Shown: one piece after another, positions 1 to 64,000 of the stretch | How the letters are laid out: the number at the start of each line of letters is the position of its first letter | Numbering within the stretch: the stretch's first letter is position 1 | Assembly: GCA_964416765.1 (NCBI GenBank) | Contig: CAYQEU010000001.1 | Span: forward strand, 130,541-194,540 | Source of the DNA: an uncultured Candidatus Saccharibacteria bacterium | GTDB lineage: Bacteria > Patescibacteriota > Doudnabacteria > UBA920 | Direction: 5' to 3' | DNA: 64,000 bases | The notes under the pieces: model-generated | Databases searched by the model: none | Seen by the model: only the letters and a program-made list of their open reading frames with translations | Told to the model about the DNA's origin: nothing | Position numbers and translations under genes: made by a program

Positions 1-53
1 GCCAGCGTGCGCACCACCGTGAGCGGCGACTTTTATATAAAGAAACAATAGCT

Positions 54-392
54 ATGAAGATTTCCCTGGATTACAAAGCGTGGTACCGCAAAGCGGGCCA
101 AAACATTGGAGCGGTTTTGCTCGCAGTGCTTGTCCTGCTGCTGCTCATGGAAGCTTGGACCGTTAAGAGCGCCTGGGGTGTATTGTCCGATTCCAGCCAG
201 AGCACCCTGCTGGTTCCGGTAAAGCTCATTCGGATCAATTTTACTTCATATAATTTTATCGCCAAACGGGTACAGGACGCCGCTACTTACGCGCCGCAGC
301 CATTTGTTTCCAAGAGCCCGTTCGGGACAAATGAAAAGCCTGACAACGCGCCAGGCAGTTCGAGCACTAATTCCAATTCCGCGGCGCACTAG
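54..392 (+). CDS. hypothetical small protein with N-terminal hydrophobic segment
   Basis: ORF track only; weak RBS; hydrophobic stretch LLAVLVLLLL; no recognisable motif. Confidence 0.2.
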   Translation: MKISLDYKAWYRKAGQNIGAVLLAVLVLLLLMEAWTVKSAWGVLSDSSQSTLLVPVKLIRINFTSYNFIAKRVQDAATYAPQPFVSKSPFGTNEKPDNAPGSSSTNSNSAAH

Positions 393-418
393 CCGCGATG
401 CTTTGAGTAAAGTGGGAG

Positions 419-940
419 TTACCGCAAATAGGTAGCGATACTGGCCGCCACGACGAGCAATACGCCGAGCGTGGCTATTAGTTTTGCCACAAAGCTCAAC
501 CAGCGGCCGCCGGCGGAAATTATTAGCATATACCCGGCAACCATGAGGGTGACAACGCTCACTTCAAAAGCTTGGCCAAGCATAGTCATGGCGCTGCTGT
601 TATCCGGGGTAAAGGGGTTGGCGGGGATGAGGAAGTAGGCAAGGGAAACAATGGTGTAAGAAAATACCACCAGCAGGATTCCCCAAGCAATTGACTTGGC
701 ACTGTGCACCACGGCAACTAGCTCAAAGTCATCCATGGTATGTTTCTTCTTTGAACCTTGTTTGCCCATGGCTTTAATCCATCGGTAATGTTTCAGCCCA
801 AAGTAGGCGAGGCCGAACAACATTACCACCCAGAAGTCGGACAGTAACGTATTTATGAGGTTGTGGAATACCTCAGCGTCATTAGTAACCATTTTGTTTC
901 GTTTAATTTTGCGGGCGGCGCTAAAGCCGCGCGCTGACAT
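419..940 (-). CDS. hypothetical integral membrane protein (about 4 TM helices)
   Basis: ORF with several hydrophobic helices; real start may be the internal Met (MVTNDAEV); no family recognised. Confidence 0.4.
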   Translation of the reverse strand: MSARGFSAARKIKRNKMVTNDAEVFHNLINTLLSDFWVVMLFGLAYFGLKHYRWIKAMGKQGSKKKHTMDDFELVAVVHSAKSIAWGILLVVFSYTIVSLAYFLIPANPFTPDNSSAMTMLGQAFEVSVVTLMVAGYMLIISAGGRWLSFVAKLIATLGVLLVVAASIATYLR

Positions 941-949
941 ACATAGTAT

Positions 950-976
950 AACAAAAAATCCCCATACCTTGGGGAT
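950..976 (-). terminator. intrinsic terminator downstream of the tRNA-Arg/tRNA-Lys operon
   Basis: 7-bp GC-rich hairpin (ATCCCCA/TGGGGAT) followed on minus strand by TTTTTTGT. Confidence 0.55.
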
Positions 977-982
977 ATTCTC

Positions 983-1058
983 TGGTGGAACGGGTGGGAC
1001 TCGAACCCACGACCGAGTGCTTAAGAGGCACCTGCTCTACCAACTGAGCTACCGTTCC
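983..1058 (-). tRNA. tRNA-Lys (anticodon CTT)
   Basis: Hand-folded cloverleaf: acceptor GGAACGG/CCGTTCC, D arm GCTCAGTTGGTAGAGC, anticodon loop CTCTTAA, T loop TTCGAGT, encoded CCA. Confidence 0.85.
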
Positions 1059-1077
1059 ATAATCTTTTTTGTAATTT

Positions 1078-1154
1078 TGGTGCGCCCGGCAGGAGTTGAA
1101 CCTACTACCTTCTGGTTCGAAGCCAGACGCTCTATCCAGATGAGCTACGGGCGC
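1078..1154 (-). tRNA. tRNA-Arg (anticodon TCG)
   Basis: Cloverleaf: acceptor GCGCCCG/CGGGCGC, anticodon stem TCTGG/CCAGA, loop CTTCGAA, T loop TTCAACT, encoded CCA. Confidence 0.8.
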
Positions 1155-1179
1155 TCAACATTTGGCACAAATCCCCGTT

Positions 1180-1208
1180 ATTTTAACCCATTCCGGGGGA
1201 TTTTTCAA
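1180..1208 (-). promoter_or_regulatory. sigma70-like promoter for the tRNA-Arg/tRNA-Lys operon
   Basis: On minus strand TTGAAA-N17-TAAAAT, about 25 nt upstream of the tRNA-Arg 5' end; divergent from holA-like gene. Confidence 0.5.
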
Positions 1209-1237
1209 GGGGGCCCGGGCTTGGTACAATAACCTGT

Positions 1238-2197
1238 ATGATTAGTATATTTATTGGCAAGGACAATTTTTCTAAACAGCAGCGCCTCAAGGAGCTGGCA
1301 AAGGAAACAGGCGTTGATTTACGATGGTTTCGCGAAGGCGATTCTTCCCCCAGCGTGGGCGAATTGGGCGGGACGGCTTTATTTGGGCCGGCCGAAGCCT
1401 ATGTTTTTGACAATAGCATTGCCAAAAGCGGTTTGCTGGATAATTTAGAGAGCTTGCTGGCAACCAGCGGTCGGGTAATAATTATGGAAGATGCCGCTCC
1501 GAAGCGGGGGAGCTCCCTCCAGTTGCTGGCTGGAAATGAAATCGTGGAAGTGGTTACCTTTGACCCGCCAGAAACTACGAAGTTGCCGGCTTGGATTGCT
1601 CAGCGCGCTGAACACCACGGCGCCAGCATCAACAAAGAGGGGATTGCAGAACTCATTGCCGCGTTGGTGCCTCAACCCGCTTCGTCCTGGGAAAAACCCT
1701 TGGTTGATTTAAGGCAAATGGACCTGGAACTCCAAAAATTGGCAACCTATGCCGACGGGCAGGCGATTACCGCGGACACCGTGCGCGAACTGACCAAGCG
1801 GAACACGGAAACTCAAGTGTGGCACGTTATCAACGCCATTGCCGACAAGAACAGTAAATCTGCTTTTGCCGCGCTGGAAAAGTTTTTGGCGGAAGCCGAT
1901 GGCAGCGGCGATGACAAGTCAAAAATAATTTTGTTGAATGCTTTGCTGGCTGACCAGTTCCGCAATATTCTGTTGGTTCAGGATATGCAGAACCGCTCGG
2001 TGCCCGACTCCGCCATTTTGGGACAGACCGGTTGGAAAAGCGGGCGACTGTTCCAGCTAAAGAAATTAGCGGCGCGTTTTAACACCCTTCAGGTTAACCA
2101 GATATTACAGCGCCTGGCGGATTTGGACGTAGAGCTGAAAACTTCAGCGACCCCGCCGCGCCCAATCGTAGACCTTATTTTAGCCCAGGTTTTGTAG
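1238..2197 (+). CDS. holA: DNA polymerase III delta subunit-like (HolA-like) protein
   Basis: 319 aa; overall resemblance to HolA N- and C-terminal regions from memory; possible TGn-extended -10 TACAAT just upstream; not motif-verified. Confidence 0.4.
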   Translation: MISIFIGKDNFSKQQRLKELAKETGVDLRWFREGDSSPSVGELGGTALFGPAEAYVFDNSIAKSGLLDNLESLLATSGRVIIMEDAAPKRGSSLQLLAGNEIVEVVTFDPPETTKLPAWIAQRAEHHGASINKEGIAELIAALVPQPASSWEKPLVDLRQMDLELQKLATYADGQAITADTVRELTKRNTETQVWHVINAIADKNSKSAFAALEKFLAEADGSGDDKSKIILLNALLADQFRNILLVQDMQNRSVPDSAILGQTGWKSGRLFQLKKLAARFNTLQVNQILQRLADLDVELKTSATPPRPIVDLILAQVL

Positions 2198-2200
2198 GGG

Positions 2201-2229
2201 TTGAATTTTTGATGAATTTGTGCTACAAT
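2201..2229 (+). promoter_or_regulatory. sigma70-like promoter (TTGAAT-N17-TACAAT with TGn)
   Basis: Near-consensus -35/-10 with 17-nt spacer; shares a 13-nt motif (aattgtgctaYAATA) with the promoter at 2376. Confidence 0.5.
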
Positions 2230-2267
2230 ATAAAAAGACATTAACTCTCACCTCCGGCGAATACTTT

Positions 2268-2348
2268 ATGAGCAAAAAAACCATCAGAATAATAACTATT
2301 GTTGTAATCATTATTGCCATACTGGCACCGCTCTCCGCCTTCATGTAG
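2268..2348 (+). CDS. 26-aa hydrophobic small peptide (MSKKTIRIITIVVIIIAILAPLSAFM)
   Basis: ATG..TAG ORF between promoter at 2201 and hairpin terminator at 2353; lysine-rich N-terminus plus a single TM-like helix; no SD. Confidence 0.3.
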   Translation: MSKKTIRIITIVVIIIAILAPLSAFM

Positions 2349-2352
2349 ACTT

Positions 2353-2377
2353 CTTCCCGCAAGGGGAGTTTTCATTT
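2353..2377 (+). terminator. intrinsic terminator (CTTCCC-gcaa-GGGGAG + TTTTCATTT)
   Basis: 6-bp stem with a U-tract; the same GGGGAG-TTTT design recurs at 3826 and 16117. Confidence 0.45.
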
Positions 2378-2404
2378 GCAAAAACCCTAAAATTGTGCTA
2401 TAAT
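2376..2404 (+). promoter_or_regulatory. sigma70-like promoter (TTGCAA-N17-TATAAT)
   Basis: Consensus-like hexamers with 17-nt spacer; followed by an A-rich leader (aaataaaa repeats) to ORF 2462. Confidence 0.5.
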
Positions 2405-2461
2405 AAGGGTAGTTGAAAATCTGTAAGAAATAAAAACAAATAAAACTAAATAAAATATAAA

Positions 2462-2692
2462 ATGCGAGATAATCGTGCGTTTGTTTTGGTTGTTGGTCTG
2501 CTCTTAACCTTTATGGTAGGTGCCACTCGGGTACAATCCTACGTTAACGGCATAGAGCATATCAAAGGCGGGGGAGCGATCCATACTTTTAAGATGGACC
2601 GTTTTTACCTGCGTAAATTCACCGGAAACCTTATTAGTTATTGGATGAATACCAAATATAACCCTTCGGATGACGAAGAAGGGTGGGTGTAA
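2462..2692 (+). CDS. hypothetical small secreted/membrane-anchored protein
   Basis: 76 aa; N-terminal signal/TM segment; no SD; no known motif. Confidence 0.3.
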   Translation: MRDNRAFVLVVGLLLTFMVGATRVQSYVNGIEHIKGGGAIHTFKMDRFYLRKFTGNLISYWMNTKYNPSDDEEGWV

Positions 2693-2756
2693 TATTCCAT
2701 TATTTTGTGCGTTATGTTATAGTCGTAGTGAAATACGACATAATTAAGCCAAATTT

Positions 2757-3803
2757 ATGAAAACAACCAAAGTTTTAGGCTTTTTGGTCCTAATCAGCCT
2801 TTTTATGGGCTTTTCTGGGGGTTCGAAAGCGAGTGCGGACGTAGTTGCCGGGCTAGTACTCAACGGAGTAAGTCCTTCCTCAGGACCCATCAGCTCCACT
2901 ATTACCCTAAATGGGTCAGGCTTCTCCACCATGAACATCAATACGATGTACGGTGGCGGAGTTTGGTTTACTGACGGCACATATTCTGCCAACCTGTACA
3001 GTTCTCTCAAAGTCATAAATGACAATGTCGCTACCGTGGTAGTGCCAAACAGTCTCTGTTATGGAGTGGAAGGAAACTGTAACACCGAGCATTACAGTAT
3101 TCAGCCGTTCGGTGAGTATTCCATTTATATCAAATCAAACATCGGCAATGTGGGAGTACAAACCACCGCTAGCGTAAAGTTCACCGTAATTGCGTCGCCG
3201 ACCACCAGTTCCCATCCGGTTGGCAGTACCGTGCGTGGTTCAGATGGCACCGTGTACTTCATCAGTACCGGCAATACACGCAGCCCATATACTTCTTCGG
3301 GCGCATTCCTATCATACAAGTTCAACAACTGGGCCAACTTGCAGACCGCCAACAGCGCTGACATGGATTTGCCTTTGACCAGCTACTTTGACGGTAATCA
3401 TTATTACACTTACTTCATTCCGCCGCGCAACGGCTCGTTGATTAATGACCACGGCACAGTATATCTGATTACCAATGGCCAGCGTGCCGGTTTCACTTCG
3501 GCTAACGTCTTCCTTGAAGGCGGTTACTCTTTCGGGAATGTGTATGCCGGTGACACCTCGTTCATGACTACACTGAGTCCGATCAAATCTTCAGCGATGG
3601 CCCACAGCGAGGGGACACTAATTAATGATAACGGCACCATGTACGTCATTAAGGGCGGTTCCCGCCTTGGCTTCCCATCCATGAGTGTTCTCGAGTCTTG
3701 GGGATTCTGGGTGCAGGACGCGGTTCCAGCCAACGGCTATGACCGCAATATCCCAGTCGGCGGCGTTATTCAAACCAGGCAAGCCGACCAGATCAACATT
3801 TAA
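2757..3803 (+). CDS. secreted protein with three tandem ~60-aa repeats
   Basis: Signal peptide (MKTTKVLGFLVLISLFMGFSGGSKASA); repeated blocks GTVY(F/L)I(S/T)(T/N)G..R..(Y/F)(T/P)S...(F/V)L. Confidence 0.6.
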   Translation: MKTTKVLGFLVLISLFMGFSGGSKASADVVAGLVLNGVSPSSGPISSTITLNGSGFSTMNINTMYGGGVWFTDGTYSANLYSSLKVINDNVATVVVPNSLCYGVEGNCNTEHYSIQPFGEYSIYIKSNIGNVGVQTTASVKFTVIASPTTSSHPVGSTVRGSDGTVYFISTGNTRSPYTSSGAFLSYKFNNWANLQTANSADMDLPLTSYFDGNHYYTYFIPPRNGSLINDHGTVYLITNGQRAGFTSANVFLEGGYSFGNVYAGDTSFMTTLSPIKSSAMAHSEGTLINDNGTMYVIKGGSRLGFPSMSVLESWGFWVQDAVPANGYDRNIPVGGVIQTRQADQINI

Positions 3804-3825
3804 GGTCAACATCTGGTACGTAATC

Positions 3826-3858
3826 AAAACTCCCCTCGGAAGAGGGGAGTTTTTATTT
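3826..3858. terminator. bidirectional intrinsic terminator between the repeat protein (+) and typA (-)
   Basis: 9-bp stem ACTCCCCTC/GAGGGGAGT flanked by A-run and T-run. Confidence 0.7.
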
Positions 3859-5701
3859 AGGAACGTTTGTCTCGTTTGCGGTCGGTGGCCGACAGCAGCC
3901 GCTTTCTAATACGGATACTTTGCGGGGTAACCTCAGCCAGTTCATCAGGTCCAATGTATTCCAGGGCAAAGTCCAGTGTAATTTCTTTTGGCGGAGTGAG
4001 GATGAGCGCGTCGTCAGCACCGGAAGAACGCATGTTGGTAAGCTTCTTGGTTTTGCAAACATTAACTTCAAGGTCCATATCCAGCGAATTCTTGCCCACT
4101 ACCATTCCTTCGTAAACATCGACGGCTGGGCCAATGAACATGACACCGCGTTCCTGGGCGTTATTCAGGCCATAGGCGTTGGAGGTGCCGCTTTCAGAAG
4201 CGATAATGGAGCCGTGTTCGTTGCCGCGCAGGTCAATTTCGTGTACGGGCTTGTAGGAATCAAACAGGTTGTTGATGATGGCGGTACCGCGGGTACGGGT
4301 AAGGAGCAGGTTCTTTAACCCAATCAAACCGCGGGTCGGAATAAGGTATTCCACGTGCAGTTCCCCCGAAGCGTCGGATTCCATGTGCTGCATGTCCCCG
4401 CCGCGGCGGCCTACTTCTTCAATAACGACGCCCTGGTGTTCGCCTGGGACATCAATGGTCAGGATTTCATATGGTTCCATTTTCTGGCCGTTTTCCTCGT
4501 GGAAGATAACCTGGGGCTGGGATACCTGGAGTTCAAACCCCTCACGGCGCATGGTTTCTATTAACACGCCGAGGTGGAGCTCTCCGCGTCCGGATACGAG
4601 GAATGAGTCGCCAGTGGCTTCTTCCACTTTGAGCGCCACGTTGGTTTCCAGTTCTTTAAACAAGCGGTCGCGGATGTTGCGGGAGGTTACCAATTTGCCT
4701 TCACGGCCCGCGAATGGGGAAGTGTTTACCCCGAAAGTCATTTTAATGGTGGGCTGCTCGATTTCAACCGGCGGAATTTGAATGGGGTTGTTGGAATCAG
4801 TGATGGTGTCGCCAATCTGCACGTCATCAAAACCGGCCAAAGCGACAATGTCTCCGGCAGTGGCTTCATCGTACTCAGTTGGGACCAAACCGCGGTACAT
4901 TTGTAGGGAAGAAATTTTGCCGGCGGTTTGCTTTCCGTCGCGGTCGATCTTAACAACGGCTTGCGCTTTCTTAACGCTGCCAGAGGTAATTTTACCGATA
5001 CCGATTTTGCCTTTGTAATTGTCAGAGCGCAAGGCGAGAATGAGTACCGCAAACGGGTCTTCCGGAGAAACTTCCGGCGCGGGGATGTGTTCAATTATCG
5101 CGTCAAAAATGGGAGTAATATTAGCCTTGTCGTTCGGTAGTTCAGCGCCTGATTTAAGCGCGGTCAAAACTTCATCCAGGTTAGTGGAGGCAACACCCTT
5201 AACACCGCTTGCGTAGATAATGGGGAAGTCGAGCTGGGTTTCGGTGGCATGGAGGGAGACAAACAAATCGAAAGTCTTGTTTACTACTTCATCAACTTGG
5301 GCGTCCGGTTTGTCTACTTTGTTGATTACGACAATTGCGCGGTGGCCGAGCTCCAGCGCTTTTTTTAGCACGAACTTGGTTTGGGGCATGGGGCCTTCTT
5401 TGGCGTCCACCAAAAGAAGCACGCCGTCAGCCATTTTCAGGGTGCGTTCAACTTCGCCGCCGAAATCAGCGTGGCCTGGGGTATCGACAATGTTGATATG
5501 GAAGTCTTTGTAATCAATGGAGGCGTTCTTGGCGGTAATGGTAATGCCGCGCTCACGTTCCAAGTCGCCGGAGTCCATAATCAAATCGCCGCCATCGTTT
5601 TTGACGGTGTCGGTCTGTTTGAGCATGGCGTCTACTAAGGTAGTTTTGCCGTGGTCAACGTGGGCGATAATGGCAACGTTGCGGAGGTTGTCTCGTTTCA
5701 T
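3857..5701 (-). CDS. typA: translational GTPase TypA/BipA
   Basis: 614 aa; G1 motif [18 protein letters not shown]; EF-G-like domain order without domain IV. Confidence 0.9.
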   Translation of the reverse strand: MKRDNLRNVAIIAHVDHGKTTLVDAMLKQTDTVKNDGGDLIMDSGDLERERGITITAKNASIDYKDFHINIVDTPGHADFGGEVERTLKMADGVLLLVDAKEGPMPQTKFVLKKALELGHRAIVVINKVDKPDAQVDEVVNKTFDLFVSLHATETQLDFPIIYASGVKGVASTNLDEVLTALKSGAELPNDKANITPIFDAIIEHIPAPEVSPEDPFAVLILALRSDNYKGKIGIGKITSGSVKKAQAVVKIDRDGKQTAGKISSLQMYRGLVPTEYDEATAGDIVALAGFDDVQIGDTITDSNNPIQIPPVEIEQPTIKMTFGVNTSPFAGREGKLVTSRNIRDRLFKELETNVALKVEEATGDSFLVSGRGELHLGVLIETMRREGFELQVSQPQVIFHEENGQKMEPYEILTIDVPGEHQGVVIEEVGRRGGDMQHMESDASGELHVEYLIPTRGLIGLKNLLLTRTRGTAIINNLFDSYKPVHEIDLRGNEHGSIIASESGTSNAYGLNNAQERGVMFIGPAVDVYEGMVVGKNSLDMDLEVNVCKTKKLTNMRSSGADDALILTPPKEITLDFALEYIGPDELAEVTPQSIRIRKRLLSATDRKRDKRS

Positions 5702-5868
5702 TTTGGGTCTTCTTCTCTTACCCCGCGGCGCGGGGCGGCAGGCAGTTTAATCATTAAAAAATAGCCGCTGGCTACTGTGCCTTTTAGGGCTAATGTAAGT
5801 AAAATTATACCGGAAACTCGCCAAAAAAGCAAGTGTCCGGTATAAGTGGCGGTTGGCATTGAAACCAA

Positions 5869-7263
5869 CTAATCCATATAACTTTCTACCAATATGAAGT
5901 CCATAAGCCTTTGCGGCAAAGGTGTTTCGCCCAGTTTATAGTACAGGTGGGGGTCGGAGGAGTTATCGGTGTTCTGATACTCGGCGGTTGCGGTCGAACA
6001 TTCCATGTTCAGCCACATTTTAAGCGCTGGGATCAGACTTTCCCGAATCACGTCGCCCGGCGTGGCAAACGCTGGAGCCGTGGCGGTGGCGGCGATCTCC
6101 CTGACCTCGTCTTCGGGATTGGGTTGAACCCCGTAAACAGTTGTGTAATCTCCGAGAATCAATGCTCCCGGTTGTTTGGCGAACCGCAGGCTGCCCTCCG
6201 ATTCGTCAAAAAATACATTTACCAGGTCACCAGTTTCAACCTGTTCTGAAGCGACTAGGTTGGAGAGTGGGTAAACCAGGTAACGTTCGATGGCGCGTTT
6301 CAGGTGGCGCGCGCCGTACTGGAGTTCCGTGCCTTCGCGAAGCAGGAAATCCTTAGCGTCATCCCTGCACTCAAAGACAAATTTTGTCTTCGCCGAATGG
6401 GTGATACGGTCCTGGACCATCCCAAGCTCAATATCCATGATTTGGCGGATATGGTGCTCTTTCAGGCTGCGAAAGACCACGGTTTTATCTATACGGTTCA
6501 TGAATTCGGGGGAAAATTTCTTTTTTGCCGCCTCCACAGCGACTTTATAAATTTTCGAATCCACTTCCGTGTCTTCCTGGCGCACGGGAGGGGCGAATCC
6601 TATCCCTCCTGAGATAGTCTCGCTCATTTCGCGGGCGCCTAGGTTAGATGTCATCAAGACAATAGTCTTTGTGAAATCAACCTTCCGGTTGTCGCCGAGG
6701 GTAAGGATACCCTTATCCATGATTCCGAGCATGAGCTGCCAGAGATATACACTGGCCTTCTCAATTTCGTCGAACAGGACAAGCGACATTTGGGTATCGT
6801 CCGTGTATGCCTTGTCCAGGTTTTCCTGGGTGAACATGGGAGAGGTTTGCCGGTGCCCGAGATATCCCGGCGGCGAACCAATGAGCTTGGCGATTTCGTG
6901 ACTGTGCTGGAATTCAGCGCAGTCAATTTTTAGCATCGCGGTAGGGCTGCCAAAAAGTGTTTCGGCGGCCGCTTCCACGACCCGTGTTTTCCCCGTGCCC
7001 GTTGGACCGAGGAATAGCATGGTGCCCAGGGGGCGGCTAGGGTTATTCATATTAGCCAGGTAAATTTGGTACAGTCCGCTCATGCGACGGACCGCCCGCT
7101 CCTGGCCGACTATTAACGATGATAGCTTTTCCTCAAACTCAGCAGCTCGAGGACTTTTGCGCTCAGGGTCCAGCAGGATTCCTGATTTGGCTTCAATTGG
7201 CATAATTCCTCCATAAGCGTCTTCGGTTAAGATTCCAACATTCTCGGCGTTTCTCATTGCCAA
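5869..7263 (-). CDS. stand-alone Clp/Hsp100-type AAA+ ATPase (D2-like module only) with C-terminal extension
   Basis: Walker A GPTGTGKT, sensor/arginine-finger region, GYLGH motif of ClpA/B/C D2, IGF-like loop (GGIGFAPP); lacks N-domain and D1; about 130-aa unique C-terminus. Confidence 0.65.
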   Translation of the reverse strand: MAMRNAENVGILTEDAYGGIMPIEAKSGILLDPERKSPRAAEFEEKLSSLIVGQERAVRRMSGLYQIYLANMNNPSRPLGTMLFLGPTGTGKTRVVEAAAETLFGSPTAMLKIDCAEFQHSHEIAKLIGSPPGYLGHRQTSPMFTQENLDKAYTDDTQMSLVLFDEIEKASVYLWQLMLGIMDKGILTLGDNRKVDFTKTIVLMTSNLGAREMSETISGGIGFAPPVRQEDTEVDSKIYKVAVEAAKKKFSPEFMNRIDKTVVFRSLKEHHIRQIMDIELGMVQDRITHSAKTKFVFECRDDAKDFLLREGTELQYGARHLKRAIERYLVYPLSNLVASEQVETGDLVNVFFDESEGSLRFAKQPGALILGDYTTVYGVQPNPEDEVREIAATATAPAFATPGDVIRESLIPALKMWLNMECSTATAEYQNTDNSSDPHLYYKLGETPLPQRLMDFILVESYMD

Positions 7264-7324
7264 AGTTAAAGAAATTATAGTCCAAATAGGACCTTTTTGC
7301 TATACTGAAAATGTAAATTTAACC

Positions 7325-8359
7325 TTGTTTATGGCGTATAAACCTTTTCAGTCCATCGCTTTCTTTGTTTTCCTGGGAGCCCTATTTTTATTGGTTGTTT
7401 TCATGGCCCGGCCATTCATAAGCATCCTGGCTGTTAGTGTAATGGCAGCCATTTTAATTGAGCCATTGCAGCACCGGATTATGGATGTTTTTAAGTCACG
7501 TACAATTTCGGCAATATTGGCCGTATTAATAGTTGCTATGGGAGTAAGTTTAATCTTAACCCTGGCAGGGCGCCTATTGGCTTCGGAAATCTCCATTGTT
7601 TATGACCACATCCAGTCAGGGGACCTGGTTATTAACAAGGACCAAATTATACAAAACATCCCGGGACCGATACGTGACGGGGTCCAGGATATTACCCAGA
7701 ACCTCAACAACCTTGTTAGCCAGTTTTCAAACCAGGAATTGAATTCACTAACCGCGATAGCTTCCAATATTGCCAGTTTCGCGGCGCAGTTAATCATAAT
7801 GGTTATAGCCACATTTTATTTGCTTCGTGATGCTCCCAAGATAAAAAATCTTATAATCGAACTATCCCCATTGGCCTCAAAACAGGAAGATGTGCTGTTG
7901 AAAAAAATTGTTGCGTCAGTTAACGGGGTTATTAGGGGGTCGTTGCTTACCGCATTGTGCCATGGAGTTTCCGCCACAATCGGGTTTACCATATTCGGCA
8001 TTCCCAACCCGTTGGTCTGGGGTTTCTTTACCGTACTATTGGCAATCATTCCAACAATCGGCGCCCCAACTGCACTGGGATCCGGTGTTATTTATTTCCT
8101 AATCACGGGCCACATTCCTCAGGCAATTGGCTTGGCCATATGGGCGTTCTTTTCAATTGGGTTAATCGACAACTTGGTAGGGCCCAATATTGTTGGCGCT
8201 CGTGTCCAAATCCACCCGCTCTTAGTTATGATTGGTGTTTTGGGGGGACTGTTATTCTTTGGCCCGCTGGGCTTTCTGATCGGACCGACTGTGATGGCGA
8301 TCTTCGTGGCCACCGTAGAAATTTACCGAACCGATTTTAAAGATTATTTCTTTAAGTAA
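7325..8359 (+). CDS. AI-2E family transporter (PerM/UPF0118-like)
   Basis: 344 aa, 7-8 TM helices, typical AI-2E topology and length. Confidence 0.65.
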   Translation: MFMAYKPFQSIAFFVFLGALFLLVVFMARPFISILAVSVMAAILIEPLQHRIMDVFKSRTISAILAVLIVAMGVSLILTLAGRLLASEISIVYDHIQSGDLVINKDQIIQNIPGPIRDGVQDITQNLNNLVSQFSNQELNSLTAIASNIASFAAQLIIMVIATFYLLRDAPKIKNLIIELSPLASKQEDVLLKKIVASVNGVIRGSLLTALCHGVSATIGFTIFGIPNPLVWGFFTVLLAIIPTIGAPTALGSGVIYFLITGHIPQAIGLAIWAFFSIGLIDNLVGPNIVGARVQIHPLLVMIGVLGGLLFFGPLGFLIGPTVMAIFVATVEIYRTDFKDYFFK

Positions 8360-9556
8360 ATGGCTTATTTATTTGCCTTAACAATTATCCTGGCGCCGCT
8401 CTATGTGTGGCGCTTTGCTATTTCCGGAGTGCCGTTAAATTTCTTAATGGTATGGCTTGCCTTTGTCACCGCTACCGCGTTAATCTGGATAATTTACAAA
8501 GGCGAGTTAATGCAGTTTGTTCGCTATACCATATTACGCAATAAAATTTTGTTCGCTTTCGTTGCGTTGTTTTTTCTGGCAAGTTGCATTGGATTGGTCT
8601 CAAATGGGTTTACGATTGACCGGGCGGGACAGTGGATAGTGTTATATGCCGAGCCTATCGCCCTCTTTTTCGTACTGCGCTATATTGCCGCCAATAATTC
8701 GCAGACGCACCGCGCCGTTAAGTACGCCATGTACTTGTTTCTGGCCGCTTGCGGGGTATTGGCCCTGGCGCAATATTTCTTCCTGCTCGGCCTGCCCTCT
8801 GACTGGTGGGGGAATGCGAATGAGCCGAAGCGGGCCATCGCTTTTTTTGCCCACCCAAATGGGCTGGCTTTGTTTGTCGCGCCTTTGCTGGCTTTCCTGA
8901 CCCCTGATTTATTTACCAAACTGGAGCAACGTTCCTGGCGCGCTAGAGAAACTTTGTTAATTTTGGCGGCCTGGATACTTGGAGCCATTGCCTTGTTTCT
9001 CTCCCTGTCGCGCGGGGGTTGGCTTGGCTTTGGTATAGCGGCCGTGATTTACGCCGTATTCGTCGCCAGTAGAAAGTATTTGAAGCCGACACTAGCGGTG
9101 CTTGCTATAATGGCGGTTCTTGTTGTCGCCGTGCCAAATTTGCGCTACCGAATTGTTTTGCCCTTCTACGGGGAAAAGTCAGCCGCTGCACGCATTAGTC
9201 TCTGGCATACCGGGGAAGCCATGGTTCGCGACAATCCGATATTCGGCAAAGGCGTAGCCGGTTTTGGCATCAATTGGGACAAATACAATACCGACCCGAA
9301 CTTGGACCATTACAATTCGCCCCATAATATTTTTTTGAATTTTTGGATTGATGTGGGTTTGCTAGGATTAGTTAGCTTTTTGGCATTATTAGTCTATGGC
9401 TTAGTGGAAGGACTGCGTCACCGACGGGATATTTGGAAGATAGGGTTGGCGCTGTTTATTATTGCTATCTTTTTCCATGGGCTTATAGATACTCCGTATT
9501 TAAAAAATGATTTGGCGTTGGAATTTTGGATAGTATACGCCTTAGCTTTTATATAG
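8360..9556 (+). CDS. O-antigen ligase/polymerase-like (Wzy_C domain) membrane protein
   Basis: 398 aa polytopic; LSLSRGGWLGF and HNIFLNFW(I)DVGLLG segments typical of WaaL/Wzy_C family. Confidence 0.5.
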   Translation: MAYLFALTIILAPLYVWRFAISGVPLNFLMVWLAFVTATALIWIIYKGELMQFVRYTILRNKILFAFVALFFLASCIGLVSNGFTIDRAGQWIVLYAEPIALFFVLRYIAANNSQTHRAVKYAMYLFLAACGVLALAQYFFLLGLPSDWWGNANEPKRAIAFFAHPNGLALFVAPLLAFLTPDLFTKLEQRSWRARETLLILAAWILGAIALFLSLSRGGWLGFGIAAVIYAVFVASRKYLKPTLAVLAIMAVLVVAVPNLRYRIVLPFYGEKSAAARISLWHTGEAMVRDNPIFGKGVAGFGINWDKYNTDPNLDHYNSPHNIFLNFWIDVGLLGLVSFLALLVYGLVEGLRHRRDIWKIGLALFIIAIFFHGLIDTPYLKNDLALEFWIVYALAFI

Positions 9557-9648
9557 TGTTTTTAAACTAATTTTGAATAGATATAAGCTCTGGGTTGTGC
9601 TCAGGGCTTATTTGATATAGTATCGTATAACAAATAGGAGCAGGGGAT

Positions 9649-10449
9649 ATGGATATTATGTCTGATACTAAGAAGCCCAGACCACGCAGCGGCGTGGCTG
9701 AATTGTTCCGGGAAAACCTGCTTCAGATCATGGAAAGGAAACTCCATTGGTCTGACCCAGCTTTTGCCGGTCTCGTACCGAAAGACCTTATGGTTTTTCA
9801 TTTTCAAAACGAATATGCCGTATTCGTTCAGCCATTTCCCGACTATATGGAAAACGTCGCAAAACGTTGTCCGGTTAAGGAAGTAAGGGATGACCTAGTG
9901 AGCAACATGGAAGAGGAGCGCACCGGCATGCATTATGCCGGACGACCCCATCCGGAGTTGTTCCTGGAGATTCCGAAAGCGTTTGGCTTCGACCTCGATG
10001 AGTTCGAAGACGTTAAGCTCGGCCCCGCCGGCCGAACCTACAAAGCCTACTTAGGTTACGCTACTTTGTTCTATCCTTGGGGAGTCGGAGCGGCTATCAC
10101 CACTTTATTTCTCGAAGGGAACAGGTACGAACGTTCCGTGTTCGACCCCAGCGCGCCCAAGCGTCCAGAACCACCGCTGGAAGAACATCCTCTCGTAGCG
10201 GAATACGGAATACCAGTCGAAGCGCTTGAGCTGGTACGCGTTCACCGGGAACTCGACAGCGCCGACGGCGAGCACCGGCTTGCTGCGTGGCGCATGCTCC
10301 TGGACCACGTTCCCGAGGAGCAGTACGATGCCGTCCTTGAGGGGATGGATAAAGCACTCATGCTTTGGCGGCGTTGGCGCGAAGAAGTTGCAGCGGCGTG
10401 TGGCATCGTAAAGGGCGATAATGGCCAACCACGGTTGGCAGGCATTTGA
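9649..10449 (+). CDS. heme-oxygenase-like fold protein (CADD/PqqC/TenA family; iron-containing redox enzyme family)
   Basis: 266 aa; N-terminal FHFQNEY...EEER..H pattern typical of PF14518-like proteins; strong SD AGGAGCAGGGG; locally GC-rich (about 60%). Confidence 0.45.
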   Translation: MDIMSDTKKPRPRSGVAELFRENLLQIMERKLHWSDPAFAGLVPKDLMVFHFQNEYAVFVQPFPDYMENVAKRCPVKEVRDDLVSNMEEERTGMHYAGRPHPELFLEIPKAFGFDLDEFEDVKLGPAGRTYKAYLGYATLFYPWGVGAAITTLFLEGNRYERSVFDPSAPKRPEPPLEEHPLVAEYGIPVEALELVRVHRELDSADGEHRLAAWRMLLDHVPEEQYDAVLEGMDKALMLWRRWREEVAAACGIVKGDNGQPRLAGI

Positions 10450-10455
10450 ACTAAA

Positions 10456-10487
10456 AACACCTTGCTTGGCGGGAGCAGGGTGTTTTT
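10456..10487 (+). terminator. intrinsic terminator after the heme-oxygenase-like gene
   Basis: AACACCTTGCT/AGCAGGGTGTT stem followed by TTTTTAT. Confidence 0.6.
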
Positions 10488-10523
10488 ATATAACAAAAAA
10501 CCGCCTTTAAGGCGATATTTTGC

Positions 10524-10598
10524 TGGGGTGGCTAACGGGGATCGAACCCGTGATAACGCTGCCACAGAGCGCTGTGTTACCACTACACCATAGCCACC
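10524..10598 (-). tRNA. tRNA-His (anticodon GTG) with encoded G-1
   Basis: 8-bp acceptor including G-1:C73; anticodon loop CTGTGGC; T loop TTCGATC; encoded CCA. Confidence 0.8.
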
Positions 10599-10751
10599 AT
10601 ATAAATGAAAAATCCTACCCACAGGTAGGAATCGGCCCTAAACCTGCTGTGTCAGGCTGGATTAAATCCAGCAGTAATATAGCAAAATCAGCTTCGGTAG
10701 TCAATTGGTTTTTATTGTACTCAAGTCAATACCCGTCAAAATCGGCCACTC

Positions 10752-10780
10752 TTGTTACTTGAAACAATATGGTGTAAAAT
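10752..10780 (+). promoter_or_regulatory. sigma70-like promoter (TTGTTA-N17-TAAAAT) for the 511-aa gene
   Basis: Hexamers with 17-nt spacer about 40 nt upstream of ATG 10817. Confidence 0.45.
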
Positions 10781-10816
10781 GCGTTTTGTATTTGGTAAGA
10801 TATTCCTTAATTCTGT

Positions 10817-12352
10817 ATGGATCCCGCAGACCCAGACCCGTCTACATCGACATCAAAAGACCGCATTTTACAATCCCTCAAAGAAATAGAACAAGCAGTT
10901 TGGCGCAGAAGGCCAATTCTGGAAGAGATTGTTCAAAAACGATCCGATAAAAGTTTATACGAATATACTCAAGGCTTTATCGACATAAATCCGGTGCCGC
11001 AGCTTGAAGCGCGCAGGCCGGAGCTTTTTGCCGTGGTCCAAAAACTGTTAAGTCAGCGCTTAAGCGCCCGCGTGGCTGATGAGGTAGTTGAACAACTAAA
11101 AAAGTACCCGCTTGTTTCAACGGCTGACCATCATGGTCCCATTAACAACCCTTTTTTCGTTAACTCCAATATTATTTCAGGTATCCCTTACGTCACGGGT
11201 GCACCGGAAAAGCTAAAATACCTGGTAGATTTTTCCTTTGCCAGCATTTCCATAAACAATAGTTCTTTCCCGCGGGGGATTGAGTTTAATTCCGATATCG
11301 AAGGCACGGTTCGGATTCCGTTATTCCCGGACAAGCTGAAGATGGGGGTTGCTTACAGTATGCGCTCATTTACCCGTGAAGAACTAGACCGGGCTTTGGA
11401 TAATGTCAAAAGCAAGGAAAGAGAAACCCATATTAGCAAACAGAAGTCGGACGCGATGCAAGAATATATGGAAAAATATTATGGTGACCCGGAGGTTCTA
11501 GGGGCCAAAGATTTTTCCAGCCAAATTACAAAGCTTAACTATTTAATGTGGCCAAGCCTTTTTAGAGATGGTGAAGTGCCAAACCTGATCTATTTGGAAA
11601 TCGAAACCATTGTGGCTGAACTTCTCCAACAGTACCATTTCAAAGACACGGAATCCCTCATACACAAGTTTTTGTTTGATCCGAACTACTATAAATTGGT
11701 GCTGCGCTGCTTTGAAGGTATTGATGGCGCGTTTTCGGTAGATGAAGGGCGCGGCAGTTATATGTTTTGGGCCCTGGATGATAAATGCCGCCGGGTCGCT
11801 TTGCATCTTAAAGAAGGCCGTTTGGTTTCCAATAATGGCGAATATGATTTTGCATACACACCGGAAGGCATGGCTAAGGCTCTCGAAAACAAACAGGTGT
11901 TTCCGGGTATGCTGCTTTGCTATTTGATAATTGCACTTTACTACGGGATGAAATGTTTGGGCGGCTTTAGCCAGGTCCATGACCTGACTTTAACCAAGGA
12001 AGCCTGGATGGAATTCCTGATCCATCTCGGTAAAAGGGGAGAGGTAGATGCTGTTATGCCCATGCAGACGAAAGAGTACGGGGGAGACGGGATGCTGTTG
12101 GCTTATCTGCCATCAGAAGACCAGGTTCGACCAGCTTATGGGATAGAAATGGGTATAGGTGAAGTGAGTCAAACTTTTGGGGATTATATTGAATCGGCAA
12201 AACGGGTAAACATTTTGGAAGCCGTGGAACCGATGATGCCGGAGATCTATCAAGTTCTTTACCCCCAGGATGAGCGCATCGCTGATTTGAGCGATCTCAC
12301 CCTCTCGGACATCGCCAAGGCAATCGGGCTTTTGGAGAAGCTGCGCGGATAA
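10817..12352 (+). CDS. conserved-looking hypothetical protein, 511 aa, no recognisable catalytic motif
   Basis: Long uninterrupted ORF with own promoter; soluble; segments such as STADHHGPINNPFF and GGFSQVHDLT; no family assignment possible by eye. Confidence 0.55.
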   Translation: MDPADPDPSTSTSKDRILQSLKEIEQAVWRRRPILEEIVQKRSDKSLYEYTQGFIDINPVPQLEARRPELFAVVQKLLSQRLSARVADEVVEQLKKYPLVSTADHHGPINNPFFVNSNIISGIPYVTGAPEKLKYLVDFSFASISINNSSFPRGIEFNSDIEGTVRIPLFPDKLKMGVAYSMRSFTREELDRALDNVKSKERETHISKQKSDAMQEYMEKYYGDPEVLGAKDFSSQITKLNYLMWPSLFRDGEVPNLIYLEIETIVAELLQQYHFKDTESLIHKFLFDPNYYKLVLRCFEGIDGAFSVDEGRGSYMFWALDDKCRRVALHLKEGRLVSNNGEYDFAYTPEGMAKALENKQVFPGMLLCYLIIALYYGMKCLGGFSQVHDLTLTKEAWMEFLIHLGKRGEVDAVMPMQTKEYGGDGMLLAYLPSEDQVRPAYGIEMGIGEVSQTFGDYIESAKRVNILEAVEPMMPEIYQVLYPQDERIADLSDLTLSDIAKAIGLLEKLRG

Positions 12353-12381
12353 TATATAATTAGGGTAGTTAATTTCCCCAT

Positions 12382-13110
12382 ATGGAAGCAATATTATTTG
12401 GCATCGGGACTTTTATTTCTACCTTGGCCGGCGGTTATTTCGGCATTCGTAACCGGGAACGGCTGCATTTGATCATCAGTTTTACCGCTGGTGTGTTAAT
12501 CGCGGTTGTCTTTTTTGATATTATCCCGGAAATATTCGCGTCCCTGCAGCAAAACAATCTGAACATTACAGGTGCCATGGTGGCGGTGGTGGTGGGTTTT
12601 CTTGCCATTCATGCTCTGGAAAAGATTGCGGTGGTGCATACTAGCCATGAAGAGGAGTATTCTGACCACAAACACCCGCTGGTTGGTAAAATTGGCGCGG
12701 CGGGACTGGCTTTCCATAGCTTTCTCGACGGCGTGGGTATTGGGCTCGGATTCCACGTTAGTCCTCACGTCGGTTTGCTGGTTGCGATCGCCGTAATTGC
12801 CCACGACTTTTCTGACGGTCTAAATACCGTCAGCGTGATGCTACTTAACCGCAACACCTTAAAGAAGTCCGTAAAGTATTTGGTTTTGGATGCCGTGGCT
12901 CCGCTGGTTGGACTGGCCTTAACCTACTTATTTGTAATCCCTGAGCGGTGGCTGGTAATTTACCTGGGTTTCTTCGCGGGATTCCTCCTCTATATTGGGG
13001 CTAGTGACCTGCTCCCGGAAGCCCACAGCAAACAAAGCTCGTTAAAAATTGTCGGGCTTACAGTTGCGGGAGTACTATTTATATTCCTCGTGACCCGCTT
13101 AGCTACGTAA
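12382..13110 (+). CDS. ZIP family metal (zinc) transporter, ZupT-like
   Basis: 242 aa, 8 TM; HSFLDGVGIG and HDFSDGL metal-binding motifs. Confidence 0.75.
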   Translation: MEAILFGIGTFISTLAGGYFGIRNRERLHLIISFTAGVLIAVVFFDIIPEIFASLQQNNLNITGAMVAVVVGFLAIHALEKIAVVHTSHEEEYSDHKHPLVGKIGAAGLAFHSFLDGVGIGLGFHVSPHVGLLVAIAVIAHDFSDGLNTVSVMLLNRNTLKKSVKYLVLDAVAPLVGLALTYLFVIPERWLVIYLGFFAGFLLYIGASDLLPEAHSKQSSLKIVGLTVAGVLFIFLVTRLAT

Positions 13111-13897
13111 TTGTTGTTTCCTGGAGTTCCGCGTCGCCAAACCAACCGGTGGCGCGTTTTTTTATTTCGGGCGTTAGGGAAGTTACAAACAATTCCCGTG
13201 AACCGGTCCTTGATATAGTTGTTTCCAGCTCAGGGTGGCGTTGTAAATAAGCCTTAACTTTGGCGGGGACTAAGTCGCCCTGGGCGATGATATTTATGTC
13301 CGGCAGATCATCTCGCAGCTTTTTGGCCAACAGCTCATAGTGGGTGCAGCCCAAAATTAAAGTCTGGATCCCTTCTTCAAGGAGAGGTTTAAGATATTCC
13401 AAGGCTTCTCGTTCCGCTTCGGCTAAGTTACCCTGCTCAATTAGGGGTACTAGTTTAGGAGCAGCCTGCTCCAACACCTCAGCCTCAGGCAAAAGTTTTT
13501 TTAACTCCAGGGAATAAACTTGCGATTTAACTGTTGCCGCGGTAGCCAGAACTCCAATTTTTGGATGGGGTGACTTGGCTATCATTTCGACGGTCGGAAT
13601 AATGACTCCCAGCACGCGGCGGTTATCAAATTGTCCGGGGAGGAAACACTGTTGGATTTTCCGAAGAGCCTGCGCGGACGCGGTATTGCACGCCACTATA
13701 ATCAATTCACAGCCCTGCTTAAACAGCCAATTCACTGCCTGTTCCGTGTACAGGTAAATCGCCTCCGGGGTTTTGTCGCCATAAGGCACCCGGGCGGTAT
13801 CGCCGAGATAAACATAATCATATTCCGGCAGTTCCTGGGCAATGCGCTTAAGCACTAACAAACCGCCCAGGCCGGAATCAAATATACCTATTTTCAT
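13103..13897 (-). CDS. murI: glutamate racemase
   Basis: MKIGIFDSGLGGL, YLGDTARVPYG, ACNTASA, GCTHY motifs. Confidence 0.9.
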   Translation of the reverse strand: MKIGIFDSGLGGLLVLKRIAQELPEYDYVYLGDTARVPYGDKTPEAIYLYTEQAVNWLFKQGCELIIVACNTASAQALRKIQQCFLPGQFDNRRVLGVIIPTVEMIAKSPHPKIGVLATAATVKSQVYSLELKKLLPEAEVLEQAAPKLVPLIEQGNLAEAEREALEYLKPLLEEGIQTLILGCTHYELLAKKLRDDLPDINIIAQGDLVPAKVKAYLQRHPELETTISRTGSRELFVTSLTPEIKKRATGWFGDAELQETTIT

Positions 13898-13912
13898 TTA
13901 GTAAGTTTAACG

Positions 13913-15550
13913 CTACCTTAGGTGGGCTGTAAAGAATTCTGGGGTAGCCTCAATTTTCTTGTTGGGGTTGAATATATCGGCCGGATCGAAGATCATCTTG
14001 GTTTCCATGAATAAATCGCAAATCTCGCGGGAATACATCTTTTTAAGGAAGAATCCGCGGATAAGGCCGTCGTTGTGTTCCGCGCTCATTGATCCGCCAT
14101 ATTCCTTAATCAGGTCAAAAACCTGGTTGGACATCTCGAGGATGATTGCTCGGTGCTTTGGGTCCTTAAAGTCCATCAGTGGCATAATGTGGAAGTTAGC
14201 GTCACCCGCGTGTCCGGCAATGGTGTACACGAAAGAGGGGAACTTCGCGAAGATTTCGTATAGGCGGGGCATGAACTCAGGCAGCTGGTCCGGATGCACT
14301 ATTATATCTTCAATAAAGCAAGCCGGGACTTTATCTATATTATGAAGCCTTAGCATGTTGTAACTCTCGCGACGGATGGTCCAATACTTCTGCAAACTTT
14401 CAAAGGTCTGGGAAATTTTAGCGTTCATGTGGTATTTGTCCTGAATTTCATTATGCGCCTGTTCAAGCTTTTCCTTAACTTCTTCCGGGTTGTACCCAGT
14501 AAATTCGGCGAACAGAATGGTGGCCGGAAGACGACCGAATAATTTTCGCAAAACGTCCGGAATGAGACTGAAAGCTAATTTCAACCGGTTGCCTTTCATT
14601 TTGGCGAAGATTTCGGGCAGGTATGTAATGGCCAGGCTCAAGGTTGCCTTATCATACAATTCAAAAGCCTCAGGCTTGTACTGTTTGATGGTATTAACAA
14701 TGTTGCCGATCTCGTGGAGGTCGGGCAGGGAAATCACCAAGAGTCCGCTGGACCGCTTAGGCTTCACCAAACGGAACTTAATCTTGGTAATTATTCCTAG
14801 TGTCCCTTGGGAACCCACGATAACCTGCGCGAGGTCAAACTTTCCGGTTTCTTTATCATAGATGTTCCAAAGGTAATAGCCGGAAGAGTTTTTTGAGGTA
14901 GAGGGCCTAGCCTGTTTGATGGCATCGTAATGGCCCGAAACCATCTCATACATTTTCCGGTAGAGGTTTCCTTCAAAGTCCTTTTGGGCAATTTTGGCTT
15001 TTAAACCGGCTTCGTCCAGGGCTTCCACAAAATATTCTTTACCGTCCTCCAGAACCACCCAAAGCCCCTCAACGAAATCCTTAACTTGTCCGTAAGAGAG
15101 GGATTTTTCGCCTCCCGCGTTATTCCCAACCATGCCGCCCAGCGCGCAATACGCTTTGGAAGCAGGGTAGGCGGGCATGAGCAGTCCCCGGGCTAGTGTT
15201 GATACTTCAAAATCCCGGTACCATACCCCGGGTTGGGCGATGGCGTAATCCTGGCCGACTTCTTCAATCCGGTTCATGTGTTCCATTACGTCAACAATAA
15301 TGGAGTCGTTAATGGAACCTCCGGTCATGTCGCTTCCGGCCGCGCGCGGGGTAATGGAAAGCTCAGGATGGTCGACTTTCTTCTCTCGTACCCACTTCAC
15401 CAACGCCTTTACGTCATCGCTGTCTTTAGGGCGAACTACGCATGTAGGCTGGATGCTGAAAATGCTGTCATCCCTGCTGTATTTTGTTAACGTTTCCTGG
15501 TCCGTGAGGACTTCACCTTGGATTTTTTGTTTCAGTTCATCAAAGTTCAT
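13913..15550 (-). CDS. FAD-linked oxidase (GlcD / D-lactate dehydrogenase / alkyl-DHAP-synthase superfamily)
   Basis: 545 aa; N-terminal FAD_binding_4 (PCMH) pattern RAAGSDMTGGS; C-terminal FAD-oxidase_C region. Confidence 0.8.
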   Translation of the reverse strand: MNFDELKQKIQGEVLTDQETLTKYSRDDSIFSIQPTCVVRPKDSDDVKALVKWVREKKVDHPELSITPRAAGSDMTGGSINDSIIVDVMEHMNRIEEVGQDYAIAQPGVWYRDFEVSTLARGLLMPAYPASKAYCALGGMVGNNAGGEKSLSYGQVKDFVEGLWVVLEDGKEYFVEALDEAGLKAKIAQKDFEGNLYRKMYEMVSGHYDAIKQARPSTSKNSSGYYLWNIYDKETGKFDLAQVIVGSQGTLGIITKIKFRLVKPKRSSGLLVISLPDLHEIGNIVNTIKQYKPEAFELYDKATLSLAITYLPEIFAKMKGNRLKLAFSLIPDVLRKLFGRLPATILFAEFTGYNPEEVKEKLEQAHNEIQDKYHMNAKISQTFESLQKYWTIRRESYNMLRLHNIDKVPACFIEDIIVHPDQLPEFMPRLYEIFAKFPSFVYTIAGHAGDANFHIMPLMDFKDPKHRAIILEMSNQVFDLIKEYGGSMSAEHNDGLIRGFFLKKMYSREICDLFMETKMIFDPADIFNPNKKIEATPEFFTAHLR

Positions 15551-15588
15551 ATGATTATATTATACCACTAGTTGTAATTGTCAGGTTT

Positions 15589-16113
15589 ATGTGCCATACT
15601 TGGAGCGACACTTTTTCTGGTATGACTAAGAAAAACCCCAAGAAACAAATCAACGCCACACCCGTTGAAAGGTTGGCTATTGCCTTGACCGAATCTATTG
15701 GTTCGCCGTTTTCGGTTGTAGTCCATACTTTGCTGTTTATCGGGATTTTTGCGTTACATCTTTTTGGTATCAGCTATGAAAGCATACTGTTGCTCTTGAC
15801 CACGGCGGTTTCTCTGGAAGCCATCTATCTCGCTGTGTTTCTTCAAATGACAGTTAACCGAAACACCCGCAGTTTGGAAGAAGTAGAAGAGGATATCGAT
15901 GAAATTCAAGAAGACGTTGAAGGGATGGAAAAAGACATTGATGAAATTGAAAAAGACATTGATGAAATTCAGGAGGGCGTGGAAGAAATCCAGGAAGATG
16001 ACGAGGAAGAAGAGGCTACCGAGCGGCACACCCGCGACGCGTTGGCCAAAATCGAAAGCGGCCTCCAGCATTTAATGGCGGATATTGAACGGCTTAAAAA
16101 GCAAAAGAAATAA
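15589..16113 (+). CDS. DUF1003-family membrane protein with acidic repetitive C-terminus
   Basis: GSPFSVVVHTLLF...SLEAIYLAVFLQMTVNRNT core typical of DUF1003; probable start at internal ATG 15622; repeats (K/E)DIDEI(Q/E)E. Confidence 0.55.
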   Translation: MCHTWSDTFSGMTKKNPKKQINATPVERLAIALTESIGSPFSVVVHTLLFIGIFALHLFGISYESILLLLTTAVSLEAIYLAVFLQMTVNRNTRSLEEVEEDIDEIQEDVEGMEKDIDEIEKDIDEIQEGVEEIQEDDEEEEATERHTRDALAKIESGLQHLMADIERLKKQKK

Positions 16114-16116
16114 AAG

Positions 16117-16146
16117 ACTTCCCGGAAAGGGGAGTTTTTTATTTCT
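16117..16146. terminator. bidirectional terminator between DUF1003 gene (+) and ABC exporter (-)
   Basis: CTTCCC-ggaaa-GGGGAG stem flanked by A-run and T-run. Confidence 0.6.
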
Positions 16147-17881
16147 CTGCAATTTGCTGGCGCCACAGGGCATAGTATAGCCCTTTTTCTTTTAGGAGCT
16201 GCTCATGAGTGCCTTGTTCGGCTACTTTGCCCCGTTCAAGGACCACGATGTTGTCGGCGTGCATAATTGTGGACAGGCGGTGGGCGACCAAAACGGTTAT
16301 CAGGTCGGGATTATCCTGTTCAATGCTCTTAATAGTGTTGGTGATCTCTTCTTCCGTTAGCGAATCCAGCGAAGAGGTCGCTTCATCAAAAATGATAAGG
16401 TCAGGTTTACGGAGCAGGGCCCGGGCAATGGCCAGACGTTGCTTTTCGCCGCCGGAAAGCTTGAGGCCGCCCTCGCCAATGCGGGTATCTAACCCCTTGC
16501 CACCCCGTTCAATCAGACCCAGCGCGGCCGAGGATTTAAGGGCAGTGACACATTCTTCATCAGAAGCATCGGGTGACGCGAACAGAAGGTTCTCCCTAAT
16601 AGTTCCGGCAAACAACTGGGTATCCTGAGAGACTAACCCGATTTTTTTGCGGAATTCTTCCAGATCAATTTCATTAGCATCAGTTCCATTTATACTGACG
16701 CTGCCGGAAGTAGGGTGGTACAGTCCCACCAAGAGTTTAACAAGGGTGGTTTTGCCGCTGCCAGATGGCCCGGCAAAGGCCACGGTGTTTTTTGGCTTGA
16801 TGGAAATGGAAATGTCTTCCACCGCGTTATCCTCACTCGAAGCGTATTTGAAAGTTACATTGTCAAACTTGATGTCATTGATCTCGCCCACGTGGACGGG
16901 GTGGTTGGGTTTTTCTTCGGCCGGGGTACGCAGAATTTCATCCAATCGGTCCAGGCTGGCGCGGGCTTCCTGGTATTGCTGGGCCACGTTGCCGAGGTCA
17001 CCCAGAGGGGTGAAAATGGCAAATGAGTAAAAGAGGAGGCTAAAAAATTGTCCTAGGCTAATGCTGTGTTGGAAAATTAAATAGAGCATCAGGAAAAGCA
17101 GCCCGGAGCGGAGCGCGTTAATGGCTGTGCCCTGGACGAAGCTGAGTGTCCTGACCAATTTAACCTTTCTAAGCTCCAATTCGAGGATTTGGTCATTCAC
17201 GTCATTCAGGCGTTTGATTTCCTGTGTCTCCAGTCCCAAGCTTTTTACCAATTCCACGTTGCGGATAGTTTCCGTGGTTGAACCGGCCAACTCAGCTGAC
17301 TGTTTGATGATTTGCTGCTGGGCCGTTTTGATACGCCGGCTAATGAGAAAGGTAACGGTCCCCAAGGAAGGAATGATCGAGAAGTAGACCAAGCCGATCA
17401 ACCAGTGCACGTAAAAAGCATAGCTCAGGACAAATAATATCCCCACTAAGGAAAGAAAGATGGAGTTAATGGAACTGGCAACCAGGGCCTGCGCGTCGGT
17501 ACGGGCTTTTTGCAGCTTTTGGAGGAATTCGCCGGATCGTTGGTCTTCAAAAACCTGATAGGGGAGGGAAAAGGAATGGGACACGCTATCCGCGTACATT
17601 TTGGTTCCCAACTTTTGGTTTATGACATTCACGTAGTAGTCCTGGAAGTTTTTTGCGACCCGGGAAACGAAGTTAACGAACACCGAGGCCAACAGGAGCA
17701 AAGCCACGCCTTTGATAAATTCGGCCCGCGACAGCTCATTAAACTTGGTCGCGTAGTTGTCTATGATATGGCGGAAAATCTGCGGGTCTGCCAGGGAAAA
17801 CAGCTGATTGGTCGTGGCCAGAAAAATAGTAAATAGCAGCAACCATTTGTAATTTTTTAGGTAATGGATAAGTAGCTTCAT
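16139..17881 (-). CDS. ABC transporter, fused permease/ATP-binding exporter (MsbA/bacteriocin-exporter type)
   Basis: 580 aa; 6 TM + NBD with Walker A GPSGSGKTT, signature LSGGEKQRLAIARA, Walker B LIIFDEATS. Confidence 0.85.
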   Translation of the reverse strand: MKLLIHYLKNYKWLLLFTIFLATTNQLFSLADPQIFRHIIDNYATKFNELSRAEFIKGVALLLLASVFVNFVSRVAKNFQDYYVNVINQKLGTKMYADSVSHSFSLPYQVFEDQRSGEFLQKLQKARTDAQALVASSINSIFLSLVGILFVLSYAFYVHWLIGLVYFSIIPSLGTVTFLISRRIKTAQQQIIKQSAELAGSTTETIRNVELVKSLGLETQEIKRLNDVNDQILELELRKVKLVRTLSFVQGTAINALRSGLLFLMLYLIFQHSISLGQFFSLLFYSFAIFTPLGDLGNVAQQYQEARASLDRLDEILRTPAEEKPNHPVHVGEINDIKFDNVTFKYASSEDNAVEDISISIKPKNTVAFAGPSGSGKTTLVKLLVGLYHPTSGSVSINGTDANEIDLEEFRKKIGLVSQDTQLFAGTIRENLLFASPDASDEECVTALKSSAALGLIERGGKGLDTRIGEGGLKLSGGEKQRLAIARALLRKPDLIIFDEATSSLDSLTEEEITNTIKSIEQDNPDLITVLVAHRLSTIMHADNIVVLERGKVAEQGTHEQLLKEKGLYYALWRQQIAEK

Positions 17882-18657
17882 TTTGCTGATACAATTATTG
17901 CCAATTTTTTCGTGTCGTCAACGGTGTTTTTGGAATGATCCCAATCCGCCGCCGCCGTTTTTAAGGTTTGATAGTCGTAAGGGTAGTTAAGTCCCTTTTT
18001 TGTTCCGGAGTCGTTGGTAATGAAATTGCTCTCATCATACCCTCGCAGCAGCAGCATATGATGGATCGGTCCCGGCTGTTTATAGTTCGGGTTCCCAAGT
18101 TTTTGGCCATTGGCCGAAAATATCACCAGGTTACCCTCTGCCAGTAACTCCTTTATTTCCTCGCTGGTGGGGAAACTTATTACTTTCGCTTTGAGTCCGT
18201 AAACTTTGGTCATCATCACTGCTGTTTCGGCCGTAGTGGTATCAAGGTTATAACCAAAATTTGTTTGTTGCCAGTCCGTTAACTTGGCGATTTCCGTTTC
18301 AACAAAGTCAGGGGAGAGAGTGGAAGAAGTGTTTCCGGTAAAATAGGCGCTTGCCATAATGGCGGAAGCTTCTTCGCAAGCTTCATTATGTAGTTTATCC
18401 CAGTTAGCGGTCGGGGCCTGGGGAGTAAACGGAACTTGCAGCAGCTTAGTTTTTGGGATCGTGGAGGGTTTCTTATCCTCCAGATTCACCAGTTTTGGCT
18501 CGCGGATGTGCGCGGAAATAGGAAGGCTATTTATGGCCGGCGCGGAATATTTAGAGTCAATGTAATATTTGGCACCGAAAAAGGCGGCCACAGCCAGAAC
18601 TACCAGCCCGCCGATGAACCACAATGCTTGGAAATTATGGGAGGTGCCGCGCCGCAT
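17878..18657 (-). CDS. membrane-anchored papain-like (peptidase C39-like / YvpB-like) domain protein
   Basis: N-terminal TM; candidate catalytic Cys in NEACEEASAIMAS and His in PIHHMLLLRGYD; 4-nt overlap with downstream ABC exporter. Confidence 0.4.
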   Translation of the reverse strand: MRRGTSHNFQALWFIGGLVVLAVAAFFGAKYYIDSKYSAPAINSLPISAHIREPKLVNLEDKKPSTIPKTKLLQVPFTPQAPTANWDKLHNEACEEASAIMASAYFTGNTSSTLSPDFVETEIAKLTDWQQTNFGYNLDTTTAETAVMMTKVYGLKAKVISFPTSEEIKELLAEGNLVIFSANGQKLGNPNYKQPGPIHHMLLLRGYDESNFITNDSGTKKGLNYPYDYQTLKTAAADWDHSKNTVDDTKKLAIIVSAK

Positions 18658-19343
18658 TACAATATATCGTCCTTGGAAATGATCTTGAATTCTCCCACTG
18701 GAATTTTGGGAAGATTGAGCTTGTTAATTCGTATGCGCTTTAAATTTGCGACGGACAGTCCGACCCCATTAAACATTCGGCGGATTTGCCGTTTCTTGCC
18801 TTCATGAATAGTTATGCGGACCTTTCCGCTACGAGTGATTACTTTGGCTGGCGAAGTCATCCCGGTAGCGATTTTCACTCCCTGCCGCAAATGCTCCAGC
18901 TGGCTTTCTCCGGGGAGCTCATTCGTAGTTACCTCGTATTCTTTGTCATGCTCATATTTAGGGTGGGACAGTTCCTGGGTTAGTTCGCCGTCATTGGTCA
19001 AAATCAGAAGTCCTTCGGTGTCATAGTCCAAGCGGCCCACGTTCCAGACCTTGCCCTGCAGTTCGGGAGGCAGTAGACTGAAAACTGTTTTGCGCCCCTG
19101 GGGATCACGTTTGCTTACCACGTATCCCTTAGGCTTATTGAGTGCTAAATAAATTTTGGTTTCAGCCGGTTGGACAATCTTGCCGTAGACTTTGACTTCG
19201 TCCTTCTCCGGGTCAACTTTGTCGCCCAGCTTGGCTTTCTTGCCGTTTACTAAAACCTGGCCGGATACAATAAAACTTTCCGCCTTGCGGCGGGAAGCAA
19301 TACCACTCTCACTTAGGAATTTTTGAATACGAACTTCTGGCAT
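18657..19343 (-). CDS. rRNA pseudouridine synthase (RsuA/RluB family) with S4 domain
   Basis: N-terminal S4 (RIQKFLSESGIASRRKAESFI), catalytic GRLD motif (NVGRLDYDTEGLLILTNDG). Confidence 0.8.
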   Translation of the reverse strand: MPEVRIQKFLSESGIASRRKAESFIVSGQVLVNGKKAKLGDKVDPEKDEVKVYGKIVQPAETKIYLALNKPKGYVVSKRDPQGRKTVFSLLPPELQGKVWNVGRLDYDTEGLLILTNDGELTQELSHPKYEHDKEYEVTTNELPGESQLEHLRQGVKIATGMTSPAKVITRSGKVRITIHEGKKRQIRRMFNGVGLSVANLKRIRINKLNLPKIPVGEFKIISKDDIL

Positions 19344-19363
19344 GGCAAATGGCTTATAGCCTA

Positions 19364-20272
19364 TTATACCTCGATTTGCCCTAATAAATACAGGAGGAGG
19401 GCCTTGCGGATTTGCAGGCCGTATTTGGTTTGTTTGAAATAGATGGCGCGGTGGTCAGTATCCACAACCGCGGGGATTTCATTCACCCTCGGGAGGGGAT
19501 GCATAATTATCGCGCTGTCTCTCATCTCAGAAACCAGTTCTCGGGTAAGAATAATCTTATCTTTGACCGCTTCGTAGACTTTTTGGTCTTCAAACCGCTC
19601 CCGCTGAACGCGCGTTTGGTAAAGTACGTCTATATTTTTTATACACGAGCTTAAATCTTCCAGTTCCTCAAAAGGGGAATTATTATTTTTCAGGAAATCC
19701 TTAATTTCCTGCGGCAGCCGTAGTTCAGTGGGGGAAACGAGTTTAAAACTAACCCCGGGATATTTAGCCAACAAATAAATCAGCGAATGGGCGGCGCGGC
19801 CGAATTTTAAGTCACCAACAATTGCCACGGTATAATCCTGCATTCGGCCCAGCTCTGACTTGATTGTATAAAGGTCGAGCATGGATTGGGTCGGATGCTC
19901 CTCGCTGCCATCCCCCGCATTGATGATTGGTATGTGGGATATTGCCGACGCCTTGGCTGAAGCACCGGCTTCGTAATGGCGCAGGACAATTACGTCCACG
20001 TAATTATTCAAAACTTTGATGGTATCTTCGAGAGTTTCACCTTTGGAGACTGAAGATGTTTCTCTCATGTTGTCACCAGTAATGATATGGCCACCCAAAC
20101 GTAGCATGGCCGTTTCAAAAGAAAACCGAGTACGGGTACTCGGTTCATAGAATAGGCTGGCCATTATTTTTCCCCGCAATGGGGAATTGAAGCTGTCGGC
20201 ATTGTCGGCAATGCCAAAGATCTGGTCAATGAATTCGGTAGTAAATTCTTTTGTGGTGAGGATGTGCCGCAT
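19364..20272 (-). CDS. pyrB: aspartate carbamoyltransferase catalytic subunit
   Basis: STRTR motif, HPLP motif, about 300 aa. Confidence 0.9.
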   Translation of the reverse strand: MRHILTTKEFTTEFIDQIFGIADNADSFNSPLRGKIMASLFYEPSTRTRFSFETAMLRLGGHIITGDNMRETSSVSKGETLEDTIKVLNNYVDVIVLRHYEAGASAKASAISHIPIINAGDGSEEHPTQSMLDLYTIKSELGRMQDYTVAIVGDLKFGRAAHSLIYLLAKYPGVSFKLVSPTELRLPQEIKDFLKNNNSPFEELEDLSSCIKNIDVLYQTRVQRERFEDQKVYEAVKDKIILTRELVSEMRDSAIIMHPLPRVNEIPAVVDTDHRAIYFKQTKYGLQIRKALLLYLLGQIEV

Positions 20273-20356
20273 GTCCTGGATAAATTAAGCTCATTATAAA
20301 CGAGTTACGGGTTTTGTCTAGTTTCCGCCTGGGATAAGTGTTATATTGTATATGAC

Positions 20357-21418
20357 ATGACCCCTTTTTACGACCCGCAAAAATCCTACCAGGAGAACTT
20401 TGAAGACGGCCCTTATGGGGCTTTTGCGGACGGGGAGATTTTTCCACAGCTTTCCGCCCCACAAAACACATTTTTAGGCGTCCCGGTATTTGAGCCCTTC
20501 GGTATTCCCGCGGGGCCTTTGTTAAATGGCAGGTTCGTGAAGGCGGCTCTCGACAAGGGTTTTGACATAGCGGTATACAAAACCGTGAGGACTAAGAATT
20601 ATCCTTGTCATCCCTGGCCTAATGTCCTCCCGGTTAAACTTAGCGGGAATTTGGGCCCTGACATGGAAAAGTTGGTCGCCGGAACTGCTTATGAAGAGCC
20701 ATTATCCATTACCAATTCGTTTGGTGTGCCGTCATTTGACCCGGACGTCTGGCAAAATGATTTGGCTAATGCCGTGAAATACGCCCGGGAAGGCCAGATG
20801 GTGGTAGGAAGTTTTCAAGGGACCAACACGGGGGATGGTAACGTCCAGGCATATATAGATGATTTTGTTTTGGGAGCGAGACTGGTTAAAGAAACCGGCG
20901 CTAAAGTTTTGGAAGTAAATCTTAGCTGTCCCAATGAGGGTACGGCGCACCTGTTGTGTTTTGATATAGAGCGCACGCGCCAAATCGCGGAAGCCATAAA
21001 AAATGAAATCGGCAATACTCCATTGGTAATTAAGATCGCGTATTTTAAGTCTGATGAAGAGCTACGCAAATTAGTCGACGCCGTTGGGAATGTGGTACAG
21101 GAAATTTCCGCTATCAATACCATCCCGGCCGAAATTTTGGATGACCACGGCAACCAAGCGTTGCCTGGCCCTGGCCGCTTGGTGAGCGGAGTGTGCGGCA
21201 ATTCGATAAAATGGGCGGGCCTGGAAATGGTTCAGCGTTTGGATAAGCTGCGCGGGGAAAACGCACTAGAGTTTAAAATCAGCGGCGTTGGCGGTGTACT
21301 GAATAAAGAAGATTACCATGCCTATCGCGCGGCTGGGGCCGATGCCGTCATGTCCGCCACCGGCGCAATGTGGAATCCATATCTGGCCCAAGAAATTAAG
21401 TCAGATAACAATGAATAA
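20357..21418 (+). CDS. pyrD: dihydroorotate dehydrogenase family protein
   Basis: NLSCPN motif; TIM-barrel DHOD-like length; sits in pyr cluster. Confidence 0.7.
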   Translation: MTPFYDPQKSYQENFEDGPYGAFADGEIFPQLSAPQNTFLGVPVFEPFGIPAGPLLNGRFVKAALDKGFDIAVYKTVRTKNYPCHPWPNVLPVKLSGNLGPDMEKLVAGTAYEEPLSITNSFGVPSFDPDVWQNDLANAVKYAREGQMVVGSFQGTNTGDGNVQAYIDDFVLGARLVKETGAKVLEVNLSCPNEGTAHLLCFDIERTRQIAEAIKNEIGNTPLVIKIAYFKSDEELRKLVDAVGNVVQEISAINTIPAEILDDHGNQALPGPGRLVSGVCGNSIKWAGLEMVQRLDKLRGENALEFKISGVGGVLNKEDYHAYRAAGADAVMSATGAMWNPYLAQEIKSDNNE

Positions 21419-22043
21419 TGAAGTTCTTGATATCCTCAGGGAAACTGGCGCGATTTTAACCGAGGGCCATTTTATCGGTACATCCGGCAAACACCTCGAC
21501 GCGTATATCCAAAAAGACATTTTGTATCCTCACACGGAAAAGGTCAGCCGGGTCGGTGAGTTGTTTGCGGAAAAAGCAAAGGATTTAGATATTGATGTTG
21601 TGGTAGGGCCGGCACTGGGAGGAATTATTCTATCGCAGTGGACGGCGTTCCATTTAACTAAACTCAAAGGACAGGAAATCCTTTCGGTATACACCGAAAA
21701 GGGAAGTGAAGACAATATGGTTTTCACCAGAGGGTATGACCTGCTAGTTAAAGGTAAAAAAGTTTTGGTAGTGGAAGATACCACCAACACGGGCGGGAGC
21801 GCCAAAAAAGTAGTTGATGCTGTTCGCTCTATTGGCGGAGAAGTGGCCGCCGTTTCCGTTATGGCCAACCGCAACCCACAAGAAGTAAACGAGGAATATT
21901 TCGGTGCCACATTTTTGCCGTTAGCGGAGCTGTCGCTCAACGCTTATGAAGAAGAGGAATGTCCGATGTGCGAAAAGGGCGTGCCAGTTAACACTAACGC
22001 CGGGCACGGCAAAAAATACTTAGCCGCGAAAGGATTGTCATGA
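21411..22043 (+). CDS. pyrE: orotate phosphoribosyltransferase
   Basis: PRPP-binding motif VLVVEDTTNTGGS; start ATG 21411 overlaps pyrD stop (ATGAATAA). Confidence 0.8.
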   Translation: MNNEVLDILRETGAILTEGHFIGTSGKHLDAYIQKDILYPHTEKVSRVGELFAEKAKDLDIDVVVGPALGGIILSQWTAFHLTKLKGQEILSVYTEKGSEDNMVFTRGYDLLVKGKKVLVVEDTTNTGGSAKKVVDAVRSIGGEVAAVSVMANRNPQEVNEEYFGATFLPLAELSLNAYEEEECPMCEKGVPVNTNAGHGKKYLAAKGLS

Positions 22044-22858
22044 GCTCAATTTTGGAGAAGTACAATTCACGGGCGGATGAAATCGATTCGCTTTTATGCG
22101 TGGGGTTGGATTCGGAACTGGAGAAACTTCCCATGGAGCTCGCGGCCGCTTTGAACCCACAATTTGAGTTCAATAAAAATATTATCGAACAAACCCACGA
22201 GTTCACTTCCAGTTACAAATTAAATATCGCTTTTTACGAATCCCGGGGCGAACCTGGTCTTGAGGATTTAAAGATGACTGTGGAATACCTGAAGCAGAAG
22301 CACCCGGATATCATAATAATCTGTGACGCCAAACGAGCGGACATTGGAAACACTAACCGCGGTTATGTCCACGCCATTTTCGATGACATGAGCTTTGACG
22401 CCGTCACGCTGCATCCTTATCTGGGCAGAGAAGCCTTGATTCCTTTCCTGGAGCGGGAAGACAAGGCCAGCATAATTTTATGCCGGACATCAAACCCGGG
22501 AGCAGGTGAATTCCAGGATTTGGAAGCTAACGGCAAGCCCCTTTGGCAGCATGTCGCCGAAAGGGTTAGCAATGACTGGAACGAGCGTAATAATTGCATG
22601 TTGGTAGTTGGGGCAACTTACCCCACAGAAATGAAAAAAATTCGCGAAGTAGCGCCCGGACTCACCTTTTTAGTACCAGGTATTGGCGCGCAGGGTGGCA
22701 GTGTGGAAGAAGTAGTGGAAGCCGGACTGGACAGCAGCGGACGGGGATTGATCATTCATTCGGCCCGCGGGATAATATTCGCCGACAATCCCCGGGAAGA
22801 AGCCCGAAAGCTTCGCGATGAAATTAACACGGCAAGGCAAAAATATGTCCAACCTTAG
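22040..22858 (+). CDS. pyrF: orotidine-5'-phosphate decarboxylase
   Basis: DAKRADIGNT motif; 4-nt overlap with pyrE. Confidence 0.8.
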   Translation: MSSILEKYNSRADEIDSLLCVGLDSELEKLPMELAAALNPQFEFNKNIIEQTHEFTSSYKLNIAFYESRGEPGLEDLKMTVEYLKQKHPDIIIICDAKRADIGNTNRGYVHAIFDDMSFDAVTLHPYLGREALIPFLEREDKASIILCRTSNPGAGEFQDLEANGKPLWQHVAERVSNDWNERNNCMLVVGATYPTEMKKIREVAPGLTFLVPGIGAQGGSVEEVVEAGLDSSGRGLIIHSARGIIFADNPREEARKLRDEINTARQKYVQP

Positions 22859-24071
22859 GATCGAAGGGCGGATTGTAAACCATGACGGCGCGTTTGACGG
22901 TTCCGTGGTAATGGATACGGAAACCGGATTAATAGTGAAAGTTGGTGAAATTGAAGGCCAAAGCGATCTGGATACAGCCGGTTGCTTGATATTTCCTGGT
23001 TTTGGCGACTTGCACGTTCACGCGCGTGAAGATGCCGGTGGCACCCAAAATTACAAAGAAGATTTTCTGACGGCTTCCGAAGCGGCCATTGCGGGGGGAG
23101 TAGTCCAATTCGCCGAGATGCCGAATAATCCGATAGCACCGATTGATGACGAGAAATATGCAACGAAAGCCCAGCTGGCAAAAAAGTCTCTCGTTGACGT
23201 GACCTTGTACGCGGGAATTGGTCCAGAAACCAATCCGTTATCCAGGCGCGTTCCATATAAAGCGTTTATGGGCCCTTCAGTGGGGGATCTGTTTTTTTCC
23301 ACACAAGAGCAATTAGAACAGGCGATTGCCCGGTATGAAGGGCAAAACGTCAGCTTCCACTGCGAAGACCCGGAAATCTTAGATGCAAGCAAAAACGCGG
23401 CAACGCACGAAGCCTCCCGTCCCGCGTCCGCGGAAATAACAGCAACAGACTTCGCTTTACAGTTAATAGAGAAATATAATTTGAAGGGCAAGCTATGCCA
23501 CTATTCAACCAAAGAAGGTTTGCCAAAAATTAAAGCGGCCAAAGAACGGGGAGTGACCGTGACAGTAGAGGTAACGCCGCATCATTTGTTTTTTGATGAA
23601 ACAATGCTAACACCGGAAAACCATAAATGGCTGCAGATGAACCCTCCCATTCGCAGCAGGGAAGACCGACTGGCTTTAATTGAAGCGTTGCGAGACGGGA
23701 CAATAGACTATTTGGCCACGGACCACGCGCCGCATACCGTGGAAGAAAAAGAAAAAGGTACCAGTGGGGTTCCTCACCTGGATACCTATTCCGATTTCGT
23801 GACCTGGCTTATGGTTGAACATAATTTTACTCCTGAACAAGTGGCCAGATTTTGTTCTTACAATCCAGGCAATTTTGTTAATGAATTTTCAGAAAGCAAA
23901 TTCGGCCGGGTGGCGCCCGGTTATGCTGGCTCTTTAACCATCATTAATCCTAACTTACCGCATGAAATCCATCCGGCAAACATCAAGAGTAAATGCGGTT
24001 GGTCGCCTTTCGAAGGCTATTCATTTCCCGGAAAGGCTGCCTTTACAATTATTCGGGGTAAAATCTACTAG
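22845..24071 (+). CDS. pyrC: dihydroorotase-like amidohydrolase
   Basis: HVHxRE (DLHVHARE) and DHAPH motifs; start ATG 22845 (MSNLRIEG) preferred over 22818; overlaps pyrF end. Confidence 0.7.
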   Translation: MSNLRIEGRIVNHDGAFDGSVVMDTETGLIVKVGEIEGQSDLDTAGCLIFPGFGDLHVHAREDAGGTQNYKEDFLTASEAAIAGGVVQFAEMPNNPIAPIDDEKYATKAQLAKKSLVDVTLYAGIGPETNPLSRRVPYKAFMGPSVGDLFFSTQEQLEQAIARYEGQNVSFHCEDPEILDASKNAATHEASRPASAEITATDFALQLIEKYNLKGKLCHYSTKEGLPKIKAAKERGVTVTVEVTPHHLFFDETMLTPENHKWLQMNPPIRSREDRLALIEALRDGTIDYLATDHAPHTVEEKEKGTSGVPHLDTYSDFVTWLMVEHNFTPEQVARFCSYNPGNFVNEFSESKFGRVAPGYAGSLTIINPNLPHEIHPANIKSKCGWSPFEGYSFPGKAAFTIIRGKIY

Positions 24072-24127
24072 TTCTAACAAAATTTGTATATCAAAAAAAG
24101 AACGAGCAATCGTTCTTTAATCATTTC

Positions 24128-24204
24128 TGGCGAGCCCGGCAGGGATCGAACCTGCGACCTAGAGATTAGAAGTCTCTCGCTCTATCCAACTGAGCTACGG
24201 GCTC
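24128..24204 (-). tRNA. tRNA-Arg (anticodon TCT)
   Basis: Acceptor GAGCCCG/CGGGCTC, anticodon stem AGAGA/TCTCT, loop CTTCTAA, T loop TTCGATC, encoded CCA. Confidence 0.85.
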
Positions 24205-24236
24205 CCGCCAAACTATCTTATCATTTTCGTGTTATT

Positions 24237-24260
24237 TAAAAAACCGCCTATGGCGGTTTT
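24237..24260. terminator. hairpin AAAACCGCC-tat-GGCGGTTTT between the two tRNA-Arg genes
   Basis: Perfect 9-bp stem with A/T flanks; bidirectional terminator-like. Confidence 0.5.
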
Positions 24261-24261
24261 A

Positions 24262-24338
24262 TGGTGCACCCGACAGGATTCGAACCTATGACCTCCCGCT
24301 CCGCAAGCGGACGCTCTATCCAACTGAGCTACGGGTGC
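24262..24338 (-). tRNA. tRNA-Arg (anticodon GCG)
   Basis: Acceptor GCACCCG/CGGGTGC, anticodon stem TCCGC/GCGGG, loop TTGCGGA (34-36 = GCG), T loop TTCGAAT, discriminator A, encoded CCA. Confidence 0.75.
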
Positions 24339-24373
24339 GCGCCGTATCACACTTCCGCAATTTTACGATATTT

Positions 24374-25333
24374 TTACGATTTTAGCAAGGGTTCTAACAC
24401 GGCTTTTACTTCGTCCGCAGTCTTGCTTTCGTATAGTTCGGCACGGATTTCAGCAGCTCCATCGAACCCGTTGATATAGGCTTTAAAGTGACGCTTCATG
24501 ATGTCGAACGGTTTTACGCCGTTAAATTCCTTGTCATATAGCGCAACGTGTTCCAAAAGTACTTCGATTTTTTCTTCACGGCTTGGGTTATGTTCGGAGA
24601 ATAACCAAGGGTTGCCGAAAATAGCGCGACCCAGCATGATGCCGTCGCACCCGGATTCTTTGGCTTTATTGCGCCCATCTTCCAAATTTTTTATGTCACC
24701 ATTCCCGGTTATTAACGGCCGATTTTCTTTAGTGGTATTTTCATGAATAAATTTGACGATTTCTGGCATGAGCTCCCAGTGCGCGTCCACTTTGGACATT
24801 TCTTTCCTGGTTCGGAGGTGAACGGCAATGCCAGCGGGTTCGGCTTTTAATAGAGCGGCGACCCATGGCTGCCAGTCTATCTTTGTGTCGCCAATTCGAA
24901 TCTTAACTGACACCGGCATTTGGCCAGCGCCCTCCTTGGCGGCGCGGATTAGCTCCTGCGCCAGTTCGGGAGTTTTGTACAAAGCAGCGCAGGAGCCCGT
25001 CTTGATAATATTTTTGTCTGGGCAGCCCATGTTGATGTCGAGCCCGTCAAAGCCCAGCTCGCGGACCAGCTTGGCCGTTTCAAGAAACTTTTCCGGTTTG
25101 GTGCCGAATACTTGTGCGACAATAGGGTGCTCGATATCGGAAAATTTAAGATGGTGCATTAGCTTATCGCGGCCAGCGCTGTTCAGCCCGTCAGTCGAGG
25201 TGAATTCGGTGTAAAACACGTTTGGTTTGCCATACTTGGCAATGACATAACGAAAAGCGGCGTCAGAAACGTCGTAGAGCGGAGCGAGCGCGAAAAATGG
25301 CCGCGGCAAATTGTCCCAGAAACCCCTATTCAT
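24374..25333 (-). CDS. dus: tRNA-dihydrouridine synthase
   Basis: 319 aa; FMN TIM-barrel Dus pattern (LAPLYDVSDAAFR, GCPDKN..GSCAAL..P); C-terminal helical domain. Confidence 0.85.
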   Translation of the reverse strand: MNRGFWDNLPRPFFALAPLYDVSDAAFRYVIAKYGKPNVFYTEFTSTDGLNSAGRDKLMHHLKFSDIEHPIVAQVFGTKPEKFLETAKLVRELGFDGLDINMGCPDKNIIKTGSCAALYKTPELAQELIRAAKEGAGQMPVSVKIRIGDTKIDWQPWVAALLKAEPAGIAVHLRTRKEMSKVDAHWELMPEIVKFIHENTTKENRPLITGNGDIKNLEDGRNKAKESGCDGIMLGRAIFGNPWLFSEHNPSREEKIEVLLEHVALYDKEFNGVKPFDIMKRHFKAYINGFDGAAEIRAELYESKTADEVKAVLEPLLKS

Positions 25334-25371
25334 GGAAGATATTGTACTCGGTTTAACCGCCCTAGTCTAGG

Positions 25372-26370
25372 TTACTTTTTGTTGTGGAATTTTTTATGGA
25401 TTTCGCGCAACCCCTGGTTGGTAATGTGAGTGTAGATTTGAGTAGTGGTAATTGAGGCGTGCCCAAGCATAGTTTGCACGCTGCGAATGTCAGCACCGTT
25501 TTGCAATAAGTCAGTAGCGAAGGAATGGCGGAAAGTGTGCGGCGAGACCGGGTGCATGATACCGGCGAGCTTGGCATACTTTTGCACGATCCGTTGGACA
25601 CTGCGCGAGGTTAAACCGGCGGCCTGGTGCACGGAACCTTTTTTGTTTTGCCCTTCGATTTGGGCGGTTACGGAATTCCCGCGTCCAACCGAAACAAACA
25701 AGGCGGGGTTATTATCGGTTCGTTTTTTTAAGTACGCGCTTAGCGCGGCAATGGAATCGGGGGAGAGGAAAGCAAGCCTGAGTTTGTCTCCTTTGCCGCG
25801 GACGGTAAACTCGCCGCTCTGCATATTGATTTGGTCCTGCCGTAGACTCATGAGTTCCGAAACACGGACGCCGCTGGAGAAAAGCATGAGCAGGATCGCG
25901 AAATCGCGGAGGCGGATTAACTCGTTGTCTTCCTGGCTAGTGGCATGGAGTATCCTTGCCAGTTCGCTGTTGTCGAGCACGCTGACTTCGCGGGCCGGAT
26001 TTTTGGCCAACTCAATTTTGTCGGGAGCCAGGGTGTCTACGTCGCGCTTAATTAGGTATTTTAGGAAAGCCCGGACGGCAATGACATGGTAGTTTTGGGT
26101 GATGGGCTTGAAGGCGCGTCCAGTAGCCGGGTCGCGGTAGCGGTTTAACCACAGGCGATAGTTTCGGGTGGTGTCCAAATTTATCTGCTCCGGCTTGGAG
26201 ATATTATTTTCGGCGCAAAATCCTACAAACCGTTTTAAGTAGTGCTGGTAGTTCCGTACCGTAAGGAGACTTTTGTTGCGTTCTATTTCACAATATTCCA
26301 AAAACTCCCTGACATACTTCTCAAGAGGGGACTCAACGCGCTGTTTGATTGGGGTTTTTGTTTCAGCCAT
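25372..26370 (-). CDS. tyrosine site-specific recombinase, XerC/XerD-like
   Basis: 332 aa; catalytic RHSFAT...LGHASITTTQIYTHI (R, H, R, Y residues). Confidence 0.85.
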   Translation of the reverse strand: MAETKTPIKQRVESPLEKYVREFLEYCEIERNKSLLTVRNYQHYLKRFVGFCAENNISKPEQINLDTTRNYRLWLNRYRDPATGRAFKPITQNYHVIAVRAFLKYLIKRDVDTLAPDKIELAKNPAREVSVLDNSELARILHATSQEDNELIRLRDFAILLMLFSSGVRVSELMSLRQDQINMQSGEFTVRGKGDKLRLAFLSPDSIAALSAYLKKRTDNNPALFVSVGRGNSVTAQIEGQNKKGSVHQAAGLTSRSVQRIVQKYAKLAGIMHPVSPHTFRHSFATDLLQNGADIRSVQTMLGHASITTTQIYTHITNQGLREIHKKFHNKK

Positions 26371-26542
26371 CTTTTATTACGGTTTTATTATATCATGTCG
26401 CACAATATAGAAAGACGGGTAATTTTAAGTTTTTTACCCCATTCTTGCGTATTTTGCCAAGAATATGGTATAATTCAACCACTATTAATCCACGGGCAGG
26501 ATTTTTTACTGCCTGCCACGTGCAGAAAAGAAAGAATAACTA

Positions 26543-26818
26543 ATGCTAAGTAAAAAAGAGAAAGACGCCTTAATCCGGAAATACCAAGTTCACAAAGATG
26601 ATACTGGTAGTCCGGAGGTCCAAATTGCCATCTTGACCAAGGAAATTGAACAGGTCAGCGATCACTTAAAGACCCATCGTAAGGATAACCATTCTCGCAG
26701 AGGCTTGCTGAAGATGGTTGGCAACCGCCGCCGTCTCCTGCGCTACCTGAAGAATGAAGATGAGAAACGGTACGAAAAGATCACCGATAAGCTCAAGCTG
26801 AAAAAAGACAGTAACTAA
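26543..26818 (+). CDS. rpsO: 30S ribosomal protein S15
   Basis: 91 aa; [24 protein letters not shown] signature. Confidence 0.9.
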
Positions 26819-26825
26819 TTTTTCT

Positions 26826-26858
26826 TCACTTCAGGAAACTGGAGTGATTTTTTCTTTC
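26826..26858 (+). terminator. hairpin + U-tract after rpsO (attenuator/terminator-type element of rpsO-pnp units)
   Basis: TCACTTCAG-gaaa-CTGGAGTGA stem followed by TTTTTTCTTTC. Confidence 0.4.
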
Positions 26859-27248
26859 ATGCCGGATTTGGCCAACGTCGAAGAATTTGAAAAGGAATGG
26901 ATTGCCATCTCGGAGGAAGTTATCCGCCGCATTTTTGAGAGTGAAGACATCCAGCGCCTGAAAAACAAACTCCGTTCTGAAGGGCACCTGACCATTGAAG
27001 ACCGCAGTGACTTCATTAATATCGTGGACAAGATTAAGTACGACGTGATCTTTAGGAAATACGGTCCGGCAGATTCGGAAGGATTTAAGTCATTTACCAG
27101 GCACTGGGAAAAATGGTTGGCGGCCAAGGGTGTGGCCCGTAGCAAACCGCAAAACCTGTTTGAAGAAAACATCAACCATTTGTTGTTTGGCAGCACGCCG
27201 GATCCGGAACAGTTCCTCAGGGAATTCAAATTATATGACCAAGAATAG
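26844..27248 (+). CDS. hypothetical protein inserted between rpsO and pnp
   Basis: 134-aa ORF, acidic, no known motif; start ambiguous (26844 or 26859). Confidence 0.35.
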   Translation: MIFSFMPDLANVEEFEKEWIAISEEVIRRIFESEDIQRLKNKLRSEGHLTIEDRSDFINIVDKIKYDVIFRKYGPADSEGFKSFTRHWEKWLAAKGVARSKPQNLFEENINHLLFGSTPDPEQFLREFKLYDQE

Positions 27249-27423
27249 TTTATAACTTACTGTTCTTTTCAAATTTTTACTTCTGCAGACCGTGGGCTTT
27301 AACATAGGTCAAGGAAGTGAAAATTTGAAATAAACAATAAGTTCAGCATCAGGTATTAGGTCCCAGCCATCAAATGAATTGATGTTTGAGACTACATACA
27401 GGGTGCTGGCAAAGGAAAGTATT

Positions 27424-29727
27424 ATGGAAGTGAAAAAGATCACTGCCAATGTCGGAACTGGCACCGTCAGTTTTGAAACAGGCAAGTTGGCCCAGCAGGC
27501 CAACGGAGCCGTGCTTGCCCGGACAGGGGACACGGTAGTTTTGGCAACCGCCGTCATGAGCGGCAGTCCGCGAGAGGGTATGGATTATTTCCCTCTGTTG
27601 GTGGATTACGAAGAGCGTTTATACGCCGCTGGCAAAATTAAAGGAAGCCGCTGGGTTAAGCGCGAAGGCCGCGCTACCGACGAGGCTATCCTGACTGGTC
27701 GTGTTATTGACCGTTCGCTCCGCCCGCTATTCCCGGATGGGATGCGAAATGACGTCCAGGTCGTGGTAACCGTCCTTTCCGTGGATGGGGAAAACGACCC
27801 TGACATGCTTTCGGTTAACGCCGCGTCCATGGCTTTGCATGTTTCCAACATTCCGTTTGACGGCCCAATCGCGGCTGTTCGCATCGGGAAAGTTGATGGC
27901 CAATACGTGGTAAACCCGAACGCCGAACAAAAAGAAAAGAGCAGCATGGACCTTATTGTGTCCGGAAGCGCTGATTACATCATGATGGTTGAAGCCGGCG
28001 CCCAGCTGGTTGCTGAAGAAGAGATTATAGAGGGGATTAAGTTTGCCCAGCCTCATTTGAAAGCCTTATGTGACGCCCAAAATGATTTCCGTAAGGAAAT
28101 TGGCAAGGAAAAGGCAGAGCCAGCTATTGTAGAAGTTAATCCGGCCGTATTGGCCCGGGTTAAAGAATTCCTGACCACCGACAAGATTGACCGCGCGATT
28201 TACGTGAAGTCTAAAGAAGAGCGGGATACCAATGTTTCTGCTTTGATCACTGAAGCGGAAGCCGACGTGGTAGCAAATGTGCCCGCGGAAGAGCTGGAAG
28301 GCTTGCACGTAAAACGCGCCGTTTCTGAAGCAGTTGATAAAGTTCTGAAAAAATACCAACAGAAGCAAATTTTGGAAAGTGAACGCCGTGTCGATGGTCG
28401 GGCTCTCAATGAAACCCGGCAGATTACCGCTGAGGTGGGAGTCTTGCCGCGCGCGCATGGTTCCGCCCTGTTTACCCGAGGCGAGACCCAAGTTCTAACC
28501 GTGGTTACTCTCGGCAGCAAAGGCGATGAACAGTTGCTCGATGGAATGGAAGACCCGGCCGAAGGGCGGGCAAAGCGTTACATCCACCACTATAATTTTC
28601 CAGCCTTTTCGGTTGGTGAAGTACGCCCGATGCGCGGGCCCGGCCGCCGTGAAGTTGGCCATGGCGCGTTAGCGGAACGAGCGGTTGAAGTAGTGCTTCC
28701 GGAACAGGAAAATTTCCCGTACACCATGCGCTTGGTTTCTGAAACTATGTCCAGCAACGGTTCCACTTCTATGGCGTCCACTTGCGGCTCTACTTTGTCT
28801 CTCATGGATGCCGGTGTACCGATTAAAACGATTGTCGGCGGTGTCGCTATGGGTCTCGTTATGGATGAATCCAATCCAAACAACTTCAAGGTTTTGACTG
28901 ACATTGCCGGTATTGAAGACTTTAATGGCCACATGGATTTTAAAGTTACCGGGGATGAAACTGGCGTAACCGCTCTCCAGCTCGACATTAAGTTGAAAGG
29001 CTTAACTACAGAAATTTTGGCCAGCGCGTTAGAGCAGGCAAAACCAGCCCGCATGCATATCATTGGAAAAATGAAAGAAGCGCTGGACGCTCCTCGTCCT
29101 GACCTGTCACCGTACGCGCCTCGCATCACTTCCTTCATGATCCAGCCGGACAAGATCCGCGAAGTAATTGGCAGCGGCGGCAAAGTCATCAACGAAATCA
29201 TCGCGCAATGTCCGGGTGTTAAGATCGACATTGAAGACTCGGGTTTGGTTATGGTTACCTCAACTGACGCGGCAAACGCGAAGAAAGCGGTCGAATGGAT
29301 CCAAAACATTGTTAAAGAAGTTGAACCGGGAGAAGTATATGACGGAAAAGTTACCCGTATTATGGATTTCGGTGCTTTCGTTGAAGTTTTGCCCGGCAAG
29401 GAAGGTCTGGTTCACATTTCTCAGCTTGCCAACTACCGTGTTGAAAGAGTTGAAGACGTGGTAAAAGTAGGCGACCCTTTGAAAGTCCAGGTTTCTGAAA
29501 TTGATGACCAGGGACGCATTAACCTGACCCACAAGCCATTTGCGCCAGCGGCGACGCCGGAACAAATGGCAGCCAACGAAAGATTTGGCGACCGCGGCCA
29601 TAGCGACCGGGGACCGCGCGGGTTTGGCGATAGAGGCTCACGCAGCGGCGGGCCGCGGGGTGGACACGGCCATGGCCGGCCAGGCGGACCGAGAGGTGAC
29701 CGTGGCGGCTTCCGTCGGGACCGCTAA
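27424..29727 (+). CDS. pnp: polynucleotide phosphorylase with Gly/Arg-rich C-terminal tail
   Basis: Two RNase PH domains, KH and S1 domains; SD AAAGGAAAG before ATG 27424; C-terminal RGG-like tail of about 60 aa. Confidence 0.9.
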   Translation: MEVKKITANVGTGTVSFETGKLAQQANGAVLARTGDTVVLATAVMSGSPREGMDYFPLLVDYEERLYAAGKIKGSRWVKREGRATDEAILTGRVIDRSLRPLFPDGMRNDVQVVVTVLSVDGENDPDMLSVNAASMALHVSNIPFDGPIAAVRIGKVDGQYVVNPNAEQKEKSSMDLIVSGSADYIMMVEAGAQLVAEEEIIEGIKFAQPHLKALCDAQNDFRKEIGKEKAEPAIVEVNPAVLARVKEFLTTDKIDRAIYVKSKEERDTNVSALITEAEADVVANVPAEELEGLHVKRAVSEAVDKVLKKYQQKQILESERRVDGRALNETRQITAEVGVLPRAHGSALFTRGETQVLTVVTLGSKGDEQLLDGMEDPAEGRAKRYIHHYNFPAFSVGEVRPMRGPGRREVGHGALAERAVEVVLPEQENFPYTMRLVSETMSSNGSTSMASTCGSTLSLMDAGVPIKTIVGGVAMGLVMDESNPNNFKVLTDIAGIEDFNGHMDFKVTGDETGVTALQLDIKLKGLTTEILASALEQAKPARMHIIGKMKEALDAPRPDLSPYAPRITSFMIQPDKIREVIGSGGKVINEIIAQCPGVKIDIEDSGLVMVTSTDAANAKKAVEWIQNIVKEVEPGEVYDGKVTRIMDFGAFVEVLPGKEGLVHISQLANYRVERVEDVVKVGDPLKVQVSEIDDQGRINLTHKPFAPAATPEQMAANERFGDRGHSDRGPRGFGDRGSRSGGPRGGHGHGRPGGPRGDRGGFRRDR

Positions 29728-29750
29728 TCTCCCAAAGCAAAAGGATTATC

Positions 29751-29786
29751 AACAAGCGCTTTCTTAATAAAGCGCTTGTTTTTTAT
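29751..29786 (+). terminator. intrinsic terminator after pnp
   Basis: 12-bp stem AACAAGCGCTTT/AAAGCGCTTGTT + TTTTTTATT. Confidence 0.75.
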
Positions 29787-29879
29787 TAAGAAAGTGATAT
29801 TATTTTTCCAAGACTCCGGTCTTACACGAATCCCGTACCTTTAAGTACGGCAACATACACAACGAGGGACAATTGATCT

Positions 29880-30209
29880 ATGAGTAAAACTTTTCTGAGG
29901 ACGATGGACAGCCGTCGTCAAGACGAACGCGAAGAAACCAATTTCGCCTTTCCGGGCGACAAAACCAACCGAAGCCGGCGCCACTCGCGTCGCAGCCGGT
30001 CTGCCGAAGACGATGAACCTGAAGTCGCTATGATGACTGAACGGCTAATCGCTTTGGCGGAACAACAAGGAATTTTGTTCCATCGGGAATCCACGCTACG
30101 CGTGCCGATTGCCGAAACCCTTGCCTCCAAGCAAGGAATGCCCATCATTCAAGATGGCATTAAGCGGAACATTCCGCCCACCTTCTTCCAAAGCTATCTC
30201 TTAGCTTAA
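29880..30209 (+). CDS. hypothetical small protein with Arg/Ser-rich N-terminal region
   Basis: 109 aa; good SD GAGGGA 9 nt upstream; own terminator at 30232. Confidence 0.4.
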   Translation: MSKTFLRTMDSRRQDEREETNFAFPGDKTNRSRRHSRRSRSAEDDEPEVAMMTERLIALAEQQGILFHRESTLRVPIAETLASKQGMPIIQDGIKRNIPPTFFQSYLLA

Positions 30210-30231
30210 ATCAACTCAAACAATCAGATTT

Positions 30232-30272
30232 AAAAGACGATTGTTTCCCGCACAAACAATCGTCTTTTAATT
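30232..30272 (+). terminator. intrinsic terminator
   Basis: 15-bp stem AAAAGACGATTGTTT/AAACAATCGTCTTTT + TAATT. Confidence 0.7.
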
Positions 30273-30305
30273 ATGCCCAAAACAACAATATGTATATAAT
30301 GAAGC

Positions 30306-31466
30306 ATGGACTATTTTGAAATTCTCCAAAAAGATCCGGAGAGCCGCGCGCGGGTGGGGGTAATCCATACCTCCCACGGCCCGGTGAATACGCCGCAGTT
30401 TTTGCCAATCGGAACCCAAGGCACCGTTAAGACAGTTACCAGCGAGGAATTGAAATTTTGGGGAGCTGACATGGTATTGGCCAATACTTACCATTTGTGG
30501 CAGCGCCCCGGAGACGGGTTGGTTTATAAGGCGGGCGGCCTGCACAAGTTTATGAATTGGAAAGGCCCTATCTTTACTGATTCCGGGGGATTTCAGGTAT
30601 ACTCCCTGGCAAAGATGAGGAAAGTCATGGAGGCTGGCGTCTTATTCCAGTTTGATTTGGACGGCCGTCAGGAAATATTGTCGCCGGAAAAATCCGTTGA
30701 TATCCAGGCGAACTTGGGAAGCGATATCGCGCTTATACTGGATGACTTTCCCGGTTATCCGTTTGAACACGAGCGGAGCAAGCAGTCTATAGAACTGACC
30801 GAACGGTGGGCGGAACGCGCTGTTAGGGAACACCAGCGGATAATGGCTGATGGCGATGTAATCAATCCGGGACAAAAATTGTGGGGGATAGTGCAAGGAG
30901 CCAGTTTTGAGGATCTCCGGCGTAAATCCGCTGAAACCATGGCAAAGCTAGGTTTCGAGGGGTTTGCTATTGGCGGCGTTGCCGTGGGGGAGCCGCATGA
31001 TGAGATGATGAAAGCGGTCGATTATGCCGTTCCGTTCTTGCCGGAGAGCACACCGAAGCACTTGCTCGGGGTGGGGACCCCATACAATATAATTCATGCC
31101 GTAGCGCGCGGATGCGACACGTTTGACTGTGTCATACCAACACGGGAAGCCCGTCACGGCCGTCTATATATATCACAGATGTCGGAAACAGGCAAAGAAG
31201 GCTACGGCACAATAGATATCCGTTTAGAAAAATATAAAGAGGATTTTTCCTCACCCGATCCGACGTGCAATTGTTACTTGTGCCTCAACCACACCAAAGC
31301 CTACTTGCGCCACTTAATGCAAAGCGGGGAAGCGCTCGGCACACGGCTCGCTACCATGCATAACCTCCGGTTTTACCTTAATTTCATGGGGAAAATCCGA
31401 ACCGCCATCCAGTACGACTACTTTTCCGACCTCTTGGAAAACTTTAAAGACAATACGGAAAGGTAG
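30306..31466 (+). CDS. tgt: queuine tRNA-ribosyltransferase
   Basis: 386 aa; Zn site CxCxxC...H (CNCYLCLNHTKAYLRHL), conserved TIM-barrel Tgt motifs. Confidence 0.9.
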   Translation: MDYFEILQKDPESRARVGVIHTSHGPVNTPQFLPIGTQGTVKTVTSEELKFWGADMVLANTYHLWQRPGDGLVYKAGGLHKFMNWKGPIFTDSGGFQVYSLAKMRKVMEAGVLFQFDLDGRQEILSPEKSVDIQANLGSDIALILDDFPGYPFEHERSKQSIELTERWAERAVREHQRIMADGDVINPGQKLWGIVQGASFEDLRRKSAETMAKLGFEGFAIGGVAVGEPHDEMMKAVDYAVPFLPESTPKHLLGVGTPYNIIHAVARGCDTFDCVIPTREARHGRLYISQMSETGKEGYGTIDIRLEKYKEDFSSPDPTCNCYLCLNHTKAYLRHLMQSGEALGTRLATMHNLRFYLNFMGKIRTAIQYDYFSDLLENFKDNTER

Positions 31467-31501
31467 TTTTCGGAAGACAGGTTATTTGTTATACTTTTCC
31501 T

Positions 31502-32917
31502 ATGCCTGAACCAGATTTAATGGAAAAAATTGTTAGTCTTTGCAAGCGTCGCGGCTTTGTTTTTCCGAGCAGCGAAATTTATGGCGGCCTTGCCAACTCA
31601 TACGAATACGGCCCGGCCGGCGTGGAGTTAAAGAAAAATATTATTGATTTGTGGTGGCAATATTTCGTCCGCAGCCGTCCCGATATGGTTGGGTTGGACT
31701 CGTCTATCATATTGCATCCAAAAGTATGGGAAGCTTCCGGCCACGTATCCAGTTTCGCGGACGCGATGATTGATTGCAAGAACTGCAAGCACCGCACCCG
31801 CGCTGACCATCTGATTGAAGATTTTTATAAGGAACAAGGTAAGGTTGAAACCGTGGAAGGGAAGAGCGACGAAGAACTGGACACTATAATTGAGGAAAAT
31901 CATATTCCGTGTCCCAACTGCAAAAAGTTCGATTGGACCCCGGTTCGAAAATTTAACTTGTTATTTGAAACCAATATCGGAATCGTCGCGGAAGACTTGT
32001 CTAAAGTTTATTTGCGTGGTGAAACTGCCCAGGGCATTTTCGTCGCGTTTAAAAATATAGTTGATTCGACCCGCGTCCGGCTGCCGTTTGGGGTAGGCCA
32101 GGTGGGAAAGTCTTTCCGCAACGAGGTTACCAAAGGAAACTTCATCTTCCGTACTCTCGAATTTGAACAGGCGGAAATCGAATATTTCTTCGATCCCGAA
32201 ACCTCCGCTTGGCATGAATTGTACGACGAATGGAAAGCCAGCATGTGGCACTTTGTCACTAAAGAATTAGGTGTTCGTGATGAAAACTTGCGCTGGCGCG
32301 AGCATGATGAAAACGAAAGAAGTTTTTACAGCAAACGCACCGAGGATATGGAATACAATTTTCCCTTTGGTTTCAAGGAATTGTGGGGCTTGGCTTACCG
32401 GACGGATTACGATTTAAAGCAGCACCAGGAATATTCGGGCGAAAATCTTGAATACACTGATCCGCAAAGCGGACGCAAATTCCTTCCACATGTTATAGAG
32501 CCGGCAGTAGGGATTAACCGCTTGTTAGCCATGGTGCTGTTGGATACTTATACTGAGGAAGGGGATGGGGACAGCAAACGCATTTATTTAAAGTTGCCCC
32601 CCAAGCTTGCCCCGTTTAAAGCCGCGGTTTTTCCGTTGCTCGCGAATAAGCCGGACCTGGTCGCTAAGGCGAAAGATATTTATAAAGACCTTTCGGGAAA
32701 GTTTACCATTGCCTGGGATGACCGGGGTAACGTTGGAAAGCGTTATTACAGCCAGGACGAACTGGGCACCCCTTTTGGCATAACCGTTGATTTCCAAACC
32801 CTGGAAGACCATACCGTTACCGTCCGAGACCGCAACACGACGGAACAAATTCGCGTTAATATTAATGAACTGAGTAATTTTTTAAGCGAAAAGATAAATG
32901 GAAACAGCGCGAATTAA
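31502..32917 (+). CDS. glyQS: glycine--tRNA ligase (alpha2 dimeric type)
   Basis: 471 aa; class II motifs, N-terminal RRGFVFPSSEIYGGL.. signature of GlyRS. Confidence 0.9.
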   Translation: MPEPDLMEKIVSLCKRRGFVFPSSEIYGGLANSYEYGPAGVELKKNIIDLWWQYFVRSRPDMVGLDSSIILHPKVWEASGHVSSFADAMIDCKNCKHRTRADHLIEDFYKEQGKVETVEGKSDEELDTIIEENHIPCPNCKKFDWTPVRKFNLLFETNIGIVAEDLSKVYLRGETAQGIFVAFKNIVDSTRVRLPFGVGQVGKSFRNEVTKGNFIFRTLEFEQAEIEYFFDPETSAWHELYDEWKASMWHFVTKELGVRDENLRWREHDENERSFYSKRTEDMEYNFPFGFKELWGLAYRTDYDLKQHQEYSGENLEYTDPQSGRKFLPHVIEPAVGINRLLAMVLLDTYTEEGDGDSKRIYLKLPPKLAPFKAAVFPLLANKPDLVAKAKDIYKDLSGKFTIAWDDRGNVGKRYYSQDELGTPFGITVDFQTLEDHTVTVRDRNTTEQIRVNINELSNFLSEKINGNSAN

Positions 32918-33923
32918 GTCGTTGCAAAAGAAAATAACATCACCGTTGTTGGTCGTTAAAAAGGAAAATCTTTTCTACTTTAGCGGCCAACGTTTTATTG
33001 ACGGCTACCTTTTAGTCAACAAAGCCCAGGCCGTGTATTTTGGCAATGGGTTAGAAAAAATCGATGGGGCGAAAGCGGCGTTGATAGGTGACATGCCTAA
33101 GTTTGTTAAGCCCGGCCAGACGCTGGAGGTGGAAGACAGTATTTCCATGGAAGAATGGAATTATCTCAAGAAAAAACTGAAAGGCGTTAAACTTGTGGCT
33201 TCATCGGGTATTGTTGAGCGGCTGCGGGCTGTTAAGTCCAAAACTGAACTAGCGGATCTGGAACAGGCTTACCGGATTACCGCCAAGGTTTTTGACATTG
33301 TTAAATCCCAGTTGAGAAAGAAACAATGGACCGAAGAGGGCCTGGCCCGCTATATTCGGATTTGGGGGCTTGAACTGGGAGCGGAAGACGTAAGTTTTGA
33401 ACCAATCGTGGCCGCCGGACCTAATGCCGCAATCCCACACCATCGACCGGGGATGAAAGTGCTAAAACCTAATGAAAGTATAGTCCTGGATTTTGGCTTC
33501 AAAGTTAACGGTTATTGCAGTGATTTTACGCGCACGGTGTTTGTGGGGAAAGTTCCCGCAAAATTGAAGACGGCTTATGAAGCCGCGGAACGCGCCTTCA
33601 ATGAAGCAGTGGACGCAGGCCGCGCCGGGATGACCGGCGGAGAACTGGACCAGGTGGCTCGGGGCGTCCTCCGTGAAGAAAACATGCACAAACATTTTAT
33701 CCACTCCTTGGGGCATGGAACCGGTCTTGAGGTGCATGAGTTACCGCACGTGTCGCCAGGCTCGCCCATGAAACTGGAAAATGGGATGGTCTTTAGCATC
33801 GAGCCCGGAGTGTATCTTCCCGGGATCGGCGGCATTAGGATTGAAGATTTGGTTTATCTGGAAAAAGGCCAGGTTAAATACTTTGTTAGAGTTCCCGTTT
33901 CGCTGAAAGAAAATATTATATGA
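32898..33923 (+). CDS. M24 family Xaa-Pro aminopeptidase-like metallopeptidase
   Basis: 341 aa; HSLGHGTGLEVHE metal-binding motif; pita-bread fold pattern. Confidence 0.8.
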   Translation: METARIKSLQKKITSPLLVVKKENLFYFSGQRFIDGYLLVNKAQAVYFGNGLEKIDGAKAALIGDMPKFVKPGQTLEVEDSISMEEWNYLKKKLKGVKLVASSGIVERLRAVKSKTELADLEQAYRITAKVFDIVKSQLRKKQWTEEGLARYIRIWGLELGAEDVSFEPIVAAGPNAAIPHHRPGMKVLKPNESIVLDFGFKVNGYCSDFTRTVFVGKVPAKLKTAYEAAERAFNEAVDAGRAGMTGGELDQVARGVLREENMHKHFIHSLGHGTGLEVHELPHVSPGSPMKLENGMVFSIEPGVYLPGIGGIRIEDLVYLEKGQVKYFVRVPVSLKENII

Positions 33924-35188
33924 AGTATCAGAAAAAAATCTTACCCAACGGTTTAACCATTCTTATGGTCCCCAGTGAAGACGCCGAAAGCGTGGTCGTC
34001 GACTTTTTCGTCAAAACCGGTTCCCGAAGTGAAGCGGACAAGGAAAACGGTATATCACATTTTTTGGAACACTTTTTGTTTAAAGGGACCGAAAAGTATC
34101 CCACCTCAATGGCCATCACTGAATTGATTGATGGTATCGGCGGGGAGATGAACGCCAATACAGGCAAGGAACACACCCAATATTACATCAAGGCACAACA
34201 CACCCATTTTGAATTGATTTTCGGAGTGCTCACGGAAATGCTGCAGCGCCCTATTTTGGATAAAGAAGAACTTGAGCGCGAAAAAGGAGTAATTATTGAA
34301 GAGCTCAACATGTATCGCGATGTCCCCATGGCGGAAATTGAAAACGTTTTGGAAAACACAATGTGGCCAGATCAGTCATTGGGTAGAAATATAGTGGGGC
34401 GGGAGAATACCGTAAAGAAGTTTACCCCGCAAATGTTTAAGTCTTATATGCGCCGCAATTACCAACCGGGAAACATGATTTTGGGAATCTCCGGAAAGTT
34501 TGACCCAAGGCAGGTAAGTTTTTTGATAAAAAAATACTGGAAAAACATCCCTGCCGGGAAGTTCGGCCAGTGGGCTAAAGCCAAAGAGAACCAAAAAGGG
34601 CTACGCGTTGTCGTGGAGCATAAAAAAACCCAGCAAGCACATTTGGCCTTGGCGTTTAAGGGGTTGTCATCTAAAGACCCGAAAAACCCGGCGGCATTGG
34701 TAATGGCGACCATTCTGGGCGGCGGCATGAGCTCCCGGCTGTTTTATGAGATCCGCGAACGGCGGGGCTTGGCCTATTATGTCCGCGCTTCTTCCGGAAA
34801 CTACCAGGATACCGGTGCGTTCCAGGTAAACGCCGGAGTCCAGGTCAACAAAATTGAAGAAGCGCTAAAGGTTATAAAAGAAGAGTTGTCCCGCATTCGC
34901 TTGTTTCCCGTAGAAATGGCCGAAATCCGCAAAGCGAAAGAATATTTAAAGGGACGCACTACTCTTGCCTTGGAAGACAGCCAGTCGCGGCTCGATTGGG
35001 TGATAGAGCAGGAAGCGTTCCACCCTAAAATCCAAACTCCGAAGGAATTATTCGCCCTCATCGATGCAGTTACGCCAGTAGATATCCAAGCTATGGCCAA
35101 ACAGCTAATTAATTACGATAAGGCAACGTTAGCGGTGCTGGGGCCTTACCGTTCCGCGACGCCATTAAAGAAAATATTAACTTCTTAG
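33920..35188 (+). CDS. M16 family (insulinase-like) zinc peptidase
   Basis: HxxEH motif (HFLEHFLFKGT) and downstream E. Confidence 0.8.
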   Translation: MKYQKKILPNGLTILMVPSEDAESVVVDFFVKTGSRSEADKENGISHFLEHFLFKGTEKYPTSMAITELIDGIGGEMNANTGKEHTQYYIKAQHTHFELIFGVLTEMLQRPILDKEELEREKGVIIEELNMYRDVPMAEIENVLENTMWPDQSLGRNIVGRENTVKKFTPQMFKSYMRRNYQPGNMILGISGKFDPRQVSFLIKKYWKNIPAGKFGQWAKAKENQKGLRVVVEHKKTQQAHLALAFKGLSSKDPKNPAALVMATILGGGMSSRLFYEIRERRGLAYYVRASSGNYQDTGAFQVNAGVQVNKIEEALKVIKEELSRIRLFPVEMAEIRKAKEYLKGRTTLALEDSQSRLDWVIEQEAFHPKIQTPKELFALIDAVTPVDIQAMAKQLINYDKATLAVLGPYRSATPLKKILTS

Positions 35189-35189
35189 C

Positions 35190-36050
35190 ATGTCAAAAAC
35201 ATACGGCCAGATCGGGTGCCATGTTTCCATTGCCGGCGGGTTATGGAACGCGCCTGAGAACGCGGCCAAACTGAAGTGCGAAACTTTCCAAATTTTTTCC
35301 CGTTCGCCCCACGGCGGCCCCGTTAAGGAAATTGATAAATCAATTCAGGAGCAATTCGCCGCCGCCATGAAAGATCATGGCTTTAAGACATTTGTTATCC
35401 ATGCCCCATATTTTTTAAACCTCGGTTCTACTAATCCTCGGATTTACCACGGCACATTGAGCGTGGTTCGTCAGGAGCTGGAGCGGGGGACTCTGCTCGG
35501 CGCTGATTATCTTATGTTTCATCCCGGAAGCCTGAAAGACTTAGGAAAGGAAAAGGGTATGAAGCAGGCAAGGGAGGGGTTAAAGAAAATCATGACGGGT
35601 TACAAAGGGTCTACCAAGCTGCTGGTGGAAATCTCCGCCGGCTCAGGTGAAGTGATTGGTGATACGTTTGAAGAAGTTGAGTTTTTAATTTCACCTGTTA
35701 AAAAGCACAAAGGGTTTGGCGGCGTCTGCTTTGATACCCAACACGCTTTTGCTTCCGGCTATGACATCCGTACCCCCAAAGCAGTTAAAAAGACTTTCGC
35801 CCAGTTTGATAAAGTCATCGGCCTGAAGTATTTGCGCATGATGCACGCCAACGATTCCAAGACTGAATTTGGCTCCCACGTTGACCGTCACCAGCACATT
35901 GGGGAAGGCAAAATCGGCAAGGCTGGTTTCTCCGCCTTATTGGGGTTTTTAGCCAAAAAAAAGCTCGATATTCCCTTGATTTTGGAAACTGAGCATGATA
36001 AGGTTGAAAAAGATATCGCAACCCTTAAAAATTTGCGAGCCAAGGTTTAA
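35190..36050 (+). CDS. nfo: deoxyribonuclease IV (endonuclease IV, AP endonuclease family 2)
   Basis: 286 aa xylose-isomerase-like TIM barrel; HAPY, metal-binding H/D/E pattern. Confidence 0.85.
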   Translation: MSKTYGQIGCHVSIAGGLWNAPENAAKLKCETFQIFSRSPHGGPVKEIDKSIQEQFAAAMKDHGFKTFVIHAPYFLNLGSTNPRIYHGTLSVVRQELERGTLLGADYLMFHPGSLKDLGKEKGMKQAREGLKKIMTGYKGSTKLLVEISAGSGEVIGDTFEEVEFLISPVKKHKGFGGVCFDTQHAFASGYDIRTPKAVKKTFAQFDKVIGLKYLRMMHANDSKTEFGSHVDRHQHIGEGKIGKAGFSALLGFLAKKKLDIPLILETEHDKVEKDIATLKNLRAKV

Positions 36051-36199
36051 AAAGCTAAATAAAATCACAATGGAAAATTTTGAAGGCGAGCGCTTCGCCG
36101 CCCAGGCTGAAGCCAAAGAGGTCGAAATCAAGCATCCAAAAACCCTAGAATTATTAAAGTACTTCAAAGAAAACTTCCTCCAAGAGGAAGGCAAGTAAC

Positions 36200-36412
36200 A
36201 TGGAAGAAAAAATTAAAAAGCTTATAGAGTTAATCGAGGCTTCCGAACTCGATGAGACTATTAAAGGCATCCTGGTCCGAGACTTGCAGAATGAGGGCAT
36301 GACCGACTTCCTGAAAGAGCAAATTAAGGCTTATTGTTTAGAGGGCTTAAAGGACTCTGACGCTGATACCAAAGCCGCTCTCGAAATTTTAAACGAACCA
36401 GCAGCCGAATAA
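36200..36412 (+). CDS. hypothetical small acidic protein
   Basis: 70-aa ORF; the ATG follows the preceding stop by 1 nt (taa-c-ATG; translational coupling); preceded by a second possible small ORF (36070..36198). Confidence 0.3.
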   Translation: MEEKIKKLIELIEASELDETIKGILVRDLQNEGMTDFLKEQIKAYCLEGLKDSDADTKAALEILNEPAAE

Positions 36413-36425
36413 TACTAGAATGAAC

Positions 36426-36460
36426 AATCCAGCCAAATATTGGCTGGATTTTGCTTTTTT
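36426..36460 (+). terminator. intrinsic terminator
   Basis: ATCCAGCCA/TGGCTGGAT stem + TTTTGCTTTTTT. Confidence 0.7.
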
Positions 36461-36477
36461 CCGTATAATAAAGGTAT

Positions 36478-37521
36478 ATGCAATGGACTAAAGACCCCGC
36501 AACCAGAGTTATCGCAAAAGTCATTTTGGCCGGCCTAGGCCTGGCTTTTCTGTGGGTGACCCGCGAGATAGTTATTATTTTGCTGTTAGCCGTGGTTTTT
36601 GCTTCCGCCATGGAACCCTTGGTTGGGTACCTGCACATTAAAAGAGTACCCCGGGCGGTAAGTGTTTTGGCGGTTTACGTACTAGTGCTAGCAATTATAG
36701 GAGCCGTGTTGGCCCTGCTTGCCCCAATCATAGTCCAGCAGTTCCAGCTGCTTAGCCAAAACTTGCCGGAGTATAGCTCGAGTTTGGAAAGCCAGTACCC
36801 GGCTATTAAGAGTGTGTTGGGTAACGCCAATCTGACCGATATTATTTCGCAGGCGTTTTCCGCCTTGACCAACAACTCCAGCGTGTATAGCCAGACATTG
36901 GGCGTAGTAAATGTATTCTTTAGCGTCATCACGGTGCTGGTCGTTTCATTCTATCTGGTCGCACAGCAGCAGGGGATGATTGATTTTGTCCACTCAGTCG
37001 TGCCAAAACCCCAGCGGAAATTTACCCTCGACCTGATCCGTAAGATCCAAACCCGCATGGGGTATTGGATTATCGGGCAAATAGTCCTTAGTCTTTCCAT
37101 CTTCGTGCTAACTTTCATCGGCCTTACCGCGCTTGGCGTTAAGTACGCTTTGTTCCTCGCCCTGCTGGCGGGGATAATGGAAATCGTCCCTTATATTGGG
37201 CCGTTCCTGTCGGCTATACCAGCGGTGTTCTTTGCCCTGGTCCAGAGCCCTCCTTTGGCAATCCTTGTAATAGTTCTGTACATTGTGGTTCAAAAATTGG
37301 AAGGATATATTTTGGTGCCGAAGATCATGCAGCGGGCTACCGGTACGTCACCGCTTTTGGTGCTCATAGCGCTCCTGGTCGGATTCAAACTGGTAGGAGT
37401 CCTCGGGTTGTTGCTCGCCATTCCAGTTGTCAGTGTCATCACCTTGCTTATAGATGAATTTTCCAACAACTACCCCTCCACTACAGCCGTGGATATAGAC
37501 GAGCCTAAAGTATTACCATAA
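36478..37521 (+). CDS. AI-2E family transporter (second paralog)
   Basis: 347 aa, 8 TM, same architecture as 7325..8359. Confidence 0.65.
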   Translation: MQWTKDPATRVIAKVILAGLGLAFLWVTREIVIILLLAVVFASAMEPLVGYLHIKRVPRAVSVLAVYVLVLAIIGAVLALLAPIIVQQFQLLSQNLPEYSSSLESQYPAIKSVLGNANLTDIISQAFSALTNNSSVYSQTLGVVNVFFSVITVLVVSFYLVAQQQGMIDFVHSVVPKPQRKFTLDLIRKIQTRMGYWIIGQIVLSLSIFVLTFIGLTALGVKYALFLALLAGIMEIVPYIGPFLSAIPAVFFALVQSPPLAILVIVLYIVVQKLEGYILVPKIMQRATGTSPLLVLIALLVGFKLVGVLGLLLAIPVVSVITLLIDEFSNNYPSTTAVDIDEPKVLP

Positions 37522-39008
37522 TGCCAAAAAACTTTTACATCACAACCACATTGCCTTATGTTAATGCCGATCCCCATATCGGTTTTGCTTTAGAAATTAT
37601 CCAAACCGATGTCATCGCGCGGTATCACGAAGGAATGGGGGAGAACGTTTTCTTCAACACCGGCACTGACGAGCATGGCTTAAAGATATACCGCAAAGCT
37701 GAGGAAGCGGGACTCGACCCCCAGGCTTATGTTGATGAGTACGCGCAAAAGTTTGACCGTCTGAAAACAGCGTTGAATTTGAGCTACAACCATTTCATCC
37801 GCACTACCGACGAGCATCATGTTGCGGCGGCGCAGGAATTTTGGAAACGCTGTGAAGCGGCGGGTGACGTCTATAAGAAAACATACCAAGTTAAATATTG
37901 CGTGGGCTGCGAACTGGAAAAAACCGATTCGGAAATTGAAGACGGACGCTGTAAAATCCATCCCCACCTCGAATTGGAATTAATTGATGAAGAAAATTAT
38001 TTTTTCCGTTTCTCGAAATATGGACCGAAGCTGTTGGAATTTTATCAAGCCAACCCGGATTTTGTAGTTCCGGACTTCCGTTTCCATGAGATTAAATCAT
38101 TTGTGGAAGCTGGCCTGCAGGATTTTAGTATCTCCCGGCTAAAACAAAAAATGCCGTGGGGTGTGCCCGTTCCGGGGGATGAAAACCAGGTCATGTACGT
38201 TTGGTTCGACGCCTTGGTTAACTATATTTCCACCTTAGGGTGGCCCAATGATGTAGCTAACTTTATTGGCTTTTGGGGAACTCAGGAAAACCGCTTAGGG
38301 GTACAAACGGCTGGTAAAGACAACTTGCGCCAACAGTCAGCCATGTGGCAGGCGATGCTTATGTCCGCGGGGCTCCCGAATTCCAAACAAATTTTGATCC
38401 ACGGATTCATTACAAGTGGGGGCCAGAAGATGAGTAAGAGTTTGGGTAATGTCATTGACCCGTATGCCGTGTTGACTGATTTGCAGGAAAAGGGGCTCAG
38501 TGAGAGCCAAGCAACTGATTCACTTCGCTATTATTTATTGCGCGAAATTTCCACGTTCGAAGACGGCGATTTCACTTGGGACCGGTTCAAAGATAGCTAC
38601 ACCGCCAATCTCGTGAACGGGATTGGTAACCTGACCAGCCGCATCATGAAGATGGCGATTAACGCTGAAATGGAAATTAACCTCGATAGCTTCGATGACG
38701 AGCCGGCTCATGAGGCTGATAAGGATTATCGGGACTTGCTGGAAAAGTACGAACTGCAAAAGTGCGCGGATTTAATCTGGGACCATATTGCTTGGTGCGA
38801 CCGTTTCATCCAGGAAAAAGAACCCTTCAAAGTAGTGAAAACGGACCCGGAAAAAGCCCGCGAAGACATCATGATTCTTTTGTTGGCTTTGCGGCGCATC
38901 GCGATATGGCTCGCTCCGTTCCTGCCCCAGACTAGTGACCAGATTATTAATGTTTTGAAGAATCCGGTTTTGGAAAATATCCCCCGGTTGTTCCCTCGAA
39001 TTGAATGA
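37521..39008 (+). CDS. metG: methionine--tRNA ligase (short form)
   Basis: HIGH-type motif PHIGF, KMSKS, Zn knuckle CVGCELEK..C. Confidence 0.9.
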   Translation: MPKNFYITTTLPYVNADPHIGFALEIIQTDVIARYHEGMGENVFFNTGTDEHGLKIYRKAEEAGLDPQAYVDEYAQKFDRLKTALNLSYNHFIRTTDEHHVAAAQEFWKRCEAAGDVYKKTYQVKYCVGCELEKTDSEIEDGRCKIHPHLELELIDEENYFFRFSKYGPKLLEFYQANPDFVVPDFRFHEIKSFVEAGLQDFSISRLKQKMPWGVPVPGDENQVMYVWFDALVNYISTLGWPNDVANFIGFWGTQENRLGVQTAGKDNLRQQSAMWQAMLMSAGLPNSKQILIHGFITSGGQKMSKSLGNVIDPYAVLTDLQEKGLSESQATDSLRYYLLREISTFEDGDFTWDRFKDSYTANLVNGIGNLTSRIMKMAINAEMEINLDSFDDEPAHEADKDYRDLLEKYELQKCADLIWDHIAWCDRFIQEKEPFKVVKTDPEKAREDIMILLLALRRIAIWLAPFLPQTSDQIINVLKNPVLENIPRLFPRIE

Positions 39009-39859
39009 AATTTCTTGATACTCACACCCATATAAATTTAAGGGCGTTTCGTGATGACGCGCACGAAGCCATTAGGAGAGCGCTCGACGCGGATGTTGCT
39101 ATCGTAAACGTCGGCACACAAATAGACACGAGCCGGCAGGCAGTAAACTTGCTGGAAGATTTTCCCATGAATGTCTACGCGGCCGTCGGGTTGCATCCGG
39201 TCCATACTTTTTCACACGACTTTGAAGATGAGGAAGAAGTAAAGTTTAAAACCCGGGAGGAGGGGTTTAACTATGAGGATTACAAAGCGCTTGCCAACAC
39301 CCCCCGCGTGGTAGGGATTGGGGAGTGCGGGTTGGATTATTACCGTTTGCCGCAAGACCGCGACCACGTGGAAATAAAGCGTATGCAACTGGAGGCCTTC
39401 CTCCCGCAGGTAAAATTGGCGCGGGAGCTTGATAAAGCTTTGTGCATCCATTGTCGTCCTTCTGAGGGAACCATGGACGCTTATGACGAAATCGCTGAGC
39501 TGATGAAGCAGGTCAAAAAAGACCAGCCTGATTTTCGGTTTGAAATCCATTGCTACACGGGTGACCTGCCGACAGCATTGAAATTTGTTGAAATTGGCGC
39601 TTACATGGGGATTAACGGTATTATTACCTTTGACAAGACCGGCAGGAGCGAAAGTGTGGTTAAAGGGATCCCGCTGGAAAATATTATTCTGGAAACAGAC
39701 GCGCCTTACCTCACCCCCGTGCCGCATAGAGGGAAGCGCAATGAGCCAAGTTACCTACCCTTAGTCGCCGAAAAAATTGCCGAGTGGAAAGGCGAAAGCG
39801 CTGACCGGGTAGCGGAAGTTACCACTGCAAACGCAAAGAAATTATTTAAGCTGGAATGA
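39005..39859 (+). CDS. tatD: TatD family metal-dependent hydrolase
   Basis: DTHTHIN start motif, TIM-barrel TatD pattern with conserved H/E/D. Confidence 0.85.
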   Translation: MKFLDTHTHINLRAFRDDAHEAIRRALDADVAIVNVGTQIDTSRQAVNLLEDFPMNVYAAVGLHPVHTFSHDFEDEEEVKFKTREEGFNYEDYKALANTPRVVGIGECGLDYYRLPQDRDHVEIKRMQLEAFLPQVKLARELDKALCIHCRPSEGTMDAYDEIAELMKQVKKDQPDFRFEIHCYTGDLPTALKFVEIGAYMGINGIITFDKTGRSESVVKGIPLENIILETDAPYLTPVPHRGKRNEPSYLPLVAEKIAEWKGESADRVAEVTTANAKKLFKLE

Positions 39860-42771
39860 AGTCTTACAACCCCAAACACATTGAAAAGAAGTGGCAGGAG
39901 TACTGGGAAGAGCACCAGACTTTCCACGCCAGTGATGAGAGCGGCAAACCGAAGAAATATATCCTGGTAGAATTCCCTTATCCTTCGGGCGAAGGATTGC
40001 ATATGGGGCATCTCCGCCCATATGTTGCCGGGGATGTTTACAGCCGTTACTGGCGGCTGCGGGGCCAAGACGTTATGTATCCCATGGGATGGGATGCTTT
40101 CGGCTTGCCGGCGGAAAATTACGCGATAAAAAACAATGTCCACCCGCGCGTGTCCACGGCGAAGAACATCGCCAACGCGAAACGCCAGATTCAAAGCTGG
40201 GGCCTGGGCTTTGACTGGGACAGGGAAGTAAATACTACTGATCCGGAATTTTACAAATGGACCCAGTGGATTTTTTTGCAGTTATATAAAGCCGGGTTGG
40301 CCTATGAAGCCACAGGGCTAATTAACTGGTGTCCAAAAGACAAGACTGGCTTGGCTAATGAAGAAGTTATTGATGGTAAGTGCGACCGTTGCGGCACGTT
40401 AGTAGAAAAAAAGGAACTGCGCCAATGGTATTTGAAGATTACCGCCTATGCCGAAAAATTGCTCCAAGGCCTGGAGAGCTTGCCGGAATGGCCGGAAGCA
40501 GTGAAGCTCCAGCAGGCTAACTGGATTGGAAAAAGCGTTGGCGCGGAAATAGACTTCAAACTCAACCAGAAAAACAATTATGTCATTCTGCCTGGCTACA
40601 GCAGTGATGAAACAGAAAATTTTTATCCATGGCTGGCGGAAGAGTTGTCGGCGGATGGTTCGGAAGCCCAAACAGTAGTATATAAATCGGCTACAGAACA
40701 CGCCGAACCCGAAATAATAGAGGATTTAACTGGCCGGGTTTCGCTGGACGAAGATACCGTTTTGGTAGGCCATAGCCTGGGCGGAGTCATGGCTATGAAG
40801 TTGTTGGAAAAATCCGAAGTTCAAATAGCTAAGCTAGTTCTGGTAGCAAGTTTTGCCAATCCTAAATTCAAGGATAAAGCCAGGGCTTTTGAAGATAAAC
40901 TTTCATGGAATTTTGATTTTGAAAAGATTAAGCATAACGTCCGCGAAATAATTGTCCTGAGTGATAACACTGACCATATAGTGCCCGAAGATTCAGCAGT
41001 TGAGCTTTCGGAGAAGTTAAATGCCCGCTTGATAAGATTTGATGCCGTAGCTCCTCATATTAAAGGAGTGGAAGAGCCGGAAGTTTTGTCAGCCGTAGCG
41101 AACCGTATTAAAGTGTTTACCACGAGGCCGGATACTATTTTCGGCGCCACCTATTTAGTCGTCGCTCCCGAACATCCGGTAATCGAAACTTTGGCCGCTG
41201 AAATTACAAACTGGGACGAAGTCCAGAGCTATATTGATCAGGCGAAAGCCCAGCAGGAACAACAACGCCTTGAAGAGGGGAAAGAAAAAACCGGAGTTGA
41301 GTTAAAGGGAATAAAGGCAGTTAATCCAGCTAATGGACAGGAAATTTCTGTTTGGACGGCAGACTATGTTTTGGCCAACTACGGGACTGGCGCAATAATG
41401 GCCGTACCCGCCCACGATGAACGCGACTTTGAATTTGCCCAGAAATTCGGATTGCCCGTCACTAAAGTAATTGAATCCGCGGAAGCGGAAACTTTTTTTG
41501 CGGGTGCAGGAAAACTTATAGAATCCGGTCAGTTCACTGGAATGCATTCGGAAGACGCTCTACCGCAAATGGCGAAGAAATTCGGAAAGCTGGCGGTTAA
41601 ATACAAACTTCGGGATTGGGTCTTTTCACGCCAGCGTTACTGGGGAGAGCCAATACCACTGGTACATTGCGATAAGTGTGGAATTGTACCGGTTCCTGAC
41701 AATCAACTCCCAGTAGTATTGCCCGAAGTGGAAAAATATGAACCAACCGGAACAGGGGAGTCACCCCTAGCGGCTATTTCAGAATGGGTTAATACAACCT
41801 GCCCCAACTGTGCGGGCCCCGCTAAGCGCGAAACCAACACCATGCCCCAATGGGCGGGCAGTTCTTGGTATTATTTGCGTTATACAGACCCGCATAATGA
41901 TGAGCAGTTTGCCGCGGCGGAAAAGTTAAAGCAGTGGCTGCCGGTGGACGTGTATTTTGGCGGCATGGAACATACCACGCTTCATTTGCTATATTCACGA
42001 TTTTGGCACCTTGCCCTTTATGACCAGGGCCTGGTACCAACCCCCGAACCTTACACCAAGCGCGTACCTCATGGGATAATTTTGGCGGCTGACGGGGAAA
42101 AGATGTCCAAGAGCCGCGGCAACGTGGTCAACCCAGATGATATTGTAAACCAATTCGGTGCCGACACGCTCCGCATGTATGAATTGTTCTTGGGCCCGCA
42201 CGAAGCTACTGTGTCATGGAATGACCAGGGGATTATCGGGGTCAGCCGATTTTATGAAAGAGTTTGGAAATGGATTCATGAGCAGGCGAAGAACCCTGCG
42301 GAATCCGACAGCCTTGGGGCAAAGCGCTTACTCCATCGGTTAATGAAGAAAATTGGCGACGATATTGAAGGTTTCAGGTTCAATACCGCCGTTTCCACTT
42401 TTATGGATTTCCATAACAAAGTTAAGGACCAGCAAGTTAGCTTGGATTTCCTCAAAACATTTTTGATTTTGCTTTATCCAATTGCCCCGCACATTAGCGA
42501 GGAATTGAATGAAATTATAGGCGGACAGGCGTCCTTACAAAACGCGACGTGGCCCGAATATGACCCAACCATGCTTCAAAGTGACGAGTGGAATATCGTC
42601 ATTCAGGTTAACGGTAAAGTCAAAGGAAAGCTTACGGTCCCGGCGAACATCCCTGAAGCCGAAATAGAACAGCAAGTTTTGGCAATGGAAAACATTATAG
42701 ACACCTTGGGCGGACAAACACCGCAGCGCGTGGTTCATGTGCCGGGCAAATTAATCAACATTGTTCTGTAA
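39856..42771 (+). CDS. leuS: leucine--tRNA ligase carrying an inserted alpha/beta-hydrolase (Ser_hydrolase, PF06821-like) domain
   Basis: HMGH, KMSKS, TTRPDT and GTGAIMAVPAHD editing-domain motifs present; extra ~180 aa (aa 237-418, nt 40564-41109) with YVILPGY...PWL and GHSLGG nucleophile elbow. Confidence 0.9.
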   Translation: MKSYNPKHIEKKWQEYWEEHQTFHASDESGKPKKYILVEFPYPSGEGLHMGHLRPYVAGDVYSRYWRLRGQDVMYPMGWDAFGLPAENYAIKNNVHPRVSTAKNIANAKRQIQSWGLGFDWDREVNTTDPEFYKWTQWIFLQLYKAGLAYEATGLINWCPKDKTGLANEEVIDGKCDRCGTLVEKKELRQWYLKITAYAEKLLQGLESLPEWPEAVKLQQANWIGKSVGAEIDFKLNQKNNYVILPGYSSDETENFYPWLAEELSADGSEAQTVVYKSATEHAEPEIIEDLTGRVSLDEDTVLVGHSLGGVMAMKLLEKSEVQIAKLVLVASFANPKFKDKARAFEDKLSWNFDFEKIKHNVREIIVLSDNTDHIVPEDSAVELSEKLNARLIRFDAVAPHIKGVEEPEVLSAVANRIKVFTTRPDTIFGATYLVVAPEHPVIETLAAEITNWDEVQSYIDQAKAQQEQQRLEEGKEKTGVELKGIKAVNPANGQEISVWTADYVLANYGTGAIMAVPAHDERDFEFAQKFGLPVTKVIESAEAETFFAGAGKLIESGQFTGMHSEDALPQMAKKFGKLAVKYKLRDWVFSRQRYWGEPIPLVHCDKCGIVPVPDNQLPVVLPEVEKYEPTGTGESPLAAISEWVNTTCPNCAGPAKRETNTMPQWAGSSWYYLRYTDPHNDEQFAAAEKLKQWLPVDVYFGGMEHTTLHLLYSRFWHLALYDQGLVPTPEPYTKRVPHGIILAADGEKMSKSRGNVVNPDDIVNQFGADTLRMYELFLGPHEATVSWNDQGIIGVSRFYERVWKWIHEQAKNPAESDSLGAKRLLHRLMKKIGDDIEGFRFNTAVSTFMDFHNKVKDQQVSLDFLKTFLILLYPIAPHISEELNEIIGGQASLQNATWPEYDPTMLQSDEWNIVIQVNGKVKGKLTVPANIPEAEIEQQVLAMENIIDTLGGQTPQRVVHVPGKLINIVL

Positions 42772-43442
42772 TGGAAGTCATTAAATACCGTAAAACAGAC
42801 CATAAGAAAATTTTAGCGATCGCCGCGAAAGCATTGAAAGAAGGGAAGACCGTGGTCTACCCCACGGACACTTCATACGCCATTGCCTGTGACATCACCA
42901 ATGCCAAAGCGCGTGCCAGGTTCTATAAGATTAAAGAGCGTTCCCCGAAACAGCCCGTGCATTTGATTTTGCCTAGTTTGGCTTTCGCGCGAGGCATAGC
43001 CATATGGAACAAAACCGCGAACATCCTTGCCCGGAAATTTTGGCCGGGGCCAATTTCTCTCGTTTTACCAATCAAACTGAAGGGTAAACTCCCGGAATAT
43101 TTGAAGATTGTCAGTGCCGGCACGGGCACCGTGGGGGTGAGGCGACCGGACAATTCGGTAGCCGCCGATTTGGCGAGATATTTGGGCAAACCCATACCCG
43201 CCACCAGTGCCAATCCCTCGGCCCACTTATCCGGTGGATTTGATAGCTACTCTTCGAGGGACGTAATCATCCAGTTTTCCAAGCAGAAATATAAACCTGA
43301 TATAATAATAGACGCGGGGAGGCTGCCCAAGCGCAAGCCTTCAACCATGCTGAAAATCAATGGCCAGGCGTGGCAAATTCTGCGACCCGGCCCCATAAGC
43401 GAAAAACAAATACGAAATGCCCTCAATGAACCACAAACTTAG
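42771..43442 (+). CDS. tsaC: L-threonylcarbamoyladenylate synthase (YrdC/Sua5 family)
   Basis: 223 aa; YPTDTSYAI and K..P..LI motif of YrdC domain. Confidence 0.75.
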   Translation: MEVIKYRKTDHKKILAIAAKALKEGKTVVYPTDTSYAIACDITNAKARARFYKIKERSPKQPVHLILPSLAFARGIAIWNKTANILARKFWPGPISLVLPIKLKGKLPEYLKIVSAGTGTVGVRRPDNSVAADLARYLGKPIPATSANPSAHLSGGFDSYSSRDVIIQFSKQKYKPDIIIDAGRLPKRKPSTMLKINGQAWQILRPGPISEKQIRNALNEPQT

Positions 43443-44571
43443 GTTGCCCCATGATTTGATCGGGACGATCCGGCAGGAAATCCGGGAACTTTACGCCAGC
43501 GTTGCGTTTGCTGATATGGCCACGGCACTGGCGGTTTTGTTTGAACCGATTATTTTGTATAAAATTCTTGGCCTGAGCATAATCCAGATCTTTTTGTTCA
43601 TGGCTTCCATTTACGCCATTCAGGCTGTGCTTTTGCCGCTTGGCGCTAAAATTGGGGCCCGTCTTGGCTACATGCACGCAATTTTTTTCAGCATTCCTTT
43701 CATGGTGCTGTACTGGATGTTGCTTTACGGCGCCCAGGTTGATTTTAATTTATTGCTCCTGGCTCCAGTTGTCTATGGAATTGAAAAAGCCTTGTTCTGG
43801 CCTTCTTTCCACGCCACGGCCGCGCGATACATCAATGGCAAGCCCAGCAACAAGCACGATATCCTCTACGGCATGGTCATGGTGATGCGCGTACTGGGTC
43901 CCGCGATCGGCGGCGTGGTGGGGTATTACCTTGGTTTGCGCGTAGTGTTGCTCCTGGCCGCTGCGATGTACCTGACTTCAGTTATGCCTCTGCTCGTAAG
44001 CAAAGAAATTTATGCCCCCACCAGCTATAGTTTTAGCGACACCTGGGAAATCTATAAAAAATACCCCCGTCGGTTCATGAGTTACATGGGGCTCGGTGAG
44101 GAGATAATAATTGTCACGCTGTGGCCCATCTTGATTTATTTGATCTTGGGAAACGTGGCATATACTGGTTTAGTAGTTTCGGTGAGCGCTATCGTAACCG
44201 CAACATTGCTTTTAGCCGTGAAACGCATCAAGGGGATTCAAAACCAGCTGCAACTAATAAAGATTGGGACATTTGTTTACTCTTTCGTTAATTTGGCGCG
44301 TCTGGCAGTATGGGGCTTTTACGGGGTGTTTATGGTGGATGCACTAGGCCGCAGCACCAAAGAACTTATCACCATCCCACTAGCCACGCTCACTTATGAA
44401 CGTTCGGAAAGAAATGGTATTTTGGCTTACGTGGTATTTTTCCAGCAGAGCGCGGCGTTAGGGAAATTTTTGGCCGCCACCCTGGCCGTGGTGGTTTTCG
44501 GCCTTACGGGAAGTCTTGTGGCGGTGTTTATTTTGGCCGGAGCCTTTACTTTGTTGTACATGCTAGCCTAA
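43417..44571 (+). CDS. MFS-type membrane transporter-like protein
   Basis: 384 aa, about 12 TM segments; start ambiguous, overlaps tsaC end. Confidence 0.5.
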   Translation: MPSMNHKLRLPHDLIGTIRQEIRELYASVAFADMATALAVLFEPIILYKILGLSIIQIFLFMASIYAIQAVLLPLGAKIGARLGYMHAIFFSIPFMVLYWMLLYGAQVDFNLLLLAPVVYGIEKALFWPSFHATAARYINGKPSNKHDILYGMVMVMRVLGPAIGGVVGYYLGLRVVLLLAAAMYLTSVMPLLVSKEIYAPTSYSFSDTWEIYKKYPRRFMSYMGLGEEIIIVTLWPILIYLILGNVAYTGLVVSVSAIVTATLLLAVKRIKGIQNQLQLIKIGTFVYSFVNLARLAVWGFYGVFMVDALGRSTKELITIPLATLTYERSERNGILAYVVFFQQSAALGKFLAATLAVVVFGLTGSLVAVFILAGAFTLLYMLA

Positions 44572-44589
44572 ACCTTTATACTGAAAACT

Positions 44590-45930
44590 ATGGAATATAA
44601 AGAAATAGAAAAACAGGACCCCGATATTCATAACCTCATTTTAGGGGAAGAAAAGCGCCAAAAAGAAGGATTGGAACTCATCCCGTCCGAAAACTACACC
44701 TCCGAAGCTGTCATGGAAAGCATGGGCAGTATTTTGACCAACAAGTACTCAGAAGGCTATTCCCGCAAACGCTACTACGGCGGCCAGGAATTTATAGACC
44801 AGATTGAAACCCTGGCGATTGAGCGCGCTAAATCTTTGTTTAAAGTGGCGCACGCCAACGTCCAGCCGTATTCAGGGAGCCCGGCAAATTTGGCGGTTTA
44901 CTTAGCCACCTGTCAGCCAGGCGATACTATCATGGGTTTGAATTTGCCTGACGGCGGCCACTTAACTCATGGATGGAAAGTCAGCGCGACCGCCATGTTC
45001 TATAAAAGCGTACCTTACCACGTAAAAGAAGATGGACGGGTTGATTTAGATGAAGTTGAACGTTTAGCTAAAGAGCACAAACCAAAACTCATTTGGGTCG
45101 GCGCCACGGCTTATTGTTACCAATACGAGTACGACCGTTACGCCGAAATCGCCGATAGCGTGGGTGCATATTTGGCAGCAGACATCGCGCACGTTGCCGG
45201 TTTGATCGCCGCCGGCGCGCATCCCAGCCCCGCGGCGCACGCGGATATTATAACCAGCACCACTCACAAAACATTACGCGGCCCGCGCGGTGGTATCATC
45301 ATGGTGACGGAAAAGGGATTGAAAAAAGACCCGGACCTTGCCGACAAAATCGATAAGGCAATTTTCCCGGGACTGCAAGGGGGCCCGCATGACCACCAGA
45401 CCGCCGCAATTGCTATTGCGTTAAAAGAAGCGGCGACGCCGGAATTTGAAGAATACGGACACCAAATTGTTAAGAACGCCAAAGCCCTGGCCGCAAGCTT
45501 AATCAAAAATGGCTTTAAGCTTGTCTCGGGTGGAACGGAAAACCATTTAATTCTGATTGACCTAGAACCACAGTTCGGACCGGGTGGAGGAATTTTTGGA
45601 AGCGAAGTGCTTGAAGCCGCCGGTATGACCGTGAATAAGAACACTATCCCGAAAGATCCGGGAAGCGCTTTTTACCCTAGTGGTTTGCGGTTGGGTTCAC
45701 CGGCACTTACCACGCGCGGGTTCAAGGAAAGCGATTTCGAAAAAGTAGGGGACTGGATTTCTCGGGCCATAAAAGCCGCTCCGGGGTACACCTTACCTAC
45801 CGAAAAAACCGAACGCGTCGGCTACATTAAAAAGTTTAAGGCCGAGATCAAGGAAAATGCTGAATTGAAAAATATCCGTGAAGAAATTAAAGAATTTACA
45901 AAGGACTTCCCGGTACCGGGAATTGCATAA
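44590..45930 (+). CDS. glyA: serine hydroxymethyltransferase
   Basis: LIPSENYTS, PLP-lysine region TTHKTLRGPRGG. Confidence 0.9.
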   Translation: MEYKEIEKQDPDIHNLILGEEKRQKEGLELIPSENYTSEAVMESMGSILTNKYSEGYSRKRYYGGQEFIDQIETLAIERAKSLFKVAHANVQPYSGSPANLAVYLATCQPGDTIMGLNLPDGGHLTHGWKVSATAMFYKSVPYHVKEDGRVDLDEVERLAKEHKPKLIWVGATAYCYQYEYDRYAEIADSVGAYLAADIAHVAGLIAAGAHPSPAAHADIITSTTHKTLRGPRGGIIMVTEKGLKKDPDLADKIDKAIFPGLQGGPHDHQTAAIAIALKEAATPEFEEYGHQIVKNAKALAASLIKNGFKLVSGGTENHLILIDLEPQFGPGGGIFGSEVLEAAGMTVNKNTIPKDPGSAFYPSGLRLGSPALTTRGFKESDFEKVGDWISRAIKAAPGYTLPTEKTERVGYIKKFKAEIKENAELKNIREEIKEFTKDFPVPGIA

Positions 45931-45931
45931 T

Positions 45932-46741
45932 ATGTTACACGCCCTCGTTTTAGGTTTAGTCCAGGGATTGGGTGAATTTTTACCCATTTCCTCTTCCGCC
46001 CATTTGATTTTGGTTCCTTGGCTGTTTAAGTGGCAGGATCCCGGTTTAGGTTTTGACGTCGCGCTCCACATGGGTACCTTGGTGGCCGTGGTAATTTATT
46101 TTTACAACGACATTTGGCTGCTCATCAAAGGATTCTGGCACTCACTGTTTAAATCTACCCGCGACCTGCAAAGCAACATTTACCAAAAATTAGCATGGCT
46201 GATTATCCTGGCTTCGATCCCGGGAGCCATTATCGGCGCTTTATTAGACAACGCGGCGGAAACCACCCTGCGTAACCCATTACTTGTTGCGTGTGACCTG
46301 GCAATTTTTGGGGTGTTGCTATGGTTCCTGGACAAAATGGTGGTCGAGGAAAAGAATTTAGACAAGATCAAACCAGGACATGCCTTAGCGATTGGGTTCA
46401 GCCAAGCCATCGCGATTTTTCCCGGTGTGTCCCGCAGCGGCGCCACCATGGTCACGGCGCGCGCCTTTAAGTTTACCCGCGCTGACGCCGCCCGTTTCAG
46501 CTTTCTTATGTCGATGCCCATAATTTTTGGGAGCGGCATTCTTAAATTCAATGAATTAAACCAGGGAGTGACCCACGCGGAATTGGCGGTTGGTTTTTTG
46601 GCTGCTGCCATAAGCGGCTTCATTGCCATCAAGTTTTTGCTCCGCTACCTTAGCACCCATAGCTTTGGGATCTTTGCGGCTTACCGAATTATCCTGGCGG
46701 CGATTATTTTAGTCGTATATATGAGCCGTTTGGGCCACTAA
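45932..46741 (+). CDS. uppP: undecaprenyl-diphosphate phosphatase
   Basis: GEFLPISSSAHL motif and GxSRSGxT (PGVSRSGAT); start ATG 45932, 1 nt after glyA stop. Confidence 0.85.
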   Translation: MLHALVLGLVQGLGEFLPISSSAHLILVPWLFKWQDPGLGFDVALHMGTLVAVVIYFYNDIWLLIKGFWHSLFKSTRDLQSNIYQKLAWLIILASIPGAIIGALLDNAAETTLRNPLLVACDLAIFGVLLWFLDKMVVEEKNLDKIKPGHALAIGFSQAIAIFPGVSRSGATMVTARAFKFTRADAARFSFLMSMPIIFGSGILKFNELNQGVTHAELAVGFLAAAISGFIAIKFLLRYLSTHSFGIFAAYRIILAAIILVVYMSRLGH

Positions 46742-46793
46742 GCAGCCTTTACCGAAATACCCCGGTTTGCTATTATATGTAGGCAATTCTCAG

Positions 46794-46878
46794 GCCGCTA
46801 TGGTGGAATTGGCAGACACGCACGACTCAAAATCGTGTGCCGAAAGGCATGTCGGTTCGACTCCGACTAGCGGCACCA
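46794..46878 (+). tRNA. tRNA-Leu (anticodon CAA), long variable arm
   Basis: Acceptor GCCGCTA/TAGCGGC, anticodon stem CACGA/TCGTG, loop CTCAAAA, long variable arm, T loop TTCGACT, encoded CCA. Confidence 0.85.
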
Positions 46879-46893
46879 ACTTATAACAAAACC

Positions 46894-47898
46894 ATGGACG
46901 GCATCATTCCTCCTTCCGGCAATTCGTCCGATAATCTGTTTGTTCCCACACCCGACCCAGGCCCGCAACCGCAACGCGAGTCTTTTTCTGTTTCTGATGA
47001 GGTTTCCGAACCTGAACAGGCGCCTGCACCTTCCGGCGCGCCACGACCGGTCGTAGTGTCCACTCCGGCCACAGATGACCGCGTTTCTTATAACGACGCG
47101 CAAATCCAGGAAATCCCGGTTACGGAAGTTGTCGCCAACCCGTTTCAGCCGAGAAAACATTTTAATCCTGAAGCACTGCGCGAACTGGCAGATTCCATAC
47201 GCGAGCATGGTGTTATCCAGCCGATTGTCGTCACCAAAAGCCCGACCGGTTATGAAATAGTGGTGGGTGAACGCCGCTTCCGCGCGTCCCAGCTGGCGGG
47301 ACTCACCAAGGTACCGGCCATTGTCAAAACCGAACTGCAGGACCAGACTAAACTTGAAGTGGCGCTGATTGAAAATATTCAACGCCAGGAATTGGACGCG
47401 ATCGAAGAAGCCCAAGCCTACGACCGCCTGATCAAAAATTTCAACATGACCCAGGAACAGGTCGCGCAAAAAGTGGGGAAGAGCCGTCCGGCCATTACCA
47501 ACACACTTCGTTTGCTCAACCTGCCCGCGGAAATCCAACGCGCCGTTATTGAAGGAAAAATTACCGAGGGCCACGCGCGCGCCATTTTGGGACTGCCCGA
47601 CATGGAACGACAGATCCTGCTCTACAAGACAATCGTGGAACAGGGGTTGAATGTCCGCCAGGTGGAAGGTAAGGTGCGCGAGCTTACCGCCAAGAAAACG
47701 GTTGACGCTGCCGCCCCCGACCCACAGCTCATGGCTCTCGAAACCAAATTGCGCAGCAGCCTGGGCACGCAGGTAAAAATCCAGAAACAGGGCCGCGGCG
47801 GCAAAATCACAATTGAGTTCTTTAGTCCCGAAGAACTGGAAGACCTAATTAAGCGGATGGGCGAATCACCGAGCGGCGGCGAATATTTAACGGTTTAA
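46894..47898 (+). CDS. parB: ParB/Spo0J-like partition protein with Pro-rich disordered N-terminus
   Basis: ParB-N motif GERRFRA, HTH region, KHFNPEALRELADSIREHGVIQPIVV; start ATG 46894 (ORF-track start 46837 lies inside the tRNA). Confidence 0.75.
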   Translation: MDGIIPPSGNSSDNLFVPTPDPGPQPQRESFSVSDEVSEPEQAPAPSGAPRPVVVSTPATDDRVSYNDAQIQEIPVTEVVANPFQPRKHFNPEALRELADSIREHGVIQPIVVTKSPTGYEIVVGERRFRASQLAGLTKVPAIVKTELQDQTKLEVALIENIQRQELDAIEEAQAYDRLIKNFNMTQEQVAQKVGKSRPAITNTLRLLNLPAEIQRAVIEGKITEGHARAILGLPDMERQILLYKTIVEQGLNVRQVEGKVRELTAKKTVDAAAPDPQLMALETKLRSSLGTQVKIQKQGRGGKITIEFFSPEELEDLIKRMGESPSGGEYLTV

Positions 47899-47903
47899 AC
47901 TAC

Positions 47904-47977
47904 CGGGCTGTAGTATAGTGGTAGTACGCGTCCATGGGGTGGATGTAGTCTGGGTTCGATTCCCAGCAGCCCGACCA
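47904..47977 (+). tRNA. tRNA-Pro (anticodon GGG)
   Basis: Acceptor CGGGCTG/CAGCCCG, anticodon loop ATGGGGT, T loop TTCGATT, encoded CCA. Confidence 0.8.
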
Positions 47978-47982
47978 TTAAA

Positions 47983-48052
47983 TTGATCACAATCATATGC
48001 TTTCTTACCTAGCGGATGCACGATGGTTGCGAAAGCATATGATTGCGATCAA
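47983..48052. repeat. 22-bp inverted repeat (1 mismatch) with 26-nt loop, immediately 3' of tRNA-Pro
   Basis: TTGATCACAATCATATGCTTTC ... GAAAGCATATGATTGCGATCAA. Confidence 0.8.
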
Positions 48053-48070
48053 CTAATAAGGTAAGCACTC

Positions 48071-48397
48071 ATGACACTAGACGAATACCAGGACCAAGCT
48101 AAAACTACCGCCATTCCTTTGGGCGACAAGGGGTTGTTTTACGCGAGCTTGGGGTTGTCTGCCGAAGCAGGTGAAGTGGCGAATAAGGTAAAAAAGATTT
48201 TGCGCGATGACGATGGCGTATTAAGCGAAGAAAAGCGCGAAGCTATTGCCTCGGAACTGGGCGATGTCTTGTGGTATGCCGCTGATTTAGCCACGGAACT
48301 CGGCGTTAAGCTTGAAGACGTGGCTGCCCAGAACCTATCCAAGTTAAAATCCCGCCAGGAAAGAGGCCAGCTCCAAGGGAGCGGGGACAATAGGTAG
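48071..48397 (+). CDS. MazG-like nucleotide pyrophosphohydrolase family protein
   Basis: 108 aa all-alpha; E..E...ELGDVLWY motif typical of MazG/NTP-PPase. Confidence 0.6.
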   Translation: MTLDEYQDQAKTTAIPLGDKGLFYASLGLSAEAGEVANKVKKILRDDDGVLSEEKREAIASELGDVLWYAADLATELGVKLEDVAAQNLSKLKSRQERGQLQGSGDNR

Positions 48398-48438
48398 TAT
48401 TGACATAAAGGCCAAATTGTGATATAATTATTGGTTAT

Positions 48439-49782
48439 ATGAAAAATTTGGGCCACAAAATTAAATCCGAATTAACAGAACGGCTTTCGAAGATTTCGAT
48501 TGCCGCGCTTCCTAAATTTGCCCAGGCACCGGCCGTGGAAGTGTTTGATACTGTAGTTCCGAATGTGCGCAATAATTTCCGGCCCCACGCCCTTCGCCAC
48601 CGCTCTTTGGCGTTAATCAGTTTCCTGTTGGTAACAGTTAAAGTGGTAACAATCGGGGTCATTACTTTTGGGCCGGTGCTACCGGCATTGTCATCCGCCA
48701 TTACCCCGGCTAACGTTATTGCCCTCACTAACCAGTCACGCAGCGGTAGTGGAATTGCTTCTGTTACTGAAAACTCGAAACTCGATGCCGCGGCGCAAAC
48801 CAAAGCCAATGACATGCTTAGCAAGCAATACTTCGCCCATGTCACCCCGGAAGGAAAACAACCGTGGGATTTCATTACCGCCCAAGGATATTCCTACCAG
48901 GGAGCGGGGGAAAACCTGGCGGTAGGTTTTTTCCAAGCCGAAGGGGTGGAAGACGCGTGGATGAACTCGCCGGAACACCGGTCCAACATTTTGAACTCTT
49001 CATTTAAGGAAATTGGGATTGGGATTGCGAGCGGGACTTTTCAGGGACAGCAGGCTACCATAGTGGTGCAGATGTTTGGCACTCCGTTGGCTGGTACTCC
49101 TCCTCCCAAACCAAAAACCACCCCGGCCGCCCCAAAACCAGCTCCAAAACCGGCGCCGGCCCCGAAGCCGGCACCTACCCCTAAGCCCGCACCGACACCG
49201 AAACCGGTTACTCCTGCCCCAAAACCGGTGACTCCTCAAGTGGTAAAAGCCGCGACCAGTCCTGAGCCGTTGGCCCCCGCGCCTTCGATTCCGGCCGAAG
49301 GAGTTTCGATTGATAAGGAAAAAGTTAACGTTACCGTGGAGACCAGCGAACCGGCCGACAAAGTCACCGCGTTTTTCGGCAACCTCTACGAGGAGTTGCA
49401 GCCCAACCCCAACAGCCATACTTCCTGGAGCGCGGAAATTCCGGTTAAAGATTTGACCGAAGGAAAATATCTCAATGTACAAACCGAAAAGCAGGGGACT
49501 ACCCCCCACACCGAGCGGCTGGCTGTGTTCACGTCAGGATTCAAAAATAACTACGATTTAACTGCCGCGCCCGAACCAAAGCTTATTTCAATCTTCGGTA
49601 TAGTTATAAACCCCCAATTGCTGCAAAACCAGTTCTATCTGCTGATGATAGCGTTGCTTCTGTCGCTCCTGGTTGTGGCGCTCTGCGTGCGGGTTCGTAT
49701 CCAGCATTTGGAGCTGATTTCCAACACGGCTTTTGTGGTCACTTTAGCCACTCTGCTCTGGTATTCCGGCCTGCAATTTTGA
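48439..49782 (+). CDS. CAP (SCP/PR-1-like) domain protein with Pro/Lys-rich linker and C-terminal TM anchor
   Basis: CAP motifs (HYTQ-like FAHVTPEG, GENLA, WMNSPEHR.NIL); PAPKP repeats; C-terminal hydrophobic helix. Confidence 0.7.
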   Translation: MKNLGHKIKSELTERLSKISIAALPKFAQAPAVEVFDTVVPNVRNNFRPHALRHRSLALISFLLVTVKVVTIGVITFGPVLPALSSAITPANVIALTNQSRSGSGIASVTENSKLDAAAQTKANDMLSKQYFAHVTPEGKQPWDFITAQGYSYQGAGENLAVGFFQAEGVEDAWMNSPEHRSNILNSSFKEIGIGIASGTFQGQQATIVVQMFGTPLAGTPPPKPKTTPAAPKPAPKPAPAPKPAPTPKPAPTPKPVTPAPKPVTPQVVKAATSPEPLAPAPSIPAEGVSIDKEKVNVTVETSEPADKVTAFFGNLYEELQPNPNSHTSWSAEIPVKDLTEGKYLNVQTEKQGTTPHTERLAVFTSGFKNNYDLTAAPEPKLISIFGIVINPQLLQNQFYLLMIALLLSLLVVALCVRVRIQHLELISNTAFVVTLATLLWYSGLQF

Positions 49783-49810
49783 GCTGGCTTTAACTTGAGG
49801 CAGTAATGAA

Positions 49811-49840
49811 AGCGCTCCTTATGGAGCGCTTATTTTTTTA
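49811..49840. terminator. intrinsic terminator (AGCGCTCC-ttat-GGAGCGCT + TATTTTTTT)
   Basis: 8-bp GC-rich stem with T-tract on + strand and A-run on the other side. Confidence 0.75.
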
Positions 49841-49936
49841 CGAACTCAAGAAATGTGAGAGCAAGGATTAAGGCCGCCATTTGGGCTATGATGACATAAC
49901 CGATGACGCGGTCTTTTAGGTGGGAGTTATTCATGG
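49838..49936 (-). CDS. possible 32-aa hydrophobic peptide (MNNSHLKDRVIGYVIIAQMAALILALTFLEFV)
   Basis: ATG..TAA ORF below track threshold; single TM-like helix; no SD; sits directly downstream (minus strand) of the structured region. Confidence 0.15.
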
Positions 49937-50105
49937 GGTAGGAAGGTCTGGGGGAAGCACAAAGCCCCCCGCCAGCGGCAACTTTCGTTGCCCACTATCC
50001 CTTTCGAGATAGGACCTTCCTAGGGCTCTGGACGGAGAGCTTAATACTAGGAAGGTTTTAACCATGCCCGGGTCGTTAAGACACGCGGGTTTAGGTCTTA
50101 AATTG
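49936..50105. ncRNA. candidate structured RNA element (cloverleaf-like 4-way junction plus downstream hairpins); identity unknown
   Basis: 10-bp closing stem TAGGAAGGTC/GACCTTCCTA enclosing three hairpins (GGGGG/CCCCC, GGCAAC/GTTGCC with UUUC loop, CTATC/GATAG); second copy of TAGGAAGGT downstream allows alternative pairing; inside a 475-bp convergent gap. Confidence 0.3.
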
Positions 50106-50206
50106 TAAAGATAGTATAGCTAATTTAAGCGCGCTTTGCTATATGGGTATGATAGTATTCGGAGCATCAAATAAAATTAAAAAATTTCTAAAATGAAGAT
50201 AAAACA

Positions 50207-50241
50207 GCGGCAGGAATCTTGAAGGAATCCTGCCGCAGCTG
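50207..50241 (-). terminator. intrinsic terminator of csp
   Basis: GCGGCAGG.../...CCTGCCGC hairpin followed on minus strand by T-rich tract. Confidence 0.6.
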
Positions 50242-50258
50242 CAAACAGTTGTAGATGG

Positions 50259-50504
50259 CTAATGGTGGATGAGCGTGACGTCAACGGCTTTGTAGCCGTT
50301 GCCTTGAGCGTTGGTTGCCAACCGACACTTTATCTGTGAGCCTCCGCTAACGGCTCGAGCTTCCTTGGGGTTACGGAAATCTCCGCGGAAAATGAATACG
50401 TCGCCCAATCCGGCGAACAGACCGAAGCCGTAGCCCTTCTGTTGTCCGAACCATTTAATCGTTCCGTTTGCTATTTTTCCCTCGCGTTCCAATTTTCTTG
50501 CCAT
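50259..50504 (-). CDS. cold-shock domain (CspA-like) protein
   Basis: 81 aa; GTIKWFGQQKGYGFG...DVFIF pattern of CSD RNP1/RNP2 motifs. Confidence 0.7.
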   Translation of the reverse strand: MARKLEREGKIANGTIKWFGQQKGYGFGLFAGLGDVFIFRGDFRNPKEARAVSGGSQIKCRLATNAQGNGYKAVDVTLIHH

Positions 50505-50593
50505 ACTGTGCGTTGTTCTCCTCTTTCGTGTATTTCTGTCATTCTATCGTGTCTTCCTAAATTTCAGGCTATAAGGATTGTACCTTTTGATCC

Positions 50594-50634
50594 ATAAAAA
50601 AACAACAGGCCTAGAATAATTAGAGCCTGTTGTT
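50594..50634 (-). terminator. intrinsic terminator downstream of rpmB
   Basis: AACAACAGGC/GCCTGTTGTT stem followed on minus strand by TTTTTTTAT. Confidence 0.7.
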
Positions 50635-50650
50635 ACTTACGTTTGTGCTG

Positions 50651-50845
50651 TTACTTGGCAGCGACCGCGGCGCGAGCGGCCTTGGTCTGGGTTCTGATGC
50701 AGCGAGTGCAAGCAAGCATTCTCTGGCCATCAACCACCGTGTACTGCAAGTTCGGCAGCAAGCGCTTTATGGAGGAGCGCATACTGTGTGAGCGTTTTAT
50801 GGTGCGGGAGTAAGTCTTACCGCAGATGTTGCACATGCGTGGCAT
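50651..50845 (-). CDS. rpmB: 50S ribosomal protein L28
   Basis: 64 aa; M.R.C..CGK......RSH......KR..PNL pattern. Confidence 0.8.
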   Translation of the reverse strand: MPRMCNICGKTYSRTIKRSHSMRSSIKRLLPNLQYTVVDGQRMLACTRCIRTQTKAARAAVAAK

Positions 50846-50922
50846 CTGTTGCCTTTCGGGGTTAAATTTAAAGTCTGTATGAGTTTACCACACTTTGCTA
50901 TAATAATCAAGCCCTAAACCAT

Positions 50923-51537
50923 ATGGATAACATATTTAGTTCACTCATAACACTCGCAATACTGGTATTTTCGGCCATTGTCCACGAAGTTTGCCACGGC
51001 GTCGTGGCTGGCTGGTTTGGTGATGATACCGCCGAAAGGGCGGGCCGCATTACCTTAAATCCCATTCCCCATATTGATTTGATGGGCTCTATTGTAGTGC
51101 CTTTGCTGTTGCTGACGGCCCATTCCCCGGTCATCTTTGGGGCGGCCAAGCCCGTACCAGTTGATTTCCGCAATATGCGTCGGGAACGTTTGGGTATGGC
51201 GGCAGTCAGTTTTGCCGGACCGTTCTCTAACTTGGTGTTAGCCGTAATATTCGGGCTGGTCCTGAAATATGCGGGGACACAATATTTGTCCCAGGATTTG
51301 CTGATTACCGCGGTCATCCTGAACCTGGCTTTGTTTACCCTAAACCTGATTCCAATCCCGCCGCTTGATGGCAGCAAGATAGTATTGTCGATTTTACCGA
51401 AGAGCTGGTGGTACGTGATAGGTCGTTATGAGCAGTTCGGGTTTGTCCTGGTTTTTATTTTTATCCTCATGGGCTGGCTCAATTTTATTTTCCTGCCCAT
51501 AGCGACCACTTTCTTCAATTTGTTAGGGCTGGCATAA
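50923..51537 (+). CDS. site-2 protease family (peptidase M50) membrane metalloprotease
   Basis: HEVCH zinc motif in TM helix and NLIPIPPLDGSK (LDG) motif. Confidence 0.75.
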   Translation: MDNIFSSLITLAILVFSAIVHEVCHGVVAGWFGDDTAERAGRITLNPIPHIDLMGSIVVPLLLLTAHSPVIFGAAKPVPVDFRNMRRERLGMAAVSFAGPFSNLVLAVIFGLVLKYAGTQYLSQDLLITAVILNLALFTLNLIPIPPLDGSKIVLSILPKSWWYVIGRYEQFGFVLVFIFILMGWLNFIFLPIATTFFNLLGLA

Positions 51538-51551
51538 TTCGGAAAATAAAT

Positions 51552-51590
51552 AAGGCGTTCCCGAGAAACTTGGGAGCGCCTTATTTTTGT
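51552..51590 (+). terminator. intrinsic terminator after M50 protease gene
   Basis: AAGGCGTTCCC/GGGAGCGCCTT stem + ATTTTTGT. Confidence 0.65.
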
Positions 51591-51625
51591 GGATTGGAAA
51601 TTAAATGAGGTGACGGGATGAGGTT

Positions 51626-52156
51626 CTACGACCTGGGGCGGTTGTAGAATTCCTGCACCTTGAGGTAGAGGTCCTGCGGGGAGATGAGAATCTTGAACGA
51701 CTTCATCGGGATTTCTTCAGGAAAGATATCCCGGGTGGTGGCGAAGTATTCAAGCCAAGCTCCTGCTTTCTCGCGGTTGTTGGTCGAAGCGACGTTAACC
51801 TTTGCCATCGCATGACCAGTAGGGACTTTGTGCTTGGCGAACTTCTTGATGAAATTCGGCACATACCGGCTGTGGCGGATAGCCTGCCGTATAGTGTTAA
51901 GCAGTCGGATGTCCCAAGCGTTGGCTGAACGCGGCGCGTGGAAGCCTTTTTCGATGTCCGCATAGCAGACCCCGAAGTCGAGTCCCTTAACCCGGAACTG
52001 GATATAACCACTGCTCAACTTAGAATCCAAGAACTCTTGGAATTCCTCCTGGTCGGCTCGCGGGGGATTCCCCGTAACCGTAACGTAAACTTTAGCCGGT
52101 GCCGGCTCGGTTTTTGCCGAAGCAAATGCTGATGACCTTTTCTCTGTCATTTCCAT
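51626..52156 (-). CDS. hypothetical protein (176 aa), no recognisable family
   Basis: Good SD GGAGAA 8 nt upstream of ATG; soluble basic protein. Confidence 0.5.
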   Translation of the reverse strand: MEMTEKRSSAFASAKTEPAPAKVYVTVTGNPPRADQEEFQEFLDSKLSSGYIQFRVKGLDFGVCYADIEKGFHAPRSANAWDIRLLNTIRQAIRHSRYVPNFIKKFAKHKVPTGHAMAKVNVASTNNREKAGAWLEYFATTRDIFPEEIPMKSFKILISPQDLYLKVQEFYNRPRS

Positions 52157-52335
52157 GCTATGTATTCTCCTATACGTTGTATGTTTGTTTTATGTTGCGT
52201 GTTGAGCGGCTCAGAAACCGCTAGTTTTGCAAAAGCCGTTGCTTTTACAAGATATAATTTTCCCGTGAATAGGAGGCAAAGTCAATACCTCTTAAAAACG
52301 GGGGGTCTTGACTAACCCAGCCTATTTGGGGGAGT

Positions 52336-52364
52336 TTGACTTTTTCCGTTTCCGGCGGTATAAT
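52336..52364 (+). promoter_or_regulatory. consensus sigma70 promoter TTGACT-N17-TATAAT for the rpsL-rpsG-fusA operon
   Basis: Perfect -10, near-perfect -35, 17-nt spacer; about 200-nt leader to rpsL. Confidence 0.65.
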
Positions 52365-52491
52365 CAGTACATAATTTAGTTAAGCCACCTGGAACTTTTA
52401 ACAGAACCGGGTAATTACCGCGACTTGTCGCCGCTATTTGGGAAGCTAACCTGTGAGGCTTTGCAGGAGTACCTCTGGCGCGAACGATAGA

Positions 52492-52517
52492 GACTGACTC
52501 TAGCGTCAGTTTTTTAT
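52492..52517 (+). promoter_or_regulatory. leader hairpin with U-tract in the rpsL 5'-UTR (possible attenuator)
   Basis: ACTGAC-tctagc-GTCAGT followed by TTTTTTAT, about 55 nt upstream of rpsL ATG. Confidence 0.3.
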
Positions 52518-52571
52518 ATGCCGCAAACAGCGCTAAAAGCGCAAAACTAATTAAGCTAGAAAAGGGAAAGA

Positions 52572-52991
52572 ATGCCAACAATCAACCAGCTGGTCAGAAA
52601 GGGCCGCGCTCCTTTGAAAGCCAAGAGCAAGTCTCCGGCTTTGCAGCGCCGCATCAACCTGATCAAGAACAAAGTGTTGACCATCTCCACCGGCGCGCCA
52701 TTTATGCGCGGCGTTTGCTTGAAGGTTTACACTACCACCCCGAAAAAGCCGAACTCGGCTTTGCGTAAAGTTGCCAAGGTGAAGCTCACCAACGGCATGG
52801 AGGTTTTAGCTTACATCCCCGGCGTCGGGCATAACCTGCAGGAACACAGCGTGGTTATGATCCGCGGCGGAAGAGTAAAAGATCTTCCTGGTGTCCGCTA
52901 CCACATTGTGCGCGGCCGCCTGGACACATTAGGCGTTGACGGTCGAAAGCGCTCTCGTTCAAAGTACGGTACTAAAAAGCCGTCTGCCTAA
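52572..52991 (+). CDS. rpsL: 30S ribosomal protein S12
   Basis: [21 protein letters not shown] signature. Confidence 0.95.
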
Positions 52992-53019
52992 TATAATTTA
53001 CTGACAAGGAAACACTAAG

Positions 53020-53532
53020 ATGCCACGAAGAGCACGAAGTTTTGACCGACACGCTCCATTGCCAGATCCAAAGTTTGGCAACACCCGCTACGCCAAGTTT
53101 ATTAACTACTTGATGTTACGCGGCAAAAAGAGCGTCGCGCAGAGTATTCTTTACACTGCGTTAGACATTGTCGAAGACAAGAAAAAGGGGATAGAGGACG
53201 CTGAAGGCAAAACCTCCGCGGAGATTTTTGACGCTGCCCTCAAGAACGTTGCCCCGATTATGGAAATTAAGGGCCGCCGTATTGGCGGATCCAACTACCA
53301 GGTTCCAATGGAAGTCCAGGAACCGCGCCGTACTGCCCTCGGAATGAAATGGATGATTACCGCAGCCCGCGCCCGCAAGGGTATCCCAATGGCCCAGAAG
53401 TTGGCCAGCGAAATCCTGGACGCTTACCAGAAGCAGGGCGCTGCCATTAAGAAGCGCGAAGACACCCACCGCATGGCTGAAGCCAACAAGGCGTTCGCTC
53501 ACTTTGCCCGTTTCGGAAATAAGAGAAAATAA
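53020..53532 (+). CDS. rpsG: 30S ribosomal protein S7
   Basis: 170 aa; conserved S7 core. Confidence 0.9.
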
Positions 53533-53539
53533 ATAAAAT

Positions 53540-55663
53540 ATGCCACGAGAATATCCAATAGAAGCAACCCGTAATATCGGGATTATCGCTCACATCGATG
53601 CTGGTAAAACCACCACCACCGAAGGTATCTTGTACAACACCGGTATGATCCACAAGATCGGCGCGGTTCACGAAGGTGAAACCGTGACTGACTGGATGGA
53701 ACAGGAACGCGAACGCGGTATCACCATTACCTCCGCTGCGGTTACCTGTTACTGGAAGCCTCAATACATCAAGATCGAAGGCGATAAAGAATATAAGATT
53801 AACATTATCGACACCCCAGGACACGTTGACTTCACCGTTGAAGTGGAACGTTCTCTTCGCGTGCTCGACGGCGCTGTCACCGTATTTGACGGAAAGATGG
53901 GTGTAGAACCCCAGTCCGAAACCGTGTGGCGCCAGGCTGACAAGTACGGCGTACCGCGTATGTGTTTCATTAACAAGATCAACCAAACCGGCGGCGACTT
54001 CTACAAGTCTTTGGATTCCATCCACACCCGTTTGACCAAGAATGCTTTTCCGGTACAACTTCCAATTGGTTTTGAAAAAGACGTTATTGGCGTGGTTGAC
54101 CTTGTCCAAATGAAGTCTTACACCTACAAAGACTACACCGACAAAGAGTTTACCGTTGGTGAAGTACCGGCTGACATGAAAGAAAAGGCTGAAAAGTACC
54201 GCCACGAATTGATTGAAAAGGTTGTCGAATTCGATGACCAACTCATGGAAAAATATTTGGGCGGCGAAAGCCTGACTGAAGAAGAACTATTGCTCGCGAT
54301 CCGCAAAGCTACCCGTTCCGGTGAATTCTACCCGGTATTCGGTGGTGACGGACGCGGTATCATTGTTCGTACTTTGCTCGACGGCGTTACTAACTTCTTG
54401 CCATCTCCTTTGGATAAAGGTCCCGTTAAGGGGACCAACCCGAAGACCGGCGAAGAGCTGGAGCGTAAGCCTTCCGACACTGAACCGTTTACTGCTTTAG
54501 CTTTCAAGATTGCGACTGACCCGTTTGTGGGCCGTCTTGCTTTCTTCCGTGTTTATTCCGGAACTTTGACTGCCGGTAGCTACGTGCTCAATGCCCGCAC
54601 CGGGAACAAAGAACGTGTTGGCCGTATCGTGCGTATGCGCGCTGACCAGCGTGATGAAGTTAAGGAAGTTTTTGCCGGTGACATCTGCGCGCTGGTAGGA
54701 CCAAAAGACACTATTACCGCCGATACCCTTTGCGCCGAAAACGCGCCGATCGAACTTGAAAAGATTAAGTTCGCTGATCCGGTTATTTCCATGGCTATCG
54801 AGCCAAAGACAAAGGCTGACCAGGAAAAGATGGGTATTGCCATGCAGAAGCTTGCTGAAGAAGACCCAACCTTCAAAGTTTCTTCCAATGAAGAAACCCA
54901 GCAGACTATTATTGCCGGTATGGGCGAACTCCACTTGGAAATTTTGGTTGACCGCATGAAGCGCGAATTCAAAGTTGAAGCCAATGTTGGTAAGCCCGAA
55001 GTTGCCTACAAGGAAACTTTCAAGAAAGAAGCCCAGGCTGAAACCAAGTATATCCGCCAAACTGGTGGTCGCGGTCAATACGGCCACGTCTACCTGCGCG
55101 TTACTCCGTTGGAACGCGGCGCTGGTTACGAATTCGTTGATGAAATCGTCGGCGGTGTTATTCCTAAGGAATACATCAAACCGGTTGATAAAGGTATTCA
55201 GGAATCTGCCGCTAACGGTGTTATTGCCGGTTATCCGGTAGTAGACTTCAAGGCTACTCTGTACGATGGTTCCTACCACGAAGTTGACTCTTCTGAAATG
55301 GCGTTCAAAATTGCCGGTTCCAAAGCATTCCAGGACGCTGTTAAGAAAGCTGACCCGATCCTTCTTGAACCGGTTATGAAAGTTGTTGTAACCACTCCCG
55401 AAGCCAACATGGGTGACGTGATCGGCGACTTGAACTCCAAGCGCGCCCGCATCAACGAAATGGAAGACATTACCGGCCGCAAGGTTGTAACTGCTGAAGT
55501 TCCGTTGTCTGAGATGTTCGGTTACGCCACCGCGCTTCGTTCCATGACCCAAGGACAAGCTTCCTCTATAATGGAATTCTCCCACTACGCTGAAGTACCG
55601 CGCAATGTTGCTGAAAAGGTAATTGAATCCCGCGCAGGTATTAATGTTCGTAAGGGACAATAA
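53540..55663 (+). CDS. fusA: elongation factor G
   Basis: 707 aa; [20 protein letters not shown], five-domain EF-G. Confidence 0.95.
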
Positions 55664-55682
55664 ATTCGTGTAGTATAGACCT

Positions 55683-56027
55683 ATGGCTAACCTCCAAGAC
55701 ATAATCAAACTTGTTGAAAACGACAACGGCAAAGTGTTTGTTGTCGGTGAAGACGGCGAAGTTAGGTTGGTTATGCTCAAGCCGGAAGAATACCAGCAGT
55801 TACTGCTGGGAAAGCTACAGCAGGGGATAAAAGACATAGAAGAAATCAATAAAGAGATTACCCGGGCGCAGCTTAACGAGAATATTGGGGTGGAACTAGC
55901 GGACTTGCCGCCAACCAAGCCTCAACGCGTGGATTTGCGTTCCGAGGTAATTGACCCAAACTTCAATTTCGACGCCGCTCCCGGAGAGGAGTATGAGTCG
56001 ATAAAGCCGGAGTTTGAGGATATATAA
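55683..56027 (+). CDS. Phd/YefM-antitoxin-like fold protein with long acidic C-terminal tail (orphan)
   Basis: N-terminal KVFVVGEDGEVRLVMLKPEEYQQL resembles Phd/YefM; no toxin partner; located between fusA and tuf. Confidence 0.4.
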   Translation: MANLQDIIKLVENDNGKVFVVGEDGEVRLVMLKPEEYQQLLLGKLQQGIKDIEEINKEITRAQLNENIGVELADLPPTKPQRVDLRSEVIDPNFNFDAAPGEEYESIKPEFEDI

Positions 56028-56057
56028 AATGACGGGACCCGCTTACACAGCGGGTCC

Positions 56058-56086
56058 TTGACTTATTAATCCAAACTCCTTACAAT
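56058..56086 (+). promoter_or_regulatory. sigma70 promoter TTGACT-N17-TACAAT for tuf
   Basis: Near-consensus hexamers; preceded by GGACCCGC/GCGGGTCC hairpin; about 185-nt leader. Confidence 0.55.
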
Positions 56087-56273
56087 ATCTCTGAATTGGC
56101 GTGTTTGTGCGCGCCTTTTTAAATCAATTAATGTTATTGCGGAAACGGGTTAAGGTGACCCTGGATTCCTTAGTGAAAAAAAGAGAGACCCTCTCTTTTC
56201 CCCCGAATCGATAGAGGGAGAAGCGAGGGTATCTCGGGCGCTAAACCGTAAGAGCTTTAACGAAAGGTAAAGA

Positions 56274-57461
56274 ATGGCAGAAAAATTTGACCGTTCCAAG
56301 CCGCACATCAACGTAGGTACTATTGGTCACGTTGACCATGGTAAGACTACTTTGACTGCCGCTATTACCACTGTGCTTGCCAAGTCTGGCCATGCCAAAG
56401 CCCGCGACTACGCTGGTATTGACAATGCCCCAGAAGAAAAGGCACGTGGTATCACCATTAACACCTCTCACGTAGAGTACGAGTCTGACAAGCGTCACTA
56501 CGCTCACGTAGACTGTCCTGGTCACGCCGACTACATCAAGAACATGATTACCGGTGCTGCTCAAATGGATGGTGCCATCTTGGTAGTTTCCGCTACCGAT
56601 GGTCCGATGCCTCAGACCCGCGAACACATCTTGCTCGCCAACCAGGTTGGTGTAAAGAACATTGTTGTTTACATGAACAAGTGTGACATGGTTTCCGACA
56701 CTGAATTGTTGGACCTTGTTGAAGAAGAAATTCGTGACCTGTTGACCAAGTACGACTTCCCAGGCAAAGACACCCCGATCATTCGTGGTTCCGCTTTGAA
56801 AGCTTTGGAAGGCGACACTTCTGACATGGGCGAACCGTCCATCCAGAAATTGGTTGACGCCATGGACACCTACTTCCCAGATCCAGTTCGCGCTACCGAC
56901 CAGCCTTTCTTGATGCCTATCGAAGACATCTTCTCCATTGAAGGCCGCGGTACCGTAGTAACCGGTCGTATCGAACGTGGTGAAATCAAGATCAACGAAG
57001 AAATTGAAATCGTTGGTATCCGCCCAACCCAGAAGACCGTTGTAACCGGTATCGAAATGTTCAACAAGCAGTTGGACTCCGGTATGGCTGGTGACAACGC
57101 CGGTCTTTTGCTCCGCGGTACCAAGAAGGATGAAGTAGAACGCGGTCAGGTTCTTTGTAAGCCGGGTTCCATTACTCCTCACACCGAATTCGACGCTGAA
57201 GTATACGTTTTGACCAAAGAAGAAGGTGGACGTCACACTCCATTCTTCAAGGGTTACAAGCCTCAGTTTTACATCCGTACAACTGACGTAACCGGTGAAG
57301 TTACTTTGCCGGAAGGCCAGGAAATGGTTATGCCTGGTGACACCGTAACTGTTGGTGTTAAACTGATCACCCCGGTAGCTTTGGAAGAAAAATCCAAGTT
57401 CGCTATCCGTGAAGGTGGCCGCACCGTTGGTGCTGGTGTAGTAACCAAGATCTCCAAGTAA
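56274..57461 (+). CDS. tuf: elongation factor Tu
   Basis: [22 protein letters not shown] motifs. Confidence 0.95.
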
Positions 57462-57476
57462 TCTACTTCTAGATTT

Positions 57477-57510
57477 AAAAAGAGCTCCCGAAAGGGAGCT
57501 CTTTTAGTTT
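57477..57510 (+). terminator. intrinsic terminator after tuf
   Basis: AGAGCTCCC-gaaa-GGGAGCTCT + TTTTAGTTT. Confidence 0.75.
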
Positions 57511-57512
57511 GG

Positions 57513-58229
57513 GTGTATAATATAGTTATGTTGGTCAAAGACCTAATGACACCAAAGGAAAGGGTAATAAGCGTTAAGCCCACTACTTTAATCAGTGAAG
57601 TAGCGGAGATTTTGCACACTCGGCGTATTACCGGGGTCCCGGTGGTTAATGACGGGGGAAGAGTGTTAGGCACGATTTCCGAACGGGATTTTATAACTTC
57701 CAGCTCCGATATTTACCTCCCAACTTATATAAAGCTTTTGTCCAATATGGATTACGTGCAGGGCGGCAAGAAAGAGTTACCCTATGTGGCAAACCAGATT
57801 GTCCGAGCCACGGCTGACAGTATCATGAACCAGAAAGTAACCTTCGTTCATCCTGAAACCACCCTGGAACAATTAGCCGCGGTATTCGCGTATGACCGGG
57901 TCAATCCGGTGCCGGTGACCGACAAAAATAACCAGCTTCTCGGAATCATTTCCCGGAGCGACTTAATTAGGTTTTATTCACCGTCGCAAGTCCAGGAGTC
58001 TTATGTCGCCGAGAATAGGGAGCGCATGATAGACCAGCAGGTAAAATACACCCAGACTTTTTACAGTTCCAAGTTCGCGTACGTGGCGAAAGCACGCGCT
58101 AACATTTGGCTGACTACCGCGATTGTGCTTTTCCTGGTTGGGTTTGTTGCGGGGATAATATACGTGGCTAATCCGGCCGCTTTCCAAAAAGAGGACAGCA
58201 ACGTGCCTATTAACGCTAACATCCCATGA
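57513..58229 (+). CDS. CBS-pair domain protein with C-terminal TM anchor
   Basis: Two CBS motifs; C-terminal hydrophobic helix. Confidence 0.6.
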   Translation: MYNIVMLVKDLMTPKERVISVKPTTLISEVAEILHTRRITGVPVVNDGGRVLGTISERDFITSSSDIYLPTYIKLLSNMDYVQGGKKELPYVANQIVRATADSIMNQKVTFVHPETTLEQLAAVFAYDRVNPVPVTDKNNQLLGIISRSDLIRFYSPSQVQESYVAENRERMIDQQVKYTQTFYSSKFAYVAKARANIWLTTAIVLFLVGFVAGIIYVANPAAFQKEDSNVPINANIP

Positions 58230-58255
58230 AGAAAACGCGGCGAACTGCCGCGTTT

Positions 58256-58846
58256 TTAGTTTGACCGGTAAACTGCACGATACCGCCGAAGGATCGTGGC
58301 TATTGAAAGCAGCAGGAGCAAAACAAAAATTGAATTCAGAACCGCGAGGTTGCCAACATGGCCGTAGGGCATCAAGATATAGCAGAGTAAGGCAATCCCA
58401 ATCAACACCAAACGCTGAACCCGCTCAATGGGCCCTTTACCGAGCGATTTTTCATTGAGACCGTGGGCGCCGCCGCTCGCCTTAATATAGCTGATCATAA
58501 AAGAAGCGATTACCAAACTTATGGCAAGCGGCCAGGAACACAACCCAGCGAAACTAAAAGCTGAAATTATTATTGCGTCTGAAAAGCGGTCCAGGCTCGC
58601 ATCCAAAACAGCGCCAAAGGCGCTGACTTGGTTAGTGGCCCGGGCGTAAGCCCCGTCCAGGGAGTCGATCGCGGTTAGGATAAGGGCAAATATGGCCCAG
58701 CCATAGAAGTGGTTTATTAGCAGCCACAAAAAAGCGAGTGGTGGAATAACCCCTAATATCGTGATAAAATTAGGGCTGAAGCGCGGAAATTGCCGCGCTA
58801 TTTTTCCTACTAATTCATCACTGGAAGTTTTAAGCTGTTTAAACAT
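58256..58846 (-). CDS. CDP-alcohol phosphatidyltransferase family protein
   Basis: DG..AR........G...D...D motif (DGAYARATNQVSAFGAVLDASLDRFSD); 196 aa polytopic. Confidence 0.7.
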   Translation of the reverse strand: MFKQLKTSSDELVGKIARQFPRFSPNFITILGVIPPLAFLWLLINHFYGWAIFALILTAIDSLDGAYARATNQVSAFGAVLDASLDRFSDAIIISAFSFAGLCSWPLAISLVIASFMISYIKASGGAHGLNEKSLGKGPIERVQRLVLIGIALLCYILMPYGHVGNLAVLNSIFVLLLLLSIATILRRYRAVYRSN

Positions 58847-59498
58847 GGCTTACAAAATAGATTTACATACCCACTCTATTGTATCACGGGACGGCGGTAT
58901 TACCGCGCGCCAATATCGTGAGATTTTGGCTTCGAAACTTGATTATGTCGCCATAACCGACCATGATGAAATTGCCACGGAATTGATTAGCGATCAGAGA
59001 CTGGGCGAAAAAATTATTCTGGGACAAGAAATTGCCGCTCTGGAAGGTGACTTCATTGGGCTGTATTTGAAGGAAACCATACCCGAAGGTTTAAGTTTTG
59101 CCGACGCGGTCGCAGAAGTGCGCCGCCAAGCCGGGTTGGTTTACATCCCGCACCCTTGGGAGAAATGGCGCCGTGGTCTGCCGGGCGCGGTACTGGAAAA
59201 AAATAAGCATCAAATCGATATTGTCGAAGTTTTTAATGCCCGTACCCCGCGGCAGTACTATACGGACTTAGCTCTCCACTTCGCACAAAAGAATAATTTT
59301 GCCATGGCTAGTTCCAGCGACGCGCACGGTGCTTTGGGGGTGGGTTCCGCTTACTCTATAATTAAAGAAATGCCTACACGCGAAAACCTGGTACGGCTAT
59401 TGCGGGAAGGGGAGTTAGTGCGCACACATCCGCCCCTGCGCAGCTACCTCTACGCATCGTTAAATCGAGTAACCAAACGTTTTAAAAAGAATGGCTAA
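58845..59498 (+). CDS. PHP-domain phosphoesterase
   Basis: DLHTHS...DH..... metal-binding His pattern; start ATG 58845 shares CATG with divergent gene start. Confidence 0.6.
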   Translation: MAYKIDLHTHSIVSRDGGITARQYREILASKLDYVAITDHDEIATELISDQRLGEKIILGQEIAALEGDFIGLYLKETIPEGLSFADAVAEVRRQAGLVYIPHPWEKWRRGLPGAVLEKNKHQIDIVEVFNARTPRQYYTDLALHFAQKNNFAMASSSDAHGALGVGSAYSIIKEMPTRENLVRLLREGELVRTHPPLRSYLYASLNRVTKRFKKNG

Positions 59499-60012
59499 GG
59501 AAATATTGTTTGTATTTTTATTTTTTTTACCGGCAGGCATCGCTAACATGTTTCCCGTCTTCGCCGCGCGCTTGCCTCTGCTCAAGCAATGGAACACCCC
59601 TCTGGACTTTGGAGTGTCGTGGCGAGGGACCAGATTGTTAGGGAGCCATAAAACTATTCGCGGATTGGTAACGGGCATTATTGCCGCAATCGTTACTACT
59701 TTAATAATTTTTCGGTTCACTGATTTAGGACTTTCGGTAAATCCGGCGGTGTTGGGTTTACTCCTCGGTGCTGGTAGTTTGGTGGGGGACGCGGTAAAAA
59801 GCTTTTTTAAACGCCAAAGCGGTGTTCCTTCAGGCAGGGCATGGTTTCCCTTTGACCAGATAGATTATATTTTGGGAGCGATGGCGTTTACGTTCTTTTA
59901 TGTTCCGCTCTCCCTGACCCAATATTTGCTAATGCTCGTTTTGGGTTTTGTGCTCCACATTATTGTTGTGTATGTCGGTTATTTAACAAATCTTCGTGAT
60001 CAAGCCATCTAA
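59491..60012 (+). CDS. CDP-archaeol synthase-like (CarS/DUF46 family) membrane protein
   Basis: 173 aa, 4-5 TM; GDAVKSFFKRQSGV...FDQIDY matches CarS motif GDxxxSFxKRxxG...DQxD rather than CdsA PGHGG motif. Confidence 0.6.
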   Translation: MAKEILFVFLFFLPAGIANMFPVFAARLPLLKQWNTPLDFGVSWRGTRLLGSHKTIRGLVTGIIAAIVTTLIIFRFTDLGLSVNPAVLGLLLGAGSLVGDAVKSFFKRQSGVPSGRAWFPFDQIDYILGAMAFTFFYVPLSLTQYLLMLVLGFVLHIIVVYVGYLTNLRDQAI

Positions 60013-60886
60013 AAAATTTTTCCGGCTCTGGCCATACCATGTCCGCGACCTAGGTGTGAATGCGGTTACATTTATTTTGTCCATGGCGCGGCGCGGACGT
60101 CAGCCAGACTATAAAATGATCAAGGAGCTCCATTGGCACGAAGACAATGGCGCCGCCGGACCATCTTCATTTGCGGGGGATAGTATAACCGTTTTGTCCT
60201 GGAATGTGTTTAAGGGGTTCTATGAACACAAGCTGATTTCGATCATGCATGATATCATCCGGGAGCACGAGCCCGATATTATCGCTTTCCAGGAAGCTCC
60301 TATGTATCCCGATGGGTCATTCTTGGAATGGCCGGAAGATTTCCCCCCAGCGTCAATGACCTATATATCCAGCCAAAAGAAGCGCCCCGGGGTGTATGAG
60401 TTTGAGCATACCGGGGAATTGACTGCCTCACGCATGCCTCACCAGGAAGCCCAATTCCACTTGTTCCCCAAAGTCACAAACCAGATTGTGTTTAGCGATC
60501 TGGAATATTTGCATCGAAATTTTTTGTATTCCAAGTGGAGGACGAAGCGCGGAACTTTGGGACTTTATAATGTGCACATGGAAAGCGTAGCCACCCCACT
60601 GAATCGTTTGGCGGAAGTCCAGGCTTTATATGACGTTATTGAGAAGAATGATGATGATATTACCGTGGTAGCAGGGGACTTTAACACCATTATGGGTGCC
60701 ACACTGGAACCGGCAGTCCAGTTTTTCCGCAAAAAAGGGTTTGTTAACGGTCTCCGGCCCGGTTTGCCGCAGTGGGTTCCGAGGCTGGACCACATCTTCG
60801 TTAGGGGCGCTAAAAGTATAAAAACCACTATTTTACCTCGGTTAGGGTCAGACCATAAGCCGGCCATAGCCAAAATAGAACTTTAG
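59996..60886 (+). CDS. endonuclease/exonuclease/phosphatase (EEP) family protein with N-terminal TM
   Basis: WN.....(Q)E, GDFN, SDH catalytic motifs. Confidence 0.65.
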   Translation: MIKPSKKFFRLWPYHVRDLGVNAVTFILSMARRGRQPDYKMIKELHWHEDNGAAGPSSFAGDSITVLSWNVFKGFYEHKLISIMHDIIREHEPDIIAFQEAPMYPDGSFLEWPEDFPPASMTYISSQKKRPGVYEFEHTGELTASRMPHQEAQFHLFPKVTNQIVFSDLEYLHRNFLYSKWRTKRGTLGLYNVHMESVATPLNRLAEVQALYDVIEKNDDDITVVAGDFNTIMGATLEPAVQFFRKKGFVNGLRPGLPQWVPRLDHIFVRGAKSIKTTILPRLGSDHKPAIAKIEL

Positions 60887-61016
60887 GGCAGTAGGGATTT
60901 GACATTTCCTGAATATTCTTATAAAATATGACAAACAGCTAAGGTATTAACCCTAGCCCTGTTTATTAAGTCTTTAATCGGCCTAAAAAGCTTTTAGGTA
61001 AGCTCTTTTTACCTCT

Positions 61017-61349
61017 ATGACAAAGGATACCAAGGAAATTAGCAAGCCAAAAATCCGGATTAAAATTCGGGCTTATGATCATAAGCTAATTGACCAAAGT
61101 TCCCAACAAATTGTGGAAACTGCTAAGCGTACTGGTGCCCAGGTTTCTGGTCCAATTCCGCTTCCGACAGAAAAGTCGAAGTATACTGTGCTTCGTTCGA
61201 CATTCGTCCACAAAGACAGTCGTGAGCAGTTTGAAAGACGCGTACATAAGCGATTAATTGATATTTTAGATCCAACCCCGAAGACTATTGATTCATTGAC
61301 CAATTTGAATCTTCCAGCAGGGGTGGACGTCCAGATTACCGGCCAGTAG
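61017..61349 (+). CDS. rpsJ: 30S ribosomal protein S10
   Basis: [14 protein letters not shown] core with short N-terminal extension. Confidence 0.9.
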
Positions 61350-61489
61350 GCTAAAAAATTAAAAAGTTAGTAAATCGGTTCTGATTTCTCCCGAGCCTGA
61401 ACCGCTCCCGAATTCAGATAACTATTTACCCAAAGGTTAAGAAATTCATTTTTCATGGGTATAATAGTGTGCCCATTTTTTATTTTCAT

Positions 61490-62158
61490 ATGAACTTTAT
61501 AGTCGGCAAAAAACTCAATATGACCCAGCACTTTTTGGAAACCGGTGAAGTCATCCCGGTAACCGTTTTGAAAGTGCCTACAATGGTAGTAACCCAAGTT
61601 AAAACCGCCGACGGTAAGGACAAGTATTCCGCAGTCCAGGTCGGCGTTTCTCGTTCCGTAGGCGGAACTAAGCGCGTAAATAAGCCTTTGGCCGGCCACC
61701 TCAAAGGCACCAAAGCCGGTATCCTGACAGAATTTCGTGTTTCCGATACAGCCGATTACGAAGTAGGGAAGAAGATTGATGTTTCAAGCTTCCAAGTCGG
61801 AGAAATAGTTGACTGTATTGGTATCATGAAAGGCCGCGGTTTCGCCGGCGCTATCAAACGACATGGTTTTGCTGGGTTCCCAGCCAGCCACGGTCATGAC
61901 CGCCCACGCAGTGTGGGTTCTATTGGTATGCGTTTTCCTCAGCACGTTGCAAAGGGCCGCCGCATGGCTGGCCATATGGGTACTCAGTCCGTTACCGTAA
62001 AGAACTTACAGGTTGTTGAAGTTGATGCCGCCCGCGGTACTATTGCCGTAAAAGGCGCTGTCCCGGGAACCCGCAACGGTGTTGTCCGAATTGTTTCCAC
62101 CGGCAAAGTGAAGCCGTTGGTTCCAGAAGTTAAGGAAGACAATAAGAAGAAGAAATAA
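61490..62158 (+). CDS. rplC: 50S ribosomal protein L3
   Basis: GKKLNMTQ start region (ATG 61490 preferred over GTG 61469); conserved L3 core. Confidence 0.9.
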   Translation: MNFIVGKKLNMTQHFLETGEVIPVTVLKVPTMVVTQVKTADGKDKYSAVQVGVSRSVGGTKRVNKPLAGHLKGTKAGILTEFRVSDTADYEVGKKIDVSSFQVGEIVDCIGIMKGRGFAGAIKRHGFAGFPASHGHDRPRSVGSIGMRFPQHVAKGRRMAGHMGTQSVTVKNLQVVEVDAARGTIAVKGAVPGTRNGVVRIVSTGKVKPLVPEVKEDNKKKK

Positions 62159-62161
62159 GAC

Positions 62162-62860
62162 ATGAAGACCGCACTCTACAACCAAAAAGCAGAGAAGGTT
62201 GGCGATATTGATTTGAACGCCAAGATTTTTGAAGTTAAGGGAAGCCTTCACTTAGTTACTGAAGCTGTTCGTGTTCAGGCCTCAAACGCCCGCAAAGGTT
62301 TGGCTCACACCAAGACCCGCGGTGAAGTTTCCGGGGGCGGTAAGAAGCCATGGAAGCAAAAAGGTACTGGCCGTGCCCGTGCCGGTTCTACCCGCAGCCC
62401 GATTTGGCGCCATGGTGGCATTACTTTCGGCCCACGCTCCGAACGCAACTGGACTTTGAAGATGAACAAGAAAGCCAAGACCAAAGCTTTGTTTATGTCT
62501 TTGTCCGATAAAGCTAAAGAAGGCAATTTGATTGTTATCGATGCTATTTCTTTGGAAGCTCCAAAGACCAAAGAAATGGTTGCGATTTTGAATAACTTCC
62601 GCGATAAAGTAAATTTGGGCAACAAGCAGTTGTTCCTTCTGCCGAAGAAAGACGAAACCCTATTCCGCGCCTCCCGCAACCTGACTTATATCAAACCGTC
62701 TTTGGCTTCCAGCTTGAATGTTACTGATGTGTTGAACGCCGATTCCATTGTTTTAATGAAAGACAGTTTGCCTGTTATCGAAAAGACCTATTTGAAAGAA
62801 GTTAAGGCTAGCAAGGCTACCGCCAAGCCAGCAAAAACAGTAAAGACTGAAGCTAAATAA
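62162..62860 (+). CDS. rplD: 50S ribosomal protein L4
   Basis: 232 aa L4 core (GTGRAR, IW/RHGG region). Confidence 0.9.
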   Translation: MKTALYNQKAEKVGDIDLNAKIFEVKGSLHLVTEAVRVQASNARKGLAHTKTRGEVSGGGKKPWKQKGTGRARAGSTRSPIWRHGGITFGPRSERNWTLKMNKKAKTKALFMSLSDKAKEGNLIVIDAISLEAPKTKEMVAILNNFRDKVNLGNKQLFLLPKKDETLFRASRNLTYIKPSLASSLNVTDVLNADSIVLMKDSLPVIEKTYLKEVKASKATAKPAKTVKTEAK

Positions 62861-62861
62861 T

Positions 62862-63242
62862 ATGGCTATTTTTAACAGCAAAACTGAAGAAGAGAACAAG
62901 ACAGAAACTCCGGCAACAGAAGCCCAGGAAACTTCCTTGCCCGTTTTGAACATTGCCAAGAACCGCCGCGCTGTTGTATTCCCGCGTTTATCTGAAAAGG
63001 GCACCAACCTGGAAAAGCTGAATAAGTACGTCTTCCGTGTTGAAGGAACCGCCAATAAAGTAGAACTCCGCAAATGGTTGGAAAGCGCCTATGGCATCAA
63101 GGTAGCCAGCATTAACGTTATTACCGTAAAACCACGCAAGCGCCGTTACGGCCGCAGCGTCGGAAAGGTTTCTGGATTCAAAAAGGCGGTTGTAACTTTG
63201 AAGCCTGATAGCAAGAAAATTGAAATAGCAGAAGCAGTATAA
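62862..63242 (+). CDS. rplW: 50S ribosomal protein L23 (with N-terminal extension)
   Basis: Conserved L23 C-terminal core; about 25-aa acidic N-terminal extension. Confidence 0.85.
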   Translation: MAIFNSKTEEENKTETPATEAQETSLPVLNIAKNRRAVVFPRLSEKGTNLEKLNKYVFRVEGTANKVELRKWLESAYGIKVASINVITVKPRKRRYGRSVGKVSGFKKAVVTLKPDSKKIEIAEAV

Positions 63243-63246
63243 ATAT

Positions 63247-64000
63247 ATGGCAGTTAAACTTTACAAACCAACTACTCCAGGCCGCAGATTCGCGAGCGTA
63301 ACCGATTACTCGGTGCTGACCAAAAAGGCAAAAGCCCCGAAGTCTTTGGTCGTGTCCAAAGGACGCACTGCCGGCCGCAACAACAGCGGTAAAATTACCG
63401 TTCGCCACCATGGCGGCGGCGCGCGCAAGAAAATCCGTGTTGTTGATTTTTCCCGGCTGGACCGCGAAAACATTCCTGGAAAGGTTTCCACTGTTGAATA
63501 CGATCCGACTCGCACCGCTTTTATTTCTTTGATTACTTACAAAGACGGCGTGAAGCGCTACATCCTTACTCCCCAGGGAATGAAAGTAGGGGATGTTATC
63601 GCTTACGGTGAAAAAGCTGAAATCCTGCCGGGTAACCGGTTGCAGCTCCGCCACATCCCGCTTGGTACCGTTGTTAATGATTTGGAATTGATTCCTGGCC
63701 AGGGTGGCAAAGTTGGCCGCAGCGCCGGATCCGGCATTACCTTGCAGAACATCGAAGCCGGTTACGCTATTTTGAAAATGCCGTCTGGGGAAATCCGCCG
63801 TGTCCGCGAAACCTGTTCCGCTACTATTGGTCAATTGGCTAATGCCGACTGGATGAATGTCCGTATTGGTACCGCTGGCCGCAAGCGCCACATGGGCTGG
63901 AGACCACAGGTCCGGGGTAAAGTCATGAACCCGGTAGATCACCCTCATGGTGGTGGTGAAGGCCACAACCCGATTGGTATGAAATATCCGAAGACCCCGT
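63247..64000 (+). CDS. rplB: 50S ribosomal protein L2 (3'-truncated by window end)
   Basis: ORF runs off window end; GRNNSGKITVRHHGGG and HPHGGGEGH motifs; antisense ORF 63178..63966 in track is spurious. Confidence 0.9.
   Translation, partial: MAVKLYKPTTPGRRFASVTDYSVLTKKAKAPKSLVVSKGRTAGRNNSGKITVRHHGGGARKKIRVVDFSRLDRENIPGKVSTVEYDPTRTAFISLITYKDGVKRYILTPQGMKVGDVIAYGEKAEILPGNRLQLRHIPLGTVVNDLELIPGQGGKVGRSAGSGITLQNIEAGYAILKMPSGEIRRVRETCSATIGQLANADWMNVRIGTAGRKRHMGWRPQVRGKVMNPVDHPHGGGEGHNPIGMKYPKTP

Follow-up and report, generated by a model that had tools for sequence, protein, structure and literature searches.

Gene Organization between tuf and rpsJ

Five open reading frames separate tuf (EF-Tu; 56274–57461, + strand) from rpsJ (S10; 61017–61349, + strand) in the 64-kb stretch of DNA analyzed here (the window), which comes from an ultra-small bacterium of the Patescibacteria (CPR). 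Translation confirms all five where a preliminary description of this DNA had placed them, and each exceeds the Pfam gathering threshold of its family. The two flanking genes are 95% and 94% identical, respectively, to their homologs in the related locus L001, and rpsJ is the first gene of an rpsJ-rplC-rplD-rplW series (PF00338 is found in the syntenic loci). The first gene of the interval encodes a CBS-pair protein (57513–58229, + strand; Pfam CBS, 95.3 bits) with two CBS domains and a C-terminal membrane anchor (transmembrane [TM] segment, residues 194–224). Convergent with it is the gene for a 196-residue CDP-alcohol phosphatidyltransferase of AIPS/PIPS type (58256–58846, − strand; PF01066, 62.2 bits). 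The remaining three lie on the + strand and encode a stand-alone PHP/PHP_C metal-dependent phosphoesterase of 217 residues (58845–59498; PHP_C, 35.5 bits; PHP, 16.2 bits), a CarS-like protein of 173 residues, predicted to be a CTP:lipid-phosphate cytidylyltransferase (59491–60012; PF01864, 80.8 bits), and a YbhP-like EEP protein of 296 residues (59996–60886; PF03372 [Exo_endo_phos], 47.1 bits).

The transferase and PHP genes are divergent, with start codons that overlap head to head by 2 nt (CATG, 58844–58847), and the same overlap recurs in L001, the P0006 contig, and L088. The PHP start is most likely the ATG at 58845 (MAYKIDLHTHS) rather than the GTG at 58761, because both the homologs and the profile begin there. 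At the other end, the EEP start overlaps the CarS-like stop by 17 nt.

The interval had been described as a five-gene insertion. Four of the genes (transferase, PHP, CarS-like, and EEP) do form a cassette common to relatives, but the CBS gene occurs in the window genome only, with no homolog in any of 80 Patescibacteria loci, the closest relatives L001 and L003 included. The P0006 contig has no gene in this slot and L088 has a cold-shock gene there, and terminator hairpins flank the CBS gene on both sides. The CBS gene is variable filler, outside the conserved cassette and the lipid system. The accompanying statement that rpsJ directly follows tuf in most bacteria was too strong, since 17 genes lie between tufA and rpsJ in E. 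coli K-12.

The Cassette Lies between Transcription Units

Folding reveals an intrinsic-terminator-like hairpin with a U-run directly 3′ of tuf (57479–57510, + strand). The 48-nt stretch containing it (57465–57512) has a folding energy of −23.8 kcal/mol (z = −4.8), and none of 200 shuffles is as stable; the hairpin is absent from the list of a simple terminator scanner. A second, bidirectional terminator-like hairpin lies between the convergent CBS and transferase genes (58231–58258). Its energy is −17.4 kcal/mol (z = −4.6) when read as the + strand and −15.8 kcal/mol (z = −5.5) when read as the − strand, and a U-run follows in both directions. The best σ70-like promoter match of the region (TTGACA-17-TAAAAT, 11/12; 60899–60927, + strand) is downstream of the cassette and directly upstream of rpsJ, as a promoter for the S10 operon. 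With terminators after tuf and CBS and the best promoter at rpsJ, the cassette lies between transcription units, at the boundary of the str/tuf unit and the S10 operon.

This arrangement leaves the earlier argument from position to constitutive, essential expression unsupported. The tuf–rpsJ placement is confined to about five related genomes of one small lineage (it is common to L001, L003, the P0006 contig, and L088), and synteny comparison finds the triad of transferase, PHP, and CarS-like genes elsewhere in the genome in 75 of 80 related loci, which also undercuts the positional argument. The tuf/S10 junction tolerates insertions, and location there says little about expression: it is a quirk of the lineage and no evidence of special expression.

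A Three-Gene Operon Is Conserved across Patescibacteria

The conserved unit is this triad. Among the 80 Patescibacteria loci sampled (L088 and the P0006 contig were counted separately), the PHP gene is immediately upstream of the CarS-like gene in 67, and the transferase gene is present at the CarS-like gene, in either of two orientations, in 56–62. Spacing is tight: the PHP-to-CarS gap is at most 10 nt in 54 of 55 loci and the transferase-to-PHP gap at most 20 nt in 39 of 41, with a median gap of −4 nt. The 44 complete triads occupy 29 distinct flanking contexts. Variants include a YegS/BmrU-type lipid kinase gene between PHP and CarS-like (8–9 loci) and CarS-like genes with no partners nearby (about a dozen loci). 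The linkage bears out the earlier proposal that the CarS-like protein and a CDP-alcohol phosphatidyltransferase are coupled in function.

The EEP gene is far less constant, following the CarS-like gene in only 4 of the 80 loci, plus the P0006 contig and L088. Its product is soluble, 28% identical to E. coli YbhP over the full length, and scores 63.7 bits against NCBIfam PRK05421.1-4 (cutoff 144). We regard it as a lineage-specific, YbhP-like fourth cassette gene, possibly encoding a phospholipid head-group hydrolase.

The 173-Residue Protein Is CarS-like

The PF01864 match spans the full length of the protein, whereas PF01148 reaches 31.8 bits over residues 53–112 only. By sequence, the protein matches the A. 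pernix CarS structure 5GUF (E = 7e-13), and it scores 116.9 bits against NCBIfam PRK04032 (cutoff 148). An AF2 model with five TM helices (pLDDT 95.1) superposes on 5GUF in Foldseek with TM scores of 0.75/0.81 and an rmsd of 2.0 Å; for CdsA the scores are 0.45–0.51. Identity as CdsA is therefore rejected, and by sequence and modeled fold the protein is CarS-type, as the preliminary description had proposed. The motif block on which that proposal drew is present (GD..KSF.KR..G...DQ.D; GDAVKSFFKRQSGVPSGRAWFPFDQID) and no PGHGG motif is found in the protein, but DQ is preceded by a longer spacer than had been given.

Archaeal CarS has the same, invariant residues at D39, K54, D100, K107, R108, Q123, and H156 and also shares D122/D125 of the DQxD block. 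The bacterial proteins form their own clade (46/46), with ∼32% identity to archaeal CarS and group-specific changes (KT.RG for KT.EG; SFFKRQ for SFvKRR). The predicted function is that of a CDP-diacylglycerol (or CDP-lipid) synthase.

The Transferase Resembles Archaetidyl- and Phosphatidylinositol-Phosphate Synthases

The transferase, with about six TM helices, finds its best NCBIfam match in archaetidylinositol-P synthase (127.9 bits, cutoff 180), ahead of PIP synthase (88.6 bits, cutoff 170) and pgsA (28 bits only); as with the CarS-like protein, the scores on the two leading profiles are below the equivalog cut-offs. Among solved structures, its sequence comes closest to M. tuberculosis PgsA1 (6H53, E = 2.6e-11). 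All 10 triad transferases tested give the same order, with archaetidylinositol-P synthase first (94–153 bits; 128–153 for window-type transferases) and PIP synthase next, and neither PgsA nor PssA is ever the top-scoring profile.

The transferase carries the signature D61xxD64G..AR69...G78xxxD82xxxD86 together with the Ino-P residues R87, S119, K122, R142, R145, and R188, whose roles are taken from work on related enzymes (PMC4634129, PMC6506517). In MtPIPS, mutagenesis has shown that R155 and R195 bind the phosphate of inositol phosphate (PMC4634129, PMC6506517); their equivalents are kept in 60 of 64 triad transferases. The equivalent of R94, which is reported to be conserved among enzymes that use Ino-P (PMC6506517), is found in 58 of 64. 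In addition, a MIPS gene (PF01658, 76–122 bits) adjoins the triad in four loci, in differing arrangements (L041, L048, L018, and L079), although PF01658 finds none in the 64-kb window or in 76 of the 80 flanks. Considered together, the profile scores, the acceptor-site arginines, and MIPS adjacency make inositol phosphate the very probable head group, and the transferase is predicted to be an (archaetidyl/phosphatidyl)inositol-phosphate synthase.

A Model for Inositol Phospholipid Synthesis

We favor a model, with a probability of roughly 0.55, in which this conserved Patescibacteria operon makes an inositol phospholipid from salvaged lipid: host-derived phosphatidic acid (PA) would pass to CDP-DAG, then to phosphatidylinositol phosphate (PIP), and finally to phosphatidylinositol (PI). 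The CarS-like five-TM enzyme would first activate a membrane lipid phosphate with CTP, as its family, fold, and catalytic residues suggest. Its substrate is most likely host-derived PA, supplied in some lineages by the YegS-type kinase encoded in the operon, and its product would be CDP-diacylglycerol, placing it in the role of CdsA in other bacteria. [quoted passage not shown] Finally, the soluble PHP protein would strip the head-group phosphate, with the EEP protein a lineage-specific accessory beside the three steps.

A cultivated Patescibacterium does not synthesize phospholipids de novo and has the fatty-acid profile of its host (bioRxiv 10.64898/2026.06.21.733656). Prediction of PI synthesis in Saccharibacteria is not new: working from annotation, Starr et al. 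(2018) predicted a PA–CDP-DAG–PI/PIM route in a Saccharibacterium (PMC6031116). The triad and the part proposed for PHP appear new to the literature. Archaeal CarS enzymes that have been characterized take DGGGP in strong preference to PA and fail to complement E. coli cdsA (PMC9385802), so a CarS-type enzyme acting on diacyl-PA would be without precedent.

Gene linkage, and only that, makes the PHP protein a candidate PIP phosphatase. It has no TM segment, its metal ligands (H8, H10, D16, H40, E62, H103, D159, and H161) are invariant among 52 homologs, and its AF2 model (pLDDT 93.4) is nearest in the PDB to the uncharacterized PHP phosphoesterases 3E38 and 2ANU; uncharacterized proteins, PsfC, and RNase AM are its nearest structural relatives. 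The protein could instead have nucleotides or RNA as substrates, remove the pyrophosphate released by CarS, or cleave the CDP-lipid as a Cdh-like control point, leaving dephosphorylation to a HAD, PgpA-type, or EEP enzyme or PIP as the end product. The closest characterized PHP folds, which include RNase AM and nucleotide phosphatases, would suit such a role, as would the pairing of PHP in archaea with CarS and not with the transferase, the extra EEP gene of the window lineage, and two variant clusters: L079 has the transferase, CarS-like, and MIPS genes without PHP, and L018 encodes two HAD hydrolases as alternative candidate phosphatases. We nevertheless consider it unlikely, since PHP lies between the transferase and CarS-like genes, where stop and start codons overlap in the majority of loci, as fits a stoichiometric pathway member, and an Ino-1-P-using transferase requires a phosphatase, of which PHP is the only one conserved across loci. 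The earlier suggestion that the PHP and EEP proteins are lipid-phosphate or head-group phosphatases finds support in PHP, the most constant partner; EEP is lineage-specific.

A glycerol head group would require the same kinds of enzyme, because PgsA-type reactions likewise need a phosphorylated acceptor and a phosphatase: the transferase would use glycerol-3-phosphate (or glycerol-1-phosphate) to make phosphatidylglycerophosphate, which PHP would convert to phosphatidylglycerol. The conserved arginines indicate phosphate binding and not the inositol ring as such, most flanks have no MIPS gene, and triad transferases match pgsA, albeit weakly (28–43 bits). For every transferase tested, however, the AIPS/PIPS profiles score 3–5 times higher than pgsA, which is missing from the matches of the co-directional Saccharimonadia-type transferase. 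Retention of the R94 equivalent, the four MIPS-linked loci, and the separate pgsA annotated in a Saccharibacterium by Starr et al. (PMC6031116) argue further for inositol and make a glycerol product decidedly improbable.

The inositol lipid could also be archaeal in type, with CDP-archaeol made from DGGGP/archaetidic acid, archaetidylinositol phosphate from the transferase, and archaetidylinositol from PHP, the ether lipid being either a product of the bacterium itself or salvaged from archaeal hosts. CarS PRK04032 and archaetidylinositol-P synthase, the top profiles, are indeed archaeal equivalogs, the CarS-like fold and the DGGGP preference of characterized CarS enzymes (PMC9385802) point the same way, and a homologous small PHP gene stands beside CarS in Geoglobus ahangari and a related marine-sediment contig. 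Against this, known Saccharibacteria hosts are Actinobacteria, and the fatty acids of the cultivated Patescibacterium are of host type (PMC6031116; bioRxiv 10.64898/2026.06.21.733656). GGGPS, DGGGPS (UbiA), G1P dehydrogenase, and geranylgeranyl reductase genes were found neither in the 64-kb window nor among the recurrent neighbors in the 80 loci, the YegS-type kinases within some operons belong to a family annotated as acylglycerol kinases, and the bacterial CarS-like proteins form a divergent clade with altered motifs. The archaeal flavor noted earlier thus calls for qualification, and we judge an archaeal-type product very unlikely.

The CTP_transf_1 superfamily (PF01148) contains CTP-dependent polyprenol kinases, but the idea that the CarS-like protein, with its partial PF01148 match, is a dolichol/phytol-kinase-like CTP-dependent lipid kinase or acts on polyprenyl phosphate for an envelope glycan is hardly credible, given that full-length match, fold, and invariant residues are all those of CarS, that its constant partner requires a CDP-activated donor, and that some operons already hold a separate lipid kinase.

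Comparison with Known Systems

In E. coli ybhP-clsB-ybhN, as here, a ybhP homolog lies beside a gene for a phospholipid head-group enzyme, but the partner there is a PLD-type cardiolipin synthase rather than CarS/PIPS-type enzymes; YbhP is annotated by domain alone, so no function transfers to the EEP protein. Archaeal CarS (A. pernix 5GUF; A. fulgidus AfCarS) shares with the CarS-like protein its family (PF01864), length (about 170–180 residues), five TM helices, fold, and catalytic positions. In contrast, the protein described here is bacterial, in a separate clade, below the NCBIfam equivalog cut-off, and without ether-lipid genes nearby, and its likely substrate is a diacyl phosphatidate that characterized CarS handles poorly (PMC9385802). 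The archaeal archaetidylinositol-phosphate synthase pathway likewise takes its donor from CarS and provides the best-scoring transferase profile, although the transferase here does not reach that profile's equivalog cut-off (180). Seven diverse archaeal CarS contexts were sampled, and in none are the three genes clustered; PHP is beside CarS only in Geoglobus, and one Methanospirareceae contig has a CDP-alcohol transferase 4 kb from CarS.

The Bacteroides thetaiotaomicron cluster BT_1522–BT_1526 encodes MIPS, PIPS, and a PgpA-type PIP phosphatase, and an alternative cluster has a HAD enzyme (PMC9246714). In Bacteroides, loss of BT_1525 leads to a build-up of PIP. Both systems place a PIPS beside a dedicated phosphatase, and in four Patescibacteria loci MIPS as well, but the phosphatase here is of the PHP family, the Bacteroides cluster has no CarS-type enzyme, and the BT1523-type profile scores only 33–75 bits on the transferases described here. 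The predicted chemistry is the same as in the actinobacterial PI pathway (CdsA, PgsA1/PIPS, and PIP phosphatase), whose PIPS has the same D..DG..AR...G...D...D signature and Ino-P-binding residues (R94, S132, K135, R155, and R195; PMC4634129, PMC6506517); the mycobacterial PIP phosphatase is described in the same papers as unidentified. In contrast to that pathway, the activating enzyme here is CarS-type and not CdsA, the transferase is nearer the archaeal AIPS profile than the bacterial PIPS profile, and a single operon, with a gene for a PHP phosphoesterase, brings the three steps together.

A CarS-Type Protein between tuf and rpsJ

A six-frame ORF list of the window places five genes between tuf (56274–57461) and rpsJ (61017–61349), at the positions assigned to them in the preliminary description: a CBS-domain gene (57513–58229, + strand), a CDP-alcohol phosphatidyltransferase gene (58256–58846, −), a PHP gene (58845–59498, +), a gene for a 173-amino-acid CarS-like protein (59491–60012, +), and an EEP gene (59996–60886, +). 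All five products exceed the Pfam gathering thresholds (CBS, 95.3 bits; CDP-OH_P_transf, 62.2 bits; PHP_C, with PHP, 35.5 bits; CarS-like, 80.8 bits; Exo_endo_phos, PF03372, 47.1 bits). The window comes from a genome of the Patescibacteria (CPR). GC content is even along the window, at 0.46–0.52, and the nearest genomes are metagenome-assembled genomes (MAGs) labeled Saccharibacteria.

The earlier assignment of the 173-residue protein to CarS, rather than CdsA, is upheld by profile comparison. The 80.8-bit match to the CarS profile PF01864 (cut-off 22 bits) is full length, with residues 5–170 aligned to profile positions 5–172 of 175, versus 31.8 bits for the CdsA profile PF01148, which covers residues 53–112 only (profile positions 169–230 of 264). 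Against NCBIfam, the protein scores 116.9 bits with CarS PRK04032 (CDP-2,3-bis-(O-geranylgeranyl)-sn-glycerol synthase), under the equivalog cut-off of 148, and 20.2 bits with CdsA PRK11624, whose cut-off is 385. The motif block GDAVKSFFKRQSGVPSGRAWFPFDQID reported earlier is present, and the PGHGG motif is absent. CdsA identity is ruled out by this absence, by the partial profile match, and by a size of 173 residues and five helices (CdsA has ∼9 transmembrane helices and 260–290 residues). Automated annotation names CarS-like genes “CDP-archaeol synthase” in many MAGs.

Aeropyrum pernix CarS (5GUF) is the sole solved relative by sequence (E = 7e-13). The AlphaFold (AF2) model, with a pLDDT of 95.1, comprises five long helices and superimposes on 5GUF in Foldseek with E = 3.7e-6, TM scores of 0.75/0.81, and an rmsd of 2.0 Å; Thermotoga maritima CdsA comes next, at a TM score of only 0.45–0.51. 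The protein is thus predicted to adopt the five-transmembrane fold of A. pernix CarS. Polar residues characteristic of the cavity for CTP and metal on the cytoplasmic side are retained (P.D.G, KT..G, GD...SF.KR, DQ.D, and H). Across 62 bacterial and archaeal CarS sequences, D39, G51, K54, G58, G99, D100, K107, R108, G115, Q123, and H156 are invariant, and T55, S104, D122, and D125 are conserved in at least 90%.

Transferase, PHP, and CarS-like Genes Form a Conserved Operon

A one-genome-per-species scan returned 267 relatives of the CarS-like protein, and the best 80 of these 267 loci were examined. Almost all are from Patescibacteria (Saccharibacteria/Saccharimonadia, Levy-, Roizman-, and Dojkabacteria, and Paceibacterota). 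With the window proteins as queries, PHP adjoins CarS in 67 of the 80 loci and the transferase is found in 56 (62 by clustering), while EEP occurs in 4 and a tuf/rpsJ flank in 3. Gene-order maps reveal two layouts of the transferase–PHP–CarS triad. All three genes are co-directional in most Saccharimonadia; in the lineage of the window, Levy- and Roizmanbacteria, and some other lineages, the transferase is divergent from PHP and CarS. Of 55 PHP–CarS pairs, 54 have at most 10 nt between the PHP stop codon and the CarS start (median −4), and 39 of the 41 co-directional transferase–PHP pairs are no more than 20 nt apart. The 44 complete triads span 29 different flanking contexts. Such tight linkage, maintained between different classes whatever genes flank the triad, is the main argument for a joint function of the three proteins.

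The triad is a conserved Patescibacteria operon, more coherent than the preliminary description could see, with lineage-specific additions: a YegS-type kinase, myo-inositol-1-phosphate synthase (MIPS) with a LysR regulator, and the YbhP-like EEP. The last lies outside the conserved operon core. It is a full-length homolog of Escherichia coli YbhP (28% identity), and its match to PRK05421.1-4, at 63.7 bits, is under the cut-off of 144. In E. coli K-12 (L089, 821542–824497), ybhP is clustered with the cardiolipin synthase gene clsB and with ybhN, in the order ybhP-clsB-ybhN. This gives the uncharacterized YbhP-like EEP family a second, independent association with phospholipid head-group enzymes. 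The CBS gene, present in 0 of 80 loci and absent from every relative examined, is dismissed as a member of the system.

A few of the 80 loci are labeled Chloroflexota or otherwise, and some of them, at least, look mis-binned. L016, L066, and L080 are labeled Limnocylindrales/Limnocylindria, and L041, a 1.6-Mb chromosome, is labeled Gammaproteobacteria. Since all four have full Saccharimonadia-type or Levy-type triad synteny, the labels probably reflect errors of binning or annotation.

The Transferase Resembles Inositol-Phosphate Lipid Synthases

In ten triad transferases drawn from both layouts, the top NCBIfam match is archaetidylinositol-phosphate synthase (AIPS), at 94–153 bits, with bacterial phosphatidylinositol-phosphate (PIP) synthase second, at 84–99 bits; PgsA and PssA profiles give 26–43 bits or no match. 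The window transferase scores 127.9 bits with archin_ph_syn (cut-off 180) and 88.6 bits with PIPSynth (cut-off 170). Because all scores are under the equivalog cut-offs, the triad transferases constitute a distinct subfamily. The closest solved relative is Mycobacterium tuberculosis PgsA1, a PIP synthase (6H53; E = 2.6e-11).

The signature D(x)2DG(x)2AR...G(x)3D(x)3D of CDP-alcohol phosphatidyltransferases is complete in the window protein (D61, D64, G65, A68, R69, G78, D82, and D86), and its residues are kept in 57–64 of 64 triad homologs. The acceptor site is preserved as well. In the M. tuberculosis enzyme, R155 and R195, together with R94, S132, and K135, recognize the phosphate of inositol phosphate, as established by structure and mutagenesis (PMC4634129, PMC6506517). 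Their equivalents in the window transferase are R145, R188, R87, S119, and K122, of which R145 and R188 are each kept in 60 of 64 triad transferases, S119 in 59, and R87 in 58.

We searched for MIPS by local tblastn in the window together with the 92 fetched loci, 1.03 Mb in all, using an M. tuberculosis Ino1 sequence as query. Matches were found in exactly four loci, all beside the triad, at 47%–55% identity and E ≤ 1e-94, and Pfam Inos-1-P_synth was verified in each (76–122 bits). MIPS directly adjoins the transferase in L041 (3614–4708) and L048 (2723–3841), lies 1.5 kb upstream in L018 (1192–2340), and directly follows CarS in L079 (1017–2186). A LysR regulator gene is divergent from MIPS in three of the four. 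The same search gave no MIPS in the 64-kb window or the remaining fetched flanks. The presence of MIPS beside the triad in four related loci, though none in the window, may count as independent support for the predicted inositol head group.

A gene for a PIG-L/LmbE-family deacetylase adjoins the triad in 25 loci, one at 6561–7292 (−) of L009 and 24 in other Saccharimonadia, and another lies near the triad in a different layout in the Levybacterium locus L060 (7472–8140, +). Its best NCBIfam matches, BshB2, MshB, and Mca, are all under cut-off. The family takes in GlcNAc-inositol and GlcNAc-phosphatidylinositol deacetylases, so a glucosaminyl-inositol lipid is conceivable.

PHP Is a Candidate PIP Phosphatase

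The PHP gene encodes a soluble, stand-alone PHP/PHP_C protein (PF02811/PF13263) of 217 residues, in which the metal ligands H8, H10, D16, H40, E62, H103, D159, and H161 are invariant across 52 homologs. Its model (pLDDT 93.4) matches the PHP structures 3E38 and 2ANU at a TM score of ∼0.7. Since the nearest structures are uncharacterized PHP phosphoesterases (3E38; TM0559/2ANU), PsfC, and RNase AM, no function transfers by homology. A transferase that uses inositol 1-phosphate would yield a phosphorylated lipid in need of dephosphorylation, and this, together with the position of the gene, makes PHP a candidate PIP phosphatase. The enzyme for this step is described as unidentified in papers on mycobacterial PIP synthase (PMC4634129, PMC6506517). 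The Bacteroides PIP phosphatase, BT_1525, is of PgpA type and clustered with the PIP synthase gene, and an alternative cluster has a HAD hydrolase (PMC9246714). PHP has no PgpA or HAD match in Pfam or NCBIfam and, if a PIP phosphatase, would be a third, non-orthologous solution. Two caveats bear on this role: L079 is without PHP, and the L018 cluster contains two HAD hydrolase genes between MIPS and the transferase.

The data also leave room for a role of PHP in the CarS reaction itself, such as pyrophosphate or CDP-lipid hydrolysis. Consistent with this, an archaeal PHP homolog pairs with CarS without a transferase. In Geoglobus ahangari (L081, 5001–6295), CarS is convergent with a gene for a 208-residue PHP/PHP_C protein that is 31% identical to the window PHP (E = 1e-27), and the same arrangement is found in a related marine-sediment contig (L091, 4001–5340). 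The convergent pair is absent from the six other archaeal lineages sampled and from L090 and L092, and a metagenome scan for relatives of the Geoglobus PHP yielded no more than three loci, one with CarS.

The Lipid Moiety

No gene for GGGPS, a UbiA-type DGGGPS, G1P dehydrogenase, or geranylgeranyl reductase is found in the 64-kb window or among the recurrent neighbors of the 80 loci. This context argues against DGGGP (unsaturated archaetidic acid) as the substrate of the CarS-like protein. On the other side, characterized archaeal CarS strongly prefers DGGGP and cannot substitute for E. coli CdsA (PMC9385802), so that activity of a CarS-type enzyme on diacyl phosphatidic acid (PA) is a prediction and not a precedent. 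The lipid kinase encoded in some operons fits a diacylglycerol-type lipid feeding into phosphatidate. In 8–9 Levy-type loci, a gene for a YegS/Rv2252/BmrU-family lipid kinase (DAGK_cat plus YegS_C) is inserted between PHP and CarS (L002, 4954–5874; L005, 5096–6004; L018, 5072–5986; also L040, L048, L060, L066, L038, and L011), its stop and start codons overlapping with those of its neighbors. Patescibacteria are reported to be without de novo phospholipid synthesis, and the fatty-acid profile of one cultivated member is that of its host (bioRxiv 10.64898/2026.06.21.733656). Synthesis of phosphatidylinositol (PI) in Saccharibacteria has already been predicted, at annotation level only, in a proposal that a soil Saccharibacterium turns scavenged phosphatidate into CDP-DAG and then PI and PIMs (Starr et al., 2018; PMC6031116).

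Taken together, the operon would most likely convert PA to CDP-DAG, PIP, and then PI, with the CarS-type enzyme as the putative activating step (PA to CDP-DAG) and PHP as the candidate for the step from PIP to PI; here we infer the substrates, the PHP role, and the acyl nature of the lipid. The sequence analysis does show the families and folds, the kept catalytic and acceptor-site residues, the conservation of the operon, the MIPS and kinase linkage in relatives, and the transcription signals around the cassette.

Two other proteins may be mentioned here. A 320-residue protein, c35, is encoded in the kinase position immediately before CarS in L053 (5016–5978, +, between PHP and CarS) and L004 (5067–6011, +); its sequence resembles neither the YegS-type gene nor any Pfam or NCBIfam family, and it is dismissed as a second lipid kinase. 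The window also encodes, at 13913–15550 (−), a 545-residue FAD-linked oxidase with FAD_binding_4 and FAD-oxidase_C domains, an architecture common to D-lactate/glycolate oxidases and alkyl-DHAP synthase.

The Cassette Occupies an Inter-Operon Gap

The four-gene cassette of triad plus EEP stands at the tuf–rpsJ junction in the window, L001, L003, the P0006 contig, and L088. The three core proteins of the window group with those of L001 and L003, which indicates that a single lineage inherited this placement. Between tuf and the transferase stands the CBS gene in the window, a cold-shock gene in L088, and no gene in L001 and the P0006 contig. In the Levybacterium locus L060, fusA and tuf flank the cassette, with rpsJ directly after tuf, and in the remaining 75 loci the triad is elsewhere. 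The E. coli K-12 tuf–rpsJ junction holds 17 unrelated genes.

A hairpin with a U-run follows tuf, in a 48-nt stretch that folds at −23.8 kcal/mol (z −4.8), and a bidirectional hairpin (z −4.6 and −5.5) stands between the convergent CBS and transferase genes. Within 5.4 kb, the highest-scoring promoter match is TTGACA-17-TAAAAT (11/12), just upstream of rpsJ. These signals place the cassette in a gap between operons. Read-through from tuf is dismissed, given the strong hairpin behind tuf and the S10 operon's own promoter. The preliminary description had taken the ribosomal location to imply constitutive, essential expression, a claim that finds no support in these inter-operon signals or in the 75 loci with the triad elsewhere. 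Rfam gave nothing significant in window 55600–61500.

The start codons of the divergent transferase and PHP genes overlap by 2 nt in a CATG at window 58844–58847. The overlap recurs at L001 5352–5353 and L088 5343–5344 and is thus conserved in the lineage; as it leaves no intergenic space, the promoter of either gene must be located within its neighbor.

Upstream, between fusA and tuf, the window contains a 114-codon ORF (55683–56027, +) for an acidic protein without a Pfam or NCBIfam match; it is 67% conserved in L001, and a 121-codon ORF lies in the same place in the P0006 contig. An element at 56058–56123 (+), ∼150 nt upstream of tuf, comprises a promoter-like TTGACT-17-TACAAT (10/12) followed within ∼12 nt by a GC-rich hairpin and T-run, and may be a leader/attenuator or else terminate the fusA unit.

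Comparison with Archaeal CarS

In an unrooted neighbor-joining distance tree built from CarS sequences of bacteria (46) and archaea (60), the archaeal sample being biased to relatives of A. pernix, all 46 bacterial proteins form one clade on a long branch that excludes the 60 archaeal ones; branching of bacterial proteins within archaeal CarS was not seen, a pattern that may reflect deep ancestry or an ancient transfer. Mean identity is 32% between the two groups versus 45%–49% within them. An archaeal origin of the cassette is dismissed: the triad occurs in 0 of 7 diverse archaeal CarS neighborhoods, with PHP adjacent only in Geoglobus, so the bacterial cassette was not copied recently from an archaeal operon.

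Patescibacteria are thought to draw lipids from their hosts, and their rebuilding of head groups is barely known. One reading, with a probability of roughly 0.3, is that CarS-type activation is not only archaeal and that Patescibacteria have their own deep-branching CarS/AIPS-like pair, acting on host-derived diacyl lipids. The “lipid divide” would then fail at the CDP-activation and inositol head-group steps, and the operon PHP, a neighbor of CarS in Archaeoglobales too, would be the prokaryotic PIP/AIP phosphatase that has long been missing. In the literature on CarS/CDP-archaeol synthase in CPR/Patescibacteria, we found neither the triad, nor CarS-type activation in a PI role, nor PHP as a phosphatase; Coleman (2019) does not treat CarS, and Jaffe (2021) has nothing on the triad genes.

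The operon is compact and widespread and offers a handle on lipid remodeling in organisms for which cultivation and mutagenesis are now possible, with PHP as a specific, soluble, and easily expressed nominee for the PIP phosphatase step. Actinobacteria are both the hosts of Saccharibacteria and the main bacterial producers of PI, and inositol lipids would, if the proposal holds, connect the two. The operon may also show that a CarS-type enzyme can function with acyl lipids in bacteria, a point relevant to the strictness with which the lipid divide is kept up by CarS and CdsA. Bacterial CarS-like proteins and archaeal CarS have in common the catalytic residues D39, K54, D100, K107, R108, Q123, and H156, but differ in group-specific motifs, KT.RG and SFFKRQ in the bacterial proteins versus KT.EG and SFvKRR in the archaeal ones.
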